Below, one piece after another: positions 1 through 37,731 of a DNA stretch of 37,731 bases; the stretch's first letter is position 1, and the number at the start of each line of letters is the position of its first letter. Under the pieces are notes generated by a model, which did no database searches, was not told where the DNA came from, and saw only the letters and a list, made by a program, of their open reading frames with translations. Origin of the DNA: an uncultured Ruminococcus sp. GTDB lineage: Bacteria; Bacillota; Clostridia; Oscillospirales; Ruminococcaceae. Both the position numbers and the translations under genes were made by a program. The stretch lies in contig CAMWHN010000001.1 in assembly GCA_947174085.1 (NCBI GenBank), positions 1 through 37,731 on the forward strand, read 5' to 3'.

Positions 1-609
1 ACTGGTTAGGCGAAATATGTGCAATCTATGTAGGAAAAGAAAAAAGCATGATTGTCGATACTTTATCAGGTTATAACTACAATGATGACTATGAGGGGTA
101 TGATTATCCAGATGTAATACCACCAGATATATGCGATTATGAAGAAATAGAAACTGTCGCATTAAAAGAAATATTGGAGGCTTGGTATGAAGAAATCACT
201 CTGATTCACAGAAAGAAGATAATAAATATGAGCAAATACATAACAAAAGATAGTAAACTTACTAAAAGATTACGCATCTCTGTTTGTTCCTCTGAGGACA
301 AACAATCAAAAATATTAAATACCCTCATTATAATAGATTTGGAAAATAAAAGAAACACATTAAATTTACTGAATAACATTGAAGCTGTTCTTAATGGTGA
401 ACAAGAAACTTATAACTGGTTAGGCGAAATATGTGCAATCTATGTAGGAAAAGAAAAAAGCATGATTGTTGATACTTTATCAGGTTTTAACTATGATGAA
501 AAATATGAAAGTTATGATTATCCAGATGTAACTCCACCAGATATATGTGATTATGAAGAAATAGAAACTATTGAATTAAAAAATATATTGGCTGCTTGGT
601 ATGATGCCA
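1..609 (+). repeat. tandem direct duplication, period 414 bp (1-195 vs 415-609)
   Basis: nt 1-55 are identical to 415-469. Similarity continues with scattered substitutions to gcttggtatga at 180-190 and 594-604. Confidence 0.9.
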
Positions 610-623
610 TAACGAATAATTAA
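1..623 (+). CDS. hypothetical small acidic protein, 5'-partial at window edge; two tandem paralogous units read as one open frame
   Basis: The frame of ORF 48..623 stays open back to position 3 (WLGEICAIYVGKEKS). Unit 1 ends ...ILEAWYEEI with no stop and runs into unit 2, which has a possible own start at ATG 228 (MSKYITKD...). Unit 2 ends ...ILAAWYDAITNN-stop. No family recognised. Confidence 0.5.
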   Translation, partial: WLGEICAIYVGKEKSMIVDTLSGYNYNDDYEGYDYPDVIPPDICDYEEIETVALKEILEAWYEEITLIHRKKIINMSKYITKDSKLTKRLRISVCSSEDKQSKILNTLIIIDLENKRNTLNLLNNIEAVLNGEQETYNWLGEICAIYVGKEKSMIVDTLSGFNYDEKYESYDYPDVTPPDICDYEEIETIELKNILAAWYDAITNN

Positions 624-627
624 CACA

Positions 628-661
628 AAAGCTGTTGAATTTATTTTAGTCCAACAGCTTT
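628..661 (+). terminator. stem-loop after the duplicated gene (AAAGCTGTTG / CAACAGCTTT, 10 bp)
   Basis: Perfect 10-bp inverted repeat 628-637 / 652-661 with a 14-nt loop, 5 nt after the stop at 621-623. The T-tract is only the TTT inside the stem. Confidence 0.45.
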
Positions 662-765
662 CAGAGTAATTGCATGAAAAAAATCGAGAAATATGTTATA
701 TAAGTATTGTCATAATAATGAATGTGTGCAATATTCTTCATATACATTACAAGAATCATCAAAAT

Positions 766-803
766 AAGAAAGACGACTTTATGCCGTCTTTCTTGCTTTT
801 TTT
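766..803. terminator. bidirectional intrinsic terminator between the duplicated gene and glmM
   Basis: AAGAAAGACG (766-775) pairs with CGTCTTTCTT (785-794). It is followed by GCTTTTTTT on the + strand and ATTTTGAT on the - strand. It lies 11 nt beyond the glmM stop (815). Confidence 0.7.
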
Positions 804-814
804 CATTTTATGAT

Positions 815-2200
815 TTAAATAGCATGCCCTTTAGCACGAATCACATCAATAATAGCATTAACTTGTTTATGACAAGCTTCTTCAGTTGGTGCTTCCGCCA
901 TGACACGAATTAAAGGCTCTGTGCCAGATTCACGGACTAAAATTCTACCTGTTTCTCCAAGTACAAGTTCAGCAGATTTCACAGCATTTTGTACATCAGG
1001 GTCATTTTGTGCAAGTGTTTTATCATGGACTTTTATATTTACAAGCACTTGGGGATAAATTTTTAACTGTGATGCAAGTTCACTAATTTTTGCTTTTCTA
1101 GCAATCATCACTTCCATAATTTTCAAACTAGTTAAAATGCCATCACCTGTTGTGGCATATTTTGAAAAAATAATATGTCCTGACGCTTCCCCACCAATAC
1201 GACAATCATTTTTAGCCATATATTCATAAACATATTTATCACCGACAGCAGTTTTTGCATAGTCTATCCCCTGCTCATCAAATGCTTTATATAATCCAAA
1301 ATTTGACATAACTGTTGTCACAACGGTATTATTTCTAAGTTTTTCACGGTCTTTCATATATCTGCCGTAAAGATACAAAATATGGTCACCTGTTAAAATA
1401 TTACCTTTTTCATCTACACAAAGACATCTGTCAGCATCACCGTCATAGGCAAAGCCAATATCAAGCCCATTTTCTACAACAAATTTTTGCAATCCTTCCA
1501 TATGTGTTGAACCGGCATTTTGATTAATATTCAAGCCATTAGGATTAGCATTTATTACATAAGTGGATGCGCCCAATGCATCAAATACAGATTTTGCTAA
1601 ATTCCATGCCGAACCGTTTGCACAGTCTAAACCAACTTTAATGCCTTTGAACGAATATAATCCTAATGAAATTAAATAGCCTATATAGCGATTTCTTCCG
1701 GAAACATAGTCCACTGTACAGCCAATAGCGTCTCCTGTTGCAAAGGGCAATTCCAAAAATTTTTTTCCAAATAGATTTAAATTGCCATCAAGATAGCTTT
1801 CTACAAGTGCAATTGTTTCCTCGTCCATTTTTTCACCGTTTTTATTAATTAATTTAATGCCATTATCATAATACGGATTATGACTTGCAGAAATCATAAT
1901 ACCACAGTCAAATTCATCTACTCTCGCCACATAGGACACAGACGGTGTTGTTGTGACATGTAATAAATAAGCATCAGCTCCAGACGCTGTCAACCCACTG
2001 ACTAATGAATATTCAAACATATAACTAGAACGTCTTGTATCTTTGCCAATAACAATTTTAGCTGGTGTAGTATCGCCGTTTTGTTTTTTCAGTTCGCCAT
2101 AATACCAGCCTAAAAATCTGCCGACTTTATATGCATGGTCAGCTGTCAAAGTTTTATTTGCTTCTCCACGGAAACCATCTGTACCAAAATATTTACCCAT
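815..2200 (-). CDS. glmM: phosphoglucosamine mutase
   Basis: 461 aa. N-terminus MGKYFGTDGFRG and phosphoserine loop SASHNPYYDNGIK. AGGAG lies 10 nt upstream of the ATG. Confidence 0.95.
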   Translation of the reverse strand: MGKYFGTDGFRGEANKTLTADHAYKVGRFLGWYYGELKKQNGDTTPAKIVIGKDTRRSSYMFEYSLVSGLTASGADAYLLHVTTTPSVSYVARVDEFDCGIMISASHNPYYDNGIKLINKNGEKMDEETIALVESYLDGNLNLFGKKFLELPFATGDAIGCTVDYVSGRNRYIGYLISLGLYSFKGIKVGLDCANGSAWNLAKSVFDALGASTYVINANPNGLNINQNAGSTHMEGLQKFVVENGLDIGFAYDGDADRCLCVDEKGNILTGDHILYLYGRYMKDREKLRNNTVVTTVMSNFGLYKAFDEQGIDYAKTAVGDKYVYEYMAKNDCRIGGEASGHIIFSKYATTGDGILTSLKIMEVMIARKAKISELASQLKIYPQVLVNIKVHDKTLAQNDPDVQNAVKSAELVLGETGRILVRESGTEPLIRVMAEAPTEEACHKQVNAIIDVIRAKGHAI

Positions 2201-2258
2201 AATTCAAATACTCCTATTCTAATCAATTCAAAATATGCTTTTAAATATGCCCAGTTTA

Positions 2259-2287
2259 AGCATAACATAATTTTATAAGTTTGTCAA
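2259..2287 (-). promoter_or_regulatory. predicted sigma-A promoter for glmM
   Basis: Minus-strand TTGACA (2287-2282), 17-nt spacer, TGtTATGCT (-10 at 2264-2259). Confidence 0.5.
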
Positions 2288-2467
2288 TCACTTTTTGAAA
2301 ATTCAGAATCACTAATACCAAAATAAATTTTAGCTTTTAAATTTTCCAGTTTTCGTAAAAAACATTTGCTTTTTCTTCTAAAAAAATATCCTAGTTTTTC
2401 AAACATATATTTTATTTTACAATCTTTTTATTATAGATGATTTTTTCAAAACATACAAGACATCATG

Positions 2468-3226
2468 TCAAGAACGAACGATAATTTTTTTAGTTCTACA
2501 ATCAGCTTTTACTTGATTCACAGTTAATTCTTTAAAATGAAACAGAGAAGCCGCTAACGCCGCAGAGCAATCTGTTTTCTGAAACGCTTCTGCGAAATGC
2601 TCTAATTTACCAGCACCACCACTTGCAATGACTGGAATAGTTACAGCATTGACAACAGCTTTTAACATTGGCAAATCAAAACCGCCTTTGACACCGTCTG
2701 TATCAATAGAATTTAAACAAATTTCCCCTGCGCCGAGCTGTTCAATTTGTTTCACCCAGTCTAACAAATCTAAATGCATGTCAATTCTTCCGCCATTAAT
2801 AAATACTGTCCAGTTACCAGATTCTGATTTTTTAGCATCAATACCGACACAAATACATTGACTGCCGAAAATATCCGCACCATCTTTAATTAATTTTGGA
2901 TTCTGTACAGCCTGTGAATTAACAGAAACTTTATCAGCTCCAGCTCTAAGCGTTTCTCGAATATCATCTACAGTTTTAATTCCTCCGCCGACTGTCAAAG
3001 GCACAAATACACGCTTTGCTGTCTCTCTGACAACATCAAGCATAACACCTCTGCCCTCATGCGAAGCCGTAATATCATAAAATACAATTTCATCTGCACC
3101 CTGTTTATTATATTCTTCTGCACATGCTACAGGGTCGCCTACTTCACGAATGCCTTTAAAATTCACACCCTTAACAACTTTTCCATCACGAACATCTAAA
3201 CATGGAATAATTCTTTTAGCAAGCAT
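2468..3226 (-). CDS. hisF: imidazole glycerol phosphate synthase, cyclase subunit
   Basis: 252 aa. [20 protein letters not shown] start and the C-terminal GGAG...AASLFH pattern typical of HisF. Confidence 0.95.
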
Positions 3227-3248
3227 TTCGAATCCTCCTTATATAAAA

Positions 3249-4130
3249 TTATGTTTCTTTATTTTTCTTACGATGAAATAGCCAAGAAGATTTTTTAATT
3301 ACAAATCTTGCTGGCAACAAAGAAATTTTTTGTAACAATTCATAAATGATATCCGCTACAAGATTGACTGCAAATATCAGAGCAAATGCTATTATGAATA
3401 CTAACAGTTCCCCACAGAAAGAATTTGCTTCTATCATTCCAGAGAAAATACTTTCATTCAGGAATTTTATAAATTTTATCATGGCTCCCATCATGAGAAT
3501 ATACCCAAAAAAATAAATATTCCCTGCAAGCATTGGCAAAAATGCAAAAAGTAAAATAAAAGCAATTACAATAATAAATAAAATTCCAATTAACACATTT
3601 ATGACAGGATTTTTATTAAATATAGCATTTAATAATTCATCAAAATTATCAAGAAAAAGCCAGTCAGCTCCGTCTATTTTTTTCAAAATATTAATGGGAA
3701 TACTTATCAGATAAAAAACAATATTATCATAAACATAATTTGTAATTTTTGCTTCCAGTCTTCCGATATGCTTATGTTTCTCATAATATTTGTCCAGAAA
3801 AAGTCTCAGAAAAAATGAACTGTAAATAATCGGTGCAATCAACAAAAACACACTGTCATGAATGGCTTCTGCAATATCAGCTATCCCAAAATAAAGAATT
3901 TCAAGAGGGATTTTCTCAAAAAAGCGATTTGTGATATTCAGATGTGGCATATATGTTTTAAGAACATTTGCTTCTGAAACGATTCTTGTCATACCACTCC
4001 AGCCAGTATATTCCCAACTGTCATCCCACGGCTGATAAAAATTACTTATGATATATATCATAATATATAATATTATCCCGATTGAGAAAAGCTTATGCTT
4101 GATAAAAAAATCTTTTATATTATATAGCAT
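3249..4130 (-). CDS. uncharacterised multi-pass membrane protein embedded in the his operon
   Basis: 293 aa with several long hydrophobic runs ([15 protein letters not shown]; [25 protein letters not shown]; [21 protein letters not shown]). Its ATG lies 11 nt inside the end of hisA. Its stop is 22 nt before the hisF start. No motif recognised. Confidence 0.7.
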
Positions 4131-4833
4131 ATGTAATGGCTTCCTTAAGATTCAACGTCCCCTGATACAGAGATTTTCCACAGATAGTGCCATATAAGCC
4201 CATATTTGCACAGGCAATAATATCTATCATACTATGCACACCACCACTTGCAATAATATCACAAGATACAGCATCATGCAAAGCTTGTAATTGTTCTTGA
4301 TTCACACCAGAAAGCGTACCATCTTTTGAAATATCCGTAAATATAATTGTCTTGACACCCATTTTTTGCATTTCCTGTGCCAATGCAATATAATTTACAC
4401 GAGACGAATCCAGCCAACCCTCTACAGCAACAAAGCCATTTTTTGCGTCAATGCCGACAGCAATTTTATCACCATATTCTTTGACAGCCTGTTCTACTAA
4501 TTCTGGATTTTTCAAGGCAACAGAACCTAAAATCACTCTTGACACACCGCCAGATAAATATAATTCTATGCTATCTAAATTACGAATACCACCGCCGACT
4601 TCTACTTTTAGACTTGTATTTTTAGCAACATCTAAAAATATACTTGTATTCACAGGTTTCGCATCTTTTGCGCCGTCCAAATCTACCATGTGAATCCATT
4701 CCGCACCGGCTTGTATAAAACTCTGTGCTGTTTGCATATAATCTTCAGCTACTTTATGCGCTGTGCCGTAATCACCTTGTACTAATCTCACACAGTTGCC
4801 GTCTTTAATATCAATTGCTGGTAAAATAATCAT
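4120..4833 (-). CDS. hisA: ProFAR isomerase
   Basis: 237 aa. MIILPAIDIKDGNCVRL start and (beta/alpha)8 HisA-type GGGIR and ASGG motifs. Confidence 0.95.
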   Translation of the reverse strand: MIILPAIDIKDGNCVRLVQGDYGTAHKVAEDYMQTAQSFIQAGAEWIHMVDLDGAKDAKPVNTSIFLDVAKNTSLKVEVGGGIRNLDSIELYLSGGVSRVILGSVALKNPELVEQAVKEYGDKIAVGIDAKNGFVAVEGWLDSSRVNYIALAQEMQKMGVKTIIFTDISKDGTLSGVNQEQLQALHDAVSCDIIASGGVHSMIDIIACANMGLYGTICGKSLYQGTLNLKEAITYAI

Positions 4834-4870
4834 ATCTCAAAAATTCCTTTACTTAGATTTTAACTAAATT

Positions 4871-5473
4871 TTAAATATTCGCAAAATTTCTCAGAATCTG
4901 CAAGCCAATTTCTCCACTTTTTTCAGGGTGAAACTGTGCGCCGAATACAAATTTACCATCTGAAACCATTGCCGGCACTTTTCCTCCATATTCCACCCAT
5001 GCACAAAGATTTTTATTATCTTCACAATTCGCCTCATACGAATGCACAAAATACACATAAGGCGAATCACCTAAATTTTCTAATAATTTACAAGGATTTT
5101 CTATTTCTAATTTATTCCAACCCATATGCGGAATAATGAAATCTGGTTTATTCATTTTATCCACAACACCAGAAATTAAATCTAATCCGTCACATGCTTC
5201 AAATTCATAGCTTTTAGAAAATAGCATTTGCATACCTAAGCAAATGCCTAATAAAGGCTTTTGTTTTGCCTGTGTTTTCAGAACAGAAACAAGTCCTTTC
5301 TGTTCTAACATTTTCATTGCACTCGGAAACGCTCCCACCCCTGGGAGAATAATTTTATCTGCTTGTTCAATCAAATTTTTATTATCCGTCAGCTGATTTT
5401 CAAGCCCTAAATAATCCAATGCATTTTTTACACTGAAAATATTTCCTGCACCATAATCAATAATTGCAATCAT
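4871..5473 (-). CDS. hisH: imidazole glycerol phosphate synthase, glutamine amidotransferase subunit
   Basis: 200 aa. IAIIDYGAGN, PGVGAF, the catalytic Cys in GICLGMQ, and FHPEKS. Confidence 0.95.
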   Translation of the reverse strand: MIAIIDYGAGNIFSVKNALDYLGLENQLTDNKNLIEQADKIILPGVGAFPSAMKMLEQKGLVSVLKTQAKQKPLLGICLGMQMLFSKSYEFEACDGLDLISGVVDKMNKPDFIIPHMGWNKLEIENPCKLLENLGDSPYVYFVHSYEANCEDNKNLCAWVEYGGKVPAMVSDGKFVFGAQFHPEKSGEIGLQILRNFANI

Positions 5474-6051
5474 CCTAATATTCCTTTCGTAGAAAATACT
5501 TCACCTGCTTTTGTTTCTGTAACGGCAATTCGCAACGCATGAGCAACAGCTTTATAAATAGCTTCTGTCTTATGATGGTCATTCTTGCCATATAAAATAT
5601 TACAATGCAAAGTTATCCCTGCATTAAAAGCAAATGCCCGCATAAATTCTTCTGTCAGACAAGTATCATACGCACCAATCATAGCATTAGTAAACTCAGC
5701 ATTGAATACTAAAAACGGTCTGTTACAAATATCTAAACTACAAAATGCAAGACTTTCGTCCATGGGAATATATGCTGAACCATAACGCACAATACCGGAC
5801 TTATCACCCAAAGCTTTTGCAAAAGCCTGCCCTAAGACAATCCCTGTATCTTCCACAGTATGATGTGCATCAACATGAATATCCCCCACAGCATGAATTT
5901 TCATAGCAATTTGACTATGTACAGATAATGCCGTTAGCATATGGTCAAAAAAGCCAATTCCTGTAGAAATTTCTGTTTTATTATCTTCTGGCAGAATGAT
6001 TATTTTAATATCTGTTTCTTTTGAAGTTCTGGTTACAGTCGCAGTTTTCAT
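5470..6051 (-). CDS. hisB: imidazoleglycerol-phosphate dehydratase (monofunctional)
   Basis: 193 aa. GFFDHML and DAHHTVED metal-binding motifs. There is no N-terminal phosphatase domain. 4-nt overlap with hisH. Confidence 0.95.
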   Translation of the reverse strand: MKTATVTRTSKETDIKIIILPEDNKTEISTGIGFFDHMLTALSVHSQIAMKIHAVGDIHVDAHHTVEDTGIVLGQAFAKALGDKSGIVRYGSAYIPMDESLAFCSLDICNRPFLVFNAEFTNAMIGAYDTCLTEEFMRAFAFNAGITLHCNILYGKNDHHKTEAIYKAVAHALRIAVTETKAGEVFSTKGILG

Positions 6052-6075
6052 TTATTTCACCTCAATTTTTAATAT

Positions 6076-6708
6076 TTATTTTAAAAATACTACACAACCA
6101 CATTCACTTGGGTGGTCGAGAATTTTTTTATTTGCTTTATTTTTAATATATTTTAATAAAATACAAGCAATTGTCAAATCTCCACCAGCAAGTAAAATAT
6201 TATATAATCCGATAATAAGCCAACTAATACTTCCAATACAAATCGCTATAATAGAAGTTACAATTCCCAATACAAAAAACGGTGCAAGCAAGCCAATATA
6301 ATACTGTCCCAGTGAAAGAGCTTCATTACAATAACAATACGGTGTAATAGCCTCCCATATAATACCAAATTGAATACTATTCCATGATTTTTGACAAAAT
6401 AAATGCCAACTCAAACCGTGTAAAAATTCATGTACAGGAATAGAAACTATCATAGCAATTATTATAACTAGACATTTTGAAGATTTAAAAATTTCAAATA
6501 ATTCTTTTATGTCATTTATTTCAGAATGCAAACTTAAAAACAATCCAAAAAATAATATCATAAATGGCAAAGCGATTACAAATGCAAAAATATTAGCTTT
6601 TAGAATAGAAACAGTCGCATTTTCCTGTGCATATCCATTTTTTGCTAAATCTTCGCAAACTTCCTGATAATGCTTTTGACGATTCTGCATAACTTCCTTT
6701 TGTGTCAT
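6076..6708 (-). CDS. membrane protein with HExxH motif (putative zincin-like, resembles DUF3267) embedded in the his operon
   Basis: 210 aa with about 4-5 hydrophobic segments and the motif PVHEFLHGLSWH. Its start overlaps the hisC stop as ATGA (6705-6708). The DUF3267 assignment is from memory of that family's HExxH membrane architecture. Confidence 0.65.
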   Translation of the reverse strand: MTQKEVMQNRQKHYQEVCEDLAKNGYAQENATVSILKANIFAFVIALPFMILFFGLFLSLHSEINDIKELFEIFKSSKCLVIIIAMIVSIPVHEFLHGLSWHLFCQKSWNSIQFGIIWEAITPYCYCNEALSLGQYYIGLLAPFFVLGIVTSIIAICIGSISWLIIGLYNILLAGGDLTIACILLKYIKNKANKKILDHPSECGCVVFLK

Positions 6709-7769
6709 CTATTTAATTCTCCCATAATTTCTTGCAAAGCAGTAAGCAAACAATTCATTTCTTCTGGGGTGCCAATTGTAATACGCATATACTGATTAAT
6801 TCTAGGCTTATTCCAGTAACGCACAAAAATTTTTCTGGCTTTTAATTTTTCAAAAATTATACTAGCATCATAATCTGGGTGACTTGCAAAAATAAAATTA
6901 CTTTTAGAATCTGGGAATATAAAGCCTAATTCTGCTAATTTTTGTTTCGTATCTTCACGAGTTTCAATAATTTTACTGGTACAGCTCCTGAAATAATTAT
7001 CATCTTTTAAACTCTCTGCACCACATAGCAAAGTCAAATGATTCATTGTATAAGAATTAATCGAAAATTTCACATCATTTAAATATCTAATTAATTTTTC
7101 ATTGCCGATTGCAAAACCAATTCTCATACCTGCCATAGAGCGAGATTTAGAATAAGTCTGAATCACTAATAAATTTTCATATTTTTTCAGTAATGGCAAG
7201 CAACTTTCACCACCGAAATCAATATATGCCTCATCAATCATGACAACACTATCTGGATTCACTTGCAAAATTTCCTCAATTAAATCAACAGATTCTAATA
7301 CACCTGTTGGCGCATTCGGATTCGGAAAAATAATACCACCATTCGGAATTTTATAATCATCTGGATTAATTCTGAAATCTTCTGTTAATTTAATTTGCTG
7401 ATACGGAATTTTATAAACATCAGCCCACACATCATAAAACGAATATGTCACATCTGGAAATAACACAGGTCTTTGCGAATTAAAAAACGTCAGAAATGCC
7501 ATAGAGATAACATCATCAGAACCCACACCGACAAATACTTGTTCTGGCTTTACCTGATAATTTTCCGCAATTGCATTAATTAAAACTTCTGCATTGGGGT
7601 CTGGATAAAGCTTCATTTTAGAAATATTAAAATTATCTAAAATATTTTGCACACTAGGAGCAGGCGGATATGGATTTTCATTTGTATTTAATTTAATGAC
7701 ATCTGAAATTTTAGGTTGTTCGCCGGCAACATAAGGTACAACTCGGCGAACGTTATTTTCCCAACTCAT
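6705..7769 (-). CDS. hisC: histidinol-phosphate aminotransferase
   Basis: 354 aa. LNTNENPYPP and the PLP-lysine region TYSKSRSMAGMRIG. Confidence 0.92.
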   Translation of the reverse strand: MSWENNVRRVVPYVAGEQPKISDVIKLNTNENPYPPAPSVQNILDNFNISKMKLYPDPNAEVLINAIAENYQVKPEQVFVGVGSDDVISMAFLTFFNSQRPVLFPDVTYSFYDVWADVYKIPYQQIKLTEDFRINPDDYKIPNGGIIFPNPNAPTGVLESVDLIEEILQVNPDSVVMIDEAYIDFGGESCLPLLKKYENLLVIQTYSKSRSMAGMRIGFAIGNEKLIRYLNDVKFSINSYTMNHLTLLCGAESLKDDNYFRSCTSKIIETREDTKQKLAELGFIFPDSKSNFIFASHPDYDASIIFEKLKARKIFVRYWNKPRINQYMRITIGTPEEMNCLLTALQEIMGELNR

Positions 7770-9064
7770 GAATTTTCACCCTCAAAACGTACTTTAATTG
7801 CATTCGCATGTGCTGTTAATCCCTCACGTTCAGCAATTAATACAATATCATCTTTTGCCTCACGCAAAGCCTGTTCTGTATAATAAATATAACTAGAGCG
7901 TTTTATAAAACTATTCACACCCAAAGGCGAGAAAAATCTAGCTGTGCCACTTGTTGGCAATACATGATTAGGACCTGCATAATAATCCCCTAACGGCTCA
8001 GACGCATACGCACCTAAAAATACAGAACCGGCATTATCTAAACAGCCAATTAATTCCAATGGATTTTCCATAACGACTTCTAAATGTTCCGGAGCAATGG
8101 CATTCGCAAGTTCTACAGCTTGTTCACGAGAATTTGCAATCAGAAACGCACCGTAATCCGACATAGATTTTTGAATAATTTCTTTACGCTCCAGATAATT
8201 CATTTGACGAATAATTTCGGCTTCTACTTTAGCAGGCAAATTCTCATCAGTTGTCACTAAAATTGTAGATGCAAGCACATCATGTTCTGCTTGTGACATT
8301 AAATCTGCTGCAACAAATTTCGGGTCTGCTGTTTCGTCAGCAAGTACTAAAATTTCGCTAGGTCCTGCAATCATGTCAATATCTACAACACCGTATAATA
8401 ATTTTTTAGCCGTTGCAACAAAAATATTCCCCGGACCTACAATTTTATCTACTTTTGGAATTTCTTCTGTACCATAAGCAAGCGCAGCGATAGCCTGTGC
8501 GCCACCAGATAAAAATACTCTATCCACACCGCAAATGGCAGCCGCAACTAAAATATCTTTATTTGGTGTACCGTCCTTGCAAGGCGGTGTTACCATAATA
8601 ATTTCTTGTACGCCAGCAATTTTAGCTGGAATCGCATTCATTAAAACACTAGACGGATAAGCGGCTGTACCTCCGGGAACATATAAGCCGACACGCTCTA
8701 AACCTCTTACTCTCTGCCCTAAAATCACACCATTTGGCTTTGCATCAGTAAAGCCCTGTGATTTTTGTCTATTATGAAACTCTGCAATATTTTCCTGTGC
8801 ATTTAATAACGCCTGTACAAAATTTTCATCTGCTTCTGTCAGAGCTTGATTAATTACTTCTCTAGGCACTTCATAATATTCAGGCAAATTACCATCAAAT
8901 TTTTTGGTATAATTCTTGACAGCTTCATCACCGCCAGTTTTCACATTTTCAATAATTTCAGAAACAATCTGTGTTACTTTTTTATCTGTTTCACCGCTTC
9001 TGCGTTCCAATTCTTTTAAAAAATTATATTCTTGTATGCCATCGCATTTAATCTGCTTTATCAT
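7766..9064 (-). CDS. hisD: histidinol dehydrogenase
   Basis: 432 aa. GGAQAIAALAYGT, GPGNIFV, SQAEHD and PEHLE motifs. Confidence 0.95.
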   Translation of the reverse strand: MIKQIKCDGIQEYNFLKELERRSGETDKKVTQIVSEIIENVKTGGDEAVKNYTKKFDGNLPEYYEVPREVINQALTEADENFVQALLNAQENIAEFHNRQKSQGFTDAKPNGVILGQRVRGLERVGLYVPGGTAAYPSSVLMNAIPAKIAGVQEIIMVTPPCKDGTPNKDILVAAAICGVDRVFLSGGAQAIAALAYGTEEIPKVDKIVGPGNIFVATAKKLLYGVVDIDMIAGPSEILVLADETADPKFVAADLMSQAEHDVLASTILVTTDENLPAKVEAEIIRQMNYLERKEIIQKSMSDYGAFLIANSREQAVELANAIAPEHLEVVMENPLELIGCLDNAGSVFLGAYASEPLGDYYAGPNHVLPTSGTARFFSPLGVNSFIKRSSYIYYTEQALREAKDDIVLIAEREGLTAHANAIKVRFEGENS

Positions 9065-9692
9065 GAATTTTCTCCTCTACTTTCTTGACTAAATTTTCAA
9101 TTTCTTGCTGACGCATTTTCAAACTCACAGTATTGACAATTAATCTTGCTGAAATTTGTGCGACATCTTCCACAACTGCAAGACCATTTTCTTTTAGTGT
9201 TGTACCAGTTTCGACAATATCAACAATACCGTCTGCAAGTCCTAATAAAGGCGCAAGTTCAACAGAACCCTCAATTTTAATAATATCCACGTCCATATTT
9301 TTATTTTCAAAAAAGGCTTTTGTCACGTTAGGATATTTACTTGCAATTGTCTTAATGCCAAAGCCGTCATAAAACGGATAATCTTTTTTAGTTGCAAGCG
9401 CAAATTTGCATTTTCCAAATCCTAAATTTACAAGTTCAAATAATTTGCCATTCATTTCCATAAGCGTATCTTTTCCAACAACGCCCATATCACAAACACC
9501 ATGTTCTACATAAGTAATCACATCAGCAGCTTTTGCAAGCACAACTTCTAAATTTCCGTCAGGAATAGACAAAATTAATTTTCTGCCTTTTTCATGAACA
9601 GACGTACAATCATAACCCAAACTTTCTAATAATTTAACCGTATCTTTTTCTAATCTGCCTTTTGTTAAAGCAAGTCTTAAAGGCTTACTCAT
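9048..9692 (-). CDS. hisG: ATP phosphoribosyltransferase, short form
   Basis: 214 aa. LRLALTKGRL start. It has no C-terminal regulatory domain, which fits the adjacent hisZ. Overlaps hisD by 17 nt. Confidence 0.9.
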   Translation of the reverse strand: MSKPLRLALTKGRLEKDTVKLLESLGYDCTSVHEKGRKLILSIPDGNLEVVLAKAADVITYVEHGVCDMGVVGKDTLMEMNGKLFELVNLGFGKCKFALATKKDYPFYDGFGIKTIASKYPNVTKAFFENKNMDVDIIKIEGSVELAPLLGLADGIVDIVETGTTLKENGLAVVEDVAQISARLIVNTVSLKMRQQEIENLVKKVEEKIHDKAD

Positions 9693-10918
9693 GCAATAAC
9701 CTCCTGTTCTTGTTCTGATTCTGAAGAAATCAAAATTAATTTTTTAATATTTCTATTTTTCGCATATTCCTGCGCTAACTCAAAATCTGTTGCTAAAAAA
9801 TGCTCTACACACAAGCCGGATTCACGCAATGCAATTGCTTTTTTCACAGCGATTGCTTCACAGCCGTTTTCAGCGACAATTAAAATATCTGGAGCTGTTA
9901 CTTTAGGTGTATATTTTTTGGCAATTACATTAGCAACAGCATCTACATTCACAGCCATTCCGACAGCCGGAATATCATAGCCAAATTCTGCTAATAATTT
10001 ATCATAACGCCCACCAGACAGCACTTCTTCTCCATAGCCCTCTAAATAGCCTTTAATTACAAGACCAGTATAATAATCTGTTTTATTGACTAATCCTAAA
10101 TCTACAATAATATTGCCATCTTGATTCATTTCACAAACCGTATGATATAATTCACGCATATTTTCAAGAATTTCCGCAATTCTAGCATCTTGGAAAATTT
10201 CCTCTGCTCTGTCAAATACTTCTTCACCGCCAAACAAAGTCGGCAGTTTTTTTAATGCATTTGTAATTTTATGTTCACCAATTTTATCTAGCACGTCATT
10301 CAAAGCAGGATAATTTTTGGCTTCAATTAAGCTTCTGATTTCTTCTTTTTGTGCCGGAGTTGCATTTAATCTATGCATTAATTCTCTGAAAATTCGCACG
10401 TCACCTAATTCCAGCGAATAATTCACAGAAAAATTCACATCTTCTGCAATATTTTCTCCCACAGAAGATAATACAGACAAAGCCATTGAAATGACTTCAA
10501 TATCTGCCATTTTAGAACCAGAGCCAATTAATTCAATACCTGTTTGATTAATTTCCGTGCTTTTGCCTTTAAGAGACGGTGCAAATTGATACACTGGCTG
10601 TGTATAATATAATCTTAACGGCAACATAGCTTCTTTTAGTCTTGTTGCGACAACTCTTGCAATTGGCACAGTAGAATCTGGACGCAAAACAACCAAACGT
10701 CCTTTATTATCTGTTAATTTACATAATTCTTCCTGTGGAAAATATCTTGAATTTAAATTATACACATCATAAAATTCTAAATTGGGCGTAATCAATCTGG
10801 AATAGCCCATAGATTTAAATAACTGACGTGTATTTGTTTCAACAATGCGTTTCAAAGCACATTCTTCAAACAAATAATCTTTTGTCCCCTCGGGAGTAAT
10901 TAAATCATATCTACGCAT
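9689..10918 (-). CDS. hisZ: ATP phosphoribosyltransferase regulatory subunit (HisRS paralogue)
   Basis: 409 aa. Class-II aaRS-like core (GTKDYL, RLYY..PVYQ, GGRYD) immediately upstream of short hisG, with a 4-nt overlap. Confidence 0.85.
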   Translation of the reverse strand: MRRYDLITPEGTKDYLFEECALKRIVETNTRQLFKSMGYSRLITPNLEFYDVYNLNSRYFPQEELCKLTDNKGRLVVLRPDSTVPIARVVATRLKEAMLPLRLYYTQPVYQFAPSLKGKSTEINQTGIELIGSGSKMADIEVISMALSVLSSVGENIAEDVNFSVNYSLELGDVRIFRELMHRLNATPAQKEEIRSLIEAKNYPALNDVLDKIGEHKITNALKKLPTLFGGEEVFDRAEEIFQDARIAEILENMRELYHTVCEMNQDGNIIVDLGLVNKTDYYTGLVIKGYLEGYGEEVLSGGRYDKLLAEFGYDIPAVGMAVNVDAVANVIAKKYTPKVTAPDILIVAENGCEAIAVKKAIALRESGLCVEHFLATDFELAQEYAKNRNIKKLILISSESEQEQEVIA

Positions 10919-10959
10919 ACATACCTCACTTTAACGTATTACTATATTATCATATTACT

Positions 10960-10988
10960 ATATTAACATAATTCTAATCACTTGTCAA
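10960..10988 (-). promoter_or_regulatory. predicted sigma-A promoter of the his operon
   Basis: Minus-strand TTGACA (10988-10983), 17-nt spacer, TGtTAATAT (-10 at 10965-10960). GAGG RBS lies before the hisZ ATG. Confidence 0.55.
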
Positions 10989-11064
10989 TATATCATAAAT
11001 TATTTTGTCAATATGCTAATAATTATCAAAAAAATAGTCATAATTATAGCAAAATTTTAGAATC

Positions 11065-14000
11065 TTAAAAAAATGACAATTGATTTGTTTTCGGCAAATC
11101 GCCAAATGCACCGATTTGTTCTAATAATTCAATTACAGTTTTTGATGCACCACTTAATTCTTGAAATTCTTCAATAGACAAGTAATTATTTTTTTGCGCT
11201 GTTTCATAAACATTATTCGCCATAGCGACACCGACACCGGCAAGTGCAGAAAATGGAATTCTAATTTTGCCATCTTCCAACAAATAATTATAAGCATGTG
11301 ATTTTTTAATATCTATCGGCAAAAATGAAAATCCTCTGGAAAGCATTTCATTTGTAATCATGAGAATATCTAATAAATCATTTTCTTTTTTTGTACAGGC
11401 ATTGCCTTTGGCTTGTAATTCTATAATTTTTTCTCGAACCGCTTCTTTTCCTTGAATTGCAAGTACAGCATCAAAATCATTGCCACGAACAGAAAAATAA
11501 GTCGCATAATATTCCAATGGCATATATAATTTAAACCAACCTAATTTCATAGCTGCGATTACATAAGCTGCCGCATGTGCCTTTGGAAACATGTATTTAA
11601 TTTTTAAACAGCTATCAATATACCAGTCTGGCACACCGTGATTTTTCAGCATTTGCACACGTTCCGGCGTAAAATTCGCAGGAGCTTTGCCCTTACGAGT
11701 AAATTCCATAATTTGAAACGCTTCTTTCGGCGGAACGCCTTTATAAAGCAAATATGTCATAATGCTATCTCTAGTTCCGATTACTTCTGAGATAGTACAA
11801 GTTTTATTTTCAATTAAGTCTTTGGCATTGCCAACCCAAACATCAGTACCATGAGACAAACCGGAAATTTGCAGAAAATCGCTAAATTTTTTAGGCTTAG
11901 CGTCTCTGAGCATTTGAATTGTAAAACCTGTACCCATTTCTGGAATGCCTAAACTTCCGGTTTCGCAGAAAATATCATTTTGAGTAACACCCAATACAGT
12001 ACAGTCTGTACACATTTGAATTACTTTCTCATCATATCCGGAAACATCATTAATTTTAATTCCTGTTAAATCTTCTAAATGCTTATATAGTGTAGGCACA
12101 ACATGTCCTAACTCATCTAATTTCAGAATCGTATCATGCAGAGAATTAAAATCAAAATGTGTTGTAATCAAATCAGAATCTGTTGCATCTGCGGGACGTT
12201 GCACGGGTGTAAAATCATAAACTTCATAATTTGATGGTACAACAACCATTCCCCCAGGGTGTTGCCCTGTTGTTCGCTTAACACCAGTACAGCCAATAGA
12301 TAATCTATTTTCTTCTGTTGCATTTAATTTTATATTCTGTTCTTCAAGATATTTTTTTACAAAGCCATATGCTGTTTTATCTGCAATTGTGCCGATAGTT
12401 CCGGCTTTGAACACATTTTCACGCCCGAATAATTCTTCCGTATAGCGATGTGCGCTAGATTGATATTCATTAGAGAAATTTAAATCAATATCCGGTGCTT
12501 TATCACCGTCAAATCCTAAAAACGTCTCAAACGGAATATCATGCCCATCTTGCAATAATCTTTCGCCACATTTTGGGCAATCTTTCGCCGGCAAGTCAAA
12601 CCCTGACCCATAGGAACCATCTTCAATAAATTCACTATATTTGCATTTTTTGCAAACATAATGCGGTACTAACGGATTTACTTCTGAAATTCCAGCCATA
12701 GACGCTACAAACGAAGACCCGACAGAACCTCTTGAACCGACATGATAGCCATGTTCTTCGGAATTATATACTAATTTCTGTGCAATCATGTATAATACAG
12801 AAAAACCGTGTTTAATAATAGAATTTAATTCACGATTTAATCTTTTTTCTACGATTTCAGGAAGCGGGTCACCATAAATTTCTTTTGCTTTTTGATTTGT
12901 AATTTTTACTAAATCCTCTTCTGCGCCGGGAATACTTGGCGTAAATGTCCCCTTTGGAATAGGGAACACATGTTCACAGGCATTTGTAATTTTACACGGA
13001 TTTGTAATCACAATTTCTTCTGCTTTTTCTTCGCCTAAATAAGCAAATTCTTTTAACATTTCGTCAGTGGTTCGCAAATATAACGGCGATTGTTCTTCAG
13101 CGTCAGAAAAGCCCTGTCCAGATAATAAAATTTTACGATAAATGCCGTCTTGTTCGTCCAGAAAATGCACATCACAAGTTGCTACAACAGGAATATTTAA
13201 TTTTCCACCTAAAGCAATAATTTTTCTATTATAATTTCTAAGCTGTTCTTCGTCATCAGCATTGCCTTGGCGAATCATAAATAAATTATTTGCAATCGGC
13301 TGAATTTCTAAATAATCATAAAATTTGGCTAATTTTTCAAGTTCCTCGTCAGATTTATTATTTAAAATAGCTTGAAACAATTCTCCTGCTTCACAGGCTG
13401 AACCAAAAATTAATCCGTCATGAAATTGATTTAATAACGACTTAGGAATTAACGGGTGTCTGTGAAAATAATCAATATGTCCATAAGACACAAGCCGATA
13501 TAAATTTTTTAATCCAACTTGATTGCGAACTAAAATAATCTGATGATAAGAATGCAATTTTTTAATTTCAATCGGGTTAATTTTTAAATTCCAGTCCTGT
13601 AAATTTTCAACCTGATTTTCACGGTGTGCTTTATCCGCAAGTGTAATATAAATTTTTGCTAACATTAAAGCATCTTCAGACGCTCTATGATGGTCAAATT
13701 TTCCTAATTTTAAATGCTTTGCGATAATATCCAGTTTATGTTTTGTAAGTTTCACAAGAAATCGCTTGACTAACATCAATGTATCTAGCCAACTATAAGC
13801 GAATTTAATATGATAACGCTTCAAAACACTGTCAATAAATCCAGTATCAAATTCGGCATTATGCGCACACAAAACGGGATTTTCACCACAAAATTCTATA
13901 AATTTTTTAACAGCTTCTTCTTCTTTTGGAGCGTGTGCAAGCATTCCATCAGAAATACCTGTTAAATTTGTAATTTTTTCAGAAATCTTTCTTTCAGGAT

Positions 14001-15393
14001 TCACAAACGTCTGAAACGTATCAATTACTTGCAAATTTTTTAATTTCACAGCACCAATTTCAGTTAATCTATCAGAATTTTTATTTAATCCTGTTGTTTC
14101 CACATCAAAAATAATAATTTCATCATGAATACTTCTGTTATCATCACCATGTATAATATCATTTGGTTCTAAATCATTTACAACATAGGCTTCACAGCCA
14201 TAAATTACTTTAAAATTAGGGTCTTTCAAATTTCTTTCTGCAATTGCCGCATCTGGAAACGCTTGCACAACACCATGGTCTGTAATAGCAATAGCAGAAT
14301 GTCCCCAATCATGCGCCCTGCGAATTAAAGCACTTGGGTCTGATACAGCGTCCATAGCTGACATATTTGTATGACAATGCAATTCCACACGCTTTTTTTG
14401 GGCATTATCTTGTCTTAATTTTCTTTTGCGAATCAAAATAGAATCTGGTATTAAAATTGGCTCATGTGCAAACTCATCATCTTTTATTTTTCCAGCAACC
14501 AAAATACTAACACCTTTTTTTAATTCCTGTAAAGGCAATTTATTTAATTTTTCAATATTATCAAATAATTTTACCAGAATAGAGCCAGAAAAATCTGTAA
14601 TTTGATATTTTATAACCCGTCTGTTACCTTTTACATCACGGGTTTCTGTTGCAAAAATATCTCCATAGACTACAACACGTTCGTTTCTAGTCTGTAATGC
14701 TTCTGGGATAGAAATCGGATTTTCATTAACTTTTCTGCCTTTAATTAATATATCTTCTCCTTTGACAGCATCTAATTGCACTGTATTCATAGAAACAGAT
14801 TGCGGTGTATCTGGAATTGCCGGCGCAGAATAAGCTTGTTGTTCTGACGGCACAGGTGTTACAGTAATATATTCTGGAGGATATTCTGCAATTGTTTTTT
14901 CTAACTGTTCTTCTGAAATAGAATCTTCTCCATCAAGAAAGACTGTAATTTTTTTATTAAAATGCGTTTCTACAAATTTTTCAAATTCTGTTCTGAATTT
15001 AAATTTTTCCAGAATAAAATATCCGCCTGTATGTAATTTAATTTTAATACTATCTTCCTGAAAATCTAAATCTGCATGATTTAAAAAGCCATTAATAATT
15101 GGCAATTCTCGTTTTAACATTTCAATTACAACAGGATAACTTTTTTCTGTAAATAATTCAGCATCATATCTACAGTCTAATCTAAATTTTTGAATTTTTA
15201 ACGCAAGGCTTGTGACCTGTTCAAATTTTAAAATATCTTCAAACGGCACAACACTTGTAAATTTTGCAACAAAAATTACTTCTTGAAAATTTTTTGCATT
15301 ATATAAAATATTTTCAATTACACCCTGTTGTATCGAAACAGGAATATCTGTTGTATATTGCCTTAAAAATTCCAAAATAGTTGCATGTTTCAT
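11065..15393 (-). CDS. polC: DNA polymerase III alpha subunit, PolC type
   Basis: 1442 aa. PHP motif ELHCHTNMS, inserted 3'-5' exonuclease (IIFDVETTGL ... HRASEDA), Zn-finger CKKC...CPKC and polymerase core. Confidence 0.98.
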   Translation of the reverse strand: MKHATILEFLRQYTTDIPVSIQQGVIENILYNAKNFQEVIFVAKFTSVVPFEDILKFEQVTSLALKIQKFRLDCRYDAELFTEKSYPVVIEMLKRELPIINGFLNHADLDFQEDSIKIKLHTGGYFILEKFKFRTEFEKFVETHFNKKITVFLDGEDSISEEQLEKTIAEYPPEYITVTPVPSEQQAYSAPAIPDTPQSVSMNTVQLDAVKGEDILIKGRKVNENPISIPEALQTRNERVVVYGDIFATETRDVKGNRRVIKYQITDFSGSILVKLFDNIEKLNKLPLQELKKGVSILVAGKIKDDEFAHEPILIPDSILIRKRKLRQDNAQKKRVELHCHTNMSAMDAVSDPSALIRRAHDWGHSAIAITDHGVVQAFPDAAIAERNLKDPNFKVIYGCEAYVVNDLEPNDIIHGDDNRSIHDEIIIFDVETTGLNKNSDRLTEIGAVKLKNLQVIDTFQTFVNPERKISEKITNLTGISDGMLAHAPKEEEAVKKFIEFCGENPVLCAHNAEFDTGFIDSVLKRYHIKFAYSWLDTLMLVKRFLVKLTKHKLDIIAKHLKLGKFDHHRASEDALMLAKIYITLADKAHRENQVENLQDWNLKINPIEIKKLHSYHQIILVRNQVGLKNLYRLVSYGHIDYFHRHPLIPKSLLNQFHDGLIFGSACEAGELFQAILNNKSDEELEKLAKFYDYLEIQPIANNLFMIRQGNADDEEQLRNYNRKIIALGGKLNIPVVATCDVHFLDEQDGIYRKILLSGQGFSDAEEQSPLYLRTTDEMLKEFAYLGEEKAEEIVITNPCKITNACEHVFPIPKGTFTPSIPGAEEDLVKITNQKAKEIYGDPLPEIVEKRLNRELNSIIKHGFSVLYMIAQKLVYNSEEHGYHVGSRGSVGSSFVASMAGISEVNPLVPHYVCKKCKYSEFIEDGSYGSGFDLPAKDCPKCGERLLQDGHDIPFETFLGFDGDKAPDIDLNFSNEYQSSAHRYTEELFGRENVFKAGTIGTIADKTAYGFVKKYLEEQNIKLNATEENRLSIGCTGVKRTTGQHPGGMVVVPSNYEVYDFTPVQRPADATDSDLITTHFDFNSLHDTILKLDELGHVVPTLYKHLEDLTGIKINDVSGYDEKVIQMCTDCTVLGVTQNDIFCETGSLGIPEMGTGFTIQMLRDAKPKKFSDFLQISGLSHGTDVWVGNAKDLIENKTCTISEVIGTRDSIMTYLLYKGVPPKEAFQIMEFTRKGKAPANFTPERVQMLKNHGVPDWYIDSCLKIKYMFPKAHAAAYVIAAMKLGWFKLYMPLEYYATYFSVRGNDFDAVLAIQGKEAVREKIIELQAKGNACTKKENDLLDILMITNEMLSRGFSFLPIDIKKSHAYNYLLEDGKIRIPFSALAGVGVAMANNVYETAQKNNYLSIEEFQELSGASKTVIELLEQIGAFGDLPKTNQLSFF

Positions 15394-15423
15394 AAAACCA
15401 CCCCTATATCAAAATTATAATTT

Positions 15424-16464
15424 TCAAAGCTGTTCCAATTCATCTAACAATGCCGGAACAATTTCATTTTCAGGTACACGTTTTAAAATTTCACCATGTT
15501 TAAATAATAAGCCAATACCATTACCACCAGCAACACCAATATCAGCTTCTCTTGCTTCTCCAGGACCATTCACAATACAGCCCATGACAGCAATTTTAAT
15601 ATTTTTATCTAAATTTTCCACAGCTTTTTCTATTTGATTCGCAAGTGAAATTAAATCTATTTGTGTTCTGCCACAAGTTGGACAAGCGACAATTTGTATC
15701 CCCTCACGTTTATCAATGCTTTTTAAAATATCTTTTCCGGCTTTAATTTCTTTCATTGGATTATCTGTCAAAGAAACTCGAATTGTTTCGCCGATATTAT
15801 CATGTAATAATGCACCAATGCCAATTGCAGATTTTATTAAACCCATACGTTCTGTGCCGGCTTCTGTCACACCTAAATGCAACGGATAAGCACATTTTTG
15901 ACTGGCCAGCCTATAACTATCAATCATGCGATTCACATCAGAAGATTTTATAGATATTACAATATCATCAAAATCAAATTTTTCCAGCATAGCCACATGA
16001 TACAAAGCACTTTCTACTAAAGCTTCCGGCGTAGGAGAACCATATTTGGCAAGAATTTCTTTCTCCAGTGAACCAGAATTAACACCAATTCTAATTGGAA
16101 TCTGTTTTGCTTTACAAGCTTGTGCAACTTGTTTCACTCTATCCATACTGCCAATATTCCCCGGATTAATTCTAATTTTATCCACGCCGGCAGAAACGCA
16201 TTCTAATGCAATTTTATAATCAAAATGAATATCTGCCACTAACGGAATATTAATTTTTTCTTTAATTGCAGGAATTAATTTCACAGCTTCTAAATTTGGC
16301 ACAGCAGTTCTAATAATTTCACAACCTGCCTGTTCTAAAGCAATTGCTTGTTTGACATTCCCATCAATATCCTGCGCCGGAATATTTAACATAGACTGTA
16401 TATAAATTTTTTCGCCATTTAATATACAATTTCCGACTTTAACAGGCTTGATAATTCTAGCCAT
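15424..16464 (-). CDS. ispG: 4-hydroxy-3-methylbut-2-enyl diphosphate synthase
   Basis: MARIIKPVKVG... with Fe-S Cys motif ACPTCGRT and GCIVNGPGE. I prefer ATG 16464, with GGAG 9 nt upstream. The TTG at 16479 in the ORF track overlaps that RBS. Confidence 0.93.
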   Translation of the reverse strand: MARIIKPVKVGNCILNGEKIYIQSMLNIPAQDIDGNVKQAIALEQAGCEIIRTAVPNLEAVKLIPAIKEKINIPLVADIHFDYKIALECVSAGVDKIRINPGNIGSMDRVKQVAQACKAKQIPIRIGVNSGSLEKEILAKYGSPTPEALVESALYHVAMLEKFDFDDIVISIKSSDVNRMIDSYRLASQKCAYPLHLGVTEAGTERMGLIKSAIGIGALLHDNIGETIRVSLTDNPMKEIKAGKDILKSIDKREGIQIVACPTCGRTQIDLISLANQIEKAVENLDKNIKIAVMGCIVNGPGEAREADIGVAGGNGIGLLFKHGEILKRVPENEIVPALLDELEQL

Positions 16465-16506
16465 AAACCACAACTCCAATCTAATTTAATATAATTTAAA
16501 ACAATT

Positions 16507-16527
16507 GCCGGAGGAGTCAGCTCCGGC
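16507..16527 (-). terminator. GC-rich stem-loop between rseP and ispG (possible internal terminator or attenuator)
   Basis: GCCGGAG (16507-16513) pairs with CTCCGGC (16521-16527). On the minus strand it is followed by AATTGTTTTAAATT. It sits 8 nt after the rseP stop. Confidence 0.45.
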
Positions 16528-16534
16528 ATGATAA

Positions 16535-17581
16535 TTAATTTACTAATTTAAAAATATCCTGACATGTCACAGCAATCATTAATAAAAACATAACAGCCAT
16601 GCCAATAAAATGCACCATGCCTTCACGTTCTGGGCTAATCGGCTTTCTTCTGATTGCCTCTAATAATAAAAATAAAAATCTCGCACCGTCCAAAGCCGGA
16701 ATCGGTAATAAATTAAAAATTCCAACATTGACTGTAATAAAAGACGCAAGTGACAATACCGAAGTCAGACTTTGCTTAAAATTCTCACCAGAATTTGCAG
16801 CTTCTCCAATCGTTTCAATAATACCCACTGGACCAGATAAATCATGAAAACCATATTTTCCTGTGACTAAATCTTTGAGTGATGTCCAAATAAGACGACC
16901 AGTTGAAATTGTATCTAAAAAGCTATATTCTATGACATTCAAGAAATTTAAATTCTGTGCCTGTACTTTGAAATCAAATCTTCCCTGCGTTTGCGTATTA
17001 TAAAATTTAATATTATCCAGCTTAATTTTTTTGCCATTACGCAAAACAACTAAATCCATAGTATCAGACTCTGTATTTTGCAATTTATAAGACAAATCCG
17101 TATCTGTTAAAATTCGCATACCGTCCATAGAAATAATTTTATCGCCGATTTGCAAACCACATGCTTCACTAGTTGAATAAGAAACACCAGTTTCAGTATC
17201 TTTTGGAAAATCTGCAACTTCTAGTGTAATAATATCCCCATATAACAACGTTGTGCAAATAATTAATAAAAATCCAAGAATTAAATTCATAACAGCTCCG
17301 GCAAGAACAACTAACATTCTTTGCCAAACAGGTTTATTATGAAAAGAATTTTTATCATCGCTTTGACTGTCTTCACCTTCCATGGCACAGAATCCACCAA
17401 TTGGCAATAATCTTAGAGAATACTCTGTTTCTTTGCCTTGTTTTTTTAAAATCACAGGACCCATGCCAATCGCAAATTTATTAACTTTAATTTTACAAAG
17501 CTTTGCCATGGCAAAATGTCCAAATTCATGAATTGCAATAATAACACCAAATACAAGCATTGCTGTAATAATTGTTATCAT
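16535..17581 (-). CDS. rseP: RIP (site-2) zinc metalloprotease
   Basis: 348 aa. HEFGHF zinc motif in TM1, a central PDZ-like segment, and NLLPIPALDG. Confidence 0.92.
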   Translation of the reverse strand: MITIITAMLVFGVIIAIHEFGHFAMAKLCKIKVNKFAIGMGPVILKKQGKETEYSLRLLPIGGFCAMEGEDSQSDDKNSFHNKPVWQRMLVVLAGAVMNLILGFLLIICTTLLYGDIITLEVADFPKDTETGVSYSTSEACGLQIGDKIISMDGMRILTDTDLSYKLQNTESDTMDLVVLRNGKKIKLDNIKFYNTQTQGRFDFKVQAQNLNFLNVIEYSFLDTISTGRLIWTSLKDLVTGKYGFHDLSGPVGIIETIGEAANSGENFKQSLTSVLSLASFITVNVGIFNLLPIPALDGARFLFLLLEAIRRKPISPEREGMVHFIGMAVMFLLMIAVTCQDIFKLVN

Positions 17582-17604
17582 TAATTAGCCCCTTTCAAGA
17601 AATA

Positions 17605-18756
17605 TCAGCAATCATTTTTAATTTTTTCCCGAACAAATGCTCTTGCTTGTGAATCTGCCTGTAAAATATCTTCATAATCATGAATTTCGCCATTAGGAAT
17701 ACTCTGCATTGCAGATTGTACTAATTCACCAATTTGTAAAAATTTAATCTCATCACGCAAGAAATAAGCAACTGCTTCCTCATTTGCGCCGTTGACAATA
17801 GCCGGCAACAAACCACCAGTTTTAATTGCCTGAATTGCCGAACTTAAGCAAACAAACGTCTCATAATCCGGCTTTTCAAAACTTAATATTCCACAATCCG
17901 TGAGAGATAAAGGCTTTGTCGGACAAGATTTGCGTTCTGGATATAATAACGCATACTGAATCGGAATTTTCATATCGGGTACGCCCATTTGTCCAATCAC
18001 AGCAAAATCTTCAAATTCTACAGCTGAATGCAAAATACTTTGTCTATGCACAACAATTTCTATCTGGTCTGGTTCTAAATCAAACAGCCATTTTGCTTCA
18101 ATAAATTCAAGTCCTTTATTCATCAGCGTAGCCGAATCAATTGTAATTTTATTCCCCATATTCCAGTTAGGGTGTTTTAACGCATCTTTTGCAGTTACAT
18201 TCACAAGCTCTGCTTTTTTCTTGCCAAAAAAAGGACCTCCAGACGCTGTTAAAATCATTTTTCTGATTTTATTATTTTCATTGCCTTGCAAGCACTGAAA
18301 CACAGCCGAATGTTCACTATCCACAGGATAAATTTTGACATTTTTTTCACGAGCTTGTTTCATGACAAGCGCACCACCGGCAACAAGTGTTTCTTTATTG
18401 GCAAGTGCAATATCTATACCCGAATCAATTGCTTTCAGAGTCGGCAACAAACCAACCATGCCCACCACGCTATTTAATAAAATATCATTATTTTTATCAG
18501 AAGCAATTTGACATAAGCCTTGCATACCTGTTAAAATTTCAATTTTTTCACCAGATAATAAATTTTTTAATTTATCGGCATAGTTTTCTTGATAAATACA
18601 AACACAATTTGGCTTGTATTTTTTTGCTTGTTCGGCGAGTTTTTCTACTTGGGAATAGGCTGACAATGCTGTAATTTTTAAATTATGCTTTTCAGCAACT
18701 TCTAAAGCCTGTGTGCCAATCGACCCCGTAGAACCTAAAATAGCTACTTTTTTCAT
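17605..18756 (-). CDS. dxr: 1-deoxy-D-xylulose 5-phosphate reductoisomerase
   Basis: 383 aa. ILGSTGSIGTQ NADPH loop, LANKE, DSEHSA, and NKGLE. Confidence 0.96.
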   Translation of the reverse strand: MKKVAILGSTGSIGTQALEVAEKHNLKITALSAYSQVEKLAEQAKKYKPNCVCIYQENYADKLKNLLSGEKIEILTGMQGLCQIASDKNNDILLNSVVGMVGLLPTLKAIDSGIDIALANKETLVAGGALVMKQAREKNVKIYPVDSEHSAVFQCLQGNENNKIRKMILTASGGPFFGKKKAELVNVTAKDALKHPNWNMGNKITIDSATLMNKGLEFIEAKWLFDLEPDQIEIVVHRQSILHSAVEFEDFAVIGQMGVPDMKIPIQYALLYPERKSCPTKPLSLTDCGILSFEKPDYETFVCLSSAIQAIKTGGLLPAIVNGANEEAVAYFLRDEIKFLQIGELVQSAMQSIPNGEIHDYEDILQADSQARAFVREKIKNDC

Positions 18757-18826
18757 GCGAAAACCTCTCTATTAATTCAATAAACCCATCTCCAGACAGA
18801 CAGGTTTATTGAAATTTCATCAATAG

Positions 18827-18885
18827 GCGGCAGGATACCCCGACTTCTTAGGTCGTGGAGGAATGCCGCTTCCTCCTTTCTTGTT
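18827..18885 (+). terminator. two mutually exclusive hairpins; the 3' one looks like a + strand intrinsic terminator
   Basis: GCGGCA (18827-18832) pairs with TGCCGC (18864-18869), with inner CGAC/GTCG. The alternative is GGAGGAA (18857-18863) pairing with TTCCTCC (18870-18876), followed by TTTCTTGTT. Only the + strand has the T-tail. Confidence 0.4.
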
Positions 18886-18912
18886 GACAAAATAAAAATA
18901 ATATGATATACT
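18884..18912 (+). promoter_or_regulatory. near-consensus sigma-A promoter facing antisense to the cdsA-dxr operon
   Basis: TTGACA (18884-18889), exact 17-nt spacer, extended -10 TGaTATACT (18904-18912). Confidence 0.6.
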
Positions 18913-18918
18913 GTAGTT

Positions 18919-19249
18919 AGACATTATTGTGAGAAAACTGTTACAGACAAAAAAGGCACTCACAGGCATCTTGACAAGTTAAGATAGCAGGTTTTACTGT
19001 CTAATCGTACAGTATGTAAAATCTTAAGCGTAACAACAAACATCTTACTGTAAGGCTGGGAATTAGCAGTACCGCTTACAGTTGTATAGGAGTATATCTT
19101 GTATACAAGGGGCGTTGTCAGCCGTCCCACGATGTCACGTCAGTTCGCTGTACAGTGTTCTAAAAAGGTAGGAGATTGCAAAATCGTCCGCACTACCGGA
19201 TAGTGACAAGCCCCCACTTCTTAGCGAACGAAGTGAGCGTAAGTGGGGG
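18919..19249 (+). ncRNA. candidate structured non-coding RNA of unknown family (about 330 nt)
   Basis: No ORF of 60 aa or more on any frame. G+C is 47-50% over 19081-19260, against 17% in the 22261-22320 spacer (hand counts). Stacked local helices include loops with GNRA (GCAA) and UUCG sequences (on 3-4-bp stems), plus a 9-bp GC stem at the 3' end. G-T wobbles are compatible only with the + strand. See findings. Confidence 0.5.
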
Positions 19250-19265
19250 TAGTTGACTTACATCA

Positions 19266-20132
19266 TCAAAAAATAGGGAATAATTTTATACAAGTATAAA
19301 ACGCTGGAACAACAAATAATACACTATCGAATCTATCCATCAAACCGCCATGTCCTGGCATAATATTCCCATAATCTTTAATACCTTTCTGACGTTTAAT
19401 CACAGAAGCTGTCAAATCTCCCAGAACACTGACACCAGCACAGACTAATCCTAATAAAGCCGATTTCAAGCCTTGCAATATACTAAAATCTATGGCATTG
19501 CACTTTGCATAAATCAAGAAAATTAATACAAATATCACAGCATTGCTAATTAAACCGCCAATAAAGCCCTCCACTGTTTTTTTAGGACTAATCTCAGGGC
19601 AAAGCTTATGTTTTCCCAATGCAACACCTGAAAAATAAGCACCAGAATCCGCAATCCATGCACCGCAAAGTGCTAGAATCACATAAAATAAGCCATGTTC
19701 TGCATAAGTTCCATCATCATTAAAAATTATTAAAAATCTAATAGAATATGGCACAAGAATCATACTGGCAATCATAAAAGCACCCTGTTCAACCAGAAAA
19801 TTTTTCGGGTGTCGCATATAATCCCAGAATAGTAATGCCAAGCAAACTGGCAGTAATACATCATCTAATGCATTTATTATCTCCAAAGATGTTAGTGAAG
19901 ATACTATTCCAAAAAATTTATGTGAAAATTCCAGCAAAGAAAATACGCCATAAACCATAACACCAACAGTTGCGAGCTTAAATTCTAAACCACCAATTGC
20001 CCGAATTAATTCAAATAAAATAATTCCAACAATCAATGCTAATGCTATGGGAAATACAAGCGTTTTATGCAAAATCAACACAGCGACAAGAATAATAATT
20101 CCTACACCAGAAGAAATTAACCGTTGTTTCAT
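19266..20132 (-). CDS. cdsA: phosphatidate cytidylyltransferase
   Basis: 288 aa polytopic membrane protein with the CDS signature SVIKRQKGIKDYGNIMPGHGGLMDRFDS. Confidence 0.92.
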   Translation of the reverse strand: MKQRLISSGVGIIILVAVLILHKTLVFPIALALIVGIILFELIRAIGGLEFKLATVGVMVYGVFSLLEFSHKFFGIVSSLTSLEIINALDDVLLPVCLALLFWDYMRHPKNFLVEQGAFMIASMILVPYSIRFLIIFNDDGTYAEHGLFYVILALCGAWIADSGAYFSGVALGKHKLCPEISPKKTVEGFIGGLISNAVIFVLIFLIYAKCNAIDFSILQGLKSALLGLVCAGVSVLGDLTASVIKRQKGIKDYGNIMPGHGGLMDRFDSVLFVVPAFYTCIKLFPIF

Positions 20133-20134
20133 GG

Positions 20135-20872
20135 TTAAACCCCTCCGAATCGTCTGCCTCTGCTTGCGTAATCAATCAAAGCTTTGTTTAATTCTTCAGG
20201 TGAAAAATCAGGCCATAACACATCTGTGAAATAATATTCTGCATAAGCGCACTGCCAAATTAAATAATTCGACAATCTTAATTCACCACTAGGACGAATG
20301 ACTAAATCTACATCAGGTAATCCAGCCGTATATAAATGCTCTGCAATAGTATTTTCTGTAATATCTTCTGGATTTAATTTACCAGATTTGACTAATTCTG
20401 CAATTTCTCTTGTGGCATGTGCAATTTCATCACGTCCGCCATAATTACAAGCCAATAAAACAGTTAATCTGGAATGATGTGCTGTATCCTGTTCAAGCTT
20501 AATCATGCGATTTTTAATATCTTCTGGATAAGCATTTTTATCTCCTAAAAAAATTGCTCTTACACCGTCACCCAAATGCATTTGTACTTCGTCAAGATAT
20601 TCACGCATAATTTTTAAAATGCCATCAATTTCATTTTTAGGACGTTTCCAATTTTCAGTAGAAAACACATAAAAAGATGCGTATTTAATGCCAATATCTT
20701 TACAATACTGCATAATTTTTTTAAAATTTTTGCCACCTTCGACATGTCCCAAACTTCTTGGCAAACCACGCTTTTTTGCCCATCTGCCATTGCCGTCCAT
20801 GATAAAACCAACATGTACTGGAAGTACTTCTGGTAATTCTGTTGATTCTATCTTTTTTTTCATAAAAGCCAT
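20135..20872 (-). CDS. uppS: undecaprenyl diphosphate synthase
   Basis: 245 aa. HVGFIMDGNGRWA, FSTENWKRP, and RPSGELRLSN. Confidence 0.95.
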   Translation of the reverse strand: MAFMKKKIESTELPEVLPVHVGFIMDGNGRWAKKRGLPRSLGHVEGGKNFKKIMQYCKDIGIKYASFYVFSTENWKRPKNEIDGILKIMREYLDEVQMHLGDGVRAIFLGDKNAYPEDIKNRMIKLEQDTAHHSRLTVLLACNYGGRDEIAHATREIAELVKSGKLNPEDITENTIAEHLYTAGLPDVDLVIRPSGELRLSNYLIWQCAYAEYYFTDVLWPDFSPEELNKALIDYASRGRRFGGV

Positions 20873-20892
20873 TTATTAATTAACTCCTAAAA

Positions 20893-21447
20893 TTAAATAC
20901 TCATAATTTCTTTTTCTTTTTCAGAAACTACCTTGTCAACTTCGTCACAGTATTTATCTGTTAATTTCTGTAATTTCTTTTCAGCGTCTTTCTGGTCATC
21001 TTCTGTGATTTCACTATTTTTTTTCATAGCCTTGAATTTATCTAAACTATCACGGCGCACATTTCTGACACTCACTTTGGCATCTTCGCCGTATTTTTTC
21101 ACACTCTTGCAAAGTTCTTTACGACGTTCTGCTGTTGGCTGTGGGAAAGATAATCTGATTACTTTACCATCATTATTTGGTGTAATTCCCAAATCAGATG
21201 CTTGAATTGCTTTCTCAATTGCTTTGAGTGTAGAAACGTCCCACGGCTGAATGACTAATACTCTAGCTTCTGCAACAGAAATAGCTGCCATTTGCTGAAT
21301 TGGTGTAGGAACACCATAATAATCTACATTGATTTTATCCAGAACTGCTGGAGTTGCTCTGCCGGCACGGATAGATGCAAAATTATTTTGCAAACTATTT
21401 ACGCTTTTTTGCATTTTTTCTTCTGCATGTTTCAAAGTTTCTTTCAT
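20893..21447 (-). CDS. frr: ribosome recycling factor
   Basis: 184 aa. IRAGRATPAVLD, typical RRF length and charged C-terminal helix. Confidence 0.97.
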   Translation of the reverse strand: MKETLKHAEEKMQKSVNSLQNNFASIRAGRATPAVLDKINVDYYGVPTPIQQMAAISVAEARVLVIQPWDVSTLKAIEKAIQASDLGITPNNDGKVIRLSFPQPTAERRKELCKSVKKYGEDAKVSVRNVRRDSLDKFKAMKKNSEITEDDQKDAEKKLQKLTDKYCDEVDKVVSEKEKEIMSI

Positions 21448-21493
21448 GATACATCAAACCTTTCTTGTCTTGATTAAAAAATTTTTTTAAATT

Positions 21494-22204
21494 TTATTCT
21501 TCCGTAATCACAGTGCCAACTGGTTTTCCTAACACAGCATCTAAAATATTATCTGGTCTGCTTAAATCAAACACTAACATTGGCAAATGATTATCACGGC
21601 ACATTGTAGCCGCTGTCATATCCATAACAGCTAATTCTTCATTTAATACTTGACTAAACGTCAATTTATCATAACGCTTTGCATCTTCAAATTTATGAGG
21701 GTCTTTGTCATACACGCCGTCTACCAGAGTCGCTTTCAAAAAAACTTCTGCTTCTGTTTCGACACCACGCAAAGCCGCCGCTGTATCTGTTGAGAAAAAC
21801 GGATTCCCCGTGCCACAACCAAAAATTACAACTCTACCCTTTTGTAAATGGCTCATTGCTTTATTGCGAATATATGGCTCTGCCACTTGTTGCATAATAA
21901 TAGCCGTCTGCACACGGACTTCTACGCCGAGTGATTCTAACACATCAGCAATAGCCATAGCATTAATTGTCGTTGCCAACATGCCCATATGGTCGGCACG
22001 AGTTCTGTCAAGACCACCACTCATACGACCACGCAGGAAATTTCCACCACCGACAACAATACCAATTTGTACACCGACATCAACGCATTTTTTAATACTT
22101 TCACAGATAGTACGAATCACGGCATAATCCAAACCAATTTTCTTTTCTCCGGCAAGTGCTTCACCGCTAAGCTTTAACAAAATTCTTTTGTATTTCAGCT
22201 CCAT
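21494..22204 (-). CDS. pyrH: UMP kinase
   Basis: 236 aa. [19 protein letters not shown], and [14 protein letters not shown]. Confidence 0.97.
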
Positions 22205-22242
22205 AATAAATACACCTCTCTAAACTATATATACTACTATCT

Positions 22243-22271
22243 ATTTTACACTAAAATTACAAATCTGTAAA
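22243..22271 (-). promoter_or_regulatory. predicted promoter for pyrH-frr (needed because tsf is no longer upstream)
   Basis: Minus-strand TTTACA (22271-22266), 17-nt spacer, TAAAAT (22248-22243). Confidence 0.4.
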
Positions 22272-22416
22272 GAGTTTTTTCAAAAAAATTTTCTGAAAAT
22301 TAAAAAATATTTTTGGACAAGCTACATATTACAGAAAATAATTGCATATCTTGCTAATAAGCAAATTATAAATTATTAAATTATAAATTAGAAATTATCA
22401 AGGAGAAAAATGCGTC

Positions 22417-23010
22417 ATGAGAATTTTATTATATCATAAAAATTTACATTCTGTTGAAAAAAATATTCTTGAAAGAGCTTCACAGCGTAAGCATATGTTG
22501 AAAAAAACTATTATTTGGGATATTTTATTATTCATTTTACTCAGCATTGGAAGCATGTTAATTTGGATATTTTCACCAATTTTGGCACAAATCCCCATGT
22601 TAAATGTTTTTATTCCCGTTCGTGTGAGTGTGTGGGAGCATTTAAAATTGCTTTATTTTCCGACATTTTTTATTGCATTCATAAGATATTTATTCATGGG
22701 CAATTTACAAAAAGGCATTTTAACAACTTATGCACAGGGTATTTTATTAGCTATGAGTATGATGACAGCAGGGCATTATATTATTGCTGGAATCTTAGGC
22801 AAATTATTTTTTCTCACAGATATTATATTTTTTTATTTCAGCATGTTAATTTTAATCTGGTACTTGCGAACACACGCCGATAGACAGAAAAAAAGCAGTC
22901 TGTCAGGATTTCTGGTATTATTTCTCTTAACAGTCTGCTTTTTCTATTTTACTTATCATATGCCTATAGAAATAGGCTTATTTCAAGAAATTACTCTGCA
23001 ATCGCAATAA
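22417..23010 (+). CDS. uncharacterised small polytopic membrane protein
   Basis: 197 aa with about 5 hydrophobic segments. GGAG at 22402-22405. The start is uncertain: ATG 22417, or internal MLKK at 22492. The 3' end overlaps the convergent ridA by 20 nt. Confidence 0.6.
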   Translation: MRILLYHKNLHSVEKNILERASQRKHMLKKTIIWDILLFILLSIGSMLIWIFSPILAQIPMLNVFIPVRVSVWEHLKLLYFPTFFIAFIRYLFMGNLQKGILTTYAQGILLAMSMMTAGHYIIAGILGKLFFLTDIIFFYFSMLILIWYLRTHADRQKKSSLSGFLVLFLLTVCFFYFTYHMPIEIGLFQEITLQSQ

Positions 23011-23371
23011 CTTCCACTTCTACCAAAGCACCTTTTGGCAAATCTTTTACAGCGACACAGCTACGAGCCGGCTTTTCTGTAATATACTTGCCATAAATTT
23101 CATTAAATGCACCGAAATCTGAAATATTAGCTAAGAAACAAGTTGTTTTTACAACTTTTGCAAAATCACTTCCAGACGCTTCTAAAACATGTTGCAGATT
23201 TTGCATTACTTGTTCTGTTTGTCCCTGAATATCACTTGCTTCAATATTGCCAGTTGCCGGAACAATGGCAATTTGTCCTGAAGTATATACCATGCCATTT
23301 ACCTTAATTGCCTGTGAATAAGGGCCAATAGCAGCCGGTGCTTGCTCTGTATAAATTTTTTCCATAATCAA
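22991..23371 (-). CDS. ridA: RidA family enamine/imine deaminase
   Basis: 126 aa. APAAIGPYSQA and the C-terminal ARSCVAV..LPKGALVEVE pattern of YjgF/RidA. It lies directly downstream of ilvA, whose reactive product RidA proteins quench. Confidence 0.9.
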   Translation of the reverse strand: MIMEKIYTEQAPAAIGPYSQAIKVNGMVYTSGQIAIVPATGNIEASDIQGQTEQVMQNLQHVLEASGSDFAKVVKTTCFLANISDFGAFNEIYGKYITEKPARSCVAVKDLPKGALVEVEVIAIAE

Positions 23372-23389
23372 CAGCTCCTTATTATATTA

Positions 23390-24589
23390 TTAATTTATAA
23401 TTTTAAAACCTCTATCTGTTAAAGCTTGACGAATTTGTCTGATATGCTCATGATTTCTGGTTTCCAGACCAATTCTCAAAATGCAATCTGTAATATCATC
23501 ACCTTCACTTGCTCTTTCATGATGAATAGAAATAACATTACCGCCTAAATCTGCTAAAATTGCAGAAACATCTTTTAATTGTCCGGGTTTATCTTCTAAC
23601 CGAATTGCCAGAACATCACTATGCCCAGATTTTAATTGCCCTCTTTTGATAACTCTTGACAAAATAGTCACATCAATATTACCCCCAGAAACCAGACAAA
23701 CAACGTTTTTATTTTTAATATCCGGAATTTTTCCGAACATTACCGCTGCAACAGAAACAGCTCCCGCACCCTCAGCAATTAATTTATGCTGTTCAATCAA
23801 AGCCAAAATGGCAGAAGATACTTCATCATCTGTTACAATAACAACGCCATCTACATATTTTTTAACTAACTCAAAAGTATGCTCCCCCGGTTCTTTTACT
23901 TTGATACCATCTGCAATAGTACCGACTTTTTCAAGGCAGATAATCTCATTATTTTCAATCGACTGCACCATAGAGGGCGCACCGCTTGCTTGTACTCCAT
24001 AAACTTTAATATTAGGGTTTAAATTTTTTAATGCAAAAGCAACACCGGAAATTAATCCGCCTCCGCCAACAGGCACAACAACAACATCTACGTCCCGGAG
24101 TTGCTTACTAATTTCTAATCCGATAGTTCCTTGACCTGCAATGACATCTTCATCATCAAACGGGTGTATAAACGTATAACCTTTTTCATCACGAAGCTGT
24201 AATGCTTTTTGATAGGCATCATCATAAACACCAGAAACTAAACATACCTCTGCGCCATAGCCTTTGGTTGCTTCTACTTTAGAAATCGGCGCACCATCTG
24301 GCAAACAAATTAAAGACGGAATGCCATTTTTAGTAGCCGCCAAAGCAACACCTTGTGCATGATTTCCAGCGGAACATGCAATGACACCTTTTTGTTTTTC
24401 TTCTTCGCTTAATTGCGAAATTTTATAATATGCGCCACGAACTTTAAACGACCCTGTAATTTGCAAATTTTCTGTTTTGAGATATACATTTGCATCTGGA
24501 CAGATTTTAGGCGCATGAATCATGTCAGTTTGTCTAATCACATCTTCTAAGACATAACTTGCATGATAAATTTTATCTAGCGTTAGCAC
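23390..24589 (-). CDS. ilvA: threonine ammonia-lyase (single ACT-like C-terminal domain)
   Basis: 399 aa. PLP-lysine motif GSFKVRGAYYK, SAGNHAQG, and PVGGGGLISG. The start is GTG at 24589 with only a weak RBS, so the exact start is uncertain. Confidence 0.9.
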   Translation of the reverse strand: MLTLDKIYHASYVLEDVIRQTDMIHAPKICPDANVYLKTENLQITGSFKVRGAYYKISQLSEEEKQKGVIACSAGNHAQGVALAATKNGIPSLICLPDGAPISKVEATKGYGAEVCLVSGVYDDAYQKALQLRDEKGYTFIHPFDDEDVIAGQGTIGLEISKQLRDVDVVVVPVGGGGLISGVAFALKNLNPNIKVYGVQASGAPSMVQSIENNEIICLEKVGTIADGIKVKEPGEHTFELVKKYVDGVVIVTDDEVSSAILALIEQHKLIAEGAGAVSVAAVMFGKIPDIKNKNVVCLVSGGNIDVTILSRVIKRGQLKSGHSDVLAIRLEDKPGQLKDVSAILADLGGNVISIHHERASEGDDITDCILRIGLETRNHEHIRQIRQALTDRGFKIIN

Positions 24590-24768
24590 AAAAATCCGTT
24601 ACTGAAAACTTATAAAAAGTGATAAAGTAAACTTTTATGTTTCATTCCTTGTTCCACGTGTCCATTTTCGACAAGTCTAATCATGTTTGAGATAACACTT
24701 GTTCCAAAAGCAATCTGTGCTTGGTTATCGCACTCTGTTCTGTACAACCTCCCCAGACTGACAAGAAT
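24590..24768 (-). promoter_or_regulatory. long 5' leader of ilvA, function unknown
   Basis: About 175 nt between the predicted -10 and the GTG start. It contains local hairpins (GATAAC/GTTATC enclosing AAGCA/TGCTT) and a duplicated GGAACAAG word. Confidence 0.35.
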
Positions 24769-24797
24769 AGTATCACATTAAAAATTTACTTTGTCAA
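24769..24797 (-). promoter_or_regulatory. predicted sigma-A promoter for ilvA-ridA
   Basis: Minus-strand TTGACA (24797-24792), 17-nt spacer, TGtGATACT (-10 at 24774-24769). Confidence 0.5.
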
Positions 24798-24876
24798 GTG
24801 TCAATAACGGTTTTCACCTCACTTTCTTATAAAATTTTCTTCTTGTTTCTATTTTTTTATAGAATTGTTTTAACTG

Positions 24877-26172
24877 TTAAAAGTCTCCTTTTTGTTTCGC
24901 ATATAATTGCTCTATTAATTGCCGAGCAGACCTTGCCGAACGTCCGCTTTTTCTTAAAGCAAAACGTTCAGCTTCTATCGCAAGCGTATTAGAATCTAAT
25001 TCTAATTCATATTGTTTTGCGAGTTGATTCACAATTTCAAGATATAAATTTTTATTCGGCTTATCATATAAAATCTGAATCCCAAATCTTTCTGAAAGCG
25101 AAATAGTTTCCTGAATGGTATCATTTCTGTGAATTTCGTCACCGTCTCTTTGCGAAAACGTCTCACGCACAATATGCCGTCTATTGCTAGTAGCATAAAT
25201 CACAGTATTATGCAATCTTGCAGAAATACTGCCCTCTAAAACGGCTTTTAACGCACTGAAATCATCATCATTTTCTTGAAAACTCAAATCATCAATAAAC
25301 AAAATAAATTTCAATGGATTTTCGCTTAATCCTTCTAATAATTTTGGTAATAAATGCAATTCATTTTTGCTTAATTCAATTAATCTCAAACCCTCGTCAG
25401 CAAATGCATTTGCAACGGCTTTGACAGTCGCAGATTTTCCTGTGCCTGCGTCTCCGTATAATAAAATATTAGATGCTTTTAAGCCATTTAATAAAGCTTT
25501 TGTATTTTCAATTACTTGATTTCTTTGCCATTCATAGCCGATTAAATCACGTAACTGCACAGAATCCGGATATTTCACAGGCTTAAGAACAAAGCCATTT
25601 TCGGCATGATGATCTAATTGCATATGAAACATGTTATAAATCGCATAATCACCATAGCCATGCTTATGAATATTTGCAAACCACTTAAAATAAATTTCTT
25701 GCAAATTAACTAAGTAGTCAGCACGCCATTTTGGAATATCATCTGGTGCATCATCTGGCGGATAATCAGCCATTAAAATATGTTCAATCTCAAAATCATC
25801 CCAATAAGATATAATATGCTCATCTTCAAAAAGCATTTCAGGTGTGACAGAAGCAATTTCGGTCAAAATTTCCAAATCATTTCTAGCTGATTTTTCAATA
25901 TATTTTGGGATTTCTTGTTTTTTTGCAACAAAATATACACATGGATTTTCAAGAGATAATATTTTATTTTTTAAATATTCTGTCCAATTATCCGTATGAC
26001 CAATTTCATATAATGCACTACAGAATTTCGCATGAAATTCTTCTTTTTTTTCAGGAACATATGCATAATGATAAATACACTGTTCAAATGCATGAAAAAC
26101 TTCATCTTGTTTTAATTTACGAAAAACAGATAAGCTATTTAATTTTTTAACTAGTTCCTTTGCATAGCCCAT
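24877..26172 (-). CDS. DUF815-type AAA ATPase of unknown function
   Basis: 431 aa. Walker A LLYGDAGTGKSATVKA, Walker B FILFIDDLSF, then YATSNRRHIV, which matches my memory of the DUF815 family. The start is 2 nt after the leuD stop. Confidence 0.8.
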   Translation of the reverse strand: MGYAKELVKKLNSLSVFRKLKQDEVFHAFEQCIYHYAYVPEKKEEFHAKFCSALYEIGHTDNWTEYLKNKILSLENPCVYFVAKKQEIPKYIEKSARNDLEILTEIASVTPEMLFEDEHIISYWDDFEIEHILMADYPPDDAPDDIPKWRADYLVNLQEIYFKWFANIHKHGYGDYAIYNMFHMQLDHHAENGFVLKPVKYPDSVQLRDLIGYEWQRNQVIENTKALLNGLKASNILLYGDAGTGKSATVKAVANAFADEGLRLIELSKNELHLLPKLLEGLSENPLKFILFIDDLSFQENDDDFSALKAVLEGSISARLHNTVIYATSNRRHIVRETFSQRDGDEIHRNDTIQETISLSERFGIQILYDKPNKNLYLEIVNQLAKQYELELDSNTLAIEAERFALRKSGRSARSARQLIEQLYAKQKGDF

Positions 26173-26173
26173 A

Positions 26174-26668
26174 TTATTGAATACTTCCGTTTTTAATAGA
26201 TTCTACTAAACCGCCATTTTCAATAATTATCTGAATAAATGCCGGAAATGGCTCAACTTGATAATCTTCCCCAGTCGTCTCATTATGCAAAATGCCGTTA
26301 TTCAAATCAGCCTTAATGATATTACCCTCTGCAATAGCGTCAGACGCTTCTGGAGATTCTACAATTGCAAGACCAATATTAATAGCATTGCGATAAAAAA
26401 TTCTTGCAAAACTTTTCGCAATCACAAGAGAAATGCCACTTGCTTTAATAGCAATAGGCGCATGTTCCCTAGAAGAACCACAGCCAAAATTCCAGCCAGC
26501 AACCATAATATCACCAGTTTGTACACGACTTGTAAAAGTTTTATCTAAATCTTCCATGCAGTGAGAAGCAAGTTCTTTGTGGTCACTCGTATTCAAATAT
26601 CTAGCCGGAATAATTACATCTGTATCAACATTATCACCGTATTTAATTACTTTGCCTGTCATTTCCAT
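26174..26668 (-). CDS. leuD: 3-isopropylmalate dehydratase small subunit (short type)
   Basis: 164 aa. IIPARYL and [10 protein letters not shown] motifs. Confidence 0.9.
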
Positions 26669-26670
26669 AA

Positions 26671-27933
26671 TTAAACAACCTCCTCTGGAGCTGAAATTTT
26701 ACCTGTGATAGCACTCGCAGCGGCAACTTCAGGACTAGCTAAATAAATTTCAGAATCTACATGCCCCATTCTACCAATAAAATTTCTATTAGTAGTTGCA
26801 ACCGCACGTTCACCCTCTGCCAGAATGCCCATATAACCACCCAGACAAGGTCCACAAGTCGGTGTAGAAACAACAGCACCACATTCAATAAACGTTTTCA
26901 AATAGCCGGCTTCCATAGCTTCCAGATAAATTTTCTGTGTTGCCGGAATTACAATGCAACGTACATGTTTCGCAACTTTTTTACCCTTCATAATTTCAGC
27001 GGCAACTTTTAAGTCCTGTAATCTGCCGTTAGTACAAGAACCTATTACAACCTGTTGAATTTGAATCTCATCAATTTCATCTAGTGTATGTGTATTTTCC
27101 GGTAAATGCGGGAATGAAACTGTATGTTTAATTTCAGATAAATTAATCTCATAAACTTGCTCATAAACAGCATCTTCATCAGCTTCATAAACAACAGGCT
27201 CTCTATCAGAATGTTCTTTCACATAAGCTTTCGTAATTTCATCAACCGCAAAAATACCATTTTTTGCCCCTGCTTCAATTGCCATATTCGCCATGCAAAG
27301 TCTATCTGCCATGGACAAGCTAGCTAAGCCCTCACCAACAAATTCCATAGATTTATATAACGCACCATCAACGCCAATTTTTCCGATAATATGCAAAATC
27401 ACATCTTTACCGGAAATATATTTATTAAGCTTACCAGTTAAAACAAATTTAATTGCAGACGGCACTTTGAACCAAGCTTTACCAATTGCCATACCGCAAG
27501 CCATATCTGTTGAGCCAACACCTGTTGAAAATGCACCTAATGCACCATAAGTACAAGTATGAGAATCCGCACCAATCACAGCGTCACCAGAAACAACAAG
27601 TCCTTTTTCTGGTAATAATGCGTGTTCAATTCCCATTTGTCCGACATCATAAAAATTTGTAATTTCCTGATTATCACAGAAATCACGGCACATCATGCAC
27701 TGTTGAGCAGCTTTAATATCTTTATTCGGTGCAAAATGATCCATTACCATTGTTACTTTTTGCGTATCAAAAACAGTTTCTTTGCCCATATTCTGAAACG
27801 CTTTAATTGCAACAGGTGAAGTAATATCATTGCCAAGCACTAAATCTAAATTTACTAAAATTAATTGCCCTGCCTCTACACTAGATAATCCAGCATGTTT
27901 TGCCAGAATTTTCTGTGTCATAGTCATACCCAT
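26671..27933 (-). CDS. leuC: 3-isopropylmalate dehydratase large subunit (about 420-aa type)
   Basis: [13 protein letters not shown] and GSCTNGR / CGPCLG Fe-S cluster motifs. I prefer ATG 27933, 9 nt after GAAAGGA. The TTG at 27942 abuts the RBS. Confidence 0.9.
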
Positions 27934-27977
27934 GTTTATCAATCCTTTCTTAATTATTTATATTTTATATTATTAAA

Positions 27978-29639
27978 TTAATCATTCATAATTGCGCCTT
28001 TATCCGCAGAAGAAACTAATTTTGCATAGCGTTTCAAATAGCCTGTAATATTATTTTTAATTTTAATTTCTGTGCAAGCTTTCCGTTTTTCAATTTCTTC
28101 GTCAGATACAAGTAATTTAATACTATAATTCGGAATATCAATTGCAATTCTATCGCCGTCCTGTACATAGGCAATTAAACCACCACGCACAGCTTCTGGT
28201 GAAATATGTCCAATTGCCGCACCTCTTGTTGCTCCGGAAAATCTACCATCTGTAATTAGAGCAACTTCTTTGTCAAGTCCCATACCTGCAATAGCAGAAG
28301 TTGGAGATAACATTTCACGCATTCCAGGACCACCGGAAGGACCTTCATAGCGAATTACAACTACATCACCAGAAACAATTTTTCCGGCATAAATCGCAGA
28401 AATAGCTTCTTCCTCGCTGTCAAATACTTTTGCAGTACCTTCATGCTTCAGCATTTCGGGCGCAACAGCACTACGCTTTACAACACAGCCGTCTGGTGCA
28501 AGATTACCACGCAAAACTGCAATCCCACCTGTTTCACTATAGGGATTTTCTACAGGTCTAATTACTTCTGGATTACGATTCACACAGCCTTGAATGTTTT
28601 CGCCAAGCGTTTTTCCAGTAACTGTCATCACATCTGTATGAATTAAATTTTTCTTAGCCAATTCATTCAGGACAGCATAAACACCACCAGCTTCATCTAA
28701 TTGTTCCATATAAGTATGTCCAGCAGGTGCTAAATGACATAAATTAGGTGTTTTTGCACTAATCTGATTTGCAATATCCAAATTAATTTCCACATCACAT
28801 TCATGTGCAATCGCCGGCAAATGTAACATACTATTTGTAGAACAACCCAGAGCCATATCTGCTGTCAAAGCATTCTGGAATGCTTTTTCTGTCATAATAT
28901 CACGAGGACGAATATTTTTGCGATATAATTCCATCACTTGCATACCAGCATGTTTTGCCAATTCAATTCTTTTAGAATATACTGCCGGAATTGTGCCATT
29001 TCCTTGTAAGCCCATGCCTAATACTTCCGTTAAGCAGTTATGAGAATTTGCTGTATACATACCGGAACAACTTCCGCATGTTGGACATGCATTTAATTCA
29101 TAATCGCATAATTTTTCTTCGTCAATTTTACCTGCCTTATAAGACCCAACAGCTTCAAACATACTAGATAGACTAGTTCGCTTGCCGTCAACATGACCAG
29201 CAAGCATAGGTCCACCACTTACAAAAATAGTCGGGATATTTACTCTTGCAGCTGCCATTAATAATCCTGGTACATTTTTGTCACAGTTTGGAATCATGAC
29301 TAATGCATCAAAAGCATGTGCTAAAGCCATTGCTTCCGTAGAATCCGCAATTAAATCTCTTGTTACAAGAGAATATTTCATACCTTTATGACCCATAGCA
29401 ATACCATCACAGACAGCAATTGCGGGAAATACAATTGGTGTACCGCCTGCCATAGCAACGCCTAATTTGACAGCTTCTGTAATTTTATCAAGATTCATAT
29501 GACCAGGGACAATTTCATTATAAGAACTAACAATTCCCACAAGTGGACGTTCCATTTCTTCCTTTGTCAAGCCCAGTGCATGCAATAAAGAACGCTGTGG
29601 CGCACAATGCGCACCTGAAACACTTGTATCAAATACCAT
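27978..29639 (-). CDS. ilvD: dihydroxy-acid dehydratase
   Basis: 553 aa. [26 protein letters not shown], and TDGRFSG. Confidence 0.96.
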
Positions 29640-29682
29640 ATTATCAACCTCATTTTATATTTATCAGCATTTATATATAGCA

Positions 29683-29710
29683 AGATAATCCCGAAAATTC
29701 GGGATTATCT
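29683..29710 (-). other. perfect 11-bp intercistronic stem-loop between ilvC and ilvD
   Basis: AGATAATCCCG (29683-29693) pairs with CGGGATTATCT (29700-29710), with a 6-nt loop. There is no clear U-tail on the minus strand. Confidence 0.6.
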
Positions 29711-29734
29711 CACGACAAAAACAACTAAAAATTA

Positions 29735-30787
<1,053 letters not shown>

Positions 30788-30842
30788 TTAAAATATATTC
30801 GCTGTGTGTACCACGGCTTAATATCTCACATCAAACAAACTT

Positions 30843-30871
30843 ATTATAGCACAGTCTCTAATATTTGTCAA
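30843..30871 (-). promoter_or_regulatory. consensus sigma-A promoter for ilvC-ilvD-leuCD
   Basis: Minus-strand TTGACA (30871-30866), 17-nt spacer, TGcTATAAT (-10 at 30848-30843). Confidence 0.6.
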
Positions 30872-30939
30872 GCCGTATGTAAAAAAATATCCATTTTTTT
30901 TTTGCTGAAACTTTGCCCAACGAAATGAAATTTATATAA

Positions 30940-31530
30940 CTACATCATTATTTTTTCATTTGCATGTGCATAGAAAATTATTTTTGGATTATAGCGCATA
31001 ACAAGCTTCCAATCATCTTCAAGCTTTGTGTTTTTCTCGTAAGCATCAAGATAGTCTATTGGCTCTAAATCTCCAACAAAACAAAAGCCATTATCTAAAA
31101 TCAGAGATATACTGTCCTTGCTATGACTTGGAGTAGATAATATTTCACCCTCTATTCCCATGCTGTGAAGAAAAGCTCTACTTTCTTCACACTTAATCAA
31201 AAAAGCTTTTTTCTCATTGATAGGTGTATATTTTATATTATCCCTGTTAAATATCTCATCAGAAAAATGGACATATTCAATTTGGGTATCTATCAGCAAA
31301 AGATTTATCCCAAATTCCATAAGCTCACTAATAAGCCCTATATGGTCTGGGTGATAATGTGTTGCTAAAACATAAGTGATATCACTTAGTTTAATACGAT
31401 TCTTTTTTAGTTGTTTGTAAAATAAGGGCAATGTACCTGCATAATCAGTATCAATCAGTAAATTTCCGCTTGTTCCACGAATGAAAAAAGTATTCGTATT
31501 ACCATATTTTAATTTACTTATCAAACACAC
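30940..31530 (-). CDS. MBL-fold metallo-hydrolase, small, unknown substrate
   Basis: 196 aa. HxHxDH motif ATHYHPDHIG with downstream His/Asp residues. The start is GTG 31530, or TTG two codons later. Confidence 0.75.
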   Translation of the reverse strand: MCLISKLKYGNTNTFFIRGTSGNLLIDTDYAGTLPLFYKQLKKNRIKLSDITYVLATHYHPDHIGLISELMEFGINLLLIDTQIEYVHFSDEIFNRDNIKYTPINEKKAFLIKCEESRAFLHSMGIEGEILSTPSHSKDSISLILDNGFCFVGDLEPIDYLDAYEKNTKLEDDWKLVMRYNPKIIFYAHANEKIMM

Positions 31531-31561
31531 TGCCCCTTTTAACTGCTACTTATGTGAATTT

Positions 31562-32071
31562 TTAAAGACTTGTTTCGCTATTTAAATAACTGCAACCTCT
31601 TTCAATTGCCACAACACCAGTACGACACATTTCTAAAATGCCTAACGGCTCTACTAAAGCAATAAAAGCTTCAATCTTAGAAGTTTCACCTGTAATTTCC
31701 ACACAAAGTGTATTCGGCGAAAAATCGACAATTTTAGAACGGAAAATATCAACTGCTGATAAAATTTCCTGTCTTGTATCAGGTTTATTTCTTAATTTAA
31801 TCAACGCAAGTTCACGATAAACGCTTTTTTCACGTTCCATGACTTTAACTTCTTTCACATTATAAAGCTTTTTCAATTGCTTGATAATCTGATGACAGAT
31901 ATTATCATCACCAGTCAATGAAATCGTAATTCTGGAATAATCATGATTTTCTGTTTCACTCACAGTCAAGCTGTCAATATTAAATCCTCTGCGATTAAAC
32001 ATGCTAGCAACTCTTGTTAAAATACCGGGTTGATTTTCTACCAAAATTGCAATCACAAAACGTTCCATCAA
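31562..32071 (-). CDS. ilvN: acetolactate synthase small (regulatory) subunit
   Basis: 169 aa. ACT domain IAILVENQPGILTRVASMFNRRGFNIDSL. 4-nt overlap with ilvB. Confidence 0.92.
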   Translation of the reverse strand: MMERFVIAILVENQPGILTRVASMFNRRGFNIDSLTVSETENHDYSRITISLTGDDNICHQIIKQLKKLYNVKEVKVMEREKSVYRELALIKLRNKPDTRQEILSAVDIFRSKIVDFSPNTLCVEITGETSKIEAFIALVEPLGILEMCRTGVVAIERGCSYLNSETSL

Positions 32072-33750
32072 ATATCGCTCCTTTCTGTGATAATATCTTC
32101 AATACAGCCACCTGGTGGGAGCATTGGTAATACAAATTCATCTTGATAAATTCTAACATCAATTAATACTGGTGCATTTTCGGAAAATGCTTTTTCAATC
32201 ACTGCCGGCATGTCAGCAAGTTCCGTAATTCTATAGCCTTTCATGCCGAATGCGTCCGCAAGTTTTACAAAATCTGTTTTTCTGCTATGCAAATCTGTAT
32301 TAGAATAATGCTTTTCAAAAAATAAAGTCTGCCATTGACGAACCATGCCTAATACTTGATTATTCATGATAACAATCACAACTGGAATATTTTCTGTTGT
32401 TATAGTGGCAAGTTCATTCAGATTCATGCCAAAACTGCCATCACCTGTAAATAAAATAGTTTTTTTGCCAGTAGCCTTCGCTGAACCAATCGCCGCACCA
32501 AGACCAAAGCCCATTGTTCCTAAACCGCCACTAGAGATAAACGTTCTGGAATTTTGGAACGGATAAAACTGCGCAACCCACATTTGATGTTGTCCAACGT
32601 CTGTAACAATTGGTGTATCAGAATCTGCATGTTTTGCAACTTCCTGAATTAATGCATATGGTGTAATTCTATCTGTTGCAGTTACACGCTTGAATTGTTC
32701 AGCTTCTAAAGCTTTTAATTCTGCAATTCTTGCATTCCAATTGGGGTGTTGTTTTTCTGGAACAGCTTCTAACAAACGTTGCAATGCATTTTTTATATCA
32801 CATTCCATGCCAAGTACAACATTAACATTTTTATTTAATTCTGCGCCGTCTGCGTCAATATGAATAATTTTCGCTCTACGGGCATATTTTGCAACGTTGC
32901 CAGTTGCACGGTCACTAAATCTAGCACCAATTGTAATAATTAAATCTGCTTCGTCTTGCGCAACACTAGAGGCATAATGTCCATGCATACCCTCCATACC
33001 CAAATATCTTGGGTGACTCACCGGAACAGCAGACAAACCCATCATTGTGCAACCAATTGGCGCATCAATTTTATCTGCCAAAGCACAAAGTTCTTCACTG
33101 ACATTTGCTGTGACAGCTCCACCGCCAAAATAAATATACGGCTTTTCTGCTTCTGCAATCATGTTGACAGCAAGTGCAATTTTTTCATCTTTGGCTAATT
33201 TCTGTGTTTTTTTCTCTACAACTGGACAAGCATTATATTCAAATTTTGCAATTTGAACATCTTTCGGAATATCTACCAAAACAGGACCGGGGCGACCAGA
33301 TTTGGCAATTGCAAACGCTTCCCGAATGGTGTCAGCTAGTTTATCAACAGATTTTACTAAAAAATTATGCTTTGTAATTGGCAAAGTCACACCTGTAATA
33401 TCCACTTCCTGAAAACTATCTCTGCCAATTAAGCTATTCGGCACGTTACCAGTAATTGCGACTACAGGAATAGAATCCAAATAAGCTGTTGCAAGTCCTG
33501 TAACAAGATTTGTTGCACCGGGTCCTGACGTTGCAATTACAACGCCTACTTCTCCACTTGCTCTTGCATAGCCGTCAGCGGCATGTGATGCACCTTGTTC
33601 ATGTGCAGTTAAAATATGTTCAATACGGTCACGATATTCATATAATGCATCATACAAATTAATAACCTGTCCTCCAGGGTAGCCGAATACAGTTTTTGTT
33701 CCCTGTTCAATCAGTGTTTCTACAACGATTTCTGCGCCTGATAATATCAT
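32068..33750 (-). CDS. ilvB: acetolactate synthase large subunit
   Basis: ThDP enzyme motifs VFGYPGG, GLGTMGFGLGAAIG, and GDGSFGMN. I prefer ATG 33750 (MILSGAEIV), 9 nt after AAAGGA. ATG 33759 and TTG 33801 are less likely. Confidence 0.92.
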   Translation of the reverse strand: MILSGAEIVVETLIEQGTKTVFGYPGGQVINLYDALYEYRDRIEHILTAHEQGASHAADGYARASGEVGVVIATSGPGATNLVTGLATAYLDSIPVVAITGNVPNSLIGRDSFQEVDITGVTLPITKHNFLVKSVDKLADTIREAFAIAKSGRPGPVLVDIPKDVQIAKFEYNACPVVEKKTQKLAKDEKIALAVNMIAEAEKPYIYFGGGAVTANVSEELCALADKIDAPIGCTMMGLSAVPVSHPRYLGMEGMHGHYASSVAQDEADLIITIGARFSDRATGNVAKYARRAKIIHIDADGAELNKNVNVVLGMECDIKNALQRLLEAVPEKQHPNWNARIAELKALEAEQFKRVTATDRITPYALIQEVAKHADSDTPIVTDVGQHQMWVAQFYPFQNSRTFISSGGLGTMGFGLGAAIGSAKATGKKTILFTGDGSFGMNLNELATITTENIPVVIVIMNNQVLGMVRQWQTLFFEKHYSNTDLHSRKTDFVKLADAFGMKGYRITELADMPAVIEKAFSENAPVLIDVRIYQDEFVLPMLPPGGCIEDIITERSDI

Positions 33751-33819
33751 GCTTTTCATTCCTTTCTTTTTTTGAGTAGAAAGCCTATGCAATCTTATCA
33801 AAAATGATTCTTATTTTCT

Positions 33820-33848
33820 ATTATAGCACGTTTAGAATAGCAAGTCAA
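33820..33848 (-). promoter_or_regulatory. consensus sigma-A promoter for ilvB-ilvN
   Basis: Minus-strand TTGACT (33848-33843), 17-nt spacer, TGcTATAAT (-10 at 33825-33820). The leader is only about 60 nt, too short for a T-box or attenuator. Confidence 0.6.
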
Positions 33849-33930
33849 GCAAATATTTTAAATTTTCGATTCTGCACAAGTTTTAACATAATGATTCGTC
33901 AAAATAACAAATTCCAACAGATACTGCTAT

Positions 33931-34040
33931 CTTTACAGAGCATAACGGAATTTATATTAGTAATTTGCACAAAACAGTGAAAAAACTAAAAGAAATTTAT
34001 CGTTTGAGTAAAAAGAAGTTTTATTTGCTAGTACAAAAAC
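33931..34040 (+). pseudogene. decayed internal fragment of rpsB (relic)
   Basis: 33943-34005 aligns to rpsB 36039-36101 with 55/63 identities (hand count). rpsB 36102-36120 (19 nt) is missing. Then 34006-34037 aligns to 36121-36152 with 27/32 identities. There is no start codon, the deletion shifts the frame, and TAA occurs in the homologous frame at 34009-34011. Confidence 0.8.
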
Positions 34041-34115
34041 TCAACTTTTTTAAAAAATATTAATTACAGCATGTTTTTTCATGTTTGACAAGTAAATTCT
34101 AAATAATTTTCAGGA

Positions 34116-34144
34116 TTGACAAATACGGAAAACTATGCTATAAT
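34116..34144 (+). promoter_or_regulatory. consensus sigma-A promoter for the accessory cassette
   Basis: TTGACA (34116-34121), 17-nt spacer, TGcTATAAT (-10 at 34139-34144). Confidence 0.6.
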
Positions 34145-34190
34145 TTCAAAAAAATTAACAATGAAAAACAATGTAATGGAGGATTTTGAA

Positions 34191-34763
34191 ATGAGCATGA
34201 AAAAAGCTTTCGACACATTTTTTGAAGAAATGACACAAAACTGTATAAATAACAAGAGGATTCCTTTTAAAGCACCTTGTATTGAAAGTAACTATCCAAC
34301 AGGATTATTTTTACTGCATACATTAGATGATGAGGGCTATGCCCAATGGAAGCCAAAATTGCAAGATAAAATAGTTTCTTTTGATAATATTGAAAAAGAA
34401 CTAGGATTTTCTATTCATACGCAAATTAAAGCATTTTTATCTACCTATTGGTTTCTTGCTTTAGAGGGAATACTACAAAATTCAAGAGGAAAAGTCCATT
34501 TAAGGTTAAACGGAATAACACCTTATGTTGTTCTGGATACACTTATAAGAAGTAATTTTGATAATGAAGAAACGCATTTTCTACATGACCATAAATATTT
34601 TCTTATTGGCACTTACTGCATGATAAATGGTAATGACAGCTATCTTGTTCAAGTCAATAATGATACAGGAGAAGTTACTGCTGTTGATGTTATGGAAAAG
34701 ATTTCTGTTAAACTTGCTGATTCCATTGAAGAACTGCTTATCAATATGAAAGGAATTTGGTAA
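34191..34763 (+). CDS. Syd-like / SUKH-superfamily protein (tentative)
   Basis: 190 aa from ATG 34191, with GGAGG 8 nt upstream. The TTG at 34116 in the ORF track is the promoter -35. The size and the order of conserved aromatic and acidic blocks (YAQWKP..., IKAFLSTYWF, GEVTAVD..., LADSIEELL) resemble E. coli Syd as I remember it. Not verified. Confidence 0.45.
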   Translation: MSMKKAFDTFFEEMTQNCINNKRIPFKAPCIESNYPTGLFLLHTLDDEGYAQWKPKLQDKIVSFDNIEKELGFSIHTQIKAFLSTYWFLALEGILQNSRGKVHLRLNGITPYVVLDTLIRSNFDNEETHFLHDHKYFLIGTYCMINGNDSYLVQVNNDTGEVTAVDVMEKISVKLADSIEELLINMKGIW

Positions 34764-34928
34764 TTAAATAAGCAGACCTGTTTGAAAAACTTGACAAATA
34801 CAAAAAAATGTTGCTGTTTTGTGAATATTTAACAAAATATATTTTAAATTTTTGTGGAGTATATCACCATAAAAATTACTGTTCAAATTCGTACTAATAA
34901 TAAAGGCATTCTCAAGGAGGAAAATTTT

Positions 34929-35711
34929 ATGAGAAAAAAATTAATTTTATTTTTAGTACTAGGTATTTTATGCTGTTGCTGTTCGTCATGTGGAATGATA
35001 GCACAATTAGCACTTGTAGGTTACGAATTAACAAAAGATGACACTTCTGAAACAAAAAACATAGACGAAGAATTGGCAATTTATGTAGAAGAACAATTTG
35101 CAGAAAAATATGGAAAAAAGTTTGAATTTTTAAATGTTTACTCCTATAATTTTATGTTTTCAAGAGATTGTAATATCAAATGCGTTGATGATGGAATAGA
35201 ATTTCAAGCAAATGTTTATATCAAAGATTATTACAAGGTAGAAAGAGAAAATTATTTGATATATAAATATTTTGATGAGATACAAAATGATGTCATTGAT
35301 TATGTAGACCAATATTTTGAAGATTATAAACTAGTTACAACAGACAAAACAGATGAAATTAAACTATACAATAATAGTATACCGTTTGAAAACAGTTCTT
35401 TTGATTTATCTTATGAAGAATTAAAACAGATTGGAAATATTTCAACGGATTGTTATATATTTATTCCAGAAGATACTGTTTTTTCAGATGAAGAATGGAC
35501 TATACTTATAGAAAAAATTGCTAGCTATAATGAATATACTAACGATGATTATATTGGACGTGCTTATAAAAAAGATATTAATTTAGGTATTTATTTCATG
35601 GTGTTTCGTATTCCAAATGAAATGTATCATGATTTAGAATTTATTACTACTTTTGATGAATTTAGAAAATTGAAAGAAAATGGAGATTATGAGATTACAA
35701 GAATTTTGTAA
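34929..35711 (+). CDS. secreted or membrane-anchored protein with Cys-rich signal-peptide end (possible lipoprotein), unknown function
   Basis: 260 aa from ATG 34929, with GGAGG 8 nt upstream. MRKKLILFLVLGILCCCCSSCG signal-like N-terminus. The mature part is acidic, Tyr/Asp/Glu-rich, and matches no family I recognise. Confidence 0.55.
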   Translation: MRKKLILFLVLGILCCCCSSCGMIAQLALVGYELTKDDTSETKNIDEELAIYVEEQFAEKYGKKFEFLNVYSYNFMFSRDCNIKCVDDGIEFQANVYIKDYYKVERENYLIYKYFDEIQNDVIDYVDQYFEDYKLVTTDKTDEIKLYNNSIPFENSSFDLSYEELKQIGNISTDCYIFIPEDTVFSDEEWTILIEKIASYNEYTNDDYIGRAYKKDINLGIYFMVFRIPNEMYHDLEFITTFDEFRKLKENGDYEITRIL

Positions 35712-35790
35712 AACAAGTAAATTATGATTTTTGTAGAAAATTATGCATTTCAACACAAAAATTTTGTTAGATTTTTTTGTGAATAAGGAC

Positions 35791-35819
35791 TTGCTTTTTT
35801 TAGTAAAATATGCTATAAT
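35791..35819 (+). promoter_or_regulatory. predicted sigma-A promoter for rpsB-tsf
   Basis: TTGCTT (35791-35796), 17-nt spacer, TGcTATAAT (-10 at 35814-35819). Confidence 0.55.
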
Positions 35820-35825
35820 TTTTAA

Positions 35826-35934
35826 GATTTCGCACGGTTGTGATTCTGAAAGCGGGGTGTCTAATTTTTAGATTGGTTTCAGTCAGCAACCGGAGGATTC
35901 AATAACCAAATTTTATTTTATAGGAGGAACTACC
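35826..35934 (+). promoter_or_regulatory. structured rpsB 5' leader (candidate S2 autoregulatory element)
   Basis: Long imperfect hairpin: CGGTTG (35835-35840) pairs with CAACCG (35887-35892), enclosing CTGAAA/TTTCAG and TCTAA/TTAGA. It is followed by a decoy GGAGG (35892-35896) and the real RBS GGAGG (35923-35927). Confidence 0.45.
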
Positions 35935-36687
35935 ATGGGCGTAGTATCTATGAAACAACTGCTTGAAGCAGGTGTACACTTTGGTCATCAGACCAGAAGA
36001 TGGAATCCAAAAATGGCTTCTTATATCTTCACAGAACGTAACGGAATTTATATCATTGATTTGCAGAAAACAGTGAAAAAACTGGAAGAAGCTTATCGTT
36101 TTGTTTATGATATTTCTGTTGAGGGCAAAGAAGTTTTATTTGTTGGTACAAAGAAACAAGCTAGCGAATCTATCAAAGAAGAAGCTCTCCGTGCAGGTGC
36201 GCATTATGTCAATGCTAGATGGCTTGGCGGTATGATGACAAATTTCAAGACGATTCAGAGAAGAATCCAGAGATTAGAGCAATTACACACAATGGCAGAA
36301 GATGGTACTTTTGCATTGTTGCCAAAAAAAGAAGTTGTAAAATTAAATCTGGAAATTGAACGTCTGGAGAAATTCTTAGGCGGTATTAAGAACATGAAGA
36401 AACTGCCTGGAGCTTTGTTTATCGTTGACCCACGCAAAGAAAAAATTGCAGTTGCAGAAGCAAAGAAATTAAATATTCCGATTGTTGCAATTGTAGATAC
36501 AAACTGTGACCCTGATGAAGTAGATTATGTAATTCCTGGTAATGATGATGCAATTCGTGCAGTAAAATTAATTGCCGGCACAATTGCAAATGCAATTATT
36601 GAAGGCAGACAGGGTTCTGACGCTGAAGAAGCAGAAGCTGCAAATGCTGTAGAAGCAGTTGCAGAAGAAGTAACAGAAGCAGAATAA
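35935..36687 (+). CDS. rpsB: 30S ribosomal protein S2
   Basis: 250 aa. [24 protein letters not shown] and an acidic Ala/Glu-rich C-terminal tail. Confidence 0.98.
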
Positions 36688-36723
36688 TAAATAATTTTTA
36701 ATTTCAGAAAAGAGGTTTTTGAT

Positions 36724-37647
36724 ATGGCAATTACTGTTGCAGATATTAACGAATTGCGCCAGATGACTGGTGCAGGCATTATGGCTTGTAAAAAAGCACT
36801 CACAGAAGCAGAGGGCGATAAAGATAAGGCTGTGCAGTTACTTCGTGAACAAGGACTTGCAACACAGGCAAAAAAAGCCGGTCGTGTTGCCGCTGAAGGT
36901 TTGGCTTTGGCTCTTGTGAATGAATCAAATACTATCGGTGCTGTTGTAGAAGTCAATATTGAAACTGACTTCGCTGCAAAAAATCCGAAATTTAAGGAAT
37001 TTGTAGAAAACGTTGCAAAAACTGTAATTGAACAGAATCCAACTGATGTAGAAGCTTTGAAGAATACTGTTATTAGTGGCGGTACAGTAACAGTTGCAGA
37101 AGCATTACAAGAATTATTCTTGTCTGTTCGTGAAAATATTCAGATTCGCCGTTTCCAGAGATTAGAAGGTGATGCAGTTGTTGCTTATGTACACCAGAAC
37201 GGACAAGCAGGCGTTTTGACTTCTGCTAAGACAGCAGCAGGAGCTGTACCGGCTGTTTTGGAAGCTTTGAAAGACTGTGATTTCCAAGTTGCAGCTATGC
37301 ACCCAGATTATCTGGTTCGTGAAGATGTGCCACAATCCAGAATTGAAGAAGAAAAAGAAATTATTCTCAAGCAAATGGAAGAAGACCCAGCTATGATGGC
37401 AAAACCTGAAAAAGTAAGAGAGGGTATTGCAAAGGGTAAACTTGGCAAAATTTATTCTGAATTGTGTCTTATGGAACAGACTTTCGTAAAAGATAATAAA
37501 CTAACTGTAAAACAGTATGTTGACAGCAAGGCAAAAGAAGCTGGTGCAGATATTACAATTACTGATTATGTTTGTTTTGAACTTGGCGAAGGTATTGAAA
37601 AGAAATCAGATGATTTTGCAGCTGAAGTTGCTAGCATGATTGGTTAA
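36724..37647 (+). CDS. tsf: elongation factor Ts
   Basis: 307 aa. N-terminal UBA-like INELRQMTGAGIMACKKAL and a duplicated EF-Ts core. Confidence 0.97.
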   Translation: MAITVADINELRQMTGAGIMACKKALTEAEGDKDKAVQLLREQGLATQAKKAGRVAAEGLALALVNESNTIGAVVEVNIETDFAAKNPKFKEFVENVAKTVIEQNPTDVEALKNTVISGGTVTVAEALQELFLSVRENIQIRRFQRLEGDAVVAYVHQNGQAGVLTSAKTAAGAVPAVLEALKDCDFQVAAMHPDYLVREDVPQSRIEEEKEIILKQMEEDPAMMAKPEKVREGIAKGKLGKIYSELCLMEQTFVKDNKLTVKQYVDSKAKEAGADITITDYVCFELGEGIEKKSDDFAAEVASMIG

Positions 37648-37681
37648 TTTTCAAGTTTTCAGTAATTTTTAGTAAGTATAA

Positions 37682-37711
37682 AAAAAGACGGCAGATTTTG
37701 CCGTCTTTTTC
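37682..37711 (+). terminator. intrinsic terminator after tsf
   Basis: AAAAAGACGGC (37682-37692) pairs with GCCGTCTTTTT (37700-37710). The T-run is part of and follows the stem. Confidence 0.8.
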
Positions 37712-37731
37712 TGTAGTATGATATATTATAT

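Follow-up and report, generated by a model that had tools for sequence, protein, structure and literature searches.

A probable ORF-less IS200/IS605-family element carrying a standalone omega-RNA in the cdsA-dxr spacer of a Ruminococcus-like bacterium

Genomic context of the cdsA-dxr spacer

The window (the whole stretch of 37,731 nucleotides that was analysed) comes from a low-G+C Oscillospiraceae/Ruminococcus-like bacterium and carries on its minus strand the genes pyrH, frr, uppS, cdsA, dxr, rseP, ispG and polC in this order, with a spacer of 509 bp (18757-19265) between the cdsA stop and the dxr start. The host Dxr shows at most 93% identity to any protein on record, its best matches being from Oscillospiraceae MAGs. 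An earlier note, made from the sequence alone, had read 18779-19265 as an orphan insert that splits an otherwise contiguous operon and encodes a novel structured RNA on the plus strand, and had proposed to check this by an Rfam search, a search for homologues and a covariation test.

The measurements of the spacer given in that note were largely reproduced. The size of the gap was exact, no ORF of 60 aa or more is present (the longest has 56 aa), and a recount of G+C gave the same values (29, 28 and 30 per 60 nt across 19081-19260 vs 10 in the spacer at 22261-22320); over its full length the insert has 43.0% G+C, compared to 34.3% in the window. The words TACAGT/ACTGTA are indeed recurrent (0.3 expected), but they occur 5 times and not at least 6 times, and the 23-codon ORF is not the sole ATG ORF, as an ATG ORF of 49 codons lies on the minus strand (18820-18969).

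Boundaries and target site of the insertion

The three relatives closest by Dxr among those available (L001, L006 and L007; 93, 88 and 83% identity, respectively) were compared with the window at the orthologous locus. The distance between cdsA and dxr is 65-72 bp in all three, which agrees with an interruption of the operon, and the alignment leaves one clean block of 437 bp (18821-19257, plus strand) that is found only in the window. A foreign insert is thus present as proposed, but its bounds are narrower than 18779-19265: the hairpin at 18776-18813 is native, being kept in the relatives that lack the insert, just upstream of the dxr ribosome-binding site. On the window plus strand the empty site of L001 reads TTTCAT/TTACATCA and the filled site of the window TTTCAT/CAATAGG...GTAGTTGAC/TTACATCA (slashes mark the junctions), with no bases duplicated. 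The insert sits 3' of TTCAT, and both a target-site duplication and terminal inverted repeats are absent. The features of the insertion and its left part are:

18816-18820, plus strand: TTCAT, transposon-adjacent motif (TAM)/target site, host DNA directly 5' of the left end
18821-19257, plus strand: the whole insert, 437 bp, very probably an ORF-less IS200/IS605-family element (PATE); clean insertion, full-length homology to 26 elements
18821-18883, plus strand: left end, a long imperfect palindrome with an overlapping terminator-like hairpin; 93% identity to the left ends of L039 and L135 (see below)
18884-18912, plus strand: sigma-70-type promoter, TTGACA, 17 nt, TG-n-TATACT; 11/12 in the scan, with extended -10

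Imperfect palindromes lie subterminally at both ends on the same strand (left 18827-18869, right 19211-19249), and both are kept in all copies described below. In the left one, 18827-18832 pairs with 18864-18869 around 18838-18844/18852-18858, and it is overlapped by a hairpin resembling an intrinsic terminator (18857-18863/18870-18876, followed by a T-tract) that was found in a terminator scan and is likewise kept in all copies. By analogy with IS608/IS200, the palindrome may be the recognition hairpin of TnpA and the terminator-like hairpin may block incoming transcription. The two ends of the insert also have the word CCCC(G/C)ACTTCTTAG in common. The near-consensus promoter was correctly recognised in the earlier note (TTGACA at 18884, 17-nt spacer, TGaTATACT); the predicted start of transcription is at about 18919-18920 on the plus strand. 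In BLAST searches, only the promoter segment of the insert matched phages (one of the matched records is annotated as a promoter), and the insert had no match in plasmids.

Two other readings of the left part were considered and rejected. Alternative pairings of GGCGGCA/TGCCGC and GGAGGAA/TTCCTCC could suggest a riboswitch-like attenuator, but the region is a conserved IS left end; and the position of the terminator just upstream of the promoter could suggest a circularly permuted element or an integrated circle, but the order is no different in the full-length element, where tnpB lies in between.

Homologous elements with and without tnpB

A first homologue was obtained by scanning viral contigs for the terminal hairpin CCCCCACTT..AAGTGGGGG, the other matches to which were mostly unrelated terminators; this element (L010) is 392 bp long and has the same ends as the window insert. 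The shared 18-mer of the right end, TAAGTGGGGGTAGTTGAC, was used to find L039 (IMG/VR 3300028048_000203), which, like L135 (from rumen MAG RUG327), consists of a left end, tnpB and a right end. The left end of L039 is 93% identical to insert positions 3-60 and its right end 85% identical to positions 248-437 (the last 190 nt), the right ends of L039 and L135 together showing 83-85% identity to the insert. Window positions 19068-19257 align to L039 3270-3460, with the L039 tnpB stop at 3297. The ORF of L039 encodes a TnpB/Cas12f-like protein of 374 aa that matched the Pfam family Cas12f1-like_TNB (E = 2e-19; OrfB_IS605 was below the curated cut-off) and, among solved structures, Cas12f (E = 9e-26) and ISDra2 TnpB (E = 4e-6). 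At the equivalent position upstream of tnpB, L039 has the promoter TTTACA-17-TGaTATAAT, and for this reason the window promoter is the ancestral tnpB promoter; it is kept in the ORF-less copies. In the insert itself, tblastn with TnpB found no significant coding remnant (best E = 0.12).

The right-end 18-mer is present in at least 118 stretches of species-representative genomes, with hosts including Geobacillus, Anoxybacillus, Lysinibacillus, Desulforamulus, and rumen Oscillospiraceae and Ruminococcus MAGs. Pairing the matches of left-end and right-end profiles gave 26 ORF-less genome elements of 391-405 bp and a handful of elements of 1.37-1.53 kb with tnpB. The 27 ORF-less elements (window included) align end to end, and their flanks are unrelated; they end in GGGGGTAGTTGAC, every full-length copy inspected ends in GTAGTTGAC, and the homology among all copies stops exactly after GTTGAC. 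A scan of metagenomes with a motif from the 5' hairpin of the RNA (H1, see below) added four full-length rumen copies at different sites (L182, L262, L200 and L224), as well as shorter variants with an RNA part of only about 180 nt. TTCAT precedes 27 of the 27 full-length ORF-less copies (window included) and all four full-length rumen metagenome copies. The ORF-less copies from Geobacillus, Anoxybacillus and rumen samples measure 390-440 bp; the three rumen copies with an intact right end that were compared to the insert are 87-92% identical to it (91.6% in L182), and those from Geobacillus and Anoxybacillus, where positions can be aligned, about 78-83%. Copies thus recur at unrelated sites in other genera and in rumen metagenomes. 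Copies with tnpB and copies with no ORF coexist in Anoxybacillus sp. D401a and in G. zalihae (at least one with tnpB and seven ORF-less in the latter), and four copies lie at contig ends of the rumen MAG RGIG4890, as expected for a repeat.

Four features, i.e., a fixed 5' motif, the lack of a duplication, palindromes on one strand and ends shared with tnpB elements, identify the insert as a non-autonomous element of the IS200/IS605 family. We conclude that it is very probably a PATE carrying a standalone omega-RNA, derived from a tnpB-only element that lost most of the tnpB ORF while the left-end palindrome, the promoter and the whole RNA scaffold were kept. Encoded on the tnpB strand, the RNA occupies the 3' part of the element and ends at the right-end boundary (GTTGAC). 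The terms "orphan" and "novel" used in the earlier note do not apply, as the RNA shares homology with the omega-RNA region at the 3' end of elements that carry tnpB, and both ends confidently match those of mobile elements (93% and 83-85% identity in L039/L135): the structured RNA is real, but of an already described kind. The homology to TnpB elements together with the IS605-type ends also led us to reject an IS110 bridge RNA, a group I or II intron and a retron RNA.

The first interpretation, a free-standing gene for a hitherto undescribed structured regulatory RNA of the host (riboswitch-, ribozyme- or sRNA-like), drew on the strong promoter, on a structure that is indeed real, and on the lack of a resemblance to known RNA cores. 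The latter was borne out: at the gathering threshold no Rfam family matched anywhere in the window, and within 18700-19320 at E up to 10 there were only chance matches of the eukaryotic miRNA/snoRNA type. The models of TnpB-associated omega-RNAs (RF02998, RF03065) did not match even at E up to 10; according to Meers et al. (PMC10055086), no more than a small subset of TnpB omega-RNAs is covered by these models. A host RNA gene is hardly credible, however, for a sequence that is missing at the orthologous sites of all three relatives, occupies many unrelated sites in distant genera and has transposon ends next to a fixed 5' target motif with no duplication; moreover, its 3' half corresponds to the region downstream of tnpB, and the homology of the IS ends contradicts such an origin.

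Structure of the RNA

The helices of the RNA, by window position, are as follows (percentages are cells paired in the alignment described below):

18929-18963, plus strand: H1, 5' hairpin GUGAG-AAAA-CCGUU..loop..AAGG-CA-CUCAC; 93.7% paired
18979-19107, plus strand: variable middle domain (H2, H3, H5, H7), of which H7 is best supported
18979-18985/19021-19027, plus strand: H2, enclosing H3 (18995-19000/19009-19014); both more weakly supported
19047-19054/19075-19082, plus strand: H5, exact 8-bp repeat in the window; 38% paired, region variable and poorly aligned
19083-19088/19102-19107 plus 19090-19092/19098-19100, plus strand: H7; 92% paired, 8/9 pairs changed on both sides
19109-19257, plus strand: core omega-RNA scaffold; 85% identity to the L039 region downstream of tnpB
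19109-19114/19123-19128, plus strand: H8, core scaffold; 77% paired
19134-19141/19199-19207, plus strand: long-range helix; 100% paired, 7/8 pairs changed on both sides
19167-19171/19193-19197 and 19174-19177/19182-19185, plus strand: H11 and H12, core scaffold
19117-19122/19252-19257, plus strand: pseudoknot of the H8 loop with the terminal GUUGAC; 98.9% paired
19211-19219/19241-19249, plus strand: right-end hairpin, core scaffold; the element ends in TTGAC (19253-19257)

The plus strand from 18919 to 19265 folds with -99.6 kcal/mol (z = -2.82), and none of 100 shuffled sequences was as good. To assess conservation of the structure, 29 non-redundant sequences were aligned with MAFFT, the alignment not being fitted to any structure. 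RNAalifold recovered from it the 5' hairpin H1, the long-range helix and the pseudoknot, 11 of the 25 pairs being doubly changed. A structure of 73 pairs, written from the helices of the window and counted over the 29 sequences, had 84.5% of its cells paired (39-43% in slid controls), 252 doubly changed cells (33-61 in the controls) and a covariation score of 0.294 (0.055-0.082); 0 of 500 shuffles reached the observed values, and 43 pairs were changed on both sides. H1, H7, the pseudoknot, the long-range helix, H11, H12 and the right-end hairpin are paired in 85-100% of cells. In H1, two pairs showed double changes (UA 11, GC 7, AU 5 and GC 11, AU 8, UA 7), and in the pseudoknot two sequences carried a C-to-U/G-to-A double change.

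A structured RNA on the plus strand, as predicted in the earlier note, is therefore upheld by the fold, by helices conserved with covariation and by the G-U pairs (see below). Most of the helices proposed there are real. Conservation among homologues, with changes on both sides of pairs, was seen for nine helices, in H2 and H3 more weakly; H5, which the note had also listed, is one of two stems of 8-9 bp that are exact inverted repeats in the window, yet it is poorly paired among the copies. The low scores of H2, H3 and H5 are explained by MAFFT being out of register or by the absence of the region in some copies: the middle domain is absent from the minimal RNAs of about 180 nt, and where its pairing was followed by eye, UUAAGAU/AUCUUAA was replaced by CUCGAUGU/ACAUCGAG. 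Neither the hairpin CAG-TTCG-CTG (19141-19150) nor the TTGTCA/TGACAA pseudoknot of the earlier note is conserved across copies; the conserved pseudoknot joins the loop of H8 to the very end of the element.

The frequent G-U pairs, which would be A-C mismatches on the minus strand, indicate that the plus strand is the RNA strand. This bears on a different assignment, in which the functional RNA would be an IscB-type omega-RNA on the minus strand, starting outside the transposon end and running with the operon. In two loci (L038 and L040) the right-end 18-mer does adjoin IscB-like genes (RRXRR domain) on the opposite strand, but the similarity to these loci is limited to the last 18 nt. The minus strand folds no better than its shuffles (z = -0.42), the plus strand is the one with the promoter and the tnpB homology, and the HEARO model of IscB omega-RNAs (RF02033) matched neither the window at the gathering threshold nor the spacer at E up to 10. 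We regard an IscB-type RNA as very improbable, and the omega-RNA of a TnpB element on the plus strand is the reading followed below.

A 5' hairpin with a counterpart inside tnpB genes

Directly after the promoter, every ORF-less copy has H1 in the form 5'-GAG-AAAA-CCGUU...AAGG-CA-CUC-3', and it was kept in every ORF-less derivative examined, including the minimal RNAs of 180 nt, which had been retrieved with the H1 half-motif pattern. The two half-motifs, GAGAAAACCGTT and AAGGCACTC, are also found 29 nt apart inside the tnpB ORF. This arrangement is shared by all 17 elements (several genera, 13 different sequences) in which the motif was found over 350 nt upstream of this right end. In them the half-motifs are 540-620 nt away from the right end and encode RENRW...(S/T)KAL. 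Hardly any variation is seen in either half, synonymous sites included; the intervening bases vary, with the distal stem kept. Matches to the H1 pattern in soil metagenomes were uninformative and set aside, being in another reading frame of an unrelated tnpB (LRKxLxxKGT).

Because published omega-RNA models were confined to the terminal 250 nt (Meers et al., PMC10055086), H1 may be undescribed. We tentatively raise the doubtful idea that it is a functional guide-RNA module of this Cas12f-like TnpB clade, e.g., a signal for TnpB binding or 5' processing. If so, the working omega-RNA of the clade would be put together from two segments that lie far apart in the tnpB transcript.

Proposed use of the element and its RNA

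TnpB omega-RNAs take as their guide the DNA that follows the right end on its 3' side (PMC10055086), which gives for the window copy:

19258-19277, plus strand: predicted guide TTACATCATCAAAAAATAGG; host DNA, antisense to the cdsA stop codon and 3' end

The empty site of L001 corresponds exactly to TTCAT followed by 19258-19273. With reference to IS608, ISDra2 and the ISGst elements, the following cycle may be envisaged. A Y1 TnpA made elsewhere in the genome would move the top strand by peel-and-paste transposition. From the promoter, a transcript of about 340 nt would extend past the right end at 19257, and the 16-20 nt at its 3' end (TTACATCATCAAAAAA...), which are antisense to the stop of cdsA, could act as the guide. 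TnpB from a full-length sister element would bind this RNA and, upon excision of the element, cut the empty site (TTCAT plus the guide match), after which recombination with the sister chromosome would restore the element. The left-end terminator might meanwhile shield it from outside transcription. To be mobilised, and for its RNA to be used, the element would depend on TnpA and TnpB encoded at other places in the genome.

As the earlier note had observed, the RNA lacks a U-tail, and the scan found no terminator downstream on the plus strand. Both this and the continuation into cdsA would be expected of an omega-RNA, as its guide is flanking DNA, and no antisense or insulating function need be assumed. 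The note had instead thought of an antisense or insulating element for the operon, and a co-option by the host, in which convergent transcription or the hairpins tune cdsA and dxr-rseP-ispG, could point to the same facts: with no terminator the plus-strand RNA must enter the 3' end of cdsA in antisense, and the element lies inside an essential operon. We found no support for such a role, and consider it highly unlikely, as the other copies are at unrelated sites, the location is not conserved, the relatives manage without the insert and there is no sign of site-specific selection.

With the same origin, the element might now be a dead relic that lost its TnpA and TnpB partners and whose RNA, if made, has no function. 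No tnpA, tnpB or iscB was found in the 37.7-kb window (tblastn with TnpB; scans for protein families in 17 of the 39 ORFs with at least 110 aa), the element is present there as a single copy, and its absence from the closest relatives makes it lineage-specific. Against decay, the copy is intact, its promoter scores 11/12, it has lost none of the invariant positions and none of the conserved helices (pseudoknot included), it shares 91.6% identity with the rumen copy L182, and related rumen MAGs have both ORF-less and tnpB copies. We judge a relic to be somewhat unlikely, and prefer an intact PATE whose omega-RNA would be used in trans.

Implications and comparison with known systems

In AT-rich Firmicutes, a spacer that is rich in G+C, dense in hairpins and equipped with a strong promoter pointing outward can be an IS605-family element with no ORF, a type that escapes both protein-based IS finders and Rfam. 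The present case adds an example from rumen Oscillospiraceae and moves an apparent novel RNA gene into a recognisable class. The omega-RNA structure, supported by covariation in 29 sequences and belonging to a TnpB near Cas12f, may be of interest to engineers of compact nucleases.

The closest described counterparts are the PATE-like ISGst elements of G. stearothermophilus (PMC10055086), which are likewise ORF-less, have subterminal palindromes and are inserted 3' of TTCAT (the TAM of ISGst5) with no duplication. They "often encode omega-RNAs" that are used in trans by TnpB (PMC10055086), and Altae-Tran et al. 2023 (PMC10691335) summarise that standalone omega-RNAs, once mobilised, work in trans together with effectors that are compatible with them. 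The PATE-like ISGst elements and, as far as they are described in PMC10691335, the standalone omega-RNAs of Altae-Tran et al. 2021 share with the window element the need for TnpB in trans. TAM and transposon-end motifs differ at positions 3 and 5 according to Meers et al. (PMC10055086); the counterparts in the window are TTCAT and TTGAC. End-to-end homology links the window element to the Geobacillus and Anoxybacillus copies; compared to these Bacillaceae copies, the window copy resides in a low-G+C rumen-type member of the Oscillospiraceae and has a canonical -35 box, an H5 stem that is 22 nt longer and an extra hairpin (19141-19165).

The Rfam families RF02998, RF03065 and RF02033 also represent guide-RNA scaffolds at transposon ends, but none of their models matches the window element. 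The tnpB-only elements of the IS1341 type (L039, L135) have the left end, the promoter position, the right end, TTGAC and the RNA core in common with it, and contain the counterparts of its H1 and H5 inside the tnpB ORF; in contrast to them, the window element is without about 1 kb of tnpB coding sequence and cannot make the nuclease. The omega-RNAs of the ISDra2 and ISGst2 TnpB proteins (PMC10055086, PMC10097598) likewise lie at the 3' end on the tnpB strand, with a pseudoknot beside the guide, and their guide is the DNA flanking the right end, as is predicted for the window element. Differences are that the TnpB of L039 is closer to the Cas12f structures (9e-26) than to ISDra2 TnpB (4e-6), and that the scaffold of the window element is longer (about 340 nt vs the 250-nt window used for published TnpB omega-RNA models) and has a conserved 5' hairpin.

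Hairpins of the ORF-less element and their tnpB counterparts

In full-length elements, a counterpart of the 5' hairpin of the ORF-less insertion's RNA (H1, window 18929-18963) is embedded within the tnpB coding sequence. It is present at L039:2884-2932 and at 16 further loci; L042, L082, L099, L106, L125 and L147 are among the tnpB loci with an embedded H1. In these elements it lies 540-620 nt before the right end. Its two half-motifs, GAGAAAACCGTT and AAGGCACTC, show almost no variation even where changes would be synonymous, and the distal stem between them is variable. There are also minimal variants whose RNA part is only ~180 nt long, in which H1 is joined directly to the core omega-RNA scaffold and the middle domain is absent:

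Minimal ~180-nt RNA variants
L204:761-943
L159:3357-3539
L177:517-695
L191:7698-7877
L205:4705-4883

The H5 stem-loop of the middle domain is ~22 nt longer in the window copy (at window 19055-19074) than in the rumen copies most closely related to it. The additional bases, GGGAATT..AGTACC, are similar to the final tnpB codons of L039, a full-length tnpB element, and of the Geobacillus copies; given this similarity, the window copy retains an older state.

Surroundings and target flanks

The dxr ribosome-binding site is closely preceded by a native 16-bp imperfect hairpin (window 18776-18813). This hairpin is kept in relatives without the insert (L001, L006 and L007), has no U-tract, and its foot is 3 nt from the TTCAT at which the element is inserted. 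A 49-codon ATG ORF on the - strand (window 18820-18969), which covers both the element's left end and its promoter, is probably fortuitous. At L200, a rumen locus, a second, inverted right-end fragment (478-580, -) immediately adjoins the ORF-less copy (581-965, +) at its left end, which may represent a nested or adjacent insertion.

For 159 distinct right ends (loci L038-L278), 28% of the 3' flanks carry a Shine-Dalgarno complement 4-18 nt beyond the right end, compared to 4% of random 22-mers and 6% of the sequences after any TTCAT. TTCAT reads ATGAA on the opposite strand, and many element copies therefore, as judged from their flanks, separate the start codon of a gene on that strand from its ribosome-binding site; the window copy is not placed in this way.

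A right-end 18-mer shared with IscB-like loci

The 18-mer common to element right ends abuts IscB-like genes on the opposite strand at two loci (RRXRR domain, E = 1.5e-44):

Right-end 18-mers adjoining IscB-like genes
L038:4345-4362, - strand, adjoins an IscB-like gene
L040:1860-1877, + strand, adjoins the IscB-like gene L040:188-1585 (-)

Given this adjacency in the sequences, one kind of transposon end seems to be common to TnpB, IscB and ORF-less elements, as has also been reported for the ISGst families of Geobacillus stearothermophilus (PMC10055086).
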